Positions 1 to 64,000 of a stretch of 64,000 nucleotides of DNA are shown in pieces. Made by a program: the position numbers and the translations under genes. Origin of the DNA: an uncultured Chloroflexia bacterium (GTDB taxonomy: Bacteria > Chloroflexota > Limnocylindria > Limnocylindrales > CSP1-4); NCBI GenBank assembly GCA_963813335.1, contig CAWEYL010000004.1, forward strand, positions 64,001 through 128,000. The letters run 5' to 3'. The notes below the pieces were generated by a model, which had not been told where the DNA came from, made no database searches, and worked only from the letters and a program-made list of their open reading frames with translations. Within the stretch, counting starts at the first letter, position 1. The number at the start of each line of letters is the position of its first letter.

Positions 1-766
1 AGAAGTCGGGGATGCCCGGCGGGACCATCAGCGCCCGGGGCGCGATCCGCGTCAGCGGCGACCCGGGCTCGTCGGGATCCTGGCGCAGGCGATACGACTG
101 GCGGTTCTGATAGCCCGTGAACGGGCCGCGGACGACCTCGATGGTCGAGAGCCACTTGACGCTCGCCATCCCGTACCAGCCGGGCACGACCAGGCGGACC
201 GGCGCGCCGTGCTGCGGCGGCAGCGGGGAGCCGTTCATCTCGTCGACCAGCAGGACCTCGGCGCGACGGGCCTCGTCGAGCGGCAGTGCCCTGGCGTAGG
301 CCTGCTCCGACCCGCCCTCCATCCCGCGGTCCAGCCCCGTGAACACCACCTCGTCGGCGCCGGGGTCCAGGCCCGCCTCCGCGAGCAGCGGCCAGAGCGC
401 GGTGCCGCCCCACTCGGCAGTGCCCACCGCCTCCTGCAGCCACGGCTGACTGAGCGGCCGCGGCTCCATCAGGGCGCGCCCGTTGCCGGCGCACTCGAGC
501 GTCACGGCGAGGCGTTCCCGCGGCCTGGACCGCAGGTCCGCGAGCGTCAGGCGCAGGCGACGCCCGACGCGGCCACCGATCTCGAGCACCCATGCGTCGG
601 GGTCCACGGCGGGCACGTCGTAGTGGATCAGCAGGTAGTGGAGGCCCGGCGGCGTGATCGGGTAGCGCAACGCCTCGAGCGGCAGGCCGTGGTTGCGCGT
701 CGCGAGCTGCAGCTCCTCGGGCGTCAGCCGCCCGGGCTCGCCGAACGTCGGTCCCGTGCCAGTCAC
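1..766 (-). CDS. Sulfite oxidase family molybdopterin oxidoreductase (3' end runs off window)
   Basis: Manual translation from GTG at 766: MTGTGPTFGEPGRLTPEELQLATRNHGLPLEALRYPITPPGLHYLLIHYD..TLECAGNGR..MNGSPLPPQHGAPVRLVVPGWYGMASVKWL; the ECAGN and HGxPxRLVVPGWYG motifs are typical of the family. Confidence 0.9.
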   Translation of the reverse strand, partial: MTGTGPTFGEPGRLTPEELQLATRNHGLPLEALRYPITPPGLHYLLIHYDVPAVDPDAWVLEIGGRVGRRLRLTLADLRSRPRERLAVTLECAGNGRALMEPRPLSQPWLQEAVGTAEWGGTALWPLLAEAGLDPGADEVVFTGLDRGMEGGSEQAYARALPLDEARRAEVLLVDEMNGSPLPPQHGAPVRLVVPGWYGMASVKWLSTIEVVRGPFTGYQNRQSYRLRQDPDEPGSPLTRIAPRALMVPPGIPDF

Positions 767-933
767 TCGACGCTCCCGATCATGGCGCTCCTCATCCGGG
801 CCGCTGGACGGCGACCCCCAGTGTGCCGCGTCCAGCGGAACGCCGACAAGGCCGGCGACACCCATGGGTCCCGACGGTTCCCGTGGAATACTGGCGCCGT
901 GCCTGACCGAACGTCGCCAGCGACCGCGGCCTG

Positions 934-1827
934 ATGCCCCACGGGGTCCGCTCGGCGGCGAGCGTCCGGCGGGGGCGTCTCGTCGTCGTCTTCGTCATCA
1001 CCGCCGCGGTCTTCGTGCTCGAGCTGATCGGCGGGTTCGTCGCGAACAGCCTCGCCCTGCTGGCCGACGCCGGGCATATGGCGACCGACCTCGGCGGGAT
1101 CGGCCTGGCCCTCGTCGCGATCTGGTTCGCCGGGCGCCCCGCCACCCGGGACCGCACGTTCGGCTACCTGCGGCTGGAGATCCTCGCCGCGGTCGTCAAC
1201 GCGGTCGTCCTCTTCGGGATCGCGGCGTTCGTCCTGTACGAGGCGTGGCGGCGCCTCGCCGAACCGCCCTCGATCCAGTCCGGGCTCATGCTCGCGATCG
1301 CGTTGGTCGGCCTGGCCGCGAACGCGATCTCGCTCGCCCTTCTCCACGACGCGCAGCGCGAGAGCCTGACCATGCGCGGCGCCTACCTGGAGGTGATGGG
1401 CGACCTCGCGGGATCGGTCGCCGTCATCGTCGCGGCGGTCGTCATCGCGACGACCGGCTGGACGCCGGCCGACGCCATCGCCTCGGCGCTCATCGGCGTG
1501 CTCATCATCCCGCGCACGTGGCGCCTCCTGCGCGAGGCCGTCGACGTGCTCCTCGAGGCGACGCCGAAGGGCGTCGACATGGCCGAGGTCCGGGCGCACA
1601 TCCTCGATGCCGACGGCGTGGCCGATGTCCACGACCTCCACGCCTGGACGATCACCTCGGGGATGGACGTCCTCTCCGCCCATGTCGTCCTCGCCGAGGG
1701 CGCGGACCCGCCGGCGGTGCTCGACGAGCTGTGCCGCTGCCTCTCGGGCGACTTCGACATCGAGCACTCGACCTTCCAGCTGGAGACCGCCGACCGGCGC
1801 CGGCTCGAGGAGGCGCATCACGCCTGA
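934..1827 (+). CDS. czcD: Cation diffusion facilitator (Zn/Co/Cd efflux, CzcD-like)
   Basis: SLALLADAGHMATD, TFGYLRLEILAA, DVHDLHAWTITSG and HSTFQLE motifs; multiple TM segments. Confidence 0.9.
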   Translation: MPHGVRSAASVRRGRLVVVFVITAAVFVLELIGGFVANSLALLADAGHMATDLGGIGLALVAIWFAGRPATRDRTFGYLRLEILAAVVNAVVLFGIAAFVLYEAWRRLAEPPSIQSGLMLAIALVGLAANAISLALLHDAQRESLTMRGAYLEVMGDLAGSVAVIVAAVVIATTGWTPADAIASALIGVLIIPRTWRLLREAVDVLLEATPKGVDMAEVRAHILDADGVADVHDLHAWTITSGMDVLSAHVVLAEGADPPAVLDELCRCLSGDFDIEHSTFQLETADRRRLEEAHHA

Positions 1828-1833
1828 AGTGCG

Positions 1834-3147
1834 CTAGTCGTCGGTCGCCGGCGTCGTCGCTCCCGTGTCGACGACGGGCTCGGGGTTCACGCCGGCCCAG
1901 GCGATCACGCGAGCCGCGGTCGTGCCCTGCACGAGCAGCGTGAACAGCACGATGCCGAAGACCGTCCCCGTGATGACGCCGCGCTGCGGGACATCGAGCG
2001 GGAGCGACAGGACGAGCGCGAAGGCGACCGCCCCGCGCAGCCCGGACCAGAACAGGACGTGGAACCAACCGGTCGGCATGGCGGCGATCTGGCCCCACTC
2101 GGGCCAGCCCGTCCGCCGGGCAGGTTCGGGCGCCGGCCCCGACGGCTGGCCGCCGGTCGTCCGGGCCGCGAGCCAGCGCAGGCCGCCCAGGATCCCGTAG
2201 ACCACGATCGCCCGCCCGATGACGATCGCGATGATCCCCCACACGATCGAATTGGCCGCCGCGACGAGGTCAGAGACCACGATCGACAGGCCGATCAGCA
2301 GGAACGCGAACGCGGTCAGGACGAAGGCGACGTATTCCCACACCGTGTCGATCGCCTGCCGCGTGCGCTCGCTGACGCCGGCCTGGGCGACGTCGCTGCC
2401 CAGAACGATCCCGGCGACCACCGTCGCGATCACCCCGGACTGACCGAGCCCGTTCGCGATCAGATACGTGCCATAGGCGACGACGAACGTCAACGTGAGC
2501 TCGACCAGGTGATCGTCGACGATCGAGGCCAGGCGGACGGCGACCAACCCACACAGCGCCCCGATCACGACGCTCGAGTAGATCGCGACCACGAAGGTCG
2601 CGACGCCGTTCACGGGGTCATAGCTCGCCCCGACCGCGGCCAGGGCGATGGCGAAGAGGACGATCCCGGTGCCGTCGTTGAAGAGGCTCTCGGCTTCGAC
2701 GAGGGCGGCGAGGCGCCGAGGCGCCCGCACGTCGCGCATCGTCGCGACGACCGCGACCGGGTCCGTCGCGGAGACGATGGCTCCGACGACGAATGCGATC
2801 GTGAGCGGCAGGCCGGTCGCCAGGTTCAGGACGATCGCGACCGTGATCGAGATCACGAGCACGCCCGGCACGGCGAGGAGTGTGATCCGGGCAACGACGT
2901 CGCGCAGGTCCGATATGTGGAGCCGGAACGCCGCCTCGAAGACGAGGCCGGGCAGCAGGGCGACGAGTACCAGGTCCGGCGTGACAGTGATCCGACCGGG
3001 CGCAAACGCCGCCACGATCAGGCCGAAGATCACCAGCGCCACGCTCAGCGGCAGTCGCACGCGGCGGACGACGAGCGCGACGAGCGTCAGCGCGCCGAGC
3101 AGCGCGACGAACAGCTCGATCGCGCCGAGGACCGGGTCGTCTTGCAT
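1834..3147 (-). CDS. Na+/H+ antiporter, CPA1 family
   Basis: ATDPVAV, EAESLFNDG and GLRGAVAFAL motifs; highly hydrophobic. Confidence 0.9.
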   Translation of the reverse strand: MQDDPVLGAIELFVALLGALTLVALVVRRVRLPLSVALVIFGLIVAAFAPGRITVTPDLVLVALLPGLVFEAAFRLHISDLRDVVARITLLAVPGVLVISITVAIVLNLATGLPLTIAFVVGAIVSATDPVAVVATMRDVRAPRRLAALVEAESLFNDGTGIVLFAIALAAVGASYDPVNGVATFVVAIYSSVVIGALCGLVAVRLASIVDDHLVELTLTFVVAYGTYLIANGLGQSGVIATVVAGIVLGSDVAQAGVSERTRQAIDTVWEYVAFVLTAFAFLLIGLSIVVSDLVAAANSIVWGIIAIVIGRAIVVYGILGGLRWLAARTTGGQPSGPAPEPARRTGWPEWGQIAAMPTGWFHVLFWSGLRGAVAFALVLSLPLDVPQRGVITGTVFGIVLFTLLVQGTTAARVIAWAGVNPEPVVDTGATTPATDD

Positions 3148-3244
3148 CGGGCCATGCTAGCGGGCCGCCGGTCGGCTCCGGACGCCGTCGTGCGGCTGCC
3201 GAGTCCGTCTCGACCGGGCCGGGCGACCGTCGTACGCTGTGCCC

Positions 3245-3712
3245 ATGCCGAGCCCGTACGCCGCCGACATCGACAACGAGCGCACGCACTGGTACGAGAT
3301 CGCCGCGCTCGTGCGCCGGCTCGAGCCGGACGAGTGCCTCGCCCCCGGCTACTACACGGATCCGGCGTGGACCGTCCGCGACGTGGTCGCCCATCTCGGG
3401 ACATGGCTGGCCGAGGCGCAGGCCCAGTTCGAGCGGATGGCGGCCGGAACGTACGAGGGCCACGACGTCGACATCGACGCCATGAATGCCGCCTTCCTTG
3501 CCGCGATGCAGGGTCAGCCCTGGGATGTCGCCTGGCTCCAGGCCAACGCCGCGCGGACCCGGATGGTCCAGACCTGGGAGGAGCTAGCCGAGCCTGACGA
3601 CGAGGCCGCCTGGTGGATCCGCAAGTCCGCGGTCGACCACTACCACGAACACCTCGACCGACTCCGCGAGTGGGTCGCCGAGCTGGAGGCGCGGCGGGCT
3701 GGCCCCGCCTGA
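3245..3712 (+). CDS. DinB/maleylpyruvate isomerase N-terminal-like four-helix-bundle protein
   Basis: WTVRDVVAHL near the N-terminus and HYHEHL near the C-terminus; TACGCT -10 box 6 nt before ATG 3245. Confidence 0.75.
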   Translation: MPSPYAADIDNERTHWYEIAALVRRLEPDECLAPGYYTDPAWTVRDVVAHLGTWLAEAQAQFERMAAGTYEGHDVDIDAMNAAFLAAMQGQPWDVAWLQANAARTRMVQTWEELAEPDDEAAWWIRKSAVDHYHEHLDRLREWVAELEARRAGPA

Positions 3713-3722
3713 ACCGCGGGCG

Positions 3723-4277
3723 CTACGGCCGGTCAGCGTCGGCTTCCGGCTGGTCCGCGATCCGGACGATGCCCGCGAGCAATGAGCCGATGACCAGGCC
3801 GATGGCCAGGCCCAGCAGGTTCTCGACGACATCCCACGCCTGACAGGAGCGGGCAAGGCCGGGCAGCAGCGCCTGGATCCCCTCGATCGCGAACGGCAGG
3901 GCCGCGGCGCCCAGCCCGGCCCCGATCAGCACGCTCCGGCGCGGGATGAGGCCGATGAACAGGCCCAGGGGCACGAACAGCAGCACGTTCTGGCCGTTGT
4001 CGCTGGTCAGCGACCACAGTTCGGACAGGCTGGGGGCCGGGACGAGACCCTGGCAGGTGATGGGTGCCGAGGAGTCGCCGCCGATCCCTGGGGTCAGCGT
4101 GATCGCGAGCACCGCTCCGAGGCTGAACAGCAGGAGCCCGGCCGGCAGGCGCGAGAGCCCGGTCCGGCGTGCCGACCAGGGTGCCGCGAGGGCGGCCGCG
4201 ATCCCCGCGACCAGCAGCGCGGGGTAGACGAGCGGCATGGTCGCGAGGGTCCGCGCGAACGAGCGGAGGACGTTCAT
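3723..4277 (-). CDS. VanZ-like membrane protein
   Basis: NVLLFVPLG, IEGIQ and DVVENLLG motifs; ATG 4277 overlaps the upstream stop (ATGA). Confidence 0.8.
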   Translation of the reverse strand: MNVLRSFARTLATMPLVYPALLVAGIAAALAAPWSARRTGLSRLPAGLLLFSLGAVLAITLTPGIGGDSSAPITCQGLVPAPSLSELWSLTSDNGQNVLLFVPLGLFIGLIPRRSVLIGAGLGAAALPFAIEGIQALLPGLARSCQAWDVVENLLGLAIGLVIGSLLAGIVRIADQPEADADRP

Positions 4278-5137
4278 CGGGCCGCCGCTGTCGTCGCTGC
4301 CGCCGAGACGACCGCCGCCGAGAAGGGCGGCCACGCCTCGAGCGCCCATGGACCGAAGTCGCGGTCGGTCAGCGCGATGAGGGCGAGATCGGCCAGCGGG
4401 TCGACCCACAGGAACCCGCCGGACCCGCCGAAATGACCGAAGGTGGCCGGGCTGTTGGCCTCCGCCATCCAGTGCGGCCGCTTGTCGCCGTGGATCTCGA
4501 CCCCCAGGCCCCAGTCGCAGTGCTCGTAGTTGCCGACCCCCGGGACGACGCCCGGGAGTCCGGGGAACGCCACGCTCCGCATCGCGGCCGCCGCCGCCGG
4601 GTCGAGCAGGGTCGGGCGCAGAAGCTCCTGGGCGATGCACGCGAGATCGGCGAGCGGCCCGTGCAGCCCCTGCGACGGTCGCTCGAGCAGACGCGTGCCC
4701 GTGGCACCGAGCGGCCCGAGGACCCAGGCCCCGAGGGCCGCCTCGAACGAGGTCCCGGCTCGCTCCGCGACCAGCCGGCCGAGCTCATCGAAGCCGGGGT
4801 TCGAGTAGATCCGCCGCGATCCGGGGGCGGCCAGGACCGCCGTCCCCTCGAACGGCAGCCCGGACGTGTGCGCGAGGAGGTGCCGGACCGTGGAGCGGGG
4901 TGGCCCTGCCGGCTCGTCGAGGCTGAGCAGTCCTCGTTCCGCCCCGACCAGGACGGCCAGTGCGGTCACGGGCTTCGTCACGGACGCCCAGCGGGACGTC
5001 CGCGCGAGGTCGCCGCGGCTCGCGACGATCCCGTCCGGACCGATGACCGCGGCCGCGGCGGTACTGGCGCCCCAGCCGTCGATCGCGGCCAGCGCGCCGG
5101 CGAACCTCGGGTCGTCGGCGTCGGATGCAGGTCCCAT
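4274..5137 (-). CDS. Serine hydrolase, beta-lactamase class C-like family
   Basis: SxxK (WASVTK), LLAHTSG, YSN and FGHFGGSG motifs. Confidence 0.88.
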   Translation of the reverse strand: MGPASDADDPRFAGALAAIDGWGASTAAAAVIGPDGIVASRGDLARTSRWASVTKPVTALAVLVGAERGLLSLDEPAGPPRSTVRHLLAHTSGLPFEGTAVLAAPGSRRIYSNPGFDELGRLVAERAGTSFEAALGAWVLGPLGATGTRLLERPSQGLHGPLADLACIAQELLRPTLLDPAAAAAMRSVAFPGLPGVVPGVGNYEHCDWGLGVEIHGDKRPHWMAEANSPATFGHFGGSGGFLWVDPLADLALIALTDRDFGPWALEAWPPFSAAVVSAAATTAAAR

Positions 5138-5262
5138 GGCGCCGAACGCTAGCACCGGCCGGGTCTGTGGTCCCACGCCGGGCGGCCCGGACGTCTGGGT
5201 CGGCGGCCGCTGGCCCGTCCGTCGGGGTGGCGGGACTTGCGTCGAGCCGTCACCATGGGCTC

Positions 5263-6870
5263 GTGCCAGTCCGCCGCCGGTCGTCGCTCGGGGCGCCGAT
5301 CGCCCTCGTCGCGCTGCTCCTCGCCTCGGTCGCGGCTCCCGCGAGCGCGTCGGCGAGCGAGTTCCCGGCCGGCTATACCGGGTACCACAGCTACACCGAG
5401 GTCGCCGCCGACGTCGCGGCCACCGCCGCCGCCCACCCGGACATCGTCCAGCGGTTCTCGATCGGCAAGAGCTACCAGGGCCGCGAGATGTGGGCCGTCA
5501 AGGTCTCGGACAACGTCACGGTCGACGAACCCGAGCCCGAAGTCCTCTTCGACGGCGGCACCCACTCCGACGAGCACATGGGCGTCGAGATGACGCTCAG
5601 CATCTTCCACTGGCTCGTCAACGGGTACGGCACGGACCAGCGCATCACCGACATCGTGAACTCGCGCGAGATCTGGATCGTCTTCATCGTCAACCCCGAT
5701 GGTGTCGAGCACGACATCTCGGGCGGCAGGTTCCACCTCTGGCGCAAGAACCGCCAGCCGACGCCGGGCACCACGTCGATCGGGACGGACCTCAACCGGA
5801 ACTACGGCTACAAGTGGGGCGGCGGCGGCCGGACCAGCACGAACCCGCAGGCGATCACCTATCGCGGGCCGAGCGCCTTCTCGGCGCCCGAGACGCGGAA
5901 CATGCGCGACTTCCTGGCCAGCCGGGTCGTCAACGGTCGCCAGCAGATCCGCACCGCCATCACCTTCCACGAGGATGGCCGGCTGGTGATGTGGCCGTAC
6001 GGCTACACCTACGCGAACATCCCGGCCGACATGACCGCCCAGGACCACAACGCGCTCGTCTCGATCGGCAAGCACATGGCGAGCACGAACGGGTACAAGC
6101 CCGAGCAGGCCAGCGACCTGTACATCACCTCCGGCACGACCCGTGACTACGAGTACGGGATGTACCGGATCTTCTCGTACACGTTCGAGATGTCGATCGG
6201 CGCCTACATGGACGATTCGAAGATCGCGTCCGAGACCGGTCGCAACAAGGCCGCCGTCCTGTACCTGATGGAGCGGGCGTGGTGCCCGCTCTCGGTGCTG
6301 GGCACGGCCGTCCGCCAGGCACGGTGCGGCGCCTTCGACGAGGACTTCGAGGTCTCCCGCGGCTGGACGATCAACCCCGACGGCACCGATTCCGCACCCG
6401 CGTCGGGCCGGTTCGCCCGCGGCACGCCGGCGGCCACCACCTACAACGGCCCCAAGCAACTCCACAACGTCCCTTCCGGCGCACGGGCGCTGGTGACCGG
6501 GCTGGCGGCGGGCACCGGCCCGAGCGCGGGCGACCTCGACGGGCGGACGACCGCCCGCTCGCAGCCGATCGCGCTGCCGGCCGCCACGGGCCAGCGTCTG
6601 ACGTTCCGGTATGTGTTCGCCCACGACGCGCGCTCGTCCGCGGCCGACTCGCTCCAGGCGATCGTCGAGAAGGGCGACGGCTCGCAGGTCGTCGTCTTCA
6701 CGACGTCCGGCACGGCCGCCGATGTCGACGGCGCGTGGCATAGCGCCTCGATCCCGCTGGACGCGTTCGCCGGCCAGACCATCCGGCTCCGCTTCACAGC
6801 GGTCGACGGCGGCCCGTCGAACGTCCTCGAGGTCGAGCTCGACGATGTCCGGGTGACCCGCCCGGGCTGA
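5263..6870 (+). CDS. Secreted M14 zinc carboxypeptidase (carboxypeptidase T-like) with C-terminal beta-sandwich domain
   Basis: Signal peptide; HSDE zinc motif, NPDG, WRKNR, DLNRN, FSAPET, TFH and TFE motifs; CACCAT 6 nt before GTG 5263. Confidence 0.88.
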   Translation: MPVRRRSSLGAPIALVALLLASVAAPASASASEFPAGYTGYHSYTEVAADVAATAAAHPDIVQRFSIGKSYQGREMWAVKVSDNVTVDEPEPEVLFDGGTHSDEHMGVEMTLSIFHWLVNGYGTDQRITDIVNSREIWIVFIVNPDGVEHDISGGRFHLWRKNRQPTPGTTSIGTDLNRNYGYKWGGGGRTSTNPQAITYRGPSAFSAPETRNMRDFLASRVVNGRQQIRTAITFHEDGRLVMWPYGYTYANIPADMTAQDHNALVSIGKHMASTNGYKPEQASDLYITSGTTRDYEYGMYRIFSYTFEMSIGAYMDDSKIASETGRNKAAVLYLMERAWCPLSVLGTAVRQARCGAFDEDFEVSRGWTINPDGTDSAPASGRFARGTPAATTYNGPKQLHNVPSGARALVTGLAAGTGPSAGDLDGRTTARSQPIALPAATGQRLTFRYVFAHDARSSAADSLQAIVEKGDGSQVVVFTTSGTAADVDGAWHSASIPLDAFAGQTIRLRFTAVDGGPSNVLEVELDDVRVTRPG

Positions 6871-6904
6871 CCTCGTCCGTCACCGCCCTGTCACGCTCCG
6901 TGAA

Positions 6905-6910
6905 TAGACT
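6905..6910 (+). promoter_or_regulatory. -10 box of a probable leaderless msrA promoter
   Basis: TAGACT exactly 6 nt before ATG 6917 with no SD; the same geometry recurs at many genes in the window. Confidence 0.6.
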
Positions 6911-6916
6911 GCGGCC

Positions 6917-7600
6917 ATGAGGTTCTTCAGTACCAAGCCCGCGTCCATCCCCTCCCCCGCCGAGTCCCTCCCCGGGCGGTCGTCCCCGATCATGACCCCG
7001 GGCATCCACCGGGTCCTCGGCACGCCGCTCGCCGGCCCGTGGCCCGCCGGCACGAAGACCGCGGTCTTCGGCCTCGGCTGCTTCTGGGGCGACGAGAAGG
7101 ACTTCTGGCAGGTCCCCGGCGTGGTGACGACGGCCGTCGGGTATGCCGGCGGCCATACCCCCAATCCCACCTACGAGGAGGTGTGCTCGAGCCGCACGGG
7201 GCACGCCGAAGTGGTGCTCGTCGCGTACGACCCCGCGAAGGTGACGTACGAGCGGCTGCTCAAGACGTTCTGGGAGAGCCACGACCCCACCCAGGGCATG
7301 CGCCAGGGCAACGACATGGGCACCAGCTACCGCTCGATCATCCTCGTCGCCGACGAGGAGCAGCGGGCTGCCGCCGAGGCCTCGAAGGCCATGTTCCAGG
7401 AGCGCCTGTCGGCCAAGGGCTACGGCGCCATCACGACCGAGATCGCGGATCGGGCCGACTTCCCGTTCTACTACGCCGAGGACTACCACCAGCAGTACCT
7501 CGACAAGAAGGGAAATGAGAACGGGTATTGCCCGGACCACCGCACCGGGGTCAAGCTGCCGGACGACTTCGTGGTGACGCCGCTGCAGTACGTGGACTGA
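6917..7600 (+). CDS. msrA: Peptide-methionine (S)-S-oxide reductase
   Basis: GCFWG active site, [37 protein letters not shown] and C-terminal GYC. Confidence 0.96.
7523..7600 (+). repeat. msrA 3'-end repeat, copy 1 (the end of the intact gene)
   Basis: gggtattgcccggaccaccgcaccggggtcaagctgccggacgacttcgtggtgacgccgctgcagtacgtggactga = [25 protein letters not shown]. Confidence 0.9.
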
Positions 7601-7637
7601 GCCCGAAGCCAAGGCAGTGCCGCGGTAGGATGCAGGC

Positions 7638-8075
7638 GTGCGTGTCGTGGTTGCGGGTGCTCATGAGAAACGCCTCCGCGTACGCCCCGCAGCCGCTGTC
7701 CTGCTCCTCGCGGCTGGACTTGGTCTGGCCGGATGCTCGCCTTCCCAGTCCGACCTAATCATCTACAACCGGACGACCGTCCCAATCGCGGTCGTGACGT
7801 ACGACGACACGAACTACGTGGACGCATGTGCCTCTGCGCGATTCAGATGGACGCCTCGACTGACTCCGGTAAGCCCGGAGACCGTCCCATCGCCTCCACC
7901 TTCCGACTCGGTGCAGATTCTGCTCCCGGCGGACTACTTCCCGCCGCCGGATGGGCAGGGCTCCGCCGTCCGGTCGCTGGTCGTCACGAGTAGCGACGTC
8001 ATCACAGACTCGCCTCCGTTCGTGGAGCATCCTGACCCATCATTGCCACCATGCGAGGGTGTCCCCCCGGCATAG
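7638..8075 (+). CDS. Hypothetical lipoprotein (cargo gene 1)
   Basis: Lipobox LAGC; TAGGAT -10 box (7626-7631) 6 nt before GTG; visibly more A/T-ending codons than its neighbours. Confidence 0.7.
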   Translation: MRVVVAGAHEKRLRVRPAAAVLLLAAGLGLAGCSPSQSDLIIYNRTTVPIAVVTYDDTNYVDACASARFRWTPRLTPVSPETVPSPPPSDSVQILLPADYFPPPDGQGSAVRSLVVTSSDVITDSPPFVEHPDPSLPPCEGVPPA

Positions 8076-8102
8076 CGCCGGGCCAGCGGCAGTAGTCCCG
8101 CT

Positions 8103-8192
8103 GAGAATCCCCGGGGCTATTGCCCGAACCACTCGACCGGCGTGAAGCTGCCGGACGGCTTCGCGGTCACGCCGCTGCAGTACGTCGACTAG
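8103..8192 (+). repeat. msrA 3'-end repeat, copy 2 (orphan gene-end remnant)
   Basis: Translates as [29 protein letters not shown]; no start codon. Confidence 0.92.
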
Positions 8193-8302
8193 GCAGCTCA
8201 GGCCGCGGCATATCTAGGATCTCGTAACACGGTCGCAATGGCGGCGTCCTGGTTGGCAGGATGCGACGCAGAGTTCGCGAACAGGCGGTAGGAGGTCGAC
8301 CG

Positions 8303-8797
8303 ATGAGTGACCCGAGTGTCTATCGGGCCGACGGCGGCGCCGAAGAAACACCGCCTGTCGACGCTCGGGTACGATCGGGAACCAGCCGATCCATCACTCG
8401 TGGCTTCGCTTGTGGGCTGATCGGCGGGATCGCGATCGTCATGGCGATCGCCTGGGTGTCGAGCCTTCGCTTGAGCCTGAGCGTCGAGCAGGGCTTCATC
8501 GGGGCATGCATCTTGGCCACATGCGTCGGGCTGCTCACGGCTTGGGTTTCGCGCGGGTTCAGGGGCCTGGCGGGGCTCCTCATCGGAGGATACGTCGGAG
8601 GGCTCGTCGGAATCTGGATCACGAACTCCGCAAACGATGGCATTGGCACCGGAGACGTTGGTTTCTATGACTTCGCCGGGGCCATGGTAAGAGCAGCGAT
8701 CTGGTTCACTTGGCCTGTATTGACAACCGTCGGTTACGGCGTCGGCCGAGGTCTCTTCGACTCTCGGAAGACACCCGGCGGGGCTGCCGCGCCATGA
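8303..8797 (+). CDS. Hypothetical membrane protein, about 4 TM (cargo gene 2)
   Basis: GGAGG SD before ATG 8303; Gly-rich hydrophobic helices; atypical codon use. Confidence 0.7.
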   Translation: MSDPSVYRADGGAEETPPVDARVRSGTSRSITRGFACGLIGGIAIVMAIAWVSSLRLSLSVEQGFIGACILATCVGLLTAWVSRGFRGLAGLLIGGYVGGLVGIWITNSANDGIGTGDVGFYDFAGAMVRAAIWFTWPVLTTVGYGVGRGLFDSRKTPGGAAAP

Positions 8798-8904
8798 TCC
8801 GGCGACGTACTGTCCCGGGAACCTTCGATCGGAAACCCTAGGCGGCCGCCGAACCCCCCCACGCAGGACCGGTGTCTCATGGCGCGCCTCCGGCATTACG
8901 CTGA

Positions 8905-9004
8905 CCTGTCTCAGAACCCCCCGAGCCTATTGCCCGAACCACACTCGACCGGCGTGAAGCTGCCGGATGACTTCGTGGTCACGCCCTTCCAGTACGTAGA
9001 CTGA
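8905..9004 (+). repeat. msrA 3'-end repeat, copy 3 (decayed, with indels)
   Basis: cagaacccccc..tattgcccgaaccac[ac]tcgaccggcgtgaagctgccggatgacttcgtggtcacgcccttccagtacgtagactga = [27 protein letters not shown]. Confidence 0.9.
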
Positions 9005-9080
9005 CGCCAAGACCGCTCGGTCGTGAGCCGGTCGGCCCGTTGACCGACCGGCTCCACGACGGTCGGCAGGAGGACGCGAG

Positions 9081-9669
9081 ATGATCGACCCGATCGCGGA
9101 CATCATCGGCGACTACCGGGCTTTCGCCGCGCAGCAGCGCGACCGCCTGCTCGCCCGGGGCATCGATATCCGTCCGTACCTGCTCAGCCACCTCGCCGTC
9201 CGCGTGCCGGAGTGGGACCAGTACGTCCACCTGCGGACCCTGCTCGAACGCCACGCGACCGCGAACGCCGAGAACGTCTGGAACGGCCGGCCGATCTCGA
9301 AGATCCTCCTCGCCACGCCGCTCGAGGTCCTCGACGGGATGTCCGTCCCGCTCATCGAGCTTATCCCGCCCGTTCACCAGCGCGTCTACAAGATGGGCCT
9401 CGAGCATCTCGGGGTCGTCGTCGGTGAGGAGGTCGACGCCTTCTCCCGCGAGCATCGCGCGGCCCTGACCGGACAGCAGTTCCAGAGCGCCGGCTTCGAG
9501 CCGTACTACGTCCTCTTCGAGGACTTCACCCACGTGAAGTTCTACCGGATGCTCGCTCCATGATGGCTGCGTCCTCCAGGGGGCCACGTTCGACGGCTTC
9601 GTACACGTCGACGACTGGGTCCCGCAGCGCCTCGTGACGGCGACCGGCCCCAACCCGCTGCCCCGGTGA
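9081..9669 (+). CDS. YecM-like VOC family protein; one apparent frameshift near 9553
   Basis: SHLAVRV, NVWNGRPISKI, IELIPP, GLEHLGVVV and VKFY motifs; removing one base continues the frame as SLHDGCVLQGATFDGFVHVDDWVPQRL..* at 9669. Confidence 0.72.
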
Positions 9670-9706
9670 ACGAGCCTCCCGCCGTCGTACGCGGACTGAC
9701 CGAACA

Positions 9707-9776
9707 GCCCGCCGTCCCGAAGATGGCGGGCGTTCCCCGGAATCGAACGGCCCCGGATCGTCGATCCGGGGCCGTT
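9707..9776. terminator. Two GC-rich hairpins between convergent genes
   Basis: gcccgccgtc/gatggcgggc (9707-9731) and aacggccccggatc/gatccggggccgtt (9746-9776). Confidence 0.6.
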
Positions 9777-9798
9777 TCCGTTCGGGGAGGTTCGAGCC

Positions 9799-10311
9799 TC
9801 AGTACCCGTACCTGCCGCCCGAGCTCGGAGCTGGCGCCGGGGCAGAGGCGTCGGGCACGAGACCGGACCCACTGACCGTCGCGATCGAGAAGCCCTCGAC
9901 ACCGTTGCCGGTCGCGTCGCCGGCCTTCGTGTCGCCCTGCCAGTAGTAGAGCGGCAGGCCGCCGTACGTGACCTGGGTCGCACCATCCGGGCGGGTCAGG
10001 GTACCGAGCTGACCGGTGACTCCGGCCCGTGCCGTCGGCTGGCCCGTGGTTTCAAGGGGTGGCCAGGCGGTGGCGCAGCTGCCGGTGCAGCTCGACGAGG
10101 TCGCCGTATCCCCCGCGTGGGTGTACAGCGTCATCCCGCTCGGGCCGGTCAGGACCACGCCAAGGCTTGGTGAGCTGGCGGAACCGACGATGACCCCGGC
10201 GTTGCTCAAGGTGCCGCCACCGAGGGCGCTGGGACTGGCGGCATTCGACGTGCACGCGGCGACGGCGATGACGGCCGCGGCGAGAAGGGAAAGAAGGCGA
10301 GTGACAGACAT
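9799..10311 (-). CDS. Secreted lipoprotein with Yx(FWY)xxD repeats (COG4315-like)
   Basis: Lipobox VAAC; GMTLYTHAGD, CTGSCATAWPP and QVTYGGLPLYYWQGD. Confidence 0.85.
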   Translation of the reverse strand: MSVTRLLSLLAAAVIAVAACTSNAASPSALGGGTLSNAGVIVGSASSPSLGVVLTGPSGMTLYTHAGDTATSSSCTGSCATAWPPLETTGQPTARAGVTGQLGTLTRPDGATQVTYGGLPLYYWQGDTKAGDATGNGVEGFSIATVSGSGLVPDASAPAPAPSSGGRYGY

Positions 10312-10404
10312 TCGCGAAACTCCGAGATAGGCGAGTGAGCCGACCGTGGCTCACATACTCGAAGTACGCGGCATGCCAGGGCAGTGGTTTTGGGCGATCG
10401 CGTG

Positions 10405-10607
10405 GCCGAGTATCTGACCGACGGACTGGCTTGCATCGTCGAGGTGGAGCATCGCGAAGCGAAGGTCGGCGGGAGTGGGGACCTTTGCCGATCGACTTGC
10501 GCGTGACGACCGTCCTTCGACCGGAGGACGGGACCTGGAAGATCGCTCACCGCCACGCCGATCCGATCACGTCGGCTCGTTCGGCGGCTTCGGTCATCGA
10601 GCGATAG
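10405..10607 (+). pseudogene. 3' fragment of a SnoaL/NTF2-like (DUF4440-type) gene
   Basis: Two frames join as AEYLTDGLACIVEVEHREAKVGG..PIDLRVTTVLRPEDGTWKIAHRHADP; the N-terminal half is missing. Confidence 0.65.
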
Positions 10608-10619
10608 CTTCGACGTCAC

Positions 10620-11645
10620 TCACGGCACGAGCACGGCCCGACCGCGCACCGTCCGCGCGTGGAGCCTCTCGTACGCCCTCGGACCGTCTTCGAGGCTGAA
10701 CTGCTCCGTCTCGACGGTGATGGCGCCGGACCGCGCGAGGTCGAGCACCTCGTACAGCTCCGGGCGGGTCCCCCAGACGGGGCGGCGGACGGTGATCCCA
10801 CTTGGAAGCGTGTCGGCGCCGACCGGGATCGCGCCCGGGCCGAGGCCGACCATGGCGATGTCGGACCATCGGCCGACCAGCTTCGCCGCCAGCTCGGCGG
10901 CCTCTTGCAGTCCCACGAAGTTGAAGACCGCTTCAACGCCTCGGCCACCGGTGAGGTCGCGCACGGCCTGGATCGATGAGGTGTCGGCGTAGAACGCGGC
11001 GTGAGCGCCGACCTCGCGAGCGAAGGCGAGCTTGTCCTCGCTGATGTCGAGCGCGACGATCTGCGCTGGCGAGAGTGCCCTGAGGATCTGGATCGCGAGG
11101 TGGCCTAGACCGCCCACGCCGATGACGACCGCCGTCGAGCCCGGGACGAGCTTGGGAAGCGATGGCTTGATCGCGTGGTAGGGCGTGAGCCCGGCGTCAG
11201 TGAGCGGGACGGACCGGACCGGGTCGAGGTTTCCGAGCGGAACGAGATGCCGCGCGCTTGGCACGAGCAGGTAGTCGGCCATGAACCCGGGAGCATCGAT
11301 GCCGGGCCACGGGGAGCCTTCGCCGATGCAGTAGTTTTCGGCGCCTGCGGCGCATGCGCGACAGGAGCCACAGCCCCAGGCGCCATAGATCGCGACTGCG
11401 TCGCCTTCCCTGATGCCGGTGACCGCACTGCCGAGTCGCTCCACGATGCCAGCGCCTTCGTGTCCGAGCGTCAACGGCAACGGGGTCGCGAACTCCTCGG
11501 GCGCGAGGCTCATGAAGTACTCGTCCGAGTGGCAGACGCCCGCCGCAGTCGTCTTGATCAGGACCTCACCGGGTCCCGGCTCCGGGATCGGTACCTCGCG
11601 GATCTCTGGAGGACGTCCGAACGCCGTGTACTGCAGCGCCCGCAT
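10620..11645 (-). CDS. Zn-dependent NAD(P) alcohol dehydrogenase
   Basis: GVCHSD, GHEGAG, CGSCRACAAGAENYC, DAGLTPYH and GVGGLG motifs. Confidence 0.93.
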   Translation of the reverse strand: MRALQYTAFGRPPEIREVPIPEPGPGEVLIKTTAAGVCHSDEYFMSLAPEEFATPLPLTLGHEGAGIVERLGSAVTGIREGDAVAIYGAWGCGSCRACAAGAENYCIGEGSPWPGIDAPGFMADYLLVPSARHLVPLGNLDPVRSVPLTDAGLTPYHAIKPSLPKLVPGSTAVVIGVGGLGHLAIQILRALSPAQIVALDISEDKLAFAREVGAHAAFYADTSSIQAVRDLTGGRGVEAVFNFVGLQEAAELAAKLVGRWSDIAMVGLGPGAIPVGADTLPSGITVRRPVWGTRPELYEVLDLARSGAITVETEQFSLEDGPRAYERLHARTVRGRAVLVP

Positions 11646-11801
11646 CTGTCTTCTCCTCTCTCGCGACCGATCCGAGAGTACACGCCTCGATCGGTCAGAT
11701 ACTCGTCACCCGGTCACGTGCGGATCCGGGCGTTGCCACCCGCGACGCCCAGGTGGCATCCTCCCGGATGGGGGAACCGGCTCGACGGCTGAGGGCTGGC
11801 G

Positions 11802-12464
11802 ATGGATCGATCCGATCCGGCATATCGAGGGCAGGCCGACTACAGCCCGCTCTTGCTCAAGCTCTACGATCCGATCGTCATCGGTGTCGTCTCCCGGCTG
11901 GTATGGAGGTTTCCGCCCGATCGGCTGCCGGATGAGTACCAGGCCCGGATCCGGGATCGCCACCTCGACGTCGGTCCCGGCACGGGGTACCTGATCGACC
12001 ACTCGGGGATCCCTGACGGCCGCCACGTCACCATCGTCGACCCGAACCCGAACGTGCTCCGGCACGCGACGAAGCGACTCCGCCGGCTCGACGTCACAGC
12101 CGTCGAGGCGGACGTCCTGAAGCCACTGCCTGTGGACGGCCCCTTCGACTCGGCGGCCCTCTGCCTCGTCATCCACTGCCTGCCCGGTCCCCTGGCCCGG
12201 AAGGCCACTGCGATCGCCAATATCGCGGCGGTCCTCGCGCCGGACGGCGTCCTCTTCGGTGCATCCGTGCTCGGGCGGTCCGGGCGGCACACCTGGCTCG
12301 GTCGCCGGGTCCTCGCCGCGTTCAACCGGCGCGGCGCCTTCGACAACCTCGATGACAGCGCGGAAGGTCTCCGCGAGATCCTCGCAGCCTCCTTCGAGCG
12401 CGTGGAGATGGAGACGTTCAGGTCAGTCGTCGTCTTCGCCGCGTCGAGACCGCGGGCTGGGTAG
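11802..12464 (+). CDS. Class I SAM-dependent methyltransferase
   Basis: HLDVGPGTG motif I, FDSAAL, IHCLPGP and LAPDGVLFG. Confidence 0.85.
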   Translation: MDRSDPAYRGQADYSPLLLKLYDPIVIGVVSRLVWRFPPDRLPDEYQARIRDRHLDVGPGTGYLIDHSGIPDGRHVTIVDPNPNVLRHATKRLRRLDVTAVEADVLKPLPVDGPFDSAALCLVIHCLPGPLARKATAIANIAAVLAPDGVLFGASVLGRSGRHTWLGRRVLAAFNRRGAFDNLDDSAEGLREILAASFERVEMETFRSVVVFAASRPRAG

Positions 12465-12565
12465 CCTGTGGGTCGTCACGGCGGGCAGGACGTCGACCTC
12501 GGCGAGGCTGACAGGCTCGTGACTTCAGCGACGGGGCCCGCTACGCTTGCCTCGGAGGTGCCACG

Positions 12566-12814
12566 ATGACGGTCCAACGGGCCTTGGAAGAGGCCATGCA
12601 CCATGAGACCTCGGCCGGCGTGATGGACGCGCTCGTCCAACAGGGCGTGTGGATGGCCGACGAGGACACGATGACGGCGGCGATCCACAACGTGTACTGC
12701 GGCATCATGGCCGACCACGAGCACCCGAACGAGAAGGATCGCGATCAGGCCCGACAGTTGATCGCCGCCATCGGGAAGTCGATGGGGACCGGCGCCGGGG
12801 CAGCGAGCGACTGA
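12566..12814 (+). CDS. Small hypothetical protein with a possible His/Cys metal site
   Basis: GGAGG SD, upstream TACGCT box, and HNVYCG..DHEHP motif. Confidence 0.65.
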   Translation: MTVQRALEEAMHHETSAGVMDALVQQGVWMADEDTMTAAIHNVYCGIMADHEHPNEKDRDQARQLIAAIGKSMGTGAGAASD

Positions 12815-12848
12815 CGCCGGCGACGGTCCGCCGCTCGTGCCGCCGCGG

Positions 12849-13535
12849 TCATCCGGCGGAGGCGGCGTCCGTCAGGTCCCGATCCTGCATCTCCCACGCG
12901 TGGTCGAGCGCGTGGTACGCCGTGTGGCGAAGCAGGTACGGGATCGTCCAGTTGCCGAGCGGCTTGCCGTCGGCATACCAGGCGCGCATCGCATCGACGT
13001 AGCGGTCGCGGTGATGGGCAAGGCCGCCCGGCGTCCGCAGGTCCTCCAGCTCGGACGGCATCTTCACGCGCGCCGAGAAGTCTCCGCCCTCGACCCCCAG
13101 CACATGCTGGACGATCCGGTCGCGGGAGCGGCCACCGCCGCGGACGCCCAGGCGCAGCTCCGCCGAGACGCGCGCGGCCGTCTCGTCGAACTCGGCCCAC
13201 GCCGCGCGCAGCAGGCGCACCTGGCGGTCGAAGGTCGGCGCATCGAACGGCTCGCGGTCGAGCGGTGATGGCGCGAACGAGATGCCCCAGAAGTCGGTCG
13301 AGCCGACTCCCGGGTAGCGGCCGATGATGTCGGGGGCGGTCTGCGTCGCGAGCTCCGCGCCCAGCCGGGCGCGCTTCGCGACGGGGAGGTAGCGAGGCAC
13401 GTAGCGGACGACCTTCTCGACCGCCTCGTCCTCCGTCTTGCCACCCCGTTCGAGACCCGGCCAGTCCGCAGCGACGGCGACCCAACGCTTCCCTCTCGTG
13501 GGCTGTTCGACGAGGACGCGAAGCTGCGACGTCAC
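12849..13535 (-). CDS. Hypothetical protein: HicB-like N-terminus plus DinB-like helical C-terminus
   Basis: GTG 13535 with TACGAT 6 nt upstream; WVAVAADWPGLERGGKTEDEA; C-terminal RHTAYHALDHAWEMQD. Confidence 0.7.
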   Translation of the reverse strand: MTSQLRVLVEQPTRGKRWVAVAADWPGLERGGKTEDEAVEKVVRYVPRYLPVAKRARLGAELATQTAPDIIGRYPGVGSTDFWGISFAPSPLDREPFDAPTFDRQVRLLRAAWAEFDETAARVSAELRLGVRGGGRSRDRIVQHVLGVEGGDFSARVKMPSELEDLRTPGGLAHHRDRYVDAMRAWYADGKPLGNWTIPYLLRHTAYHALDHAWEMQDRDLTDAASAG

Positions 13536-13582
13536 CGGCTCATCGTAGCGATACGTGGACGAGCCTCCACCCTGCACACGAA

Positions 13583-13653
13583 GAGACCCTCCCGACGCCG
13601 GGAGGGTCTCCGTCATGTCTCGAAGGTGCGGCCCCGTCATCGAGACGGGGCCG
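13583..13653 (-). terminator. Tandem hairpins downstream of the DUF1269/HhH gene
   Basis: gagaccctcccg/cgggagggtctc (13583-13610) and cggccccgtc/gacggggccg (13629-13653). Confidence 0.65.
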
Positions 13654-13663
13654 TCGTCGGACG

Positions 13664-14845
13664 CTACTTGCGGTTGTTGTAGCTCGCGAGGCCGGACCAG
13701 TCTCCGCGCACAGCGTAGGACGCCTGGGTCGGCCAGGAGTCGAGGCTCGACGGTGGCAGGGCCCCGCCCGCCGCGATGATCTTGCGCAGCTCCGATGGGT
13801 CGGTGTGCTCGAGCTGTGCGTACGTGGTGACGCCGCCGACGGACAGGATCGTGGAGATCCGCGGCCCGATCCCGTTGAGCTGCGTCAGGTCGTCGGGCGG
13901 CGCGGCCTTGGCGGGCTTGGCCGCCTTCGACTTCGTCGCGCCGCGCTTGCTCGACGCGGTCGCCTTCTTGTTGTACTTCATCAGGCCTTGCCAGTCGCCG
14001 CTCGCGGCGTAGCTCGCCTGCTGCGGCCACGTCCCGACGTTGGCAGGGGGCGCCATGTCCGCGGCGTGGAGCGCATGCCGGACCTCTGGCTCGTTCGCGT
14101 CGGCCAGCGCGGCGTAGGTGGTGATGCCCGCGGCCGCCAGGGCCGCGCTCGCCTTCGGCCCGATGCCGGCGAGCTGCGTCAGGTCTTCCGGAGCCGCCGC
14201 GACCGGTGCCGGTGCGGGGGCCTCGGCCGGCGCAGCCTCGGCCGGCGCCGGAGCCTCCGCCGGAGCCTCCTCGGGGACCTCGACTTCGTAGTCGGCAACG
14301 ACCTCGTCGCCGCCAAGCGCCTCGACCGCCGGATCGACGAGCGCCTGGAGCGCGACGGCCGTCTTGGCAGGCAGCGTGTTCGAGATCAGGAGGGCCTTTT
14401 CGCCCGCGATGGCCTGTTGGATCATGCCGATCGATGCGGCCCAATTCCCTTCATACAGGATGAAGACGGCGCTCTTTCCCTTGGTGAGCTCCTTGGTGAC
14501 CTGGCGCATGAACTTGTCGTCGATCCCGATGTCGTGCAAGCGGTTGCGAAGGCCATTCAGGACACCGCCAGCCGCGCCGCCGACGACCGCGCCGGCCGGG
14601 CCCAGCAGGATGGCGCCGGCGATGACACCGACGCTGGCACCACGGACGGTGCCCTTCGCGCCGCCGAGGTCCTTGGTCTGATGGACCTTGACCCGGAACC
14701 TGGTCCGGTCGGCGATGGCGGCATCGACGATCTTGACGTTGGGGTCGACGTCATCGATCTCCTGGATCCGCTTCAGGAATTGCCGTGACGCCTTGCCCGA
14801 GTCCATCACGAACGCGGCGAGGGTCTGTCCGTAGTCTTCGCTCAT
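13664..14845 (-). CDS. DUF1269-like glycine-zipper protein fused to two helix-hairpin-helix repeats
   Basis: GVIAGAILLGPAGAVVGGAAGG..DIGIDDKFM; EAPA linker; repeats DLTQLAGIGP..GITTYAAL and DLTQLNGIGP..GVTTYAQL. Confidence 0.75.
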   Translation of the reverse strand: MSEDYGQTLAAFVMDSGKASRQFLKRIQEIDDVDPNVKIVDAAIADRTRFRVKVHQTKDLGGAKGTVRGASVGVIAGAILLGPAGAVVGGAAGGVLNGLRNRLHDIGIDDKFMRQVTKELTKGKSAVFILYEGNWAASIGMIQQAIAGEKALLISNTLPAKTAVALQALVDPAVEALGGDEVVADYEVEVPEEAPAEAPAPAEAAPAEAPAPAPVAAAPEDLTQLAGIGPKASAALAAAGITTYAALADANEPEVRHALHAADMAPPANVGTWPQQASYAASGDWQGLMKYNKKATASSKRGATKSKAAKPAKAAPPDDLTQLNGIGPRISTILSVGGVTTYAQLEHTDPSELRKIIAAGGALPPSSLDSWPTQASYAVRGDWSGLASYNNRK

Positions 14846-15169
14846 CGATCCAGTCTCCTCTCATCAGGGACGGTGGCTGCCACAGCCGTGGCCATATGAG
14901 CCGTCGGACCTCGTCATCCGGGTCGCGGTCGACGAGGGCGGTGGGGGGTCGGTCACGGCGGGACCATGCCGTCCGCGGTGCGGAGGCGCCCATCGACGAC
15001 CAGTGACCGATCCTTCAGACACCTCCTCCCGGGAGCCTGCCGGATCGGCCCTCTCTGGGGTGTGCGAGGGGCCTCGACCTGTTTCCCGGCAGTCGCCCGA
15101 CGATGCTAGGCCTCGGCGGCCCGTCACGCAACTTGGAAAGGGGCTGGACGACGCCGATGCCCGTGTCGG

Positions 15170-15313
15170 CCGACCCAGGATTCGAGTGCATGCCCGGGTG
15201 GGATCTCGTAGGCGTCTCCCGCCACGATGTCCAGGTCGGTCCCCTCGTCCATCATGACGCGCAGGTGCCCGGTCATGAGGTACCCGACGTGGCGGTTCTG
15301 GCACGATGTCTCG
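15170..15313 (-). pseudogene. Cupin gene fragment
   Basis: SCQNRHVGYLMTGHLRVMMDEGTDLDIVAGDAYEIPPGH; no N-terminus and a decayed C-terminus. Confidence 0.6.
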
Positions 15314-15349
15314 CCGCGGGAGCGACCGCGATAGAGCACGGAGGTGGTC

Positions 15350-15739
15350 ATGGGCATCCTGAACGACAACCCGATGTTCCCGATCCTGCTGTCGTTGGAT
15401 CTCGATGCCAGTCGCACCTTCTATCACCACGTCCTGGGACTCGACATCCTCCGCGAGGACGCCGGCGATCGGATCGTCTTCCTCGGCGGCGGCGGGACGC
15501 AGCTTGCGGTGACTGCCAGCACGGTCGGCACCGCAGACACGCAGACCCAGGTGGCCTGGCGCGTCCCGGATATCCACGCTGCGGTCGCTGAGCTCAGGGA
15601 ACGCGGCGTGCGCGTCGAAGCCTACGTCGCACCCGATCCGGTCACGGTGGACGGCGTCGCGGACATGGGCCACTCGTGGGCGGCGTGGTTCATCGATCCC
15701 AGCGGAAACGTCCTCGCGGTCGTCCAGCCGAAGGGTTGA
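15350..15739 (+). CDS. VOC/glyoxalase family protein
   Basis: DLDASRTFYHHVLGL, AWRVPDI and WFIDPSGNVL; GGAGG SD. Confidence 0.85.
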   Translation: MGILNDNPMFPILLSLDLDASRTFYHHVLGLDILREDAGDRIVFLGGGGTQLAVTASTVGTADTQTQVAWRVPDIHAAVAELRERGVRVEAYVAPDPVTVDGVADMGHSWAAWFIDPSGNVLAVVQPKG

Positions 15740-15809
15740 CCCGGCCGGACTCACCGGTGCTTCATCCGGGCGTCACATGCCCCGAAGCTCGGGATGCTAC
15801 GTTGCTGCG

Positions 15810-16487
15810 ATGACAGACATCGAGGACCCGTTTCCGCCGGCGGTGGATGCGCCCGCCGGCGAACGCTACCTCCTGCTCGCCGACATCTCCGGCTATACCG
15901 GCTTCATGACCGGCGTCGAGAACGAGCACGGCGCCGACTTCAGCGCGGGGATCCCCGCAGCGTACGGCATCCTCGCCGGCCTGCTCGATTCGGTCGTCAC
16001 GGGGGTCGCGCCCGACTTCGACCTGGTCAAGCTCGAAGGCGATGCCGTCTTCGCGGTCGCGCCGGCGGCCCGCCTGGACGGCCGCGGAGACCGCGTCCTC
16101 GAGCGCCTCGAGACCACATACCAGGCGTTCGTCGAGAGCCGGACGCGGGCCATCCCCGCGCACGACCACATCTGCGTCGCCTGCCCCGCGGTCGCCGACC
16201 TCGACCTCAAGGTGGTCCTCCATCGCGGCCACACCGTGCGCCAGACGGTCGGGTCCAGCAGCGACCTGCTCGGCCCGGCCGTGACCGTCGCCCACCGCCT
16301 GCTCAAGAACACCGTCCGCGACCGCATCGGGTACCGGCCCTATCTCTTGCTGACGGAGCCTGCGGCCACCGAGCTCGGCCTCCCCGACATCGGCCTGGCC
16401 CACCACGAGGACTACGCCGACGCCGGGCCGATCGACGGCCGGGTGGTGGAGCTCGGCGGACCCTCTGGCGAGCCCGGTCCGCGCTAG
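15810..16487 (+). CDS. DUF2652 (class III nucleotide cyclase-like) protein
   Basis: LLLADISGYTGF, KLEGDAVF, CxAC, LDLKVVLHRG and HRLLKN; TACGTT 6 nt before ATG 15810. Confidence 0.8.
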   Translation: MTDIEDPFPPAVDAPAGERYLLLADISGYTGFMTGVENEHGADFSAGIPAAYGILAGLLDSVVTGVAPDFDLVKLEGDAVFAVAPAARLDGRGDRVLERLETTYQAFVESRTRAIPAHDHICVACPAVADLDLKVVLHRGHTVRQTVGSSSDLLGPAVTVAHRLLKNTVRDRIGYRPYLLLTEPAATELGLPDIGLAHHEDYADAGPIDGRVVELGGPSGEPGPR

Positions 16488-16915
16488 GCGGACCCGGTCC
16501 GGTCGACCCTGAAGACCGGGTGGTCGTCGGCGGCCGGCCGCCGGTCGAAGTCCCGGCGGAATGGCCCGGGGAGCCTCGCGCGGTAGGCCGCGATCGCGGC
16601 GTCTCGTTCCGGGCCGGCGATCTCGGTCGCGATGAAGGTTCCCGGCCGGCCCTTCCGACGCAGTCCGCAACTCGTCGACGCGCGCAGGTTGCGCACCCAA
16701 TGTGACGTGCCCGCGAACGAGACGACGTACTGCCTCCCCTCGACCTCGACCGGGACCACGGTCACCCGCACCGGCGCGCCGGTCCGCCGGCCGGTGACCT
16801 GGAGCTCCGAGCTGATCCCTACCCGCAGCCACACCGGGTTGGCGACGCGTCGGACGAGGGCGACCGTCCGGGTCGGCGGGAGCGCGACGATGACGGCGGG
16901 TCGGGGCTCGTCCAT
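16484..16915 (-). CDS. Deazaflavin (F420)-dependent nitroreductase family protein
   Basis: LQVTGRRTG, WVRNLRA and HPVFRV motifs. Confidence 0.78.
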   Translation of the reverse strand: MDEPRPAVIVALPPTRTVALVRRVANPVWLRVGISSELQVTGRRTGAPVRVTVVPVEVEGRQYVVSFAGTSHWVRNLRASTSCGLRRKGRPGTFIATEIAGPERDAAIAAYRARLPGPFRRDFDRRPAADDHPVFRVDRTGSA

Positions 16916-17002
16916 GGCCCTGTCTCCGTGTGGCTATGTCGCGCCACGATATATCTGGGTCGATCGCCGGTCAATGGCTCGCGACGCTTGACCTCTGGCC
17001 CG

Positions 17003-17201
17003 CCCGCGACCCGGCACGATGCTCATCCACAGAACGCTATGGCCGATCCGTGGACGCGGATCGCCCGGGATCCAGGGTCCGCGAGACGTGGCACACGGGA
17101 GTCCACGCACGGATCCGCCGGCATCGGGCAGCAGATCCGGTGGCGACGGTCCGGAGACCGGCCATAACGTTCTGCCTGTGAGCATCCGGCCAGGTCGAGG
17201 G
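17003..17201. repeat. About 200 bp element bounded by long imperfect inverted repeats (MITE-like element or structured RNA)
   Basis: 17018-17045 gatgctcatccacagaacgctatggccg vs reverse complement of 17159-17186 gatgctcacaggcagaacgttatggccg (23/28 by eye), with partial extension outward and internal hairpins. Confidence 0.6.
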
Positions 17202-17330
17202 TTGCCGGCACCGGCGCTCGCCGCAACCCGGCCACGGTGCACCCGAAAACCGACCGACACGATCCCGTCGTACCAGACGTCACGGGGTGATTCCCCCGTC
17301 CCATCCCCCAACGATCCAAGGAGATCACGC

Positions 17331-17579
17331 ATGCCCACGTACATGGACGTCCACGACCTGCCCGGGGTCAAGGCCGACGCCGTCGCCGTCGCCCACGAAG
17401 CCGACCTTCGCGTCCAGGGCGCGTACGGCGTCGACTACAAGCAGTACTGGGTCGACGAGCAGGCCGGCAAGGTGTTCTGCCTCGTCGATGCGCCCGATCG
17501 CGAGACCGCCACGCGGGTACATCGTGAAGCCCACGGCCTCGAGGCCCACACGCTCCACGAGGTGACCCAGGGCGCCTAG
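17331..17579 (+). CDS. DUF4242 / SCO4226 family nickel-binding protein
   Basis: MPTYMDVH..AHEADL..YWVDEQAGKVFCLVDAP..VHREAHG; AAGGAG SD. Confidence 0.85.
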   Translation: MPTYMDVHDLPGVKADAVAVAHEADLRVQGAYGVDYKQYWVDEQAGKVFCLVDAPDRETATRVHREAHGLEAHTLHEVTQGA

Positions 17580-17731
17580 CCCACGCCCGACCGGATCGGC
17601 GTGCGCCCAGCGCGCGTCGTCCGGTCTCGCATTCCCACCGGACAGGACTTCCGAGGGATACGACGACCCGCTCTCGACGCCGACCATAGCCGTGACCCTC
17701 CCCGCACGTGGGTCCGGATCCGGGTGGGACG

Positions 17732-18547
17732 ATGAAGAAGAGCGACGAGATGTGGGCCTGCACGGCCTGCCGCTCGATCAACGCCAAGCGCTCCGACCGC
17801 TGCTACCGCTGCTTCACCCCGCGCTCCGCCGCCGGTGTCGCGCCGACGGAACTTCCTACCATCGGGCACGCGGCGCCGCCACCGGTCGCCGGCCGCTACA
17901 GGGACTCGCGCATCCGCGCCTTGCTCGTGAGCATGGCCGTCGTGATGGCCGCAGTCAGCACCGGCGCCATCTGGTGGATGCTCCACGAGGCCGGCCAGGC
18001 GCTCTCCGCCGGGGCGGATGACGCGGCCGGCACGATCATGGACCAGAGCGGGGCGATCTTCGCCTGGTGGCTCGTGTCCGTGGGGATCACCCTCGTCGCG
18101 TACGGCGCCTGGATCAGCCGCGTCATCGAGAACCTGCCCGCCCTCGGCCTGGGATATTCGCGGGTCTCGCCGCGGACCGCGTTCTTCGAGCCGTTGATCG
18201 TCGGGTTCAACATGCGCTCGCTGCCAGCCCGGGTCGGCGAGGTCCTCCGCCGGCTCGACCACAGTCGCCGCGGCGAGGGGATCATCGCGGCGGCCTACTT
18301 CGCGTTCATCGCGCCGCTGCTGGTCATGCTCCTCTTCAATCGCGCAGCCTTCTTCTTCACCCCGCGCACGGAGCGCTACGCCGACATGACCACGATCGGC
18401 CTGATCGGGTTCGGCGTCCAGGCGATCGGCTTCGCCCTCGTGATCGTGCTGATCTGGCATGTCGAACGACGCTGCCGCGAGCGGGCGGCGGGCGTGGCCG
18501 GCCGGGCGCCGGCCTCCACCGAGCCCTCGACGGTCACGGCGACCTAG
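17732..18547 (+). CDS. DUF4328-like membrane protein with an N-terminal RanBP2-type zinc ribbon
   Basis: WACTACRSIN..CYRC, followed by about 4 TM helices with WISRVIENL. Confidence 0.65.
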   Translation: MKKSDEMWACTACRSINAKRSDRCYRCFTPRSAAGVAPTELPTIGHAAPPPVAGRYRDSRIRALLVSMAVVMAAVSTGAIWWMLHEAGQALSAGADDAAGTIMDQSGAIFAWWLVSVGITLVAYGAWISRVIENLPALGLGYSRVSPRTAFFEPLIVGFNMRSLPARVGEVLRRLDHSRRGEGIIAAAYFAFIAPLLVMLLFNRAAFFFTPRTERYADMTTIGLIGFGVQAIGFALVIVLIWHVERRCRERAAGVAGRAPASTEPSTVTAT

Positions 18548-18549
18548 GC

Positions 18550-19491
18550 GTGCGCCTCGCGCGGTCCCGCTGGGGCGCGCTCCTGATCGCGACGGTCGCG
18601 CTCACCGCGGCGGCGTGTGTCGGCGACCCGATCGCCTCACCGACGCCGACCTCGACATCGACAGCGGCGGCGCCGTCCCAGGCGGCCGCCCCGACCCAGA
18701 CACCGAAGCCGACCCCCGCACCACTCCCGTCACGCACACCGAGGCCGCCGGCCACGATCCCGCCCGCCGCATCGCCATGGAGCGTGCCGGGCTCCGATCC
18801 GGCGGCGACGGCCGCCGTCCTCGAGGCCGTCCGCCAGCTCGGGACGCTGACGTCGTACCGGTTCGAGTCGTCCGTCACCGGACGCAGCGTCCTCAAGCTC
18901 GACGAGGACCAACTTCTCGACACCGGCGCGAAGGGCTGGCTCACGCACACGCCGAACGTGAATGTCGAGGGGGACTTCGGGACCCGGATGGTCGAAGCCG
19001 CCTTCGACGGCGCCGTCGGCAGCAGCCAGCACCTGGTCCTGCTCGACGGGACGGGCTGGGGCGTTCGCCCGAACCACAGCCCCGAGCCGACCGCGGTCCC
19101 CGCGGAGACGGTCGACTTCCTGGTCGGGATGTTCCTCCCAGAGGGTGTCGCCGAGCGGACGATCCGGCCATTCGCCGAAGGGTTCGAACGCGTCGGCACC
19201 GAACGACATGACGGCGTCGCCACGACGCACTACCGGCTCACGCCGGGGGGCGCGGACGCGTACACCAACGTCACCGGGGTCGTGGGCACGTGGACCGGCG
19301 ACCTCTGGATCGCCGAGGACGGGCACCTCGTCGCCGCGACGCTCGACGGGACGCCGCCACCGCGGCCCACGCCATCGCCCGACCCGTCGGGCCGCGACAC
19401 CCCGACGTGGTCGAAGGACCGCGGCCTGCACGTGATCATCAAGATCACCGACGCGAACGACCCCACCATCGAGGTCAAGCCGCCCGCCTGA
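18550..19491 (+). CDS. Lipoprotein, LppX/LolA-like fold suspected
   Basis: Lipobox AAAC, Pro/Thr linker, VGTERHDGVATTHY, DLWIAEDG and terminal IEVKPPA. Confidence 0.65.
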   Translation: MRLARSRWGALLIATVALTAAACVGDPIASPTPTSTSTAAAPSQAAAPTQTPKPTPAPLPSRTPRPPATIPPAASPWSVPGSDPAATAAVLEAVRQLGTLTSYRFESSVTGRSVLKLDEDQLLDTGAKGWLTHTPNVNVEGDFGTRMVEAAFDGAVGSSQHLVLLDGTGWGVRPNHSPEPTAVPAETVDFLVGMFLPEGVAERTIRPFAEGFERVGTERHDGVATTHYRLTPGGADAYTNVTGVVGTWTGDLWIAEDGHLVAATLDGTPPPRPTPSPDPSGRDTPTWSKDRGLHVIIKITDANDPTIEVKPPA

Positions 19492-19533
19492 CGCGACCGC
19501 TCCACCTTCGCCATCGGACGCTACGCTGTCGAG

Positions 19534-20187
19534 GTGACGACCCAGCCCACCCGACCCGAGATCCCGGCCGGTCTCCTCGCCGGCGGCGTGGTCGCCATCG
19601 CGCGGCGGCTCTCGTCCGAGGCGGCCCCGGTCGTGGCCGACGCCCTCGCCGAGGGCGGCGTCCACGCCTTCGAGATCACCCTCAACGAGCCGAAGGCCGT
19701 CGCGTTCCGCGCCATCGAAACCGTCGCCGCGAGCGGCTCGGACGTCGCGATCGGGGCCGGGACCGTGCTGACCATCGAGGACGCCGGCCTCGCCATCGAT
19801 TCCGGCGCGACCTTCCTGGTGATGCCGACCACCGACCCCGAGCTCGTGCGCTGGGCCGCCGCGCGCGGCATCCCGGCCTTCCCCGGCGCGGCCACCCCGA
19901 CCGAGATCCTGGCCGCGTGGCGCGCCGGCGCGGCCGCGGTGAAGCTCTTCCCGGCGTCCGCCCTCGGCCCGTCGTTCGTCCGTGAGTGCCGCGGGCCGTT
20001 CCCGGACATCCCGCTCGTCCCGACCGGCGGCGTGACCGCCGACACGGCCGGCTCGTTCATCGCCGCCGGGGCGGTGGCGGTCGGCCTCGGCAGCTGGCTC
20101 GTCGGCGACGGCGTCGCCAACGGCGTGACGCGGCGGGCCCGCCAGGTGGTCGACGCCGTCGCGTCCGCCCGCGAGGGACGTCACTGA
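19534..20187 (+). CDS. eda: KDPG/KHG (2-dehydro-3-deoxy-6-phosphogalactonate-type) aldolase
   Basis: FEITL, GAGTVL, PGAATPTE, VKLFPA and PTGGV motifs. Confidence 0.9.
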   Translation: MTTQPTRPEIPAGLLAGGVVAIARRLSSEAAPVVADALAEGGVHAFEITLNEPKAVAFRAIETVAASGSDVAIGAGTVLTIEDAGLAIDSGATFLVMPTTDPELVRWAAARGIPAFPGAATPTEILAAWRAGAAAVKLFPASALGPSFVRECRGPFPDIPLVPTGGVTADTAGSFIAAGAVAVGLGSWLVGDGVANGVTRRARQVVDAVASAREGRH

Positions 20188-21164
20188 TGGCCGCCGACGT
20201 CGTCACCCTCGGCGAATGCCTGATCTCGCTGATCCCCACCGCACCCGGGCCACTCGCCGAGGCGACCACGTTCGAGCGCCATGTCGCCGGTGCCGAGGCG
20301 AATGTCGCGGTGGGGCTCGCCCGGCTGGGCCATTCGGTCGCCTACATCGGGCGGGTCGGCGGCGACGGCTTCGGGACCGCCATCGTGCGTCGGCTGCGCG
20401 GCGAGGGCGTTGACGTCGGCCACCTTGTCATCGACGGCGAGGCGACCACCGGCCTGATGCTGCGCGAGCGGCGCGTCCTCGGGGCCGCCCAGGTCGTCTA
20501 CGCGCGGACCGGCTCAGCCGGCTCGCGACTATCGGTGATCGACGTGGACCGGGCCGCCGCCGACGGCATGTTCGCCGGCGCGCGCTGGCTGCACATCACC
20601 GGGATCACGCCGGCCCTGTCGGCCATGGCGCACGAGGCCGTACGCCAGGCGGTGGAGCTGGCGCGGACGTTCGACCTTACGGTCAGCTTCGACGTGAACC
20701 TCCGCCGCCGCCTCTGGACCGAAGCCGACGCCGCGCCGGTCGTGCGCACGTTCGCCGAGCACGCCGACATCGTCCTCGGCAGCCCGGACGAGCTCGCGGT
20801 CGTGACGGGTTCGACGAGCGACGACCCCGAGGACCTCGCCCGCGCGGTGCTCGATCTGGGTCCGTCGATCGCGGTCGTGAAGCTCGGCGCCGATGGGGCG
20901 CTCGGCCTCGAGCGGGGCGCGGCGCCGATCGAGAGCCCGGCGCTCCCGGTCCCGGCCGCCCTGGACCCCGTCGGGGCCGGCGACGGGTTCTGTGCCGGGT
21001 TCATCGCCGCGCGCCTGGACGGGGCGGACCTGGCGACGGCGCTGCGCACCGCGAACGCCTGCGGCGCGGCCGCCGTGGCCGCGGTCGGCGACCTGGCCGG
21101 CCTGCCCGATCCCACCGAGCTCGCACGGCTGCTCGCCGCCGCCGGCCCCGACACCATCCGGTGA
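20187..21164 (+). CDS. kdgK: PfkB sugar kinase (2-keto-3-deoxy sugar-acid kinase, KdgK-like)
   Basis: GAEANVAVGLARLG, FDVNLRRRLW and DPVGAGDGF; ATG overlaps the eda stop. Confidence 0.85.
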   Translation: MAADVVTLGECLISLIPTAPGPLAEATTFERHVAGAEANVAVGLARLGHSVAYIGRVGGDGFGTAIVRRLRGEGVDVGHLVIDGEATTGLMLRERRVLGAAQVVYARTGSAGSRLSVIDVDRAAADGMFAGARWLHITGITPALSAMAHEAVRQAVELARTFDLTVSFDVNLRRRLWTEADAAPVVRTFAEHADIVLGSPDELAVVTGSTSDDPEDLARAVLDLGPSIAVVKLGADGALGLERGAAPIESPALPVPAALDPVGAGDGFCAGFIAARLDGADLATALRTANACGAAAVAAVGDLAGLPDPTELARLLAAAGPDTIR

Positions 21165-22441
21165 CAGCCGGACCCGGGACGCCCTTCGACGGCGAGGCCG
21201 ACGCCCGAGCCCGGGACGCCGCCGACCCGTTGACCGCGAACCGCGACCGCTTCCTCCTCCCTGACGGGCCGGACGGCCCGGCCGGCCCGCCGGCGGTCTA
21301 CCTCGCCGGCCAGTCGCTCGGCCTCCAGGCCCGGACCGTCCGGCCGCTGGTCGAGGCCGAGCTGGACGCCTGGGCCCACCGCGGCGTCGAGGGCCATTTC
21401 GCGGCGGACCGGCCGTGGTTCACCAGCGACGAGGCGTTCCGCGACCCGATGGCCGGTCTCGTCGGCGCGTCGCGGAGCGAGGTCGCCGTGCTGAACACGC
21501 TGACCGTCAACCTGCACCTCATGCTCGCCTCGTTCTTCCGCCCGGCGGGGCCGCGCCGCCGGATCCTGACCGATGCCCCGATCTTCCCGTCCGACCGGCA
21601 CGCGTTCCGGAGCCACCTCGCCTGGCGCGGCCTGGACCCCGACGCGGACCTGGTCGCCATCGGTCCACGCGCCGGCGAGGACACCGTCCGGATCGAGGAC
21701 CTCGAGGCGGCCATCGCGGAGCACGGCCCCACCCTCGCGCTCGTGGTCCTCGACGGCGTGAACTTCGCGACCGGGCAGGCCCTCCCGGTCGCCCGCCTGA
21801 CCGAGGCCGGCCATCGAGCCGGGGCGGTCGTCGGCTGGGACATGGCACATGCCGCGGGGAACGTCCCGCTGGCGCTCCATGACGACGGCGTCGATTTCGC
21901 CGTCTGGTGCACCTACAAGTACCTGAACGGCGGGCCGGGCTCGGTCGGCGCGATCTTCGTGCACGACCGCCACACGGCCGCCGGCGCGGACGTGCCGCGT
22001 CTCACCGGCTGGTGGGGGGCGACCCCCGAGCACCGCTTCGACCAGGCCGGCCCGATCGTCCCGGACACCGGCGCGGCCGCCTGGAAGATGTCGACCTCGC
22101 CGCTCTTCAACATGCTGGCCCTGGAGGCGTCGCTGGCCATCTTCGACGAGGTCGGCCTGCCGGCCCTGCGCGAGCGCTCGGTCCGGCTCACGGGCTATCT
22201 CGAGGCACTGCTCGACCGCCTCGGCGTCGCGATCCTGACGCCGTCGGACCCGTCAGCACGCGGCGCCCAGCTGTCACTCCGGTTCGGTGACGCGCCAGCC
22301 GTGCTCGAGGCGCTGGCGCAGCGGGGCGTCATCGCCGACTACCGCGAGCCGGACATCATCCGGGTCGCGCCGATCCCGCTCTACAACACGTTCCTCGACC
22401 TCTGGCGGTTCGGCGCGATCCTCCGCGAGATCCTGGCCTAG
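21161..22441 (+). CDS. kynU: Kynureninase
   Basis: YLAGQSLGLQ, NTLTVNLH, DMAHAAGN, WCTYKYLNGGPG and RGAQLS motifs. Confidence 0.93.
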   Translation: MTAGPGTPFDGEADARARDAADPLTANRDRFLLPDGPDGPAGPPAVYLAGQSLGLQARTVRPLVEAELDAWAHRGVEGHFAADRPWFTSDEAFRDPMAGLVGASRSEVAVLNTLTVNLHLMLASFFRPAGPRRRILTDAPIFPSDRHAFRSHLAWRGLDPDADLVAIGPRAGEDTVRIEDLEAAIAEHGPTLALVVLDGVNFATGQALPVARLTEAGHRAGAVVGWDMAHAAGNVPLALHDDGVDFAVWCTYKYLNGGPGSVGAIFVHDRHTAAGADVPRLTGWWGATPEHRFDQAGPIVPDTGAAAWKMSTSPLFNMLALEASLAIFDEVGLPALRERSVRLTGYLEALLDRLGVAILTPSDPSARGAQLSLRFGDAPAVLEALAQRGVIADYREPDIIRVAPIPLYNTFLDLWRFGAILREILA

Positions 22442-23319
22442 GCGGCGAACTCGACCGCCGGGTAGCCGCGGAACCCGGGCCGCACCTTGAACAGGCTGCC
22501 GGCGTGGGGCTCCGAGGCGCGCTGGGCGTCGGACAATTCGGACCAGGCGCACGTGATGTACAGGTCCTCGAGGTCCGGGCCGCCGAACATGACGCTCGTC
22601 ACGTGCGAGGCGGCCACGTCGACGACGACATCGATGCCGCCGCCGGGCGCGAAGCGGACGACCTTCCAGCCGTTCCAGAGCGCCACCCACAGCCCGCCCT
22701 CGGTGTCCATGGTCATGCCGTCGAGGTCGCCCGGCTCGTCGTCGGCCAGGGTCAGGTGCGTCCGCCGGCCCGAGATCGCGCCGGTCGCGAGGTCGTAGTC
22801 GAAGGCGTCGATGCGCCGCGTCGGCGTGTCGATGTAGTACAGCGTCCCGCCGTCGGGGGTCCAGACGAGCCCGTTCGAGATCGTGACCCCGTCGAGGAGC
22901 TGCGTCGTCGTCCCGTCCGGATCCAGCCGGTGGAAGCCACCGGCGCCGGGCCGCTTGTCGTAGGCCATCGAACCGGCGAGGAATCGCCCGACCGGGTCGC
23001 ACTTGCCGTCGTTGAAGCGGCGGTCGGGCAGGTCCGCCTCCACCGCCGCCAGCCGTCGCCACGCGTCCGACCCGGGGTCGGTCACCCAGAAGCCGTCCTG
23101 CAGCGCCGCCACCATCCCGCCGCCCTGGCGGATCGCGACCGAGCCGATGTCGGACGGCGTCGGCACCGAGGTGACGCGCCCGTCGGTCGGGCGGTAGCGG
23201 AGCACCTGGCGCCCCGGGATATCGACGAACGCGAGCTCCCCGGTCCGGGCATCCCAGATCGGCCCCTCGCCCAGCTCCCACCGGCCGTCGGCCACGACCT
23301 CGGCGGTCCACTTCTGCAT
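22438..23319 (-). CDS. SMP-30/gluconolactonase family protein
   Basis: LGEGPIWD, RFNDGKCDP, SNGLVW, DGMTMD and FGGPDL motifs. Confidence 0.9.
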   Translation of the reverse strand: MQKWTAEVVADGRWELGEGPIWDARTGELAFVDIPGRQVLRYRPTDGRVTSVPTPSDIGSVAIRQGGGMVAALQDGFWVTDPGSDAWRRLAAVEADLPDRRFNDGKCDPVGRFLAGSMAYDKRPGAGGFHRLDPDGTTTQLLDGVTISNGLVWTPDGGTLYYIDTPTRRIDAFDYDLATGAISGRRTHLTLADDEPGDLDGMTMDTEGGLWVALWNGWKVVRFAPGGGIDVVVDVAASHVTSVMFGGPDLEDLYITCAWSELSDAQRASEPHAGSLFKVRPGFRGYPAVEFAA

Positions 23320-23352
23320 GCCGCCATCGTGCCACGGCGCTACGCTCCGTGG

Positions 23353-24512
23353 ATGCGCATCGCAACGGTCGAGACCCGCATCGTCGGCAACGCCTGGAAG
23401 AACTGGCTGTTCGTCCGGGTCGAGACCGACGATGGCCTGCACGGCTACGGCGAGGGCACCGTCAACGGCTTCGCGGCGACGGTCGCGGCGGCCATCGAGG
23501 AGCTCAGCGACCAGTACCTCGGCGCGGACCCGCACGACGTCGAGGGGCTCCTCCAGCGGATGGTCCGCGACGTCTATTCCGACGGCGGGCAGATCCACAT
23601 GGCCGCCGTGGCCGCGATCGAGATCGCCTGCTGGGACATCGTCGGCAAGGCGGCCGGCCTGCCCGTCCACGCCCTCCTCGGCGGGCGGGTCCGCGAGCGC
23701 GTCCGCGCGTACGCCAATGGCTGGTACCGCACGGAGCGGGAGCCCGCCGCCGTGGCCGCCAAGGCGCGCGAGGTCGTCGCCGCCGGCTACACGGCGATGA
23801 AGTTCGACCCGTTCGGGACCGCCTGGCGCGTCCAGGACCGCCGCGAGGAGGACCTCTCGATCGACATCGTCCGCGCGGTCCGCGACGCCGTCGGCCCCGA
23901 CGTCGACCTGATGATCGAGGCGCACAACCGCTTCACCGGCTCGACCGCGCTGCGCATCGCCGACCGCCTCGCCGAGTTCCGGCCCGCCTGGCTCGAGGAG
24001 CCCGTCCACCACTCGCAGCTGGGCTCGATGGTCGAGGTCGCCCGCCGCTCGCCGGTGCCGATCGCGACCGGCGAGAGCTTCACCTCGCTCGGCCAGTTCG
24101 CCGACCTGCTGTCGCACGACGTCGTCCACATCCTCCAGCCCGAGCCGCTCCACCTCGGCGGCATCTGGCGCACCCGCCAGCTGGCGTCGATGGCCGAGGC
24201 CCACCTCGCGGTCGTCGCGCCGCACAACGCCCAGGGCCCGGTCTGCGGCGCGGTCGCGGTCCAGCTCGGCGCGTGCATCCCCAACTTCTATGTCCAGGAG
24301 ACCTTCGACGAGTTCAACGCCGACTGGACCCAGGAGATCGTGGACCGGCCGATCCGGCCCGTCGACGGCTATGTCGGGATCCCCGACGCACCCGGGCTCG
24401 GCATCGAGCTCGACTGGGACCGCCTCGGCGAGCACCCGTACCGGCGCCAGCACCTCATCCGGCTGTTCAGCCCGGGTTGGGAGCGCCGCGACGACGCGCC
24501 GGGCGAGCCCAC

Positions 24513-24516
<4 letters not shown>
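23353..24516 (+). CDS. dgoD: Mandelate racemase-family sugar-acid dehydratase (galactonate dehydratase-like)
   Basis: WLFVRVETDDG, WDIVGK, KFDPF, IEAHNRF, EEP, ATGE and APHN motifs. Confidence 0.78.
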
Positions 24517-25706
<1,190 letters not shown>

Positions 25707-25786
25707 CAGCAGCGCCGAATCGGCCTGAACCAGGGTGGGTACGCCTCCCTCCGGCGTTCCCGCAGGACACGATGTAGGCTCGCGGC

Positions 25787-27565
25787 GTGGCAGCCGATCG
25801 CTTCCAGCGTCACCTCGTCGTCGTCCTGTACGGCCTGGCCCTGATCACGCTGGTCCTGCTCCTGCCTGACTTCGCCCCCAAGAGGTCGCAGTCAGGCACC
25901 CCGGTCGAGGCATACCGCGGCCGGATCGAACAGATCTCGACCCCGTCGACGGACCCCGAGTCGGACCTGCCGCCGGTCCCGATCGCGACCGTGACGATCC
26001 TCGACGGCCCGCGCCAGGGCCAGCGCCTGGACGCGTACCTTTCCGGCCCGAGTGGATCGCAGGACACCTCGACATACAGCGCCGGCCAGGAGGTCGTGGT
26101 GACCATCACCAAGACCGCCGACGGATCGCAGGACTACATCGAGGTGAGCGACCGCTGGCGGCTGCCGGGGCTGGGCATCCTGGCCCTCGTCTGTGCCATC
26201 GCGGTCGTGGTCGTCGGCGGCTGGCAGGGGCTTCGCGCCCTGGTCGCCCTCGGCCTGACCGCCGTCATCATCGTCAAGGTCCTGCTCCCGCTGATGATCG
26301 CCGGTGTCCCGCCGGTCCCCCTCGCCGTCCTGACGGCGAGCGGCGTGACCGTCGTCACGATCCTGATGACGGAGGGCCTGCGGCGCACCAGCCTGGCGGC
26401 CATCCTGGGCACGACCGGCGCCCTCGCGCTGAGTGGCCTGCTGGCCGCGGTCGCGACCGCGCTCCTCGGCTTCACGTACACCGCGGGCTCCGACCTCGCC
26501 TTCCTCGCGACGCCCGATGGCGGAGGGCTGGACCTGCGCGGCGTCCTGCTTGCCGCGATCATCCTCGGCTCGGTCGGCGTCCTTGACGATGTGACCGTCA
26601 CCCAGGCCGTCCTCGTCGACGAACTCGCGGGGAAAGGCCAGCTCCGCGGCGGCGCGCTCCTGCGCAGCGCGATGACCATCGGCCGCTCCCACATCGGGGC
26701 GACCGTGAACACGCTGTTCCTCGCGTACGTGGGGGTAGGCCTGCCGCTGCTCATCGTCCTGCTCGTCAGCGCTCAGCCCAGCGCGGCCGTCTTCAACGAC
26801 GAGTCGATCGCCACCGAGATCGTGCGCACACTGATCGGTAGCGTCGGGATCGTCGCGGCGATCCCGCTCACGACCTTCATCGCCGCCCCGCTCGTCGATC
26901 CCGCGCTCGCCTCGGACGGCAGCCCCGACGCGGGCCGCGCGAGGCGGCGGGTCGCCGGGGTCGTCGCCATCGTGGCCGCACTGCTGGTGGCGACATCGCT
27001 GTCATCGCTGCTGGCGCCGCCGCGAGCCCCGCTGGCGCCAGATCGTCTTGACCCGGGCGCGCTCGGCACCGGGAACGGGGTGGGCGCGTCGAGCGTTCCG
27101 CTCACCGACGTCGGTCGCTCGCCCGGTGCCTCCGCGGACGCCGGTGCCGGGTCGCCGGGGCCCGACGACTCCGCGGCACCCGGTGACGACCTGCAGCTCG
27201 TCGACCCGGGGCAGGCCGTTCCGGTCGACGTCGGGGGCGCGACCGTGGGAACCGTCGCGGTCGCCGAGCCGGACGCCACCGCCGGCCCGACCAGCTCGAC
27301 CCGGACGGTCACGACGACCGTCCACTACGAGGCGACTGCGAGATTCCCGCTTGCCAGCGGCAGCTGGGCGGTCCTGCTTGGCGACGGGACCGAGGTGGCG
27401 CTCACACCGGTGAGTCGCGATGAAGTCCTGCACTCGACCCTGACCGCCGGGCAGCGACTCGATGTCCCGCTGACAGGCGCCATCCCGAGCGACGCGAGCA
27501 GCGCCTTCGTCGTCTACGTCGACAGCGAGACGTCCAACCTCGTCTTCGCGGTCGAGGTCCCCTGA
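25787..27565 (+). CDS. YibE/F family membrane protein with an extra C-terminal beta-rich domain
   Basis: GVLDDVTVTQA, HIGATVNTLFLAY and EIVRTL motifs; an extra TM, a linker and a domain of roughly 130 aa. Confidence 0.82.
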   Translation: MAADRFQRHLVVVLYGLALITLVLLLPDFAPKRSQSGTPVEAYRGRIEQISTPSTDPESDLPPVPIATVTILDGPRQGQRLDAYLSGPSGSQDTSTYSAGQEVVVTITKTADGSQDYIEVSDRWRLPGLGILALVCAIAVVVVGGWQGLRALVALGLTAVIIVKVLLPLMIAGVPPVPLAVLTASGVTVVTILMTEGLRRTSLAAILGTTGALALSGLLAAVATALLGFTYTAGSDLAFLATPDGGGLDLRGVLLAAIILGSVGVLDDVTVTQAVLVDELAGKGQLRGGALLRSAMTIGRSHIGATVNTLFLAYVGVGLPLLIVLLVSAQPSAAVFNDESIATEIVRTLIGSVGIVAAIPLTTFIAAPLVDPALASDGSPDAGRARRRVAGVVAIVAALLVATSLSSLLAPPRAPLAPDRLDPGALGTGNGVGASSVPLTDVGRSPGASADAGAGSPGPDDSAAPGDDLQLVDPGQAVPVDVGGATVGTVAVAEPDATAGPTSSTRTVTTTVHYEATARFPLASGSWAVLLGDGTEVALTPVSRDEVLHSTLTAGQRLDVPLTGAIPSDASSAFVVYVDSETSNLVFAVEVP

Positions 27566-27578
27566 GCGAAGCTCCGGA

Positions 27579-28427
27579 TCACATCCCGGCCCTGGTGTGC
27601 CGGCCCGCGAGGAGCCCGCTTCGCGGCGAAAGCACCAGCGCGATCGCGAAGGCGATCGTCTCGGCCAGGACGATCGCGGCCCCTGAGGCGACGCTCAGGT
27701 AGAAGCTCGCGTACAGCCCGAGCACGGCTGAGACGACCGCGATCGCGACCGAGACGACGATCAGGCGGTCGAACCGGTCGACGAGGAGCTGGGCGGTGGC
27801 GGCCGGGGTGACCAGCATCGCCACGACGAGGATGATCCCGACCGCCTGGATGCTGACGACGATGGTGACCCCGAGGAGGGCCAGCAACAGGTACTCGAGC
27901 CTCGTCACCGGCAAGCCCGATGCTGCCGCGCCGGCCGGGTCGAAGGTCGCGTACAGGAGCTCCTTGCGCAGCACCAGGACGACCATGAGGACGATCGAGC
28001 CGAGGATCGCGACCTGGGCCAGGTCTGCCGCCGTGATGCTGAGCACGTTGCCCAGCAGGTAGCTGAACAGGTCAGTCACGTAGCCGCGGATGGTGCTGAA
28101 GAGCAGGACGCCCAGCGCGAACATCCCGGCGAACAGCACGCCGACCGCGGTGTCGAAGCGGAGGCTGCCGCGACGTGACACGAACCCGATGGCGAGCGCC
28201 GTGCTGACCGCGGCCACGGCTCCGCCGATGTACAGCGGGATGCCGACGAGGTAGGCGATCACGAGCCCCGGAAAGGCCGCGTGACTGACGGCGTCGCCGA
28301 TGAAGGCCAGGCCCTTCAGGACCACGAACGCGCCCATCACGGCGCAGACGATGCCCACGATGACGGCCGCGACAAGGCCACGCTGCATGAACCCGTAGGC
28401 GAGCGGGTCGAGCAGGAAGCCGGTCAC
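27579..28427 (-). CDS. Zn/Mn ABC transporter permease (ZnuB/MntB-like)
   Basis: IGDAVSHAAFPG, YLLGNVL and VGIILVVAMLVTPAATA motifs. Confidence 0.93.
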   Translation of the reverse strand: MTGFLLDPLAYGFMQRGLVAAVIVGIVCAVMGAFVVLKGLAFIGDAVSHAAFPGLVIAYLVGIPLYIGGAVAAVSTALAIGFVSRRGSLRFDTAVGVLFAGMFALGVLLFSTIRGYVTDLFSYLLGNVLSITAADLAQVAILGSIVLMVVLVLRKELLYATFDPAGAAASGLPVTRLEYLLLALLGVTIVVSIQAVGIILVVAMLVTPAATAQLLVDRFDRLIVVSVAIAVVSAVLGLYASFYLSVASGAAIVLAETIAFAIALVLSPRSGLLAGRHTRAGM

Positions 28428-29251
28428 CGAGGATCGTCCTCGTGGTAATGCGGCTCGCGACCGGCGGCCTGGTCGTGGTGGTGGGCATCGTCGAGGACGA
28501 AGGTGCCGCCCGTGAGGTCGGGCAGGACGAGTACGTGGCCGCCATAGGTCTCGGCGAGCAGCCGCTGGTCGAGGACGAGGTCCTTGGCCGGCCCAGCGGC
28601 GACGATGCGCCGATTCACGAGGGCGGCATCCTGGAACCGGTGGGCGGCACCCGCGAGATCGTGCGTGGTGGCGACGACGGTCTTGCCATCTCGCGCCTGG
28701 GCCTCCAGGACGTCCATCAGGTCCTCTTGCGTGGTGGCGTCGACCCCGGTCACGGGCTCGTCGAGAAGGTAGAGGTCCGGCCGTGCGGCAAGGGCCCGAG
28801 CCAGGAAGACGCGCCGGCGCTGGCCACCGGACAGGGCCCCGATCTGGCGTCCCCGATGGTCCGCCATGCCGACCGTCTCGAGCGCCTCGGCGACCGCGGC
28901 CCGGTCCGCCGGCCCCGGACGACGGCCGATGCCGATCGCGGGGTAGCGGCCCATCATCACGACCTCGCCGACCGTCACGGGGAAGGCCCAGTCGACCACC
29001 TCGGCCTGCGGCACGTACGCGACCCGCCGCGCCGCGCTCCCGGGCGGCCCTCCCAGGACGCGCGCCGTCCCGGCGCGGATGGGGAGCAGCCCCGCCAGCA
29101 CCTTCAGGAGTGAGCTCTTGCCTGAGCCGTTCGGCCCGATGATCGCGAGCAGCGACCCGCGCTCGATGGTCAGGTCGACGTCATCGAGCGCGATGTGGTC
29201 GCCATATCCGGCCGTGACGTCATCGAGCTGGACGGCTGGCTCGACGGCTAT
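28424..29251 (-). CDS. Zn/Mn ABC transporter ATPase (probable non-canonical ATA start)
   Basis: Walker A GPNGSGKS lies upstream of the first GTG (29101); LSGGQ, LLDEP and a His-rich tail. Confidence 0.88.
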   Translation of the reverse strand: MAVEPAVQLDDVTAGYGDHIALDDVDLTIERGSLLAIIGPNGSGKSSLLKVLAGLLPIRAGTARVLGGPPGSAARRVAYVPQAEVVDWAFPVTVGEVVMMGRYPAIGIGRRPGPADRAAVAEALETVGMADHRGRQIGALSGGQRRRVFLARALAARPDLYLLDEPVTGVDATTQEDLMDVLEAQARDGKTVVATTHDLAGAAHRFQDAALVNRRIVAAGPAKDLVLDQRLLAETYGGHVLVLPDLTGGTFVLDDAHHHDQAAGREPHYHEDDPR

Positions 29252-30168
29252 CGCAGCGCCTCCGTGATCTTGGCCATGTTCCAGCGCATCAACCCCACAT
29301 ACGTGTCGGCCGGCGCTGGGCCGAGGGCATCGTTATACAGGGTCGTGACGACGTTGGTGATGCCCGCCTCGCTCGCCAGCGTCTGCGCGAGTGCAGGACT
29401 GAACTGCGACTCGCTGAAGACGGCCTTGACGCCCGCCGCCTTGACGGTCTCGACAAGCGCGGCAAGCTCGCCGGCCGACGGCTCCTGGCCCGGGTTCGCG
29501 AGGATGACCCCGACGACCTCGAAACCGAAGTGGCGCGCGAAGTACGGAAAGGCGTCATGGAACGTCACGAGCTCGCGGTTCGCCTCGGGGATCGTGGCGA
29601 CGGCATCGGCCAGCTCCGTGTCGAGGGCGGACAGCGTCGCCGCATACGCGGTGGCGTTGGCCTGGTAGGCCGCCGCGCCGGCCGGGTCGATCTCGCTGAG
29701 CTTCGCCACGATGGCCGGCAGGTAGTGGTCGCGGACCAGGGTGGGATCGAGCCAGAAATGGGGGTTGTCCTCTCCGTCGACCACGATCGTCGGGATGCCC
29801 TGGCCAAGGACGAGCTGCGGCGTCTGGCCACCGCTGCTCGAACCGATGAGCTTGTCGAGGAAGTCGTCCAGCCCCACGCCGTTCGAGACGACCAGGTCGG
29901 CGCCGTCGAGCAGCCTGGCATCGTCGGGCTTGGGCTCATAGTCCTCGGGCCCGACCCCGGGCGGGATGATCGAGGCGACCGATGCGCGACCACCCGTGAC
30001 GTTGGCCACGATGTCCTCGAAGACCGTCGTCGTGGTGACGACCTTGAGCGCCGCCGAGGCGGACGGACTCACGGCACTCGTCGTGCACCCGACGGCCGAC
30101 AGGCCGGTCAGGAGCAGGACCGCGGTCAGTGTGAGACCCAGTCTCATGCGAGGTCGGGCGGATGCCAT
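29248..30168 (-). CDS. Zn/Mn ABC transporter substrate-binding lipoprotein
   Basis: Lipobox AVGC, NPHFWLDP, FHDAFPYF and EPS motifs. Confidence 0.92.
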   Translation of the reverse strand: MASARPRMRLGLTLTAVLLLTGLSAVGCTTSAVSPSASAALKVVTTTTVFEDIVANVTGGRASVASIIPPGVGPEDYEPKPDDARLLDGADLVVSNGVGLDDFLDKLIGSSSGGQTPQLVLGQGIPTIVVDGEDNPHFWLDPTLVRDHYLPAIVAKLSEIDPAGAAAYQANATAYAATLSALDTELADAVATIPEANRELVTFHDAFPYFARHFGFEVVGVILANPGQEPSAGELAALVETVKAAGVKAVFSESQFSPALAQTLASEAGITNVVTTLYNDALGPAPADTYVGLMRWNMAKITEALR

Positions 30169-30194
30169 GATCGTTCCTCCAGGCCGAGGGTGGG

Positions 30195-30647
30195 TCAGGC
30201 GGTCGCGCTCGTCGGACCGGGCTGCGCGGCAAGACATGCCGGGCAGAGGCCGAAGAGCTCGAGGCGGTGGTCGTCGATGCGGTAGCCGGAGCGGCGGGCG
30301 ATGTCCCGGACGACGGACCGCAGCCCGCGGTCGTCGATCTCCGCGGCACGTCCGCACCGAGAGCACACCACGTGATGGTGGTGGGCTGGCCGACAGGCGA
30401 CGAACGCGTGCTCACCCGACAGGAGGTCGAGCCGCTCGATCACGCCCAGCTCGGTGAGCGCGTCGAGGGTTCGAAAGACGGTCGCGCGCCCGACGCGGAG
30501 GCGTCGGCGGCGGCTCTCGGCCAGGAGGTCGTGGGCGGTGAATGATCCCTCGTGCTCGGCGATCAGCTCGGCGAGCGTGCGGCGCGGTGCGGTCAGGCGA
30601 TAGCCCGCGCGGTCGAGAGCGGTGACGATCGGGTCGAGGGTCTCCAT
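30195..30647 (-). CDS. Fur-family regulator (Zur-like)
   Basis: RLTAPR, ATVFRTL, HHHHVVCSRCG and GLCPAC; first gene of the metal ABC operon. Confidence 0.9.
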   Translation of the reverse strand: METLDPIVTALDRAGYRLTAPRRTLAELIAEHEGSFTAHDLLAESRRRRLRVGRATVFRTLDALTELGVIERLDLLSGEHAFVACRPAHHHHVVCSRCGRAAEIDDRGLRSVVRDIARRSGYRIDDHRLELFGLCPACLAAQPGPTSATA

Positions 30648-30655
30648 GTAGCGAA

Positions 30656-30695
30656 CAATACTCGGTTTCGCCCGACCTGTCGATACTCAGTCTCA
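30656..30695 (-). promoter_or_regulatory. Two related imperfect 15-bp boxes (putative Fur/Zur operators) overlapping the promoter
   Basis: caatactcggtttcg (30656-30670) and cgatactcagtctca (30681-30695); the first overlaps the TATTGT -10 box of the fur-family gene. Confidence 0.45.
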
Positions 30696-30910
30696 GCAAC
30701 GACGCGAGGACGGACCTCGGCGAGGCCCGACCACGGCCAGGCAGGCTCATCCTGGCGACACACGGCCGAAGCTTGACGCGTCACCAGAACGAGCCCGGCG
30801 CGGAGCGCGCCCTCGTCGTCATCCCTCTCCGCTGACGTCGTGAAACGGGCACTTGCGGCATCCTTAGGCCGCCCACCCACCGTCCGAGACCCTTCCGGAG
30901 TCCGCCCGCC

Positions 30911-33689
30911 GTGCAGTCCGCCGCCGACCGCGAGAGCCCGCGCCGCACCAGCCCGTCCACCATGGGCTGGCTGGCGATCATCGTCATGGCGTTCATGGCG
31001 GGCGTCGGCATCATCGGCGCGCTGGCGTCCGTCGGCATCTTCCAGTCGCTGCTCCGCGACCTGAAGGACCCGCACGAGCTCACCTCGTACGTCCTGCCCG
31101 AGGAATCGGTCATCTACGACCGGACCGGCAAGATCGAGCTGGCCCGCTTCGGCGATTCGAAGCGCGATGTGGTCACCTACGACCAGATCCCGCCGGTCCT
31201 GCTCGATGCGACCACCGCGGTCGAGGACAAGACGTTCTGGGAGAACGCCGGCTTCGATCCGGTGGCGATCATCTCCGCCACCCTCGATTCGCTGCGCGGC
31301 AACAGCCGCGGCGCCTCGACCATCACCCAGCAGCTCGTCCGCGCGCGGCTGCTCGACGACAAGCTGGTCCAGGACCCCAGCCGGACCGCCGAGCGCAAGC
31401 TCAAGGAGATCATCCAGTCGATCCGCCTGACCGAGGCGTTCCCCGGGGTGACCGGCAAGCAGCAGATCATCACCGCCTACCTCAACCAGAACTACTACGG
31501 CAACCAGGCCTACGGCGTTGCCGCCGCGGCCCAGGAGTACTTCGGGGTCTCGCTCGACAAGCTGACGCCGGCGCAGGCGGCGATCATCGCCGGACTCCCG
31601 AAGTCGCCGTCGAACTACGACCTCGTGCGCAACGCCATCGAGCAGTGCACGACCGTGGTGGCCGCGGACGAGACGTGCCCCAAGTCGACGCTCGTGGTCC
31701 CCGACGACACGACCATCGTCCAGCGCCGGAACGACATCCTCGACCTGCTCGCCGAGGGCGACCGCACCCCGATGTCGGGCGACGCCTACAGCGCCGCCGA
31801 TTTCGAGGCCGCCAAGCACGACGTCGTCACCCTGGCCAGCCAGGCGACCCCGCGCTGGATCGCCCCGCACTTCGTGTGGGCGGTCCGCGACGAGCTGACC
31901 GCCAAGCTGTGCGGCCCCGACGCGGAGACCTGCCCCGCGCTCGAGCAGGGCGGCCTGCGCGTCACGACGACCCTCGACGTCCCGATGCAGCGGATCGCCG
32001 AGAAGTGGGTCAAGGCGGCCGCGATCGTGCCCCACGCAAAGGATCCCAAGGCGGCCGCGAAGCGGCTCGGCTTCAAGGACGTCCAGCCATGGATGACCAA
32101 CCTGTCGAACAAGAACGTCCGCAACAGCGCTCTCGTGGCGGTCGACTACCAGACCGGCGAGCTGGTCGCCTACGTGGGCAGCGCCGACTACTACTCCACC
32201 TCGACCAGCAAGCGCTTCCAGCCCCAGTACGACGTCGTGGGCAAGGGCTATCGCCAGCCGGGCTCGGCGTTCAAGCCGTTCAACTACGTGGTGGGGATCG
32301 ACGACGGGACGCTCACCGCCGGCTCGATGTTCATGGACAGCGCGACCGACTTCGGCGGCGGCTACACGCCGAGCGATGCCGACAACCTCGAGCGCGGGCC
32401 GGTCCGCCTGCGGACGGCGCTCCAGTTCTCGCTCAACATCCCGTCGGTCAAGGCGATGCAGATCAACTCGCCGGCCCGCGTCTTCGCCAAGGCCAAGGAC
32501 TTCGGCATGACCTTCCAGGCCGACACGACGAACGCTGGCCTGGCCCTGGCGCTCGGCGTCCAGGAGGTCCGGCCGGTCGACCTCGTGACCGCCTACGGCA
32601 CGTTCGGCAACGCCGGCAAGCGGGTCGACCACACCACGATCCTGACCGTCACCGACCGGGACGGGACCGACGTGATCCCACCCTACGTGCCACCGGCGGG
32701 CACGCCCGTGGTGAGCCCGCAGGCCGCCTTCGTCATCACCGACATCCTGGCCGGCAACACCAACCCCAACGTCAACCCGTTCTGGGGCAAGTTCGCGATC
32801 GATTCGCCGGACGGCCGACGCCCGGCGACCCTCAAGACCGGGACCAACAACGACGCCAAGGACCTCAACGCCTACGGCTACATCGCGGCCCCGTCCAAGG
32901 CGGCCCGCGCCGACGGCGCCTACGCGCTGGCGGTCGGCGTCTGGGACGGCAACAGCGACAACACGCCGGTCGGGAACGTCTTCTCGATCAACGTCGCCAC
33001 GTACGTCTGGCAGGGGTTCCTCGAGGAGGCCACCAAGACCTGGCCGATCGCGAAGTTCACCCGCCCGGATGGCCTGACCCGTGCCTCGATCGACCCGTGG
33101 ACCGGGCTGCTCGCCGACAAGGGCGGCAAGTCCGTCGACGAGTGGTTCATCGGCAACAGCGCGCCGACGAAGCAGCTCACTGCCAACACGTGCGGCGTCG
33201 ACGTCCTCACGGAGCCCGGCGTCGGCTTCGAGAGCCGCTACGACAACTGGATGAAAGCCGACCGCGACTGGCTCCGCCGGGCCGAGAAGGGCCCCGGCAC
33301 GGTCGGCGGACCCGAGCGGACCAAGACCGCGTACTTCTACAACCCCACCTACCATCCGTACGGGCGCTCGTGGGGCGCGTTCGTCGGCGCCGGCGAGCTG
33401 CGGGCCGAGCCCGAGCCCGTCGCCGTCGTGCATCCCGCTGCCGACCCCGGACGCCAGCGGCGTCGTCCCGTCCTTCGAGCTGCCGACACCGGATCCGAAC
33501 GCCTCTGGTGCGGTCGCCCCGGTGTTCTGCCCACCGGCCTCGCCATCCCCGACCCCATCCGAGAGCGCGCCGCCCTCGGCGGAGCCCACGCCGACACCGA
33601 CGCCCACGCCCACCCCGACACCGACGCCGACCCCCACGCCCACGCCGACACCCACCCCGACACCGACCCCGCCGCCGCCCGCTCCGTAG
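30911..33689 (+). CDS. Class A penicillin-binding protein (transglycosylase/transpeptidase); one frameshift near 33395
   Basis: EDKTF, GASTITQQL, RKLKE, YLNQ, GSAFKP, SLN and KTG motifs; the alternative frame gives a natural SPSPS..(TP)n tail ending at TAG 33689. Confidence 0.9.
33585..33686 (+). repeat. Coding hexamer repeat for the (Thr-Pro)n tail of the PBP
   Basis: Imperfect (acgccc/acaccg/accccg)n. Confidence 0.8.
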
Positions 33690-33721
33690 CGGGCCGCCGG
33701 CCGTCGGCTAGCATCGCGGCC

Positions 33722-34555
33722 ATGGACGACGTCATCGCCATCGACGGGCTCGTGGTCCGGCGCGCCGGCCGGACGATCCTCGGCCCGCTCGACTGGCACG
33801 TCCGCCCGGGCGAGCGCTGGGTCATCATCGGGGCGAACGGCTCGGGCAAGACCACGCTGCTGTCCGTCGCCGGCCTGACGCTCTGGCCGACGGCGGGCAC
33901 GGTCGAGGTCCTCGGGGCCCGCTACGGCAAGGTCGACAGCCGCGAGGTGCGCCGCCGCATCGGCTCGGCGGGGAGTGCCGTCGAGGCGGTCCTGCGCGAC
34001 GACCTCACCCCGGTCGACCTCGTCATGACCGCACGCAACGCCGCCACCGAGCCGTGGTGGCACGAGTACCACGATGCCGACCGCGAACGTGCCCGGTCGC
34101 TGCTGGCCGACCTCGGCATGGCCGCGGCGGCGGACCAGCCGCACGGGACGCTGTCCGCCGGCGAGCGCCGGCGGGTCTCGATCGCCCGCGCCCTCATGCC
34201 CGACCCGGACCTGCTCCTGCTCGACGAGCCGGCGGCCAGCCTGGACCTCGGGGCGCGCGAGACGCTCCTCGCGGACCTCGCCCGGCTGGCGGCGGCGGCG
34301 CAGCCGTCGGCCATCGTCCTGGTCTCGCACCACCTCGAGGAGATCCCGACGGGGTTCACCCACGGCCTCGTGCTCAGGGCGGGCCGCGTCGTGGCGGCCG
34401 GGCTGCTGGAGGCCGTTCTGACCGGCCCGGTACTCAGCGACGCCTTCGGACTGCCCCTGCTGGTCGAGCACCGCGACGGTCGCGCGTGGGCACGCCTGCG
34501 GCCGGCCGCCGACATCGAGCCGTCACACGCCGCTGCCACGCTCCCGGAACGATGA
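33722..34555 (+). CDS. ABC transporter ATP-binding protein (ModF/YlmA-like)
   Basis: GANGSGKT, LSAGE, LLLDEP and SHHLEE; TAGCAT -10 box 7 nt before ATG. Confidence 0.88.
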   Translation: MDDVIAIDGLVVRRAGRTILGPLDWHVRPGERWVIIGANGSGKTTLLSVAGLTLWPTAGTVEVLGARYGKVDSREVRRRIGSAGSAVEAVLRDDLTPVDLVMTARNAATEPWWHEYHDADRERARSLLADLGMAAAADQPHGTLSAGERRRVSIARALMPDPDLLLLDEPAASLDLGARETLLADLARLAAAAQPSAIVLVSHHLEEIPTGFTHGLVLRAGRVVAAGLLEAVLTGPVLSDAFGLPLLVEHRDGRAWARLRPAADIEPSHAAATLPER

Positions 34556-36096
34556 CCTCGACCTCACGCGCCGCCATGGGCGGCATCGCCGCCACGGCGG
34601 TCGCCCTCGGCACCTCGGAACTCCTCGCCGGTCTCCTGGCGGGCGCCAGCTCGCTCGTCGCCGGGATCGGCCAGCTCGTGATCGACCTGCAGCCGCCGGG
34701 TGCCAAGGACGTGATGGTCGGGCTGTTCGGGACCAACGACAAGCTCGCCCTCGAGGTGTCCATCGTCGTCGTGGCGCTGGCCATCGGGGCCGGGCTGGGG
34801 ATCGTCGCTCGCTCGCGCCTCGGCCTCGCCTCCATCGGCTTCGCCCTGTTCGGGGTCGTCGGCTTCCTCGCCGCCCTGCGCGACCCGCTGGCATCGGCAC
34901 CGATCACCGCGGTGGCGGCTGCGGTCTCGGTCGCGCTCGGGATCTGGGTCCTCGGCTGGCTGGTCGGCCCGCGCCGGGCCACGGCGCCGGCCCGCGTCGT
35001 CGGCCCGACCGCCGAGCGGACGATGCCCGACTGGTCGCGACGGTCGTTCATGGTCCGGGCGGGGGGCGTCACCGCCGCCGCGGTGGTCGCCGGCATCGGC
35101 GGTCGTGCGCTCCTCGACCGCCAGCGCGCGATCCCCGACCAGGCCGACAGCACGATCCCGCCGGCGTCAGTGACGGTCCCCGCGCTCGGCGCGGACCAGG
35201 ACCTCCAACCGACCGTCGCCGGGCTGACCCCGATCGTGATGCCGAACGAGCGCTTCTACCGGATCGACACGACCCTCCTGACGCCGATCGTCGAGACCGC
35301 GGACTGGTCATTGCGCATCCACGGCCTGGTCGACCGCGAGACGACGCTGACCTGGGAGGAGCTGGTCGGGCTGCCGATGTTCGAGCAGTACGTGACGATC
35401 GCCTGCGTCAGCAACGAGGTCGGCGGGAAGCTCGTCGGCAACGCGAAGTGGACCGGCGTCCGCCTCCGCGAGGTCCTCGCCATGGCCGGCGTCCAGGCGT
35501 CGGCCACGCAGCTCGTCGGGCGCTCGGTGGACGGCTGGACCGCCGGCATGCCGACCGCCTGGGTCATGGACCCGCAGCGCGAGCCGATGATCGCGGTCCG
35601 CATGAACGACCAGCCGCTCCCGGCCGCCCATGGCTTCCCGGCGCGGCTCATCGTCCCCGGGCTGTACGGCTACGTGTCGGCCACCAAGTGGCTCGCCGAG
35701 CTCGAGCTGACCACGCTCGAGGCCTTCGACGGCTACTGGGTCCCGCTCGGCTGGTCGAAGGAGGCGCCGATCCTGACGCAGTCGCGCATCGACACCCCCG
35801 TCGGTTCGGCCGTCGCCGGGCAGGTCGCGATCGCCGGGATCGCCTGGGCACCGGACCGTGGGGTCAGCCGCGTCGAGGTGTCCGTCGACGGCACATGGCA
35901 CGACGCCCGGCTGTCGCGCCCGATCTCGGATGCCACGTGGGTCCAGTGGGTGCTGGACTGGGCCGCCACGCCGGGCGACCACACGATCCAGGTCCGCGCC
36001 ACCGACGGGGCCGGCCAGACCCAGACCGAGCAGCCGAGCCCGCCGGCCCCGGATGGCGCCCGCGGCTGGGACACCCGGGCCATCCACGTCAGCTGA
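34552..36096 (+). CDS. Membrane-anchored sulfite oxidase family molybdopterin oxidoreductase
   Basis: TM N-terminus with FGTNDK, internal SRRSF (Tat-like), FYRIDT, CVSNEVGG and HGFPARLIVPGLYG. Confidence 0.9.
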   Translation: MTSTSRAAMGGIAATAVALGTSELLAGLLAGASSLVAGIGQLVIDLQPPGAKDVMVGLFGTNDKLALEVSIVVVALAIGAGLGIVARSRLGLASIGFALFGVVGFLAALRDPLASAPITAVAAAVSVALGIWVLGWLVGPRRATAPARVVGPTAERTMPDWSRRSFMVRAGGVTAAAVVAGIGGRALLDRQRAIPDQADSTIPPASVTVPALGADQDLQPTVAGLTPIVMPNERFYRIDTTLLTPIVETADWSLRIHGLVDRETTLTWEELVGLPMFEQYVTIACVSNEVGGKLVGNAKWTGVRLREVLAMAGVQASATQLVGRSVDGWTAGMPTAWVMDPQREPMIAVRMNDQPLPAAHGFPARLIVPGLYGYVSATKWLAELELTTLEAFDGYWVPLGWSKEAPILTQSRIDTPVGSAVAGQVAIAGIAWAPDRGVSRVEVSVDGTWHDARLSRPISDATWVQWVLDWAATPGDHTIQVRATDGAGQTQTEQPSPPAPDGARGWDTRAIHVS

Positions 36097-36130
36097 CGGT
36101 CCGTCGGCCGAATCGGTATAGATTCCGGAC

Positions 36131-36700
36131 ATGCCCCGACGTCGCTACATCTTCGATCCGCCCGAACGCTTCGTCGCCGGCACCATCGGCGAGCCCGGCG
36201 ACCGGGCGTTCTTCCTGCAGGCCCGCGAGGGGCAGCGCGTGGTCAGCGTCGCGCTCGAGAAGGTCCAGGTGAGCGTCCTCGCCGAGCGGCTCTGGGAGCT
36301 CCTGGCCGAGCTCGAGCGGCGCGGCGTCCCCGAGGCGGCATCGGCCGCGAGCGGACCGGCCGCGGCCCGCGACGACGAGCCGCTCGACGAGCCGCTCAAC
36401 GAGGCCTTCCGCGCGGGCTCGCTGACGCTGGGCTGGGACGTCGGCGCGGAGCGGGTGCTCCTCGAGGCACGCGGCCTGGACGAGGACGGCGACCCGATCG
36501 ACCCGGAGGACGATGACGACGCGGACGAGGACGGCCCGGACCTGCTGCGCGTGCGCCTGACCGCGGACGCCGCCCGCTCCTTCGTCGAGCGGGCGCACCG
36601 CGTGGTCGCCGGCGGGCGGCCGCCGTGCCCGCTGTGCGGCCAGCCGCTCGATCCGCAGGGCCACATCTGCGCCCGTCGCAACGGCCACTACCTCAACTAG
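36131..36700 (+). CDS. DUF3090 family protein
   Basis: PERFVAGTIGEPGDRAFFLQA, LEKVQV and GRPPCPLCGQPLDPQGHIC. Confidence 0.88.
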   Translation: MPRRRYIFDPPERFVAGTIGEPGDRAFFLQAREGQRVVSVALEKVQVSVLAERLWELLAELERRGVPEAASAASGPAAARDDEPLDEPLNEAFRAGSLTLGWDVGAERVLLEARGLDEDGDPIDPEDDDDADEDGPDLLRVRLTADAARSFVERAHRVVAGGRPPCPLCGQPLDPQGHICARRNGHYLN

Positions 36701-36707
36701 CCGGCCG

Positions 36708-37442
36708 ATGCTCGACCCGGCGACGACGCTGGACGTCCTGCGCGAGGGCGAGATCGACGTGGTCGGGCGCATCGTCGAGTCGTCCAACAACGCGATGCTG
36801 GTCTCGGTCACGCGGCCGTGCCCGGAACCCGGCCCCTCGACCGTCATCGACGCCATCTACAAGCCGACGCTCGGCGAGCGGCCGCTCGACGACTTCCCGG
36901 ACGGGACGCTGAGCCATCGCGAGATGGCGGCCTGGCACGTGTCCGAGGCGAGCGGCTGGGGGATCGTCCCGCCGACCGTGCTGCGCGACGGGCCGTTCGG
37001 CGACGGGATGCTCCAGGCGTACGTCGAGCCCGACCCCGCGGTGGACGTCATGGCCTGGGTCTACGAGGACGACCCGCGCCTGCGCCGGATGGCCGTCCTG
37101 GACGCGGCGATGAACAACACCGACCGCAAGGGCGGCCACATCCTGCCGGTCGACGGTGGCCGCCACGTCTACGGCGTCGACCACGGCGTCTGCTTCTCGC
37201 CGGTGCCCAAGCTGCGGACCGTGCTGTGGGCGTGGCGCGGCACGCCGTTCGCCCCCGACGAGGTCGCCGGCCTGGAGCGGATCCGGGCAAGCCTGGACAG
37301 CGACCTGGGCGCCTCGCTGCGCGGGCTGCTCTCCGCGGTCGAGGTCCGCGCGACGCGGCGCCGGCTGGACGGCCTGCTCGCCGAGGGCCGGTTCCCGCTC
37401 CCCTCCCCGAGCTGGCCGGCCATCCCCTGGCCCCCGTTCTGA
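36708..37442 (+). CDS. SCO1664 family protein (PI3/PI4-kinase-like)
   Basis: YKPTLGERPLDDFPDGTL, NNTDRKGGH, DHG, KLRTVLW and PWPPF motifs. Confidence 0.9.
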   Translation: MLDPATTLDVLREGEIDVVGRIVESSNNAMLVSVTRPCPEPGPSTVIDAIYKPTLGERPLDDFPDGTLSHREMAAWHVSEASGWGIVPPTVLRDGPFGDGMLQAYVEPDPAVDVMAWVYEDDPRLRRMAVLDAAMNNTDRKGGHILPVDGGRHVYGVDHGVCFSPVPKLRTVLWAWRGTPFAPDEVAGLERIRASLDSDLGASLRGLLSAVEVRATRRRLDGLLAEGRFPLPSPSWPAIPWPPF

Positions 37443-37513
37443 CCGGCCTGGGCGGCACGGCCTGACGGAAACGCCGGCGGCCCGGTGGCGCACGATAGGC
37501 GCCGGAGGTGCGG

Positions 37514-39112
37514 ATGCGGCGCTGGAACGGGTGGGGCGAGGACGACGTCGAGGTGACCCTGGCAGCGGGCGCGCGCGGCCTGCTGGAGCGGCTCATCGGA
37601 CCCGGCGCGCCCCAGCCCGACGCGAGCCTCGAGGACGTCCTGGCGGCCGTGCCGGCGTCACGGTTGAAGCCGGATGCGCGCCTGGACCTCGACCCCGAGT
37701 CGCGTCTCCGCCATGCGACCGGCCAGAGCCTGCCGGACTGGATCGCCATCCGCTCCGGCCGCATCCGGGCCGTCCCCGACGCCGTGGCCCGCCCGGTCAG
37801 CCGCGCCGACGCCCGCGAGCTGCTCGCGCTCGCCGCGGCGCGAGGCGCGCGCCTGGTCCCGTACGGCGGCGGCACGAGCGTCGTCGGGGGCGTGACGATC
37901 CGGCCGGGCGACGAGCCGGTCATCACGGTCGCCCTCGAGGGCATGGCCGGGCTCACCGACCTCGACCCGGCGAGCGGGCTCGCGACGTTCGGCGCCGGGG
38001 CGCTCGGCCCGACGGTCGAGGCGGAGCTGGGCGCGGTCGGCCTCACGCTCGGGCACTACCCGCAGTCGTGGGAGCTCTCGACGGTCGGCGGCTGGGTCGC
38101 CGCGCGCTCGGCCGGCCAGGAATCGATCGGCTCGGGACGGATCGAGGCGCTCTTCGCGGGCGGGCACGTCGAGACGCCGGCCGGTCCGCTCGAGCTGCCG
38201 ACCCACCCCGCCTCGGCCGCCGGGCCGGACCTGCGCCACCTGATCCTGGGCTCCGAGGGCCGGGCCGGGATCATCACCGACGTCGTCGTCCGCGCGCGGC
38301 CGATCGCCGAGACGACGAAACGGGTCGCGTTCGTGCTCGGGGGCTGGCCGCGGGCCGTCGCCTTCGCGCGGGACCTGGCCCGCTCCGGCGTGCCCCTCGA
38401 CATGGTCCGCGTCTCGACCCCGCTCGAGACCGCGACCACCTTCGCGCTGGCCGGCGACGCACGCGGCGCGCGGTTCCTGCGCCGCTACCTCGCCCTGCGC
38501 GCCCCCGACGGCGAGCGCTGCCTCGCGATCGTCGGCGTCTCCGGTTCGAGCCGGGTGGTCGGCGCCGCGCTCCGTGATGTCGGCGCGATCGCCGCGACGC
38601 GCGCCGCCGTCCGCGTCCCCGGGGTGGCCGCCGCCTGGGAGCGGCAGCGCTTCCGCAGCGCCTACCTGCGCAACACCCTGTGGGACGCCGGATACGCGGT
38701 GGACACCCTGGAGACCGCGGTCGACTGGGGCCGCCTGGAGCCGCTGGCGGCGGCGCTCGGCCCGGCCCTTCGCCGCGGCCTCGAGCCGCTCGGCGAGCGC
38801 GTCCACGCGTTCAGCCACCTCTCGCACGTCTACCGCAGCGGGTCGAGCCTCTACGCCACGTACGTGTTCCGGCTGGCGCCCGACCCGGACGAGACGCTCG
38901 AGCGCTGGCGCCGCCTGAAGACCGCCGCGAGCGAGGTCATCGTCGCCCACGGCGGGACCATCAGCCACCAGCACGGCGTGGGGACCGACCACGTGCCCTA
39001 CCTCGAGGCCGAGAAGGGCGCGGTCGGGATGGCGACGCTGCGCGCCGCGTTCGGCGCGCTCGACCCCGACGGGATCATGGCGCCGGGCGTGCTCCTCGGG
39101 GACGGGTCGTGA
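37514..39112 (+). CDS. FAD-linked oxidase (alkyl-DHAP synthase-like)
   Basis: RRWNGWG, PYGGGTSVVGG, GHYPQSWELST, GSEG, HLSHVY and SHQHGVG motifs. Confidence 0.88.
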   Translation: MRRWNGWGEDDVEVTLAAGARGLLERLIGPGAPQPDASLEDVLAAVPASRLKPDARLDLDPESRLRHATGQSLPDWIAIRSGRIRAVPDAVARPVSRADARELLALAAARGARLVPYGGGTSVVGGVTIRPGDEPVITVALEGMAGLTDLDPASGLATFGAGALGPTVEAELGAVGLTLGHYPQSWELSTVGGWVAARSAGQESIGSGRIEALFAGGHVETPAGPLELPTHPASAAGPDLRHLILGSEGRAGIITDVVVRARPIAETTKRVAFVLGGWPRAVAFARDLARSGVPLDMVRVSTPLETATTFALAGDARGARFLRRYLALRAPDGERCLAIVGVSGSSRVVGAALRDVGAIAATRAAVRVPGVAAAWERQRFRSAYLRNTLWDAGYAVDTLETAVDWGRLEPLAAALGPALRRGLEPLGERVHAFSHLSHVYRSGSSLYATYVFRLAPDPDETLERWRRLKTAASEVIVAHGGTISHQHGVGTDHVPYLEAEKGAVGMATLRAAFGALDPDGIMAPGVLLGDGS

Positions 39113-40670
39113 CCGGCGACACCATCGTCGCCATCGATGTCGGGACGCAGAGCGTGCGGGCGATCGCCTTCGACCCCGACGGGCGTGGTCCTCGCCGGCG
39201 CGAAGGTCCCGATCGAGCCGTACGTCTCGCCGCGGCCGGGCTGCGCGGAGCAGGACCCCGAGCTCTACTGGCGCTCGATCGGCGAGGCCACCCGGCGGCT
39301 GCTCGCCGACCCCGCGGTGCGCCGTGACGCGATCGCCGGGGTGACGCTGACCACGCAGCGCGGGACGATCGTGGTGACCGACGAGGCCGGCGAGCCGATC
39401 CGCCCCGCCATCGTCTGGCTCGACCAGTGCCGCGCCGCCGATCCGCCGCGTGTCGGCGGCGCGATGGGCGCCGTGTTCCGGGTCACGGGCCTGACCGACA
39501 CGGTCGCCGGCTTCGCCGCCGACTGCGAGGCGAACTGGCTGCGCGAGGCCGAGCCCGAGGCCTGGGCGCGCGTCCGCCACTACGTCGGGTTGTCCGGCTA
39601 CCTGACGCACCGGCTGACCGGCCGCTGGGTCGACGCCACCGCGGCGCAGGTCGGCTACCTGCCGTTCGACTACAAGCGCCTCCGCTGGGCCGCGCCGGGC
39701 GACTGGAAGTGGACCGTCGCCCCGCTCGACCCGGGCTGGCTCCCGGAGCTGGTGGCGCCGGCCGGGCGGCTCGGCGAGCTCAGCGCGGCCGCCGCCGAGG
39801 CCACGGGCCTGCCGGCCGGCCTGCCGCGTGGTCGCCGCGGCCGCCGACAAGGCCTGCGAGGTGCTCGGCTCGGGTGCGACCGGCCCGGACACCGTCGGGA
39901 TCTCGTACGGCACGGCGGCGACCGCCAACGTCACGAGCCTGCGCTACGTCGAGCCCATCCCGCTGATCCCGCCGTTCCCGGCCGCCATCCCCGGCGCCTG
40001 GACGCTGGAGACCCAGGTCTACCGCGGCTACTGGATGGTGGAGTGGTTCAAGCGCGAATTCGGCGACCGCGAGGTGGCCGAGGCGGCCGAGCGCGGGATC
40101 GCCCCGGAGGTGCTGTTCGACGAGCTCGCCCGCACGGTCCCGGCCGGTTCGGACGGCCTGATGCTCCAGCCGTACTGGTCGCCGGGCGTGCGCATCCCGG
40201 GTCCCGAGGCGCGCGGTGCGATCATCGGCTTCCAGGCGGGCCACAGCCGCGCCCACCTCTACCGGGCGATCCTCGAGGGCCTTGCCTACGCGCTCCGCGA
40301 GGGCGCCGAGCGCACCGCCGCCCGCACGCACGTGCCGATCACCTCGGCCCGCATCGCCGGCGGCGGTGCCCAGAGCCCGGCCGCGGTCCAGCTGACCGCG
40401 GACGTGTTCGGGCTGCCCGTAGGCCGCGCCCACACGCACGAGACCTCGGCCCTGGGCGCGGCGATCGATGCCGCCGTGGGCCTCGGCTTCCACCCGGACG
40501 TCGCGAGCGCGGCCGCGGCGATGATCCGGGTCGCCGAGGTCCGCGATCCCGAGCCAGTCGCGCGCGACCGCTACGACGAGCTGTACCGCTCGGTCTACCG
40601 CCCGATGTACGGGCGGCTGCGACCCCTCTACCGGGCTCTGCGCCGCATCACGGCCGAGCGCGGGACCTGA
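39109..40670 (+). CDS. FGGY carbohydrate kinase; frameshifts near 39180 and 39827
   Basis: [45 protein letters not shown] and ETSALGAA spread over three frames. Confidence 0.85.
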
Positions 40671-40695
40671 CGTCGCCGCGCGGCGGGCCTCGTCC

Positions 40696-41325
40696 TCAGG
40701 CGGCGCGCGCCGACTTGACCACCATCGAGTTCACGAAGACGTCGTGCCAGCCCTGCTTGGTCGGGCTGTCCGCGGTGGTCTTCAGCAGGAAGATGTACCA
40801 GGCCAGCGTGGCGATCGCGATGACGAACCCGAGGGTCCAGCCGAGCGAGATCTGCGCCGCCTGGGAGAGGACCTGCGGACCAGCAAGGACAAGCCAGCGA
40901 CGGACCGCCTGGTCCTGCTTGAGGGTCACCCCGTCGCCGGCGTTGCCGATCTGCATGCCGAGCGCCTTCATCCCGACCGTGCCGCGCATGGCCGTCCAGG
41001 TGTAGGTGTAGTACCCAGCGCTGATGGCCAGGCCGACGACGGAGCTGGCGAGGAAGCTCAGGATCCCGAAGCCGAGGATCCCGTAGAGGATACCGAAGAC
41101 GATCACGTTGATGACCCCGAGGACGATCGCGTCGATGATCAGCGCGATGATCCGGTTCGGGACGTCGGCGTAGACGAAACCAGGGGCGCCGACGACCGGC
41201 GCGGCGGCCGGCGCTGGTGGCGTCTGCCAGCCGCTCGTCGGCGGCGGGGCGGCTGCCGCGGGCGGCGGCGTGCCAGCCGCGGGCGGCGGGGTGCCTGGGT
41301 CGCTGGGGGTGCCGCTCTCGGTCAT
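40696..41325 (-). CDS. RDD family membrane protein
   Basis: Pro-rich N-terminus, [16 protein letters not shown] and KQGWHD motifs. Confidence 0.85.
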
Positions 41326-41466
41326 CGGGTCCTCCCTGTATCCGGCCACGACGAGGCACGACGCTCGTCCTCGATGCGCAGGAGGATAGGCGCCCGCGAG
41401 GCGCTCGACTAGATGGCTTCGCAAAACGGGTCGAGGCGGCCGTCCGCCCGGAGCCCGCCGACCGCC

Positions 41467-42513
41467 CTAGGCGCGGACCTCCTGGCGCATGAACAGCGCG
41501 TACGCCGCCGCGAAGCAGACGACGGTCAGCGCGATGAGCACGACGACCTGCGGCCAGACCAGGAGCAGGCTCTGGTCCAGCGAGTTGATGCCCGGGATCT
41601 GCTGCTGCGACTGCTGGTACTGCCCGATGGTGGACGGGGTCGAGAGGTTCTTCAGGCCGAAGTCGGGGCGCAGCAGCACGTTCGAGATATCGGCGTAGAG
41701 CTGGCTCGGCAGCAGCCGCGAGATGAACTCGCGGACCTGGATGGCCCCGAGGACCTGGTCCGGCGTGGCGTTCCCGCCCGGCGTGACGAACCCCTGGACG
41801 AGGGTCACGATCAGCGGCCCGAAGATGGTGAAGACGAGCCAGATGCCGAATCCGACCAGCGCCGACGTCGCCGCGCGCCGGATCGCGACCGACAGCAGCA
41901 GGCCGAACGAGAGCCACAGGGCGACGTACAGGAACGTGGCCAGGACCCACGCCACGAGCCGGACGACCTCCTCGCCGTGGGGCACGATGCCGAGGCGGAG
42001 CATCCCGAACCCGGAGATCAGCAGCACCACGGACACGAGGACCAGGCCGATGATCGCGAGACCCGCGGCGAACTTGCCGTTGACGACGTCGTCGCGGTAG
42101 ATGGGCTGGGACAGCAGGCGCGGCAGCGTGCCCTCGGAGCGCTCGCCGTTGACCGCGTCGAACGAGAACGCCAGCCCGAGCAGCGGCGCGACGATCGCCA
42201 CGAACGTCGCCACGGTCAGGATCGAGATGTCCGGCGACCCGAACCAGAACAGCGCGAGGAAGACCGCGGCCGAGCCGCTGGCCTGCGGCGCGAGCTGTCG
42301 GATCTGGTCGGCCGCGAAGTAGAGCGGGATGGCGGTCGCCAGGCCGAGGACGACGAGCAGCACGAAGAACCGGATGCTCAGGATGTGGTCCGCGAACTCC
42401 TTGATGGCGACGATCCGCCAGCCGGCGGGCAGGCGCGGCAGGTCCTGCTCGACCTCGACCTCGACGGGCGCGGCGGGCCGGGCCTGCCGGGCGGGACGCG
42501 TGGTGGCGCTCAT
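41467..42513 (-). CDS. ABC-2 type transporter permease
   Basis: KEFADH and FDAVNGERSEGTLPRLLSQPIYR motifs; multiple TM helices. Confidence 0.88.
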   Translation of the reverse strand: MSATTRPARQARPAAPVEVEVEQDLPRLPAGWRIVAIKEFADHILSIRFFVLLVVLGLATAIPLYFAADQIRQLAPQASGSAAVFLALFWFGSPDISILTVATFVAIVAPLLGLAFSFDAVNGERSEGTLPRLLSQPIYRDDVVNGKFAAGLAIIGLVLVSVVLLISGFGMLRLGIVPHGEEVVRLVAWVLATFLYVALWLSFGLLLSVAIRRAATSALVGFGIWLVFTIFGPLIVTLVQGFVTPGGNATPDQVLGAIQVREFISRLLPSQLYADISNVLLRPDFGLKNLSTPSTIGQYQQSQQQIPGINSLDQSLLLVWPQVVVLIALTVVCFAAAYALFMRQEVRA

Positions 42514-43535
42514 GCGGCGGTCTTTCCACCCGCGATCGCGCGGTCCGCGAGGCCTCGGCGGTGGAGCGCCGTCCGGTAGATGTCGTCGAGCGACGGCACC
42601 AGCGGCCGGAGCGAGGTCAGGCGCAGGTCGTTGTTGACGGCCGCGCCGAGGATCGCCGTCCGGACGCTGGTCTCCTCGGCCGCAGGGCGCACCGAGATGT
42701 GCCAGGTCGTCGAGCGCCCGGTCGGGGCGATCACGTCGGTGACGTGGGGCAGGCCGCGGAGGATGGCCTCGGCGCGCTTGACCTCAGCGGCCTCCGTCCC
42801 CTCGAGGTCGACCTCGATGGCGGCCGAGCCGTCGCCGAACAGGCTGGCCAGGCGGGCCATGGTGCCCTCGCCGACCATGCGGCCGGCCGCGAAGATCCCG
42901 ATCCGGTCGCAGACCGACTGGACCTGGGTCAGCAGGTGGCTCGACAGCAGGATCGCCAGCCCCTGCTCGTGGACGAGCGTCCGCAGGAGATCGAGGATCT
43001 CGACCACGCCGAGCGGGTCGATCGAGGTCGTCGGCTCGTCGAGGATCAGGATGTCGGGGCTCTTCACCAGGGCGTCGGCGATGCCGAGACGCTGCTTCAT
43101 GCCGCGCGAATAGGTCTCGACGGCGTCGTCGGCCCGGTCGGTCAGCCCGACCTGGTCGAGGACGGACGACATCGCGCTCTCGGCCGCGGCGCCCTTGAGC
43201 CCGTTGAGCCGGGCGGTGTAGCGCAGGTTCTGGCGGCCGGTCAGGCCGCCGTAGAACCCGACGGCGTCGGGCAGATACCCGACCCGCCGCTTGACCTCGC
43301 GCGGGTGTCGCGTCGGGTCGAGACCGGCCACGAGCGCGTCGCCGCTCGACGGCTCGGTCAGCCCGAGCAGCATCAGGATCGTGGTGGTCTTGCCCGCGCC
43401 GTTCTGGCCGAGGAGCCCGAAGATCTCGCCCGGCCGCACCTCGAGGTCGAGGTGGTCGACCGCGGTGAGCGTGTCGTACCGCTTCGTCAGGCGGCGGGTC
43501 TTGATGAGGGGTTCGGCCCCCTCCGGTCGGCTCAT
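42510..43535 (-). CDS. ABC transporter ATP-binding protein
   Basis: GQNGAGKT, YSRGM, LDEPT and SSHLL motifs. Confidence 0.92.
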   Translation of the reverse strand: MSRPEGAEPLIKTRRLTKRYDTLTAVDHLDLEVRPGEIFGLLGQNGAGKTTTILMLLGLTEPSSGDALVAGLDPTRHPREVKRRVGYLPDAVGFYGGLTGRQNLRYTARLNGLKGAAAESAMSSVLDQVGLTDRADDAVETYSRGMKQRLGIADALVKSPDILILDEPTTSIDPLGVVEILDLLRTLVHEQGLAILLSSHLLTQVQSVCDRIGIFAAGRMVGEGTMARLASLFGDGSAAIEVDLEGTEAAEVKRAEAILRGLPHVTDVIAPTGRSTTWHISVRPAAEETSVRTAILGAAVNNDLRLTSLRPLVPSLDDIYRTALHRRGLADRAIAGGKTAA

Positions 43536-44689
43536 CGTCGGCCGAAGCGGCGGAAGGTCCACCACAGGCCGACGAGCACGACCGCGATCAGCGCGATCCC
43601 GACCGCGCCCCACAGGAGCGAGGTCTCCACGGTCACGCGGATGTCGGCGCTGGCCGACGCGAGATTGGACGGCGCGGTCGCCTTGAAGGTCGTCACGTAG
43701 TCGCCCGCGATGGCGTCGCCGGACGGGGTCAGGTGGGCCGTGACGTTGGCCGGGACGTCGGTGGTGACGTCGACGGTCGGCGGATCGAACGTCACCGTCC
43801 AGCCGCTCGGCGGCGTCGCCGACAGGGCGACGCCCTGGACGGGCGCCGTGCCGGTGTTCGTGACGACGAGCGTCAGGTCGGTGACCGCGCCGGCGGTCGC
43901 GTTCGCGTTGAGCCGCTGGTCCGACGTCGAGAGGGTCAGCGAGTAGCTCCCGGTGATCTCGACGCCGAGGTCCTGGTGAGCGGTGCGCGAGCCGCTGGTG
44001 ACGTCCACCGAGATCGGGTACTGGCCGGCGTCGATCGCGGCCGGCGCCTTGGCCGTGACGGTCACCGGCGTGGTCGCCCCGGCCTTCACGAGCGCGTTCG
44101 CGGCCTGGCTCTCGGAGCTCACCTGGGTCGTGATGGTCCAGCCGTCGGGACCCGTGGCGACGCCCGTGAAGGTGAGGTCCTCGGAGGTGTCGTTATGGAG
44201 CGTGAGATTGAACGAGAACGTCGTCGTGGACGGGCCCTTGAGCGAGGGGAAGTCCGTGGTCAGGCTGACGTCGCCGGCGGCGTTCGGGGTGACCCGGATG
44301 TCGAGCGGCAGCGTGTCCGTCGCGGTCCCGGTCCTGGCCACGACCGCGATCCGCTGGGTCGCGGCGGCCGCGGCGGCCGGCACGGTCACGTCGAGGCGCA
44401 CGGTCGCGGCGGTCGTCCCGCTGGTCTGGACGCCGTCGACGATGAACCCACCGCCGAACAGCGACGCGGTCCAGTCCGCCGGCACGTCCTTGAGCGAGAG
44501 GTCGACCCGGGCCGACGTGTCGGTCTTGACCGAGACATCGAAGCTGACCTTCGTGCCGGGGGCGACGGCGACGCCCGGGTACGGGGTCGACAGGCTCACG
44601 GTGTCAGCTGCGGCCGCGGTCGGCACGCCCACGAGGATCAGGAAGGCGATCAGGCCGAGGGCGGCCATGCGACGTACGACGCGTCCCAT
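43532..44689 (-). CDS. NEW3/COG1470-type Ig-like repeat membrane-anchored protein
   Basis: Signal peptide, three beta-sandwich repeats (NTGTAP, PSGW, AIAGDY), and C-terminal TM ending FGRR. Confidence 0.8.
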   Translation of the reverse strand: MGRVVRRMAALGLIAFLILVGVPTAAAADTVSLSTPYPGVAVAPGTKVSFDVSVKTDTSARVDLSLKDVPADWTASLFGGGFIVDGVQTSGTTAATVRLDVTVPAAAAAATQRIAVVARTGTATDTLPLDIRVTPNAAGDVSLTTDFPSLKGPSTTTFSFNLTLHNDTSEDLTFTGVATGPDGWTITTQVSSESQAANALVKAGATTPVTVTAKAPAAIDAGQYPISVDVTSGSRTAHQDLGVEITGSYSLTLSTSDQRLNANATAGAVTDLTLVVTNTGTAPVQGVALSATPPSGWTVTFDPPTVDVTTDVPANVTAHLTPSGDAIAGDYVTTFKATAPSNLASASADIRVTVETSLLWGAVGIALIAVVLVGLWWTFRRFGRR

Positions 44690-45080
44690 ACTGGGTAGTA
44701 CCTCCTCCAAGGATGATGTCAGCAGCGGTCGCGCGGAATCTGCGACCCGCGGCATGTCGAATCAACCAAGCGATGATGAAGACTCGTGAATCATCGCTGT
44801 GAACGCCCCGCCGGTGTTTGACGCAGGCCGGGTGCAGGGCGTATGGTAGATGGGTTCCCGATCCGTCGCGATGATCGCGGTCGAGCGCCGACAAACCGGA
44901 CGCTCCCAGCGCCTCGCCGGATCCTCATCACCGCTCCGGGCCGGATATGGCCGTGGAGCGAACGCATACCGGTCGCGCAGCCGATGGCCCACACCGCCAT
45001 TCCCGGCGCGCCAGAAACGAGTACCCAGCACCATGTTGTCCCGTTCCACCACCTCGTCCCTTGCCGGACGACAGACGGCC

Positions 45081-45233
45081 ATGCGCCGCATGCGCCGCCG
45101 CAGCTCCGCGGCGGGCACCGGCGTCCGGCCGCCCTACTGCAGCACCAACGGCTGCACCAGCTTCCTCGACGTCGATCAGACGACGGGGACCGCGACCTGC
45201 CCGATCTGCGGCTACGTCCGCCGATCGCACTAG
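45081..45233 (+). CDS. Small basic zinc-ribbon protein (50 aa)
   Basis: MRRMRRRSS..CSTNGC..CPICGY; directly upstream of the nuclease-helicase. Confidence 0.55.
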   Translation: MRRMRRRSSAAGTGVRPPYCSTNGCTSFLDVDQTTGTATCPICGYVRRSH

Positions 45234-45334
45234 GGTCGCCCCGGCACCGCCGTCCGCGTCTCGCGCGCGGCCGTGCCGCACAACCTGACACGTCCAGCGG
45301 CTACGGTTGCCGCGTGCAACCGGAACGCGACTAG

Positions 45335-48300
45335 GTGGACCGCATCGACGGCCGCCCGGTCTATGCCGCCACGGACCTCGTCGCCTACCTCGCCTGCGAG
45401 CACCTGACCGCGCTCGAGCGCGCCGCCCAGGCCGGGCTCGTCCAGCGGCCCATGCGCGATGACCCGGAGCTCGACATCATCCGCAAGCGCGGGTTCGAGC
45501 ACGAGAAGCGCTATCTCGCCGACCTCGCGGCGGCGGGTCGCACGGCGGTCGAGATCACGCCGGACGGCTCCATCGAGGACCGCGGCGAGCAGCTCCGCGC
45601 CGCGGCCACGGCCACGATCAAGGCCATGGCGGCCGGGGCTGACGTCATCTACCAGGCCACCTTCTTCGATGGGACCTGGCGCGGCCACGCCGACTTCCTC
45701 CAGCGGGTCGACGACCCCGCCCGGCCATCGACCTGGGGTCCATGGCACTACGAGGTCGCCGACACCAAGCTCGCCCGCCACGTCAAGGCCAGCGCCGTCC
45801 TCCAGATCTGCTCGTACGTCGACCAGCTGGAACGCCTCCAGGGGGTCCGGCCGGAATGGATGTACGTCGCCCTCGGCGGGAGCGCCCGGGCCGTCGAGCG
45901 CCTGCGGGTGGACGACTTCATGGCCTACTACCGCGGGGCCAGGGATCGCTTCCTCGCGACGGTGGCCGACCCGGCCACGGTCGCGTTCCCGCCCGTCGGA
46001 AGCTACCCGGAGCCGGTCGACCATTGCGCGGTCTGCCGCTGGGCTCCCGAATGCGCCGCCCGCCGGCGGGCCGACGACCACCTGAGCCTCGTGGCGGGCA
46101 TCAGCGGCCGCCAGCGCCGTGCCCTGGAGGAACGCGGGATCACGACCCTCGAGGGCCTCGGCGACGCACCGCTGCCGTTCGTCCCGCGGATCGAGGGCAC
46201 CGGCGAGGCCGCGATGGAGCGCGTCCACGAGCAGGCCCGCATCCAGCTGGAGGGCCGGCGGGCCGGCGGTCGGCCGCGCTACGAGCTGCTCCTGCCGGAG
46301 CCCGGGCTGCCGATCGACCCCGAACGCGGCCTGGCGACGCTGCCGCCGCCCTCCCGCGGCGACCTCTTCTTCGACATCGAAGGCGACCCGTTCGCGCTCG
46401 ACGACGGGCTGGACTATCTCTTCGGCGTGCTCGACATGGACGGGGTGTTCCACCCGATCTGGTCGCGCGACGAGGCGGGCGAGTTCACCCTGGCCGGTGA
46501 GCAGGCCGCCTTCGAGCGGCTCATGGACTTCATCGCCGATCGCCTGCGCGAGCACCCGGACCTGCACATCTACCACTACGCCCCGTACGAGCCCACCGCG
46601 CTCAAGCGCCTGATGGGCCGCTACGGGACCCGCGAGGACGAGGTGGACGCCCTGCTCCGCGGCGGTGTCCTCGTCGACCTGCTGCGCGCCGTCCGCCAGT
46701 CGCTGCGCGCCTCGGTCGAGAGCTACTCGATCAAGAAGATGGAGGCGTTCTACGGGTTCACCCGGGAGGTCGACCTGCGCGACGCCGGATCGAGCATCGT
46801 CGCGTTCGAGCAGTGGCTCCAGCTCGGCGAGGGCGAGCGACCCGCGGCCGATCAGCTCGACCGCATCGAGCGCTACAACCGCGACGACGTCGTCAGCAAC
46901 CGGGAGCTCCGCGACTGGCTGGAGGGGCTGCGCACCGAGCTCGCGACGCTGACCAGGCAAGACGTCCCCCGGCCCGGCCCGCGCGCCGAGCTGCCGGAGA
47001 ACGTCTCCGAGGAGTTCGCCGCGACGCAGGCGCTCGTCGACCGCCTGGCGGATCCGGCGATCGTGCCGATCGAGCCCGGCGAGCGCACGCCCGAGCAGCA
47101 GGGCCGCTGGCTCCTCGCCCAGCTCCTCGGCTGGCACCGCCGCGAGGACAAAGCCACGTGGTGGGAGTTCCACCGCCTGATGGACCTCGACCCGAGCCAG
47201 CTCATCGACGAAACGGCGCCGATCGGCGGCCTGGTCCCGGTCGGACCGGTCGCCGAGCCGGCGAAGGGCAAGCAGGTCTGGCGCTACGCCTTCCCGGACC
47301 AGGAGTACGACCTCGGCCGTCCCGGGACGCTGTACGACCCGCGCCGGAAGGCCGCGGCACCCGACGAGAAGTACTCCACGTGGGCCTGTGGCGAGCTCGT
47401 CGCCATCGACGTGGCCGCCCTCACCCTGGATATCAGGCGCGACCCGGACGGGCCGCATCCCGAGGGCGTCGTCCCGCTCGGCATCATCGGCACGCCGCAG
47501 CACCGCGAGCGCCTGCGCGAGCTCGGCACGTGGGTCGCCGACCACGGCATCGATGCCGACGGACCGGACCGGGCCGCGCGCGACCTCCTGATGGGGCGAC
47601 CGCCCCGCGCAGGCCAGCCCATGGCCGAGACGCTGCGCACGCCCGGCGAGACGGACCTCGAGGCCGCGCGCCGGCTGGCCCTCTCGCTCGACCGGACGGT
47701 CCTGCCGATCCAGGGCCCGCCGGGAGCCGGCAAGACGTACAGCGGCGCCCGGATGATCGTGACCCTGCTGGCGGCGGGCAAGCGGGTCGGCATCACCGGG
47801 ACCAGCCACAAGGTCATCGGCAACCTCATCACCGCGGTCCTCACTGCAGCGGACGAGGAGGGCATCATCGTCCGGCCGATCCAGCACGGCCCGCCCGACC
47901 AGGTCCACGCGGACGAGCGCGTCATCAAGTCGAAGAACGGTGCGGCCGATGTCGCCGACCAGCTGTCGGATGGACGGGCGAACTTCGCCGCCGGCACGAG
48001 CTGGCTGTGGGTCTCGCCACGTCTCGTCGGGGCGATCGACGTGCTGTTCGTCGACGAGGCCGGCCAGATCTCGCTGGCCAATGTCGTGGCCGTCGCGCGC
48101 TCCGCCGAGAGCCTCGTGCTGCTCGGCGACCCGCAGCAGCTCGATCAGCCGACCCAGGGCTCGCACCCGCCCGGCGCCGACGGCTCGGCGCTCGCCCACG
48201 TCCTCGGCGGCCACGCCACCATCCCGCCGGACCGCGGCCTGTTCCTCGAGACCACCTGGCGGCTGCATCCGGCCCTTGCCAGGTTCACGTCCGAGGTCTT

Positions 48301-48931
48301 CTACGACGACCGGCTCGAGTCCGAGCGCAACCTCGGGGTCCAGCGCCTCGAGGCCGGCGGCTGGGACCTCGACGGCGTCGGGCCACGCATCGTCGAGGTC
48401 CCTACCGCGGGTGCCGACAACGAGTCACCCGACGAGGCCGCCGCGGTCGCATCGATGGCGCACGCCCTGGTCGAGGGCGGGGCGTCGTGGATCGATGCGA
48501 AGGGGGTCCGGCGTCGGCTCACGTGGGAAGACGTCCTGATCGTCGCGCCCTACAACGCCCAGGTCGGGACGATCGCGCGGCTGCTCCCCACGCGCGCACG
48601 CGTCGGCACGGTCGACAAGTTCCAGGGCCAGGAGGCGCCGGTCAGCATCTACTCGCTGACGACGTCGAACCCGGAGCTCGCGCCGCGCGGGATGGACTTC
48701 CTGTACAGCGGCCACCGCCTCAATGTCGCGACGTCGCGAGCCCGCTGCGTCGCGGTGGTCATCGGGTCGCCGGACCTGTGGCGCGTCCGCGCGCGCACGC
48801 CGGCCCAGATGCGGCTGGCGAATGCGTTCTGCCGCTTCGTCGAGATGGCCCAGGCGCCCCCCGACGATCCCGCGAGCGGTGCCCCGGACCACGGCGCCAC
48901 CCTTGAGGTCCTGACGCTCGGCCTCGACTGA
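45335..48931 (+). CDS. TM0106 family RecB-like nuclease / RNase H-like / SF1 helicase fusion
   Basis: ADFL..EVADTK nuclease motif, C..CxxC..C cluster, FFDIEG..YNRDD, QGPPGAGKT, DEAGQ, GDPQQL, TVDKFQGQE and RLNVATSRA. Confidence 0.92.
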   Translation: MDRIDGRPVYAATDLVAYLACEHLTALERAAQAGLVQRPMRDDPELDIIRKRGFEHEKRYLADLAAAGRTAVEITPDGSIEDRGEQLRAAATATIKAMAAGADVIYQATFFDGTWRGHADFLQRVDDPARPSTWGPWHYEVADTKLARHVKASAVLQICSYVDQLERLQGVRPEWMYVALGGSARAVERLRVDDFMAYYRGARDRFLATVADPATVAFPPVGSYPEPVDHCAVCRWAPECAARRRADDHLSLVAGISGRQRRALEERGITTLEGLGDAPLPFVPRIEGTGEAAMERVHEQARIQLEGRRAGGRPRYELLLPEPGLPIDPERGLATLPPPSRGDLFFDIEGDPFALDDGLDYLFGVLDMDGVFHPIWSRDEAGEFTLAGEQAAFERLMDFIADRLREHPDLHIYHYAPYEPTALKRLMGRYGTREDEVDALLRGGVLVDLLRAVRQSLRASVESYSIKKMEAFYGFTREVDLRDAGSSIVAFEQWLQLGEGERPAADQLDRIERYNRDDVVSNRELRDWLEGLRTELATLTRQDVPRPGPRAELPENVSEEFAATQALVDRLADPAIVPIEPGERTPEQQGRWLLAQLLGWHRREDKATWWEFHRLMDLDPSQLIDETAPIGGLVPVGPVAEPAKGKQVWRYAFPDQEYDLGRPGTLYDPRRKAAAPDEKYSTWACGELVAIDVAALTLDIRRDPDGPHPEGVVPLGIIGTPQHRERLRELGTWVADHGIDADGPDRAARDLLMGRPPRAGQPMAETLRTPGETDLEAARRLALSLDRTVLPIQGPPGAGKTYSGARMIVTLLAAGKRVGITGTSHKVIGNLITAVLTAADEEGIIVRPIQHGPPDQVHADERVIKSKNGAADVADQLSDGRANFAAGTSWLWVSPRLVGAIDVLFVDEAGQISLANVVAVARSAESLVLLGDPQQLDQPTQGSHPPGADGSALAHVLGGHATIPPDRGLFLETTWRLHPALARFTSEVFYDDRLESERNLGVQRLEAGGWDLDGVGPRIVEVPTAGADNESPDEAAAVASMAHALVEGGASWIDAKGVRRRLTWEDVLIVAPYNAQVGTIARLLPTRARVGTVDKFQGQEAPVSIYSLTTSNPELAPRGMDFLYSGHRLNVATSRARCVAVVIGSPDLWRVRARTPAQMRLANAFCRFVEMAQAPPDDPASGAPDHGATLEVLTLGLD

Positions 48932-48956
48932 GCCGCGACCCTATCATCGGGCGAAC

Positions 48957-50223
48957 ATGCGCCTTGCCGCCGCGATCCCGGCCGCGCGTCTCGATGAGCT
49001 CCGCCGACGGAGCACGTGGTCGCTGGTCGCCGGCGTCGCGTTCGGCAGCACCGGCCATATCGCCGCGGTCACGGTCGCTGCGATCGTCGCCCAGCACCTG
49101 GGCGGGAGTGCGCTGTGGAGCGGCGTCGCCGGGGCGACGGTGGTCCTTGGGGCCGCTGCTGGCGCGGTCTCGCTGTCCGCGATCATGACCCGGCGCGGAC
49201 GACGGATCGGCCTCGCCACGGGCTATGTCGTCGGGGTGGGCGGCGCGGTCGTCGCCACGGTCGCCGTCATCGGCGTGTCGCTGCCCCTGCTCCTGCTCGG
49301 CACCTTCTTCATCGGGTTCGGCAACGCCTCGAACCAGCTGTCGCGCTACGCCGCCGCGGACATGTACCCGGACAGCCGGCGAGCGTCGGCCATCGGCCTT
49401 GTCGTCTGGGGCGCGACGGCCGGGGCGATCATCGGGCCGAACCTCGTGGCGCCCGCCGGCGCCTTCGCGGTCCAGATGGGCCTACCGGAGCTGGCCGGCC
49501 CGTACTTCGTCCCGATGATCTTCGTCGGCGCCGCCGCGATCCTATCGTGGACGCTGCTCCGCCCGGATCCCTACGACCTCGCGGTCGGGACTGCCCGGCC
49601 GCATCCGGACGCCCCGGATGCCTCGATCGCGGTCTCGCTCCGCTCCGTGCTGGCCCGCCCGCACGTGCCGGTCGCCATCGTCGCGCTGGTCACGGGGCAG
49701 GTCGTGATGGTGCTGATCATGACGATGACCCCACTGCACATGACCGAGCACGGCCACACGCTCGGCGCGGTCGGGCTGGTGATCAGCGGGCACACGTTCG
49801 GGATGTTCGGGCTCTCCCCGTTGTCGGGCCGCATGACGGACCGCTTCGGGAGCGTGCCGGTCGATCCTGGCCGGCCTCGCCACGCTGGCGGTCTCGGCGG
49901 TCATGGCCGCGACCGCCCCGCCCGAGGGCGGCGCCTGGCTGTTCCTCGCGCTGTTCCTGCTCGGCTACGGCTGGAACCTCGGCTACGTCGCGGGATCGGC
50001 GCTGCTGACCACGGGCCTCTCGATCGTCGAGCGGACCCGGCTCCAGGGCGTCACCGACGCGCTGATCTGGAGCTCCGCGGCCGCGGCCAGCCTGACCTCC
50101 GGCGTGATCATGGCCGCGGCCGGGTTCGCGGTCCTGGGCCTGATCGGCGCGGCGATGATCGCGGTCCCGGTCACGCTGATGCTGGCGCGCCGGTCGGTGG
50201 TGGTCGCGTCCTCGGCCAGTTAG
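48957..50223 (+). CDS. MFS transporter; frameshift near 49862
   Basis: GRRIGL, RYAAAD, MTMTPLHM, GRMTDRFG, then LGYGWNLGYVAGS in the next frame. Confidence 0.85.
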
Positions 50224-51488
50224 GCGCCGATCTCCCGCACGACCCAGGCGGCCAGCACGGCCGCGCACGCCTCGACCTCGTCGAGCGGCACGTGACTCGT
50301 CGGCGCTGTGGGCCACCTTGACGTCGCCCGGGCCGAAGATCACGCACGGGGTGCCGCCGACGTTGACGAACATCTGCATGTCGGCGCCGTAGGGCTCGCC
50401 GAGCAGCGCCGGCCGCCGGCCGGTGACGGCCTCGACCGTCGCCGCCAGCCCGACGGGCAGCGGGTGGTCCGACGGGAGGCGCGCGGACCCGAACCGCCCG
50501 CCGGTGATCTCGACGGTGGCCGGGTGGTCGCGCAGGAAGTCGTCCGCGGAGCACGCGGTCGCGATGCACGTCCGCAGCTCCGCCTCGGCTTCGGCCGCGG
50601 ACTGCCCGAGCCGCACGCCGTAGCGCCCGTCGGCGCTGACCCGATCGAGGACGGTCGACGCCCATTCGCCGCCCCCCACGATCCCGATGATCGTCGGGTA
50701 CGGCAGCCCGAGGGCGGTCATCAGCGGATCGGTCTCGGCCTCGTTGCGGCGCGTCTCGTCCGCCTCGAGCGCCTGCGACAGCACGAACAGCTTGTCGAGC
50801 GCCGAGACGCCCTCGCGCCGCTGCGAGGCGTGGGCCGCGCGGCCGGGCACGGTCAGCCGGAACGTGATGGCGCCGGCATGGGCCACCACGATGTCGAGCG
50901 TTCGACGGCTCCGGGATGATCGCGAGGTCGCCGGTCACGCCGGCGCGGATCGCGGCGAGGGTCCCCTGGCCGCCGTCCTCTTCCGACGGGACGAGCACGA
51001 CCAGGAGCTCGCCGGCGAGCCGGTCGAGGTCGCCCGCTCGCGCCGAGCGCCCGCACCGCGCCGAGGATCGCCGCCACGCCGCCCTTCATGTCGCAGGCGC
51101 CCCGGCCGTAGAGGCGCGCCGTCGCGGACCTCGCCGCCCCACGGATCGGTCGACCAGGTCGCGGGATCGCCGGGCGGCACCACGTCGAGGTGGCCGGACA
51201 GGATGACGCGCGGCGCCGCCGCCGCCACCGGCCCGCCCGATCACGACCGGCAGCGCCGTCCGCGGCATCTCCTCGCCCGGCCAGTCCGGGTCGGCGCGGA
51301 CCGCCGCCGGGTCCGGTGCGACCACCTCGACCGCCAGGCCGAGCTCGCGGAGCGCGTCGGCGGCCCAGGCCGTCGACGCCTTCCTCGGACCCGGTGACGC
51401 TCGGCGTCCGCACGAGCGCCGCGAGGTCGGCGACCAGCCGCTCGCGATCGATCGACGGCGCCGCCGCGCCGGCCTCGGCCTCAGGCAC
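50220..51488 (-). CDS. M20 ArgE/DapE-family deacylase; several frameshifts
   Basis: TPSVTGSE, SGHLDVVP, YGRGACDMKGG, SEEDGG, HAS, YGADM and FGPG..AHSADE spread over frames. Confidence 0.82.
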
Positions 51489-52349
51489 GCAGCACCGGCC
51501 GGGTCATGCAGGTCGGCCCGCCCGAGCCGTTGATGCCGATCTCGGTCGCCGGGATACGTGTGGACCTCGCAGCCGGCCGCCGCCAGCGCGGCCGATGTCC
51601 GCGGGTTGCCCTCGGCCAGGATGACGACGCCGGGCCGCACCGCCAGCACGTTGCAGCCGAGCGTCGGGAACTCCTCGTCGGGCACCTCGACCATCCGGAT
51701 CCCCAGGTCGCCCAGCAGCTCCCAGAGCCCGACCGGCAGCAGCGGCAGGTAGACGACCGCGAGGTCGTCGGCGACGGGCGAGATGACGCTCATGAGGTGG
51801 ACCAGCTCGGCCGGGCCGCGCCAGTACGGGACATCGAAGACGCGCACGTCGCCGCCGACGATCGTCGCCCAGCTGCCGGGCGCCCTCGTTGTTGGTCCGG
51901 AGCGTCCGTCCGATGCAGAACAGGTCCGGCCGCAGCCAGAGCGTGTCGCCGCCCTCGATGGTCCCGGGCGGCTCGATCCGGCCGGCGGTCGGGATCCCGG
52001 CCTCGGCCATCCACGACTCGAGGATCGCCGGCTCCCCGGCGCGGTTCGGCTTGCCCGGGCGCAGCGGCACGGCGCCGCGGTCGGTCACCAGCAGCGGGTC
52101 GAACGTGTAGACGAGATCCGGGTCGTCGGTCTCGTCTTCGAGGACGTGGACCGTGGGGCCGAGCGAGGCGAGCGTGTCGACGAACGCGTCGTGCTGCCGC
52201 CGCGCCAGGTCGAGGTCGACCGGGTGCAGGAACCCGTGCGCCGGATCGTCGAAGGCGGCGCCGAACGCGGGGCCGGGGCGCTTCACCAGGACGTCAAGCA
52301 GCGGCGCAGACATGCTCTGCGCCCCGAATCGGCGGGTGGTCGCGGTCAC
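51481..52349 (-). CDS. Amidinotransferase / dimethylarginase (arginine deiminase superfamily); frameshifts
   Basis: RQHDAF, YTFD, EGGD, RTN, HLMS, CNVL and C-terminal GSGGPTCMTRP. Confidence 0.82.
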
Positions 52350-52455
52350 GGACTGAGGATAGCCGCCTGCCGCCCGCGGGCGCGCTGCCGCAGCGCTGCC
52401 GCCCGGGACCATGGTCCTTCTGGCCACGAACCGGCGGGCGGGCTACCCTTGATGC

Positions 52456-52677
52456 GTGACGAGCTACGCCGTGACGGCCCGCATCCAGACCGCCAGCCCA
52501 CGCCTCCGCGACCGCGAGCGCCCGATCACGCCGGTGCCCACGGCCATCGTGGACGAGCGGATCGTGCTCATCGAGATGGCGCCAGCGCCGCGGCGCATCC
52601 TCGCCCGCCTCGACGACCTGTCCCGGGCATTCGGCGAGAAGACCTTCTACCTGCTCGACGCGGAGGGTTGGCGCTGA
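52456..52677 (+). CDS. Small hypothetical protein
   Basis: TACCCT 6 nt before GTG; high-GC coding-like codon use; its stop overlaps the next gene. Confidence 0.55.
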   Translation: MTSYAVTARIQTASPRLRDRERPITPVPTAIVDERIVLIEMAPAPRRILARLDDLSRAFGEKTFYLLDAEGWR

Positions 52678-53843
52678 TCACGCGCGCGCGCCGCACCGCC
52701 GCCGCAGCGCTCGTCGCGGGCGCCCTCCTGGCGACGCCGCTCGCGCCGGGCACCGCGCTGGGCGCGGTGAGCGGCCCCTCGCTGACCCAGGTCGCGACCG
52801 GGCTCAGCTCGCCGGTCCTCGTCACCAACGCCGGCGACGGCTCAAACCGCCTGTTCATCGTCGAGCAGACCGGCAAGATCCGGGTGGTCAAGAACGGTTC
52901 GCTGCTGCCCACCCCGTTCCTCGACCTATCGAGCCTCATCTCGACCGGCGGCGAGCGCGGCCTCCTCGGGCTGGCCTTCCATCCATCGTACGAGACGAAC
53001 GGCCGGTTCTACGTCGACTTCACGCGCACGAACGGCGACACCGTCGTCAACGAGTACAAGGTGTCTTCGGGCAACCCCGATGTCGCCGATCCTTCGACAG
53101 CGCGACGGATCATCACCATCGGGCAGCCGTACGCGAACCACAACGGCGGGAACATCGCGTTCGGGCGAGACGGGTACCTCTACATCGGGATGGGCGACGG
53201 CGGGTCGGGCGGCGACCCGGGCAACCGGGCGCAGAACCTGGACTCGCTGCTCGGCAAGATCCTGCGGCTCGACATCAACGGCACGTCTTCCGGGCACGGA
53301 TACCGCATCCCCAAGGGCAATCCGTGGGTGGGCAAGCCGGGCCGGGACGAGATCTGGGCGCGCGGCCTGCGCAATCCGTGGCGGTTCTCGTTCGACCGCG
53401 TCAACGGCACGCTGTGGATCGGCGACGTCGGCCAGGGGCGCTACGAGGAGATCGATCGCGGCACCGCGGCGCAGGGGTTCGGTCGCGGCGCCAACTACGG
53501 CTGGCACGTGCTCGAGGGCACGGAGTGCTACCTCGTGCGCTCGGGCTGCAGCCGGACCGCCAAGACGCCGCCCGTGCTGCAGTACTCCCACGCGTCCGGC
53601 GCGTGCGCGGTGACCGGCGGGTTCGCCTATCACGGCACGGCCTCGCCGGGCCTGATCGGCGACTACGTCTTCGGCGACTTCTGCAACGGGCGGATCTACA
53701 CGGTCCGCGCCGGGAATGCGAAGCTCGCCAAGTCGCTCCTGCTCGACACGAGCCTGCACATCAGCTCGTTCGGCGAGGACGAGGCCGGCGAGATCTACGT
53801 CGTCGACCTCAACGGCACGGTCTACCGCCTCGACGTGAGCTGA
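52668..53843 (+). CDS. Secreted PQQ-dependent glucose/sorbosone dehydrogenase family protein
   Basis: ERGLLGLAFHP, NHNGG, GDGG, GKILR, GLRNPWR and SFGED; start is TTG 52668 or CTG 52674. Confidence 0.88.
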   Translation: MALITRARRTAAAALVAGALLATPLAPGTALGAVSGPSLTQVATGLSSPVLVTNAGDGSNRLFIVEQTGKIRVVKNGSLLPTPFLDLSSLISTGGERGLLGLAFHPSYETNGRFYVDFTRTNGDTVVNEYKVSSGNPDVADPSTARRIITIGQPYANHNGGNIAFGRDGYLYIGMGDGGSGGDPGNRAQNLDSLLGKILRLDINGTSSGHGYRIPKGNPWVGKPGRDEIWARGLRNPWRFSFDRVNGTLWIGDVGQGRYEEIDRGTAAQGFGRGANYGWHVLEGTECYLVRSGCSRTAKTPPVLQYSHASGACAVTGGFAYHGTASPGLIGDYVFGDFCNGRIYTVRAGNAKLAKSLLLDTSLHISSFGEDEAGEIYVVDLNGTVYRLDVS

Positions 53844-53855
53844 CCCGGAGCGGGG

Positions 53856-54397
53856 TCAACGCCGCGAGGGCGATGGACTCCTGCGCGGCGACCTCGACGT
53901 CGATACGGATCTCGTCGCCGACGAGCCAGCCACCGGCCTCGAGGGCGACGTTCCAGTCCAGGCCCCAGGCCTTGCGGTCGACCCGCGCCTTCGCCGAGAA
54001 GCCGACGTGGCGCGCCCCGTCCATGCCGGGGAAGAAGCCCAGGAACTCGACGTCGACATCGACCGGGCGGGTGACGTCGCGGATCGTGACGTCGGCCGTG
54101 ACCGTGTAGTCGTTGCCGCGCTTGTGGCGGATCCGGGTGCTGCGCACGACCAGTCTCGGGATAGGTCTCGGCATCGAAGAAGTCGGCCGAGCGGAGGTGG
54201 TTGTCGCGGGCGGCGAAGCCGGTGTCGACGCTCGCGGTCCGGATCCGGAACTCGACCTGCGACGCGGTCGGATCCGCCTCGTCCAGGTCCAGCGTCGCGT
54301 CGAAGTCGAGGAACTCGCCCCGGACGTTGGTGACCATCAGGTGCTTCGCGGAGAAGTTGATGTTGCTGTGTGCTCGATCGAGCTGGAACACGGCCAT
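53856..54397 (-). CDS. yceI: YceI family polyisoprenoid-binding protein; frameshift near 54155
   Basis: DRAHS, KHLMVTNVRGEF, RDNHLRSADFFD, TIRDVTRPV and WNVALEAGGWLVGD. Confidence 0.85.
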
Positions 54398-54527
54398 GAC
54401 GGCTGCCTCCTGTGTGCGCCGCGGGACCGCGGGACGCGTGGTACGTGGTTGACGGTGCAACCATATCGCGATATCGTTGCGTTGTCAACGAGCTGACCAG
54501 GCAGCCCAAGGGTGTAGCATCAAGGCC

Positions 54528-55064
54528 ATGACCGTCACCGAGCCGGCGTCGAGCCGGCCGCTTTCCGCGCACGACCCCCGCATCGAGCCGTGGCGCGCCT
54601 TCCTGCAGGCGCACGCCCGCGTGGTGCGCCGCCTCGACGAGGAGCTGCGCGCCGAGCACGACCTTTCGGTCGCCGAGTACGACGCCCTCGTGAACATCGC
54701 GCAGGCGCCCGGTCGTCGGCTGCGCATGCGCCGCCTCGCCGACCAGGTGGTCCTGAGCAAGAGCGGGGTGACCCGGTTGATCGACCGGCTCGTCGCCGAC
54801 GGCCTGGTCGAGCGGAGCTCCTGCTCGACCGACGCCCGCGGCGCCGAGGCCGTCCTGACCGAGGCCGGGCTGCGCCGCCTGCGTGCCGCGTCACGGACCC
54901 ACCTGCGCGGCATCGCCGATCACTTCCTCGACGTCGTCGACGACGCCGACCTCGAGGTGGTGGACCGTGCGATGCGCGCCGTCGCCGAGCGGGCCGGGAC
55001 CGAGCCCGACATCGGGCGCTTCGCGCCCGGGCGCGCCGGGGGCGACCGAGCCGGCGAGGCCTGA
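54528..55064 (+). CDS. MarR family transcriptional regulator
   Basis: EYDAL, LSKSGVTRLIDRL, DARG and LTEAG; divergent from yceI. Confidence 0.9.
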   Translation: MTVTEPASSRPLSAHDPRIEPWRAFLQAHARVVRRLDEELRAEHDLSVAEYDALVNIAQAPGRRLRMRRLADQVVLSKSGVTRLIDRLVADGLVERSSCSTDARGAEAVLTEAGLRRLRAASRTHLRGIADHFLDVVDDADLEVVDRAMRAVAERAGTEPDIGRFAPGRAGGDRAGEA

Positions 55065-55072
55065 CCCGGGTC

Positions 55073-55807
55073 GTGGCGGGCCGGCTCTACGCGGGGACGA
55101 GCGGATTCGCCTACCCCGGCTGGAGTCCGCGCTTCTACCCGGCCGGCGCGAAGGCGGCGGACCTGCTGCCGGCGTACGCGGCGCGGCTGTCCGCGGTCGA
55201 GCTCAACAACACCTACTACCAGCAGCCGTCCGCGGACAAGGTCACGTCGTGGCTGGCCGCTACGCCCGAGTCGTTCCGGTTCACGGTCAAGGCGCAGCGC
55301 AGCGGGTCCGCCCGGTCGCTGGCCGACCCGGGCACGAGCGTCCCGTGGCTCACCGGTCCGTACCGGGCCTTCGGTGCCCGGCTGGGGACGGTCCTCTACC
55401 GGGTCCCGAACCTCATGAAGCGCGACGACGCGAAGCTGGCCGGCCTCCTCGCGGCCTGGCCGCGCGACATCCCGGTCGCACTGGAGTTCCAGCACCCGTC
55501 ATGGCACGTCGACGAGACGTTCGCGGCGCTGGCCGGCGCCGGTGCCGCCCTGGTCTCGACCGAATTGCCCGAGGACGAGACGCCGCCCGACATCCGACGG
55601 ACCGGTCCGTTCCTGTACCTGCGGCTCCGCCGCCACGACTACGCCCCCGCCGAGGTGGCGGAGTGGGCCGCCCGGTTGCGCCCGTTCCTCGACGCCGGCG
55701 ACGATGCGTTCGTGTTCTTCCGCCACGACGACGTCGGTCGCGGCCCGGAGCTGGCCCTCGAGCTGGCGGCCGTGCTGGACCCGTCCGGCGGCTGGCCGGA
55801 CGGCTAG
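55073..55807 (+). CDS. DUF72 family protein
   Basis: GTSGFAY, FYP, VELNNTYY and YLRLR motifs. Confidence 0.88.
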   Translation: MAGRLYAGTSGFAYPGWSPRFYPAGAKAADLLPAYAARLSAVELNNTYYQQPSADKVTSWLAATPESFRFTVKAQRSGSARSLADPGTSVPWLTGPYRAFGARLGTVLYRVPNLMKRDDAKLAGLLAAWPRDIPVALEFQHPSWHVDETFAALAGAGAALVSTELPEDETPPDIRRTGPFLYLRLRRHDYAPAEVAEWAARLRPFLDAGDDAFVFFRHDDVGRGPELALELAAVLDPSGGWPDG

Positions 55808-56130
55808 CGGCGAGAGCCCTCGGCCGGCCCGAAGGCCACGAGGATCTCGAGCCGTTCGGTGATGTCGTGGAAGCGGTGCGGCTCGCGGGCCGCCACGAAC
55901 ACCAGGGACCCGGGCCCGACCGGGCGCTCCTCGGCCCCCACGGTGATCGTGGCGCGTCCCGAGATGACGTAGTAGAGCTCGTCCTCGGTATGCGGCGACT
56001 GCGGGTCGATGCCGCCGGCCTCGATCACGTACAGCCCGACCGACAGGTCCGGGACGCTGAGGAACTCTTCGTACAGCCGTGCGCCGGCGACGCGGCGCGC
56101 CTCGATCTCGGCGAGCTCCCAGGCATCCAT
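55804..56130 (-). CDS. Cupin domain protein
   Basis: PHTEDELYYVISG..HRF motifs. Confidence 0.85.
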   Translation of the reverse strand: MDAWELAEIEARRVAGARLYEEFLSVPDLSVGLYVIEAGGIDPQSPHTEDELYYVISGRATITVGAEERPVGPGSLVFVAAREPHRFHDITERLEILVAFGPAEGSRR

Positions 56131-56213
56131 CGTCAGGCTCCGTGCGGCAGGTTCGGACCGAGCGTAGCAAAGCCCCGGCGGCCGCGAGCCGTCCGGCGCG
56201 CTAGCATCCGCGG

Positions 56214-57482
56214 ATGACGAACCGCCCCGCCCGCCTGCTCGCCACCGCCGCGCTCGTCGTCGCGCTCGTCGCCGGCTGCGGGACCACGTCGAGCCCCTCC
56301 CCCGCGCCCGCCACCCCGAGTCCGACGCCGAGCGCGACGGCGGCACCCAGCCCGAGCCCGATCCCCACGCCGACCGCGGCGCCCTCGAGCGGGCTGATCG
56401 TGCCGCGGATCGGGCTCCGCTCGGTCGTGGTCAGCCTGGATTCCCCGGTCGATGTCGCGGCCGAAGCCGGGGCGGCCGGCCGCCTCTTCGTCGTCGAGCA
56501 GCCGGGGCGGATCCGGGTCGTCGCGAACGGCGTCCTGGCCGCCCAGCCGTACCTCGACATCTCGTCGCGCATCGCCTCCGGCGGCGAGCGCGGCCTGCTC
56601 GGCCTGGCGCTCCACCCCGACTTCCCGAAGGACCCGCGCCTCTTCGTCGACTACACCGACCAGAACGGCGACACCGTCGTCTCATCGTTCGAGCAGTCGC
56701 TCGACGCCGACGCCGCCGACCCCGCGAGCGAACGGGTCCTGCTCACCGTGAAGCAGCCGTTCGCCAACCACAACGGCGGGGCGGTCGCGTTCGGGCCAGA
56801 CGGGATGCTCTACATCGCCCTCGGCGATGGCGGCTCGGGCGGCGACCCGCAGGGCAACGGCCGCAGCCTCAAGACCCACCTCGCCAAGATCCTGCGCATC
56901 GACGTGAACGTGCCCGAGGGCCAGACCCCGGCCTACAAGGTCCCCGCCGACAACCCGTTCGCGGACGGCGCCGGCGGCGCCCTGCCGGAGATCTGGCTGA
57001 CCGGCCTGCGCAACCCGTGGCGGATGCACTTCGACCCGCTCAACGGCGACCTGTGGATCGGCGACGTCGGCCAGGGGGCGTGGGAGGAGGTCGACGTCGC
57101 GCGGGCCGGTGTCGGCGGCCTCGACTACGGCTGGAACACGATGGAGGGGACCCACTGCTACCAGCCGGCCTCGGGTTGCGACCAGACCGGGCTGACCCTG
57201 CCGGTCAGCGAGTACGACCACAGCCAGGGCTGCGCGATCATCGGCGGCGTGGTCGACCGCGGCGAGGCCCAGTCGAGCTTTGCGGGCTGGTACTTCTTCT
57301 CCGACGACTGCTCCGGGAACATCTGGGTCATCGACCCGTCGAAGGACGCCTTCCAGGAGCCGATCAAGCTCCTCGAGACCGGCCGGAGCATCAGCGCCTT
57401 CGGCCAGGATGCCGACGGCAACGTCTACCTGACGGACCTCAGCAGCGGGGCCCTGCTGCAGCTGGTGCCCCAAGGCGGCTGA
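56214..57482 (+). CDS. PQQ-dependent sugar dehydrogenase family lipoprotein
   Basis: Lipobox VAGC, SPT linker, ERGLLGLALHP, NHNGG and GLRNPWR; paralog of the 52668 gene. Confidence 0.9.
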   Translation: MTNRPARLLATAALVVALVAGCGTTSSPSPAPATPSPTPSATAAPSPSPIPTPTAAPSSGLIVPRIGLRSVVVSLDSPVDVAAEAGAAGRLFVVEQPGRIRVVANGVLAAQPYLDISSRIASGGERGLLGLALHPDFPKDPRLFVDYTDQNGDTVVSSFEQSLDADAADPASERVLLTVKQPFANHNGGAVAFGPDGMLYIALGDGGSGGDPQGNGRSLKTHLAKILRIDVNVPEGQTPAYKVPADNPFADGAGGALPEIWLTGLRNPWRMHFDPLNGDLWIGDVGQGAWEEVDVARAGVGGLDYGWNTMEGTHCYQPASGCDQTGLTLPVSEYDHSQGCAIIGGVVDRGEAQSSFAGWYFFSDDCSGNIWVIDPSKDAFQEPIKLLETGRSISAFGQDADGNVYLTDLSSGALLQLVPQGG

Positions 57483-57720
57483 GCGGCGGAGCGACGGCCC
57501 GGTCGACGGCCGTCACGTCCCTGCAACGGATGCGCTTGGGACGACTTGACGCGCCTGAGACCGGCGGTCGGTCATCGTCGAGCGGGTCGGCTCCCGTGCC
57601 ACTGGGGGTTCCGGGAGCCGACGCTCCCCGACGGCCACGCGGCGCGACTGATATGCGGATGCAATGCCCGCCGGCCTCCCGGTCATCCCGCGGGGTTCGG
57701 CCCTGCGATACGGTGGCCCT

Positions 57721-57851
57721 GCCACCGACCCGATCGTGAGGGGAGGTCGGCGGCGCCACGACGAATCCATACCGGGAACCGCTTGTGACGGGGCGAGTCC
57801 CGATCCGCACGGACGGTCCGAGCCCCCTCCTCGGGCCGTCCGTTGCTGTTC
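57721..57851 (+). ncRNA. Candidate small RNA
   Basis: TACGGT 6 nt upstream, 5' hairpin 57721-57754, and a 14-bp terminator-like hairpin 57809-57843 followed by tgctgttct; no convincing ORF. Confidence 0.4.
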
Positions 57852-57905
57852 TCAGGCGTACGATGACGTCCTCCTGACGGACCGCCACACGAGAAGGAGC
57901 CTCCC

Positions 57906-58289
57906 ATGGCAACGACCACCACCACGCTGAGCGACGAGGCCACCAAGGCCGTCGACGCGATCGAGGAGACGACTCGCGGCGCGCGGGTGAACATCGCAGA
58001 CGCGGCCGATGCCGTGAAGAGCGCGGCAAACGACGTCGCGGCCAGGCTGCCCGAGGCGGCCGCCACGACGAGGTCCGCGATCGACGAGGTCGACCGCCAG
58101 CTCAAGAGCGGCTCCGACGAGATGCTCACCGTCGGTGCGACCCTCACCTTCGGCCTCGCGATCGGGCTGCTGATCGGCGGCGCGAACCGCCTCCTGGTCG
58201 CCGCCGCGCTCGTCCCGTTCGCCGCGACGGGGCTGACCTTGTTGCGACGCGCCAACGACCGGCCGCGCTCGAGCGCCAAGAGCAGCTGA
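57906..58289 (+). CDS. Hypothetical membrane-anchored helical protein (ElaB/DUF883-like architecture)
   Basis: AAGGAG SD; Ala-rich helix followed by C-terminal TM segments. Confidence 0.65.
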   Translation: MATTTTTLSDEATKAVDAIEETTRGARVNIADAADAVKSAANDVAARLPEAAATTRSAIDEVDRQLKSGSDEMLTVGATLTFGLAIGLLIGGANRLLVAAALVPFAATGLTLLRRANDRPRSSAKSS

Positions 58290-58331
58290 CACCGGGCCGC
58301 CGACCCGGGCGGTCGCTCGCCCCGCTGGGCC

Positions 58332-59462
58332 TTAGCCGCTCGGGCTGCTACTGACCAGGTGGAGGGCTCCGGCGCCGTCCCCGGCCGTGGCGCCGTCGTC
58401 GGAGGCGTCCTCGTCGGTTTCGAGGCCGAGCATCCGGCGGTACAGGGCCTCGTAGGCGTCGGTCATCCGGGGTGCCGAGAACCGCTCCAGCACGGACGCG
58501 CGGATCGCGGCGCGGTCCAGGCCGTCCACGCCGGCCAGCCGGAAGGCGAGCTGCGTCTCGTCATCGCCGAAGAAGCCGTCGATGCCGTCGCGGATGATCT
58601 CGGGCAGGGCCCCGATGCGGCGGGCGATCACCGGGGTCCCGCAGGCCAGCGCCTCGATGGCGACCAGCCCGAACGGCTCCGGCCACGACCCGGGCATCAG
58701 CGCGGCGTAGCTCTCGGCGAACAGCCGGTCGCGATCGGCCTGCTCGAGCTCGCCGAGGTACTCGACGTCCGAGCCGGCCGCCTCCAGGGCGGGACGGAAC
58801 GCCGATTCGAAGTATTCGCGCTCCATGGTCGTCGGGCCGGCCTTGGCGGCGATGCGCAGCGGTCGCCCGGCGGCCTGCGCGATCGCGATCGCCTCGACGA
58901 TCCCCTTCTCCGGCGCGACGCGCCCCACGAAGCACAGGGCGTCGGAGCGGCGCCGCTCGAACGGGGCGTCGCCCAGGCTCAGCCCGTTGTGGATCATCGT
59001 CCACGGCACCTCGGGGTGGGTCGACGCCTGGTTGGCGCTGATGGCGACCAGGCCGGGCGGCGGCGCCTCGAGCGCCTCGGCGGCCCAGGGCAGGTCGAGC
59101 CGGCCGTGGAAGGTCGTCACGACCGGCACGGGCGAGACGCGCGCGAGCATGAGGCTCGCCCACTCCAGGTGGGCGTGGATGAGGTCGAACTCGCGGGCTC
59201 GATCGAGCACGCTTCGCATCGTCGCGAGCATGTAGGGGAGCGAGTCGCCGCTGTAGCCGGTCGGGCGCAGCGCCTCCGGCACGGTCACGACGTGGCGGCC
59301 GGGCACGTCCGAGTCGCCGCTCGCGAACGTCGTGACGTCGTGGCCGCGGCGGTCGAGCTCGACCACCAGCTCATGGACGATCCGTTCCGTCCCACCGTAC
59401 GCGCGCGGCGGGACCCGCTCGAACGGCGGGGCGACCTGGGCGATGCGAAGGGGACGGGTCAT
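58332..59462 (-). CDS. Glycosyltransferase family 4
   Basis: VPPRAYGGTE, GRVAPEKG and EPFGLVAIEALACGTP motifs. Confidence 0.92.
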   Translation of the reverse strand: MTRPLRIAQVAPPFERVPPRAYGGTERIVHELVVELDRRGHDVTTFASGDSDVPGRHVVTVPEALRPTGYSGDSLPYMLATMRSVLDRAREFDLIHAHLEWASLMLARVSPVPVVTTFHGRLDLPWAAEALEAPPPGLVAISANQASTHPEVPWTMIHNGLSLGDAPFERRRSDALCFVGRVAPEKGIVEAIAIAQAAGRPLRIAAKAGPTTMEREYFESAFRPALEAAGSDVEYLGELEQADRDRLFAESYAALMPGSWPEPFGLVAIEALACGTPVIARRIGALPEIIRDGIDGFFGDDETQLAFRLAGVDGLDRAAIRASVLERFSAPRMTDAYEALYRRMLGLETDEDASDDGATAGDGAGALHLVSSSPSG

Positions 59463-59649
59463 GCGGGAGCTCCTCGATGGATGATAGCCCTGCCGGGCGG
59501 GACGGCCCGGCAGGGCGGTATCCGAGGGTAGGGCGGCACCCTCCATGACGAGGTCGCAGTCCCCCGCCGACCGGTATCAGGCGCGTATCAGCGGTCGGGT
59601 GTGGTATCCATGACGCGGACGCGGCACCGATCTCGAGGAGGCGACTGTC

Positions 59650-61264
59650 CTGACCGCACCGGCTGGCGAGCGACGAGCGAGCACGAAGTCGGTCCGGGCC
59701 GCCCTGCGCCGCGCCAGCGAGGACCTGCCGAATCTCGGGCGTCTCGCCGTCGGCCCATGGGCCGGCGTGGCGATCGGCCTCGTCATCGGGACGATCGCGA
59801 TCTTCGTGAAGGCCGGGCTCAACGCGATCGTCGGCGGCGAGACCGGCTTCATCGTCCTGACCGGCGCGGTCGCCATCTCCGCCTGGGTCGGCGGCCTGAC
59901 CGGTGGGCTGACCGCGACGATCCTGGCCGGGATCGCGAATTCGGCGCTCTTCGTCGGGCTGGACGGAACGCAGTTCGAGCTGACGACGATCGATGTCGCT
60001 CGCCTGATGCTGTACATGGCCGGCGGCACCGTGGTCTCCATCCTGATGGCATCGCTGCGGTCGTCGCGGGACCGCCTCGCCCAGACCCTCACGGAGGTCG
60101 GCGTCGATGGCGTCCGACCTGGAGCGCCGCGACGAGCGCCTCGAGCTCGTGCTGGCGGCCTCCGGCACCGGGTTCTGGGAGTGGGACATCCGCTCCGGCG
60201 ACCTGCTCTGGTCCGAGGCGATCTTCCGCCAGCACGGACTCGAGCCGACCGCGGGATCGCCCTCGTACGCTCGCTATCTGGAGACGATCCACCCCGACGA
60301 TCGCGCCGGCTTCCAGGCGGCGATCGACGCCGCCCTCGCCGGCGGACCGCCGCTCGACCTTCGATTCCGGCTCGTCTGGCTCGACGGCTCGATCCACTGG
60401 ACCCACGGGGTCGGCCGGGTCTTCCGCGACGCGAGCGGCGAGCCGGTCCGGATGGTCGGCACCGGCCAGGACATCACCGAGGCCCGCCGGCTCGAGGCGG
60501 AGCGCGACCAGCTGCTGCTGGACGAGCGCCGGGCCGGGGCGTTCCGCGAGGCGTTCCTCGACGTCATCTCGCACGAGCTACGGACGCCGATCACCACGAT
60601 CCTCGGCCTGACCCAGATCCTCTCCAAGCCCGGGCGCGTGACCACGCCCGAGGAGCAGGCCGGGCTCATCGACGACATCTCCCAGGAATCGGAGCGGCTC
60701 CACCGCCTGGTGGAGGACCTGCTGGTGCTGACCCGCGCCGAGCGCGGCGAGTTCGCGATCGAATCCGAGCCGCTCGAGCTGCGCCGCCTGCTCACCCGCG
60801 TGGTCGAGCGCGAGAGCCTGCGCCTGCCCAGCCTGCAGATCGAGACCGACATCCCGCGCGACCTGCCGGTCGTGGCCGGCGAGGACATCTACGTGGAGCA
60901 GATCGTCCGGAACATGCTCGGTAATGCCGCCAAGTACACGCCCATCGGCACCCACGTCATCGTCCGCGCGGAAGCCGACGGTGACGATGTCGCGATCCGC
61001 ATCCTCGATTCGGGGCCCGGCATCGACGAGGCGGCCGCCGCTCGCGCCTTCGAGCTGTTCTACCGCGACCCCTCCCGGGCGCGGGCCGTCGCCGGATCGG
61101 GCATCGGGCTCTTCGTGTGCGCCAGCCTGGTCGAGGCGATGGGCGGGAGGATCTGGGCCGTCCAGCGCCCGGAGGGCGGATCCGAGTTCGGGTTCACGCT
61201 GCGCGGCCTGCCCGACGACGAGACCGCGCCCCTGACACCGCCCGTCGGGGCCGTCTCGGCCTGA
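59650..61264 (+). CDS. Sensor histidine kinase (DUF4118-like TM, PAS, HisKA, HATPase); frameshift near 60107
   Basis: TM region in the 59767 frame, then GTGFWEWD..IHPDDR PAS, SHELRTP, NAAKY, DSGPG and GSGIGL; start uncertain. Confidence 0.82.
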
Positions 61265-61426
61265 CACCCGCTCGGCCCATCCGGCTGACAGGCCGTTGAT
61301 AGGCCATCGGCCGTCCCCGTAGCGGGCTGCGACGGGCGCACCACCGACAGTGGCGACTGCCCGATCCGGGCCGACCGTCCCAGACGGGCCACGGTCCCCC
61401 AACGCCGGATCGGCTGGAGGTTTCAG

Positions 61427-61705
61427 ATGGGAATCATCGCGTGGATCGTCCTCGGGGCGATCGCCGGCTACATCGCCGGCTTCCTGGTCACGGGCGACGA
61501 GGGCCTCGGCGTCATCGGGCACATCGTGCTCGGCATCGTCGGCGCGCTCGTGGGCGGCTTCCTGGCCACCATCCTGTTCAACTCGAACCCGATCGACGGG
61601 CCGTTCGACCTGAGCTCGATCGTCGTCTCGGTCATCGGCGCGATCGTCGTCGTGCTCGTCGTGGGCGCGGTGAACGGCCGGGGTCGCGTCGGCCGAGGCA
61701 TCTAG
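61427..61705 (+). CDS. GlsB/YeaQ/YmgE transglycosylase-associated stress protein
   Basis: MGIIAWIVLGAIAG..LGIVGALVGG; GGAGG SD. Confidence 0.9.
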   Translation: MGIIAWIVLGAIAGYIAGFLVTGDEGLGVIGHIVLGIVGALVGGFLATILFNSNPIDGPFDLSSIVVSVIGAIVVVLVVGAVNGRGRVGRGI

Positions 61706-61707
61706 CG

Positions 61708-61902
61708 ATGGACGACGTGAAGAAGGTCGTTCGCGACGTCGAGCAAGACGCCAAGGAGACCTGGCGCAAGATCGACGGCGACGAGGATCTGAAGGACAAG
61801 GCCGGCAACGCCGGCGACGAGATGCGCAAGGACCTCGGGAATGCCGGCGACGACCTGGAGCGCCGCGCCGAGCAGGAACGAGATCGTCAGCCCTCACGCT
61901 GA
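61708..61902 (+). CDS. Small hydrophilic protein (CsbD/LEA-like)
   Basis: MDDVKKVVRDVEQDAKETWR.. with an internal GNAGD repeat. Confidence 0.6.
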   Translation: MDDVKKVVRDVEQDAKETWRKIDGDEDLKDKAGNAGDEMRKDLGNAGDDLERRAEQERDRQPSR

Positions 61903-62031
61903 CGCTCGTCCACCATGGCGACCCCCGACCACCCGGTCGGGGGTCGTTCGCGTGCCACGCGTTCCATGGTGAGGCGCCACGCCGATGCAACGGGACCCCG
62001 CGAGCCGAACGCACGGCTGACGCGCCACCGG

Positions 62032-62724
62032 ATGGACCCTTTGGCCATGGGGGCCCGCACGCCGGATGACTCGTTCCTGGAGGTGATCGCGCACGAGCTG
62101 CGCACGCCGGTCACGACGATCTATGCCGCCGCCTACGTCCTGGCCGCGGACCGGCTCGAGCGCGGCGCCCGCCAGGCGCTCGCGGCAGACCTCGTCGCCG
62201 AATCGGAGCGCCTGTACCGCCTGGTCGAGGACCTGCTGGTCTTCGGCCAGGCCATCTCCGCCATCGGCAGCGCGCATGAGCCGGTCCTGCTCAGCCGGGT
62301 CGTCCTCGAGGTGATCGACCAGGAGCGGCTGCTGCTGGGGGGCCACCGGATCGTGTTCACCGGCCCCCGCGACGCGGTCGCCGGATCGGCGGACGAGACC
62401 CTGGTGCGCCACGTGGTGCGCAACCTGCTTGACAATGCGATCCGCTACACCCCGCTCGGGGGACGGGTCGACGTGGTCATCCACCAGACGGCGGACGAGG
62501 TCATGGTGCGGGTCCTCGACGGCAGCCGACACGGTCCGTCCGCCGCCGCGAAGACCGCGTTGGAGATCACGACCGATCGGAGCAGCGCGGCGAGGCGAGC
62601 GGGAGCAGGGCTGCGCCTCCACGTCGCGGGGCGCCTGGCAACGGCCATGGGCGGACGGACCTGGGCCCGTCCCCGCAACGGGGCCGGGTCGGAGTTCGGT
62701 TTTGCGCTACCGCGGAGCGCCTGA
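62032..62724 (+). CDS. Sensor-less HisKA-HATPase protein with degenerate ATP-binding boxes
   Basis: AHELRTP and NAIRY intact; DGSRHG at G1 and GAGLRL at G2; start uncertain. Confidence 0.72.
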   Translation: MDPLAMGARTPDDSFLEVIAHELRTPVTTIYAAAYVLAADRLERGARQALAADLVAESERLYRLVEDLLVFGQAISAIGSAHEPVLLSRVVLEVIDQERLLLGGHRIVFTGPRDAVAGSADETLVRHVVRNLLDNAIRYTPLGGRVDVVIHQTADEVMVRVLDGSRHGPSAAAKTALEITTDRSSAARRAGAGLRLHVAGRLATAMGGRTWARPRNGAGSEFGFALPRSA

Positions 62725-62815
62725 CCTCCTTCGCCGGCGCTGCGTCAGGATCGGTCCATTCGCTGGTCGGGGTCGGACCTGTCAGACTCGCGCCTCGCAC
62801 TGAGGGGTCGCGTCC

Positions 62816-63487
62816 GTGGTCGAGGGGTCCGTCCTCCGCCTGTTCACGTTCCGCGCCGTCCGTCCAGCGTTCGACGAGATCCTGCGCCATGACCTGGTGC
62901 CGGACCTCAGCGCCCAGCCGGGGATCCTGGACTGCTACAGCGGCCGCCAGGGACCCGAGGAGATCGGGCCGCGGATCGTCTCGACAGTCTGGCGCGATCA
63001 CGCCTCGATGATCGCCGCGGTGGGCCAGGAGCTGGGCCAGGGGCCCTTCCACCCCGAGCTGCTGGAGGAGACGACCGACCGCGTCCTCGAGGTGTTGCCC
63101 ATCCGAGTAGCCGCCACGGCGGAACTGGTCGAGCACCGGGCGCCGAAGATCCTGCGCACGCTCCGGGGCCGGGTCGGGCATATCGGACTCGGCGATTACC
63201 TCGCGGACGTCGAGGTGGGCACGTTCGCCGATATCACGGCCGGCATCGGCCCGACCGCGCTCTACGTCGCTGAAATGGCGCCGGATCGCTTCATCACGCT
63301 CTCGGCGTGGCGCGACTGGCCCGATATCGAGCGGGCCACCGGCGGCAATGTCCACCAGCCGCGGACCACGCGCCACCTCGAGCACCTGGTCGAGTGGGAC
63401 GTGGCGCACTACGAGATCGTCCAGAGCTCGTGGGACCCGGCCTCGGAGACCGCCCGCTCGCCAGGCGGCGATCCGGCCCGGGCCTAG
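62816..63487 (+). CDS. Hypothetical protein, possible tandem ABM-like (dimeric alpha-beta barrel) domains
   Basis: Two similar halves containing STVWRD and LSAWRD. Confidence 0.55.
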   Translation: MVEGSVLRLFTFRAVRPAFDEILRHDLVPDLSAQPGILDCYSGRQGPEEIGPRIVSTVWRDHASMIAAVGQELGQGPFHPELLEETTDRVLEVLPIRVAATAELVEHRAPKILRTLRGRVGHIGLGDYLADVEVGTFADITAGIGPTALYVAEMAPDRFITLSAWRDWPDIERATGGNVHQPRTTRHLEHLVEWDVAHYEIVQSSWDPASETARSPGGDPARA

Positions 63488-64000
63488 AGGGCCAGCGGGT
63501 CCGTCTTGTCGGGGTCGATGCCCAGCTCGCGGATCGCCTTCGCGGCCTTCGACGGGGCCAGCGCGCCGCAGCGCGCCAGCTCCGACGAGCGTGGCGGCCG
63601 CGATGCTGCGGTGGGTCGATCTCGAACAGCGACCGCAGGTTCTCGCGGGTGTCGCTGCGCCCGAACCCGTCCGTCCCCAGCGAGACGTACTGGGCGGGCA
63701 GCCAGCGCGAGACCATGTCGGGCAGGGTGCTCATCCAGTCGGTGGCGGCGACGATCGGGCCGCCGTCCGCGGTGAGGATCGTGCTCACGTACGGCACCCG
63801 CGGCGTCTTCGCGTCCGGGTGGAGCCGGTTCCAGCGCTCCGCCTCGATCGCGTCGCGGCGGAGCAGCGGGAACGAGGGCGCGCTGTAGACCTCCGCGGCC
63901 ACGCCGTACTTCTCGGCGAGGAGGTCGCGCGCGGCGATGACCTGCTGCAGGATCGAGCCCGAGCCGACCAGCCGGGCCGGGTGGGCGTCGCGCCCGAGCT
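63484..64000 (-). CDS. aceE: Pyruvate dehydrogenase E1, 3' part (runs off window; indels near 63580-63610)
   Basis: GSGSILQQ, VAATDW, LGTDGFGRSDTRENLRSLFEID and terminal GIDPDKTDP. Confidence 0.9.
   Translation of the reverse strand, partial: ARARRPPGPAGRLGLDPAAGHRRARPPRREVRRGRGGLQRALVPAAPPRRDRGGALEPAPPGREDAAGAVREHDPHRGRRPDRRRHRLDEHPARHGLALAARPVRLAGDGRVRAQRHPREPAVAVRDRPTAASRPPRSSELARCGALAPSKAAKAIRELGIDPDKTDPLAL

Follow-up and report, generated by a model that had tools for sequence, protein, structure and literature searches.

The msrA locus

In the window (the whole stretch of DNA analysed, 64,000 nt), an intact msrA gene is followed on the same strand by two further copies of its own 3' end, with a single gene in each interval. 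We use the term cassette for a unit that begins with an msrA-like tail and ends in a conserved non-coding element, the P-arm. The features of the locus are:

6917-7600, + strand: msrA, intact, 227 aa; Pfam PF01625 (PMSR), E 4.9e-59, residues 48-205
7506-7600, + strand: msrA tail now in use (last 31 codons), delivered with cassette 1
7506-7509, + strand: AGAA junction core inside msrA, at codons D-K, the left end of cassette 1; placed by the joint 7505 to 8104 and by a break in linkage
7506-8103, + strand: cassette 1, a 598-nt unit, the stretch skipped exactly in variant contigs; new linker and tail (7506-7600), lipoprotein-like gene (7638-8075) and type B P-arm (~8083-8103, ..GGCAGTAGTCCCGCTG)
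8104-8192, + strand: displaced tail copy 2 (AGAA plus tail), frame intact; found by repeat search, profile and contigs
8104-8912, + strand: cassette 2; tail copy 2, membrane-protein gene (8303-8797) and type A P-arm (~8888-8912, CGGCATTACGCTGACCTGTCTC)
8913-9004, + strand: displaced tail copy 3 (AGAA plus tail), out of frame through a 2-nt insertion; the oldest recognisable site of the array
9081-9668, + strand: YecM-like gene; ORF 9081-9563 (160 aa), Pfam PF06185, E 1.6e-16
9799-10311, - strand: lipoprotein-like gene, 170 aa; by nucleotide match this region is the start of the post-array region of G142
10620-11645, - strand: Zn-alcohol dehydrogenase; translation matches ORFs of G116_c3 and G142_c4 (by eye)
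11802-12464, + strand: methyltransferase; translation matches G129_c2, and the gene lies directly after msrA in G024 (by eye)
12566-12814, + strand: 82-aa gene; translation matches G116_c2 (by eye)

The msrA product belongs to the PMSR domain family, its GCFWG active site and GYCP motif are readable in the translation, and it shares 72-91% amino-acid identity with MsrA of the genus. Its C-terminal Cys may be the recycling Cys, as in E. coli MsrA. The repeat search placed 7523-7598, 8115-8190 (86% identical to the first) and 8927-9002 in one three-copy direct-repeat family, with copies 2 and 3 being 87% alike. When the entire assembly (2.54 Mb) was searched with a profile, only these three sites came up, all on the + strand (E 1e-23 to 3e-33; next best match E 0.18). 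Both searches gave the sites listed in a preliminary description of this DNA, which had also reported one gene per interval (7638-8075 and 8303-8797 are plausible ORFs) and a tail motif common to copies 2 and 3 and unlike the intact msrA end. Our alignment agrees, as copies 2 and 3 read NPRGYCPNHSTG and NPPS.YCPNHSTG, and the intact tail is of the GNENG..PDHRTG type. The left boundary of the remnants, which the description had set right after HQQYL, is indeed common and sharp, but lies at the AGAA following D-K (7506-7509, 8104-8107 and 8913-8916). Recognisable similarity extends about 25 nt to the left of the boundary first proposed, as a diverged, non-coding version of QQYLDK (8083-8107 and 8888-8916).

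The product of 7638-8075 is a 145-aa protein with the lipobox LAGC and without a Pfam family. This cargo was not found in 129 of the 130 other genus genomes, its sole trace being a 103-nt match (74%) elsewhere in the G121 genome. The gene at 8303-8797 encodes a 164-aa multi-pass membrane protein, also without a Pfam family, that is conserved in G139; the first cassette in the G139 array matches cassette 2 with 87% identity over 807 nt.

The YecM-like gene also belongs to a cassette family, as do the four genes that follow it. The last ~25 residues of 198-205-aa YecM-like relatives are encoded here in another frame, up to ~9668 (by eye), which indicates a frameshift or an assembly error, and a P-arm-like stretch follows at ~9676-9700. 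No sites were detectable by profile across 9799-12814, yet its genes occur in or right behind arrays elsewhere, and this region is probably a fossil part of the array. A search of 6500-13500 for known RNA families gave a single, chance-level match.

A strain variant lacking cassette 1

Soil-metagenome contigs (X1 and X2) represent a near-identical strain in which cassette 1 is precisely absent: 7505 is joined to 8104, with four ambiguous letters, AGAA, at the joint. The X1 variant contig runs on for 313 nt into cassette 2 with one mismatch and one gap, and another X1 contig contains cassette 1. In the variant, copy 2 is the working msrA tail, so the GNENG..PDHRTG tail arrived with cassette 1. 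This supports the overall reading first put forward for the locus, in which an incoming msrA end plus one gene restores msrA, displaces the old end and swaps the Cys-bearing tail. The variant may be a never-inserted ancestor rather than an excision product. The comparison used assembled contigs, among which no circular form was seen, and parts without contig cover, such as 8840-9053, carry no information.

All genomes studied are metagenome-assembled (MAGs, 55-95% completeness), several with frameshifts typical of long-read assemblies, and the arrays might on that account be artefacts in which strain variants of the msrA end were collapsed or chimerically joined. We give this next to no chance, as short-read contigs bridge the junctions of the window: X1 record 3 spans the msrA tail, cassette 1 and copy 2 (628 nt, 3 mismatches), and X2 record 15 spans copy 2 and cassette 2 (597 nt). 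The structure therefore stands in independent contigs. The intervals also hold unique genes, and the same architecture is seen in dozens of independent assemblies.

Spread of the arrays among relatives

The site was matched in 112 of 131 genus genomes, with at least two matches in 46 of the 131 and up to 6 per genome (table counted by hand). Across 38 fetched loci the site profile gave 93 matches, all on the msrA strand, comprising the 38 working tails and 55 further matches. Cargo-bearing units measure 0.43-2.1 kb from end to end, and two pairs of sites stand back to back, 105-108 nt apart. A remnant was present in 9 of 18 loci that had been picked only for having msrA. As the preliminary description had anticipated, the relatives carry differing single genes, each followed by an msrA-end remnant, and the left boundary is shared among them. 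On its upstream side msrA has a stable neighbourhood of just three kinds (20, 13 and 5 loci); the downstream side is hypervariable.

The phenomenon extends over a whole family of soil Chloroflexota. In 7 other genera, one locus each was confirmed to have an array directly after msrA, the MsrA proteins being 60-72% identical; a further locus, in G456, has four full sites and one partial match on a fetched stretch without msrA. The genomes G325 and G309, flagged as unpublished, carry no weight in any claim made here. In the sister family the site was matched in 0 of 42 genomes. A strict P-arm pattern had four matches among species-representative genomes, three of them apparently from G023, G141 and G142 of the genus set. 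The genome-wide scan for other genes with repeated 3' ends, suggested earlier, did find one case in G000, the genome of the window, but it is not an array and was not seen in relatives.

Structure of the cassette and its junction

Each unit consists of an msrA-like tail with its stop codon, one to four accessory genes (mostly one, on either strand) and a P-arm ending in TGAGAA. The tail is about 85 nt long and encodes the last 27-31 MsrA residues and the stop. The P-arm, which every unit has and which the preliminary description had not included, is a non-coding element of ~27 nt with the consensus GGCA[A/G]TACGCTGACCTGTCTGAGAA or the shorter variant GGCAGTAGTCTCGCTGAGAA. It is a diverged relative of the msrA QQYLDK region. 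Compared with msrA it has an insertion of ~6 nt, and arm and insertion alike are conserved from genus to genus. P-arms and their msrA partners are ~65% alike at the junction and have only AGAA in common.

Several comparisons place the junctions at this AGAA. Cassettes of the F1 family are 98-99% alike up to TGAGAA, differ by 10-13% right after it and are unrelated past the stop. In 11 pairs of sites with the same upstream unit and a different downstream unit, the P-arm gave identities of 0.98 and 0.88, the linker 0.75 and the tail 0.80-0.88, this last value equalling the background of 0.82-0.87; the step falls at profile positions 53/54. Linkage of the tail to its downstream cassette is partial: the four blocks compared have identities of 0.84, 0.88, 0.86 and 0.93, where the background values are 0.84, 0.87, 0.83 and 0.82 (10 pairs, which are not independent), so that later exchange among tails must be assumed. 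The linker just to the right of AGAA varies in sequence and length, which is unusual for a classical recombinase core.

RecA-dependent homologous recombination between the ~85-110-nt tails, either with taken-up DNA of relatives or by looping out, would need no site-specific enzyme. The tails do have long near-identical stretches in common, no dedicated recombinase was found in the genomes checked, and partial linkage of the tail to the downstream unit is what crossovers or conversion inside tails would give. Crossovers would then be expected within the conserved tail, whereas the junctions lie at the left edge of the homology (7505/8104, the F1 breakpoints and positions 53/54). Conservation across genera of a non-coding P-arm with its specific insertion also speaks against this explanation, which we consider unlikely while giving it more weight than any other alternative.

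Most displaced tails remain translatable. The frame is intact in 21 of 30 displaced full tails, and mismatches by codon position amount to 7.6, 7.6 and 18.7%. Synonymous sites are only mildly more conserved in working tails (0.77 bits) than in the gene body (about 1.0-1.3 bits, with one body block at 0.82). The trend of sites to decay along the array is weak (rho -0.15, p 0.28); median scores are 75 bits for the last site and 102 for the others.

Movement and cargo of the cassettes

Cassette families vary in position and order. Cassette 2 of G000 is cassette 1 of G139, and the yecM unit stands first in the G017 array and second in that of G139, and lies behind the array in G000 and G022. A quinone-oxidoreductase (QOR) unit is found as cassette 1, 2 or 3, or directly after msrA, and the order F1-QOR-ABM in G100 is F1-ABM-QOR in G020. 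Some cassettes differ much less from species to species than msrA itself does, from which we conclude that cassettes move horizontally: identities of cassette and msrA body were 97 vs 85% for F1 (G086/G097 against G100), 94.4 vs 80.6% for QOR (G093 against G100), and 93.3 vs 84.8% and 92 vs 82% in two further comparisons. In a converse case the cassette was 81% identical and the msrA body 91%. Cargo types include GNAT, glyoxalase, ABM, SnoaL, MarR, cupin, esterases, a methyltransferase and small membrane proteins. In this respect the units behave as integron cassettes do: they are mobile, change order and partners, and mostly hold one gene.

Site-specific integration is known to stack elements in tandem at gene 3' ends and to duplicate those ends (PMC2297512, PMC8409611 and PMC5704250), and the arrays might be the scars of integrase-bearing islands or prophages that had integrated in tandem at the msrA 3' end and were later deleted down to one gene and an attR. 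Against this, the 55 non-working site matches in 38 loci come with an integrase in no interval examined, and the units measure only 0.43-2.1 kb. Small units are found whole in more than one genome and position, the polymorphic entity is itself a 598-nt unit, and two site patterns had no match on any viral contig. We therefore hold such an origin to be quite improbable. The viral-contig search likewise disposed of a phage-borne attP as a candidate (two site patterns, 0 matches), and a diversity-generating retroelement, considered in view of the repeat at the 3' end of a gene, was set aside because the copies differ in every type of base and have cargo genes between them (by eye).

Search for a recombinase

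The preliminary description had reported no integrase in the window, and a tyrosine recombinase gene is absent from the whole contig of the window. No recombinase domain was found among 22 cargo proteins scanned. In G000, G142, G139, G116 and G100, all PF00589 matches are far from msrA or on other contigs; they represent an XerC/XerD-like pair, its two genes separated by ~45 kb and distant from msrA, and some sporadic additional matches. A co-occurring recombinase, which the earlier description had proposed to look for, was accordingly found in no array-linked form, but XerC/D-like proteins are present in 5 of 5 genomes, as is no other type of site-specific recombinase found. Neither a helper integrase, of the kind that serves CIMEs, nor an element-encoded one, as in genomic islands or IMEs, was found among the cargo scanned and the genomes checked. 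As all genomes are incomplete MAGs, the recombinase is perhaps unassembled.

Three other helpers were considered and rejected. The third tyrosine recombinase of G000 occurs in 25 of 131 genomes and is absent from the richest arrays (G142, G139 and G100); a resolvase-type serine recombinase had matches in 1 of 5 genomes and a Y1 transposase in 0 of 5. No dif-like ATAA-N6-TTAT core was seen by eye at the msrA site, this being a generic core that may not be that of the host.

A classical integron with its intI elsewhere or unassembled, as in a CALIN-like array, would account for the single-gene cassettes, for cargo of the types found in chromosomal integrons and for growth at the proximal end. 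Scored with the integron-integrase model, the three G000 tyrosine recombinases reach 47.7, 115.3 and 108 bits, well under its cut-off of 265, which argues against such an integrase. Folding of four sites, on both strands as DNA, revealed no attC-like hairpin (z -1.44 to +0.19, no common hairpin), and an inverted repeat GCAGTA..TACTGC noticed by eye at the sites shows no covariation across them. The sites are gene ends that are conserved in sequence and coding, which is unlike attC, and the cargo lies on both strands. We regard a classical integron as very improbable here.

A proposed model for cassette capture at msrA

Our main reading, to which we assign a probability of roughly three in four, is that these loci are chromosomal arrays of mobile gene cassettes that use the coding 3' end of msrA as their attachment site, in an integron-like and site-specific manner. 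A free, presumably circular cassette would recombine precisely at AGAA, its P-arm/tail junction pairing with msrA between codons D-K and N. The incoming tail would complete msrA, with the cargo next to it, and the P-arm and old tail would be displaced downstream. Repeated events would stack cassettes, the newest adjoining msrA, and excision would return a stored tail to use. Such reuse of stored tails would explain why most displaced tails stay translatable. Distal sites would decay with time, and their genes would become fixed. We infer a circular intermediate, insertion for the most part at the site nearest to msrA, and catalysis by a site-specific recombinase that acts in trans.

More tentatively, and at somewhat less than even chances, this would be a new, family-wide cassette-capture system in which the last ~30 codons of a housekeeping gene serve both as docking site and as cassette site with a 4-nt core. 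It would employ either a new kind of recombinase or host enzymes, for example XerC/D, on a non-dif site, would be an integron in function that evolved independently of IntI and attC, and would store alternative MsrA C-termini as a by-product.

Comparison with known systems

What we find is an integron-like outcome for which no integron machinery was found, with arrays of up to five single-gene cassettes that are common to at least 8 genera of abundant soil bacteria and occur there in differing orders. If the process is enzymatic, it involves a new or re-purposed recombinase whose compact, defined target makes it interesting for genome engineering. Otherwise, the arrays clearly exemplify how a duplicated gene end can, in nature, give rise to a cassette system that maintains itself. 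Hypervariable 'islets' beside core genes can thus, in uncultured phyla, be organised devices for gene capture, and the P-arm plus tail offers a sequence signature for fishing cassettes out of metagenomes. Among the titles and opening lines of abstracts covered by a literature search, there was no msrA attachment site and no array of this kind in Chloroflexota.

Integrons are the textbook bacterial route to collecting and reshuffling single genes, and what defines them is a single family of integrases together with hairpin sites. The msrA arrays resemble sedentary chromosomal integrons in that most cassettes hold one gene and each has its own recombination site, cassettes change position and pass between species, the newest adjoin the fixed site, and the cargo is made up of small accessory enzymes and proteins without an assigned function. 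They differ in having no intI adjacent or near (five genomes) and in that their sites are sequence-conserved copies of a gene end rather than structure-defined attC, which are imperfect palindromes that fold in single-stranded form. Unlike in integrons, a housekeeping enzyme receives a new C-terminus with every insertion, and cargo lies on either strand.

Tandem integrative elements at gene 3' ends, such as SGI1 at trmE, also supply a replacement 3' end that leaves the target gene intact; the old end remains as a direct repeat, and repeated events produce arrays, as is seen at msrA. The ssrA-specific islands of Dehalococcoides are a further case of accretion at a gene 3' end. Such islands measure 5-100 kb, whereas msrA units are of 0.43-2.1 kb with one gene. 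Non-autonomous elements of the CIME type lack an integrase of their own, as the msrA cassettes do; in contrast to these and to tandem islands, the msrA units form a cassette pool common to a whole family and have no known helper integrase. Xer-dependent elements (IMEX, and the pdif modules of Acinetobacter plasmids) use the host XerC/D at 28-bp dif look-alikes, in which two Xer arms of ~11 bp enclose a centre of 6-8 bp, and, like the msrA cassettes, are small modules without their own recombinase. Tycheposons of Prochlorococcus have their own tyrosine recombinase, target mostly tRNA genes and are several kb long; as in the msrA arrays, their cargo elements pile up in tandem at conserved gene ends and give rise to hypervariable islands.

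The msrA end and its displaced copies

By repeat search and alignment, the last ~76-85 nt of msrA were found twice more downstream on the same strand, with one gene in each interval. This confirmed the preliminary description, in which single genes were said to lie between repeats of the msrA end. The features of this region are as follows.

6917-7600, + strand: msrA (Pfam PMSR, E 4.9e-59)
7638-8075: lipoprotein-signal protein, 145 aa, between the msrA end and copy 2
8115-8190, + strand: copy 2 of the msrA end
8303-8797: membrane protein, 164 aa, between copies 2 and 3, kept in a relative
8927-9002, + strand: copy 3 of the msrA end
stop at 9563: YecM-like ORF (160 aa), next after copy 3; the C-terminal ~25 residues of relatives (..VDDWVPQRLVTATGP.PLPR) lie in another frame to about 9668

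In the whole 2.54-Mb assembly (7 contigs, 81% complete), a profile built from related sites matched only the msrA end and its two copies; the match ranked after these had E 0.18. The end now used by msrA (the working tail) has a form atypical for the genus, and both displaced copies carry the genus-typical form NPRGYCPNHSTG; copy 2 has an intact reading frame and copy 3 a 2-nt insertion. The repeats had been described as beginning just after HQQYL. The sharp boundary is instead the tetranucleotide AGAA (7506-9, 8104-7 and 8913-6), and each displaced tail is preceded by a diverged, non-coding stretch resembling QQYLDK codons (the P-arm).

Either a frameshift or an assembly error splits the YecM-like C-terminus (9540-9668). 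Short-read contigs of two soil-metagenome sets, X1 and X2, are both one base shorter than the window at 8253, likely a single-base assembly error in the spacer ahead of the gene of cassette 2. Antisense to that gene runs a 232-aa open frame without a family (8198-8896, - strand), interpreted as a consequence of high G+C content.

Anatomy of a cassette

Aligning the same cargo in different contexts divided each unit (cassette, numbered outward from msrA) into tail, cargo and P-arm. The tail runs from a linker through GYCPNH..LQYVD to the stop, and cargo starts within a few bases of that stop. Two P-arm types occur, the commoner with a ~6-nt insertion relative to msrA (..TACGCTGACCTGTCTGAGAA vs ..TACCTCGAC-AAGAA); both end in TGAGAA, for which the msrA equivalent is CAAGAA. 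The P-arm motif is kept in other genera despite being non-coding. Sites (P-arm/tail regions) can be truncated, since P-arms that no tail follows (only profile positions 6-66 matched) lie behind the quinone-oxidoreductase (QOR) unit in G015 (L054) and G113 (L073), and one site between two cassettes of G020 is reduced to its last ~35 nt. Inside msrA a 13-nt direct repeat, GCAGTAC[C/G]TCGAC, occurs at QQYLD and LQYVD and could have seeded the first duplication.

Cargo consists of small accessory genes on either strand. These encode ABM monooxygenase, glyoxalase/VOC, SnoaL-like, GNAT, MarR and cupin proteins, Zn-dehydrogenases, esterase, alpha/beta-hydrolase, methyltransferase, adenylate cyclase, nucleoside deoxyribosyltransferase, adenosine deaminase, YecM, small membrane proteins and proteins without a family. 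A recombinase domain was found in none of the 22 cargo proteins scanned.

Frames were intact, with a stop, in 21/30 full-length displaced tails, and differences from the consensus lean to third positions (7.6, 7.6 and 18.7% by codon position). This pattern fits displaced tails that have served, or could again serve, as the working msrA end. Assembly errors may account for some of the nine broken frames.

Distribution in the genus and family

The genus comprises 131 species-level genomes, and all genomes used were MAGs. The msrA-end site was matched in 112 of these, with at least two matches (counted by hand; maximum six) in 46/131, an upper bound for arrays because the matches of G109 and G077 are split over two contigs and the second match of G007 and of G014 lies outside the locus fetched. 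From 38 fetched loci, 18 picked solely for having msrA and 20, a biased batch, for several matches, the site profile recovered 93 matches. Of these, 38 are working tails and the remaining 55 are not, and every one lies on the strand of msrA. At least one remnant was present in 9/18 loci of the unbiased batch. Sites were spaced 0.43-2.1 kb end to end for cargo-bearing units. Two pairs stand back to back without cargo, 105-108 nt end to end (G116, L058:8903-9130; G132, L060:6492-6740); these are 'empty' cassettes of tail and P-arm only. G109 has two msrA loci, on contigs C1 (16.8 kb) and C4, of which a single one has a remnant, and may represent two strains binned together.

In an order-level search that scored only two candidates per genome, many further genera of the family contained double matches, which were absent from all 42 sister-family genomes. 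In seven of eight loci fetched from other genera (seven genera), msrA (60-72% amino-acid identity in MsrA) was followed directly by 1-3 further sites; the eighth stretch, without msrA, held four full sites and one partial match.

Mobility of cassettes

All-against-all comparison placed identical cassette families at differing array positions. Cassette 2 of the window corresponds to cassette 1 of G139 (87% over 807 nt) and yecM comes next in both genomes, so the window has one extra unit beside msrA. The yecM unit itself stands first in the array of G017 and second in that of G139, and the QOR unit is cassette 1, 2 or 3, or directly follows msrA, depending on the genome. Order also varies (F1-QOR-ABM in G100, F1-ABM-QOR in G020). 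In several cassette pairs the cassettes were far more alike than the msrA bodies of the two genomes (97 vs 85%, 94.4 vs 80.6%, 93.3 vs 84.8% and 92 vs 82%), which means that cassettes are exchanged horizontally; the converse also occurs (cassette 81%, msrA body 91%). Window cassette 1 is essentially unique: among the other genomes of the genus, G121 alone gives a match (103 nt, 74%, elsewhere in its genome), and 129 give none.

Genes further downstream in the window recur in or beside arrays elsewhere: a 170-aa lipoprotein region matches the start of the post-array region of G142, and cassette ORFs of G116, G142 and G129 correspond by eye to the translations of an alcohol dehydrogenase, a methyltransferase and an 82-aa gene. 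A fossil array reaching to about 12.8 kb is therefore probable in the window. On the upstream side of msrA only three stable contexts occur (20, 13 and 5 loci); variability is polar.

The recombination point

The most direct evidence on the recombination point is a joint in X1 and X2 contigs, where 7505 is joined to 8104, skipping 598 nt, with AGAA alone shared; the unit thus ends exactly at AGAA. Over the next 313 nt the X1 contig follows cassette 2, differing by one mismatch and one gap. As another X1 contig carries cassette 1, near-identical strains with and without it coexist. Where cassette 1 is absent, copy 2 forms the msrA end; this arrangement may be ancestral or may have arisen by excision. 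Both sets come from one study that may include the window's source sample, hence the structure is confirmed and the habitat evidence is not independent.

Comparisons among relatives, several based on few, related pairs, gave a similar position. F1 cassettes are 98-99% identical over their last 300 nt and P-arm, differ by 10-13% directly past TGAGAA and are unrelated past the stop. For 11 site pairs with the same upstream and different downstream units, identity was 0.98 and 0.88 in the two P-arm halves, then 0.75 (linker) and 0.80-0.88 (tail), equal to background. Linkage of the tail to the downstream unit was partial (0.84, 0.88, 0.86 and 0.93; 10 pairs, few and not independent).

Junction partners share four bases only, with about 65% flanking similarity, and junctions fall outside the long conserved tail stretches. 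This speaks for site-specific rather than plain homologous recombination, a reading also supported by conservation of the non-coding P-arm. The linker beside AGAA is variable in sequence and length, which is unusual for a recombinase core.

Search for a recombinase

Tyrosine recombinases in five genomes comprised an XerC/XerD-like pair far from msrA and sporadic extras; resolvase-type and Y1 transposase genes were essentially absent from these five. The extra in the window's genome (318 aa, Xer-like, C6:27615-28568; L080:1613-2569, - strand) scores below all curated cut-offs and occurs in only 25/131 genus genomes, its G112 counterpart being 95% identical, and probably belongs to an unrelated mobile element. 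The msrA-end site was not found in viral contigs.

A second displaced gene end lies outside the window in the same genome (C1:739949-740383; L085:2450-2884). The gene concerned encodes 398 aa and is glycoside-hydrolase-3/NagZ-like by its KHFPGIG motif alone; its final ~56 nt, together with 26 nt past the stop, are repeated 353 nt downstream (94% identity). Between the two copies lie ~270 nt of lower-GC DNA in which no clear gene is seen. No genus relative has two nearby copies of this end; G064 and G119 each give two weak partial matches on different contigs.

Relation to known systems

A literature search at the level of titles and the beginnings of abstracts found neither msrA as an attachment site nor such arrays in Chloroflexota. 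We put the chance that the machinery behind the msrA arrays is new at slightly under one half. Functionally, the array behaves as an integron does, or as a stack of non-autonomous integrative elements at the end of a gene would. It does not pass the tests that define an integron, and attC-like folding was not found in its sites. Among known systems it comes nearest to chromosomal integrons, to Xer-dependent modules and to the tandem accretion of islands at gene 3' ends, integrase-less CIMEs among them. Compared with these, the msrA array has no linked recombinase, its units are of single-gene size, its cassette pool is common to the whole family, and a coding gene end acts as both docking and cassette site.
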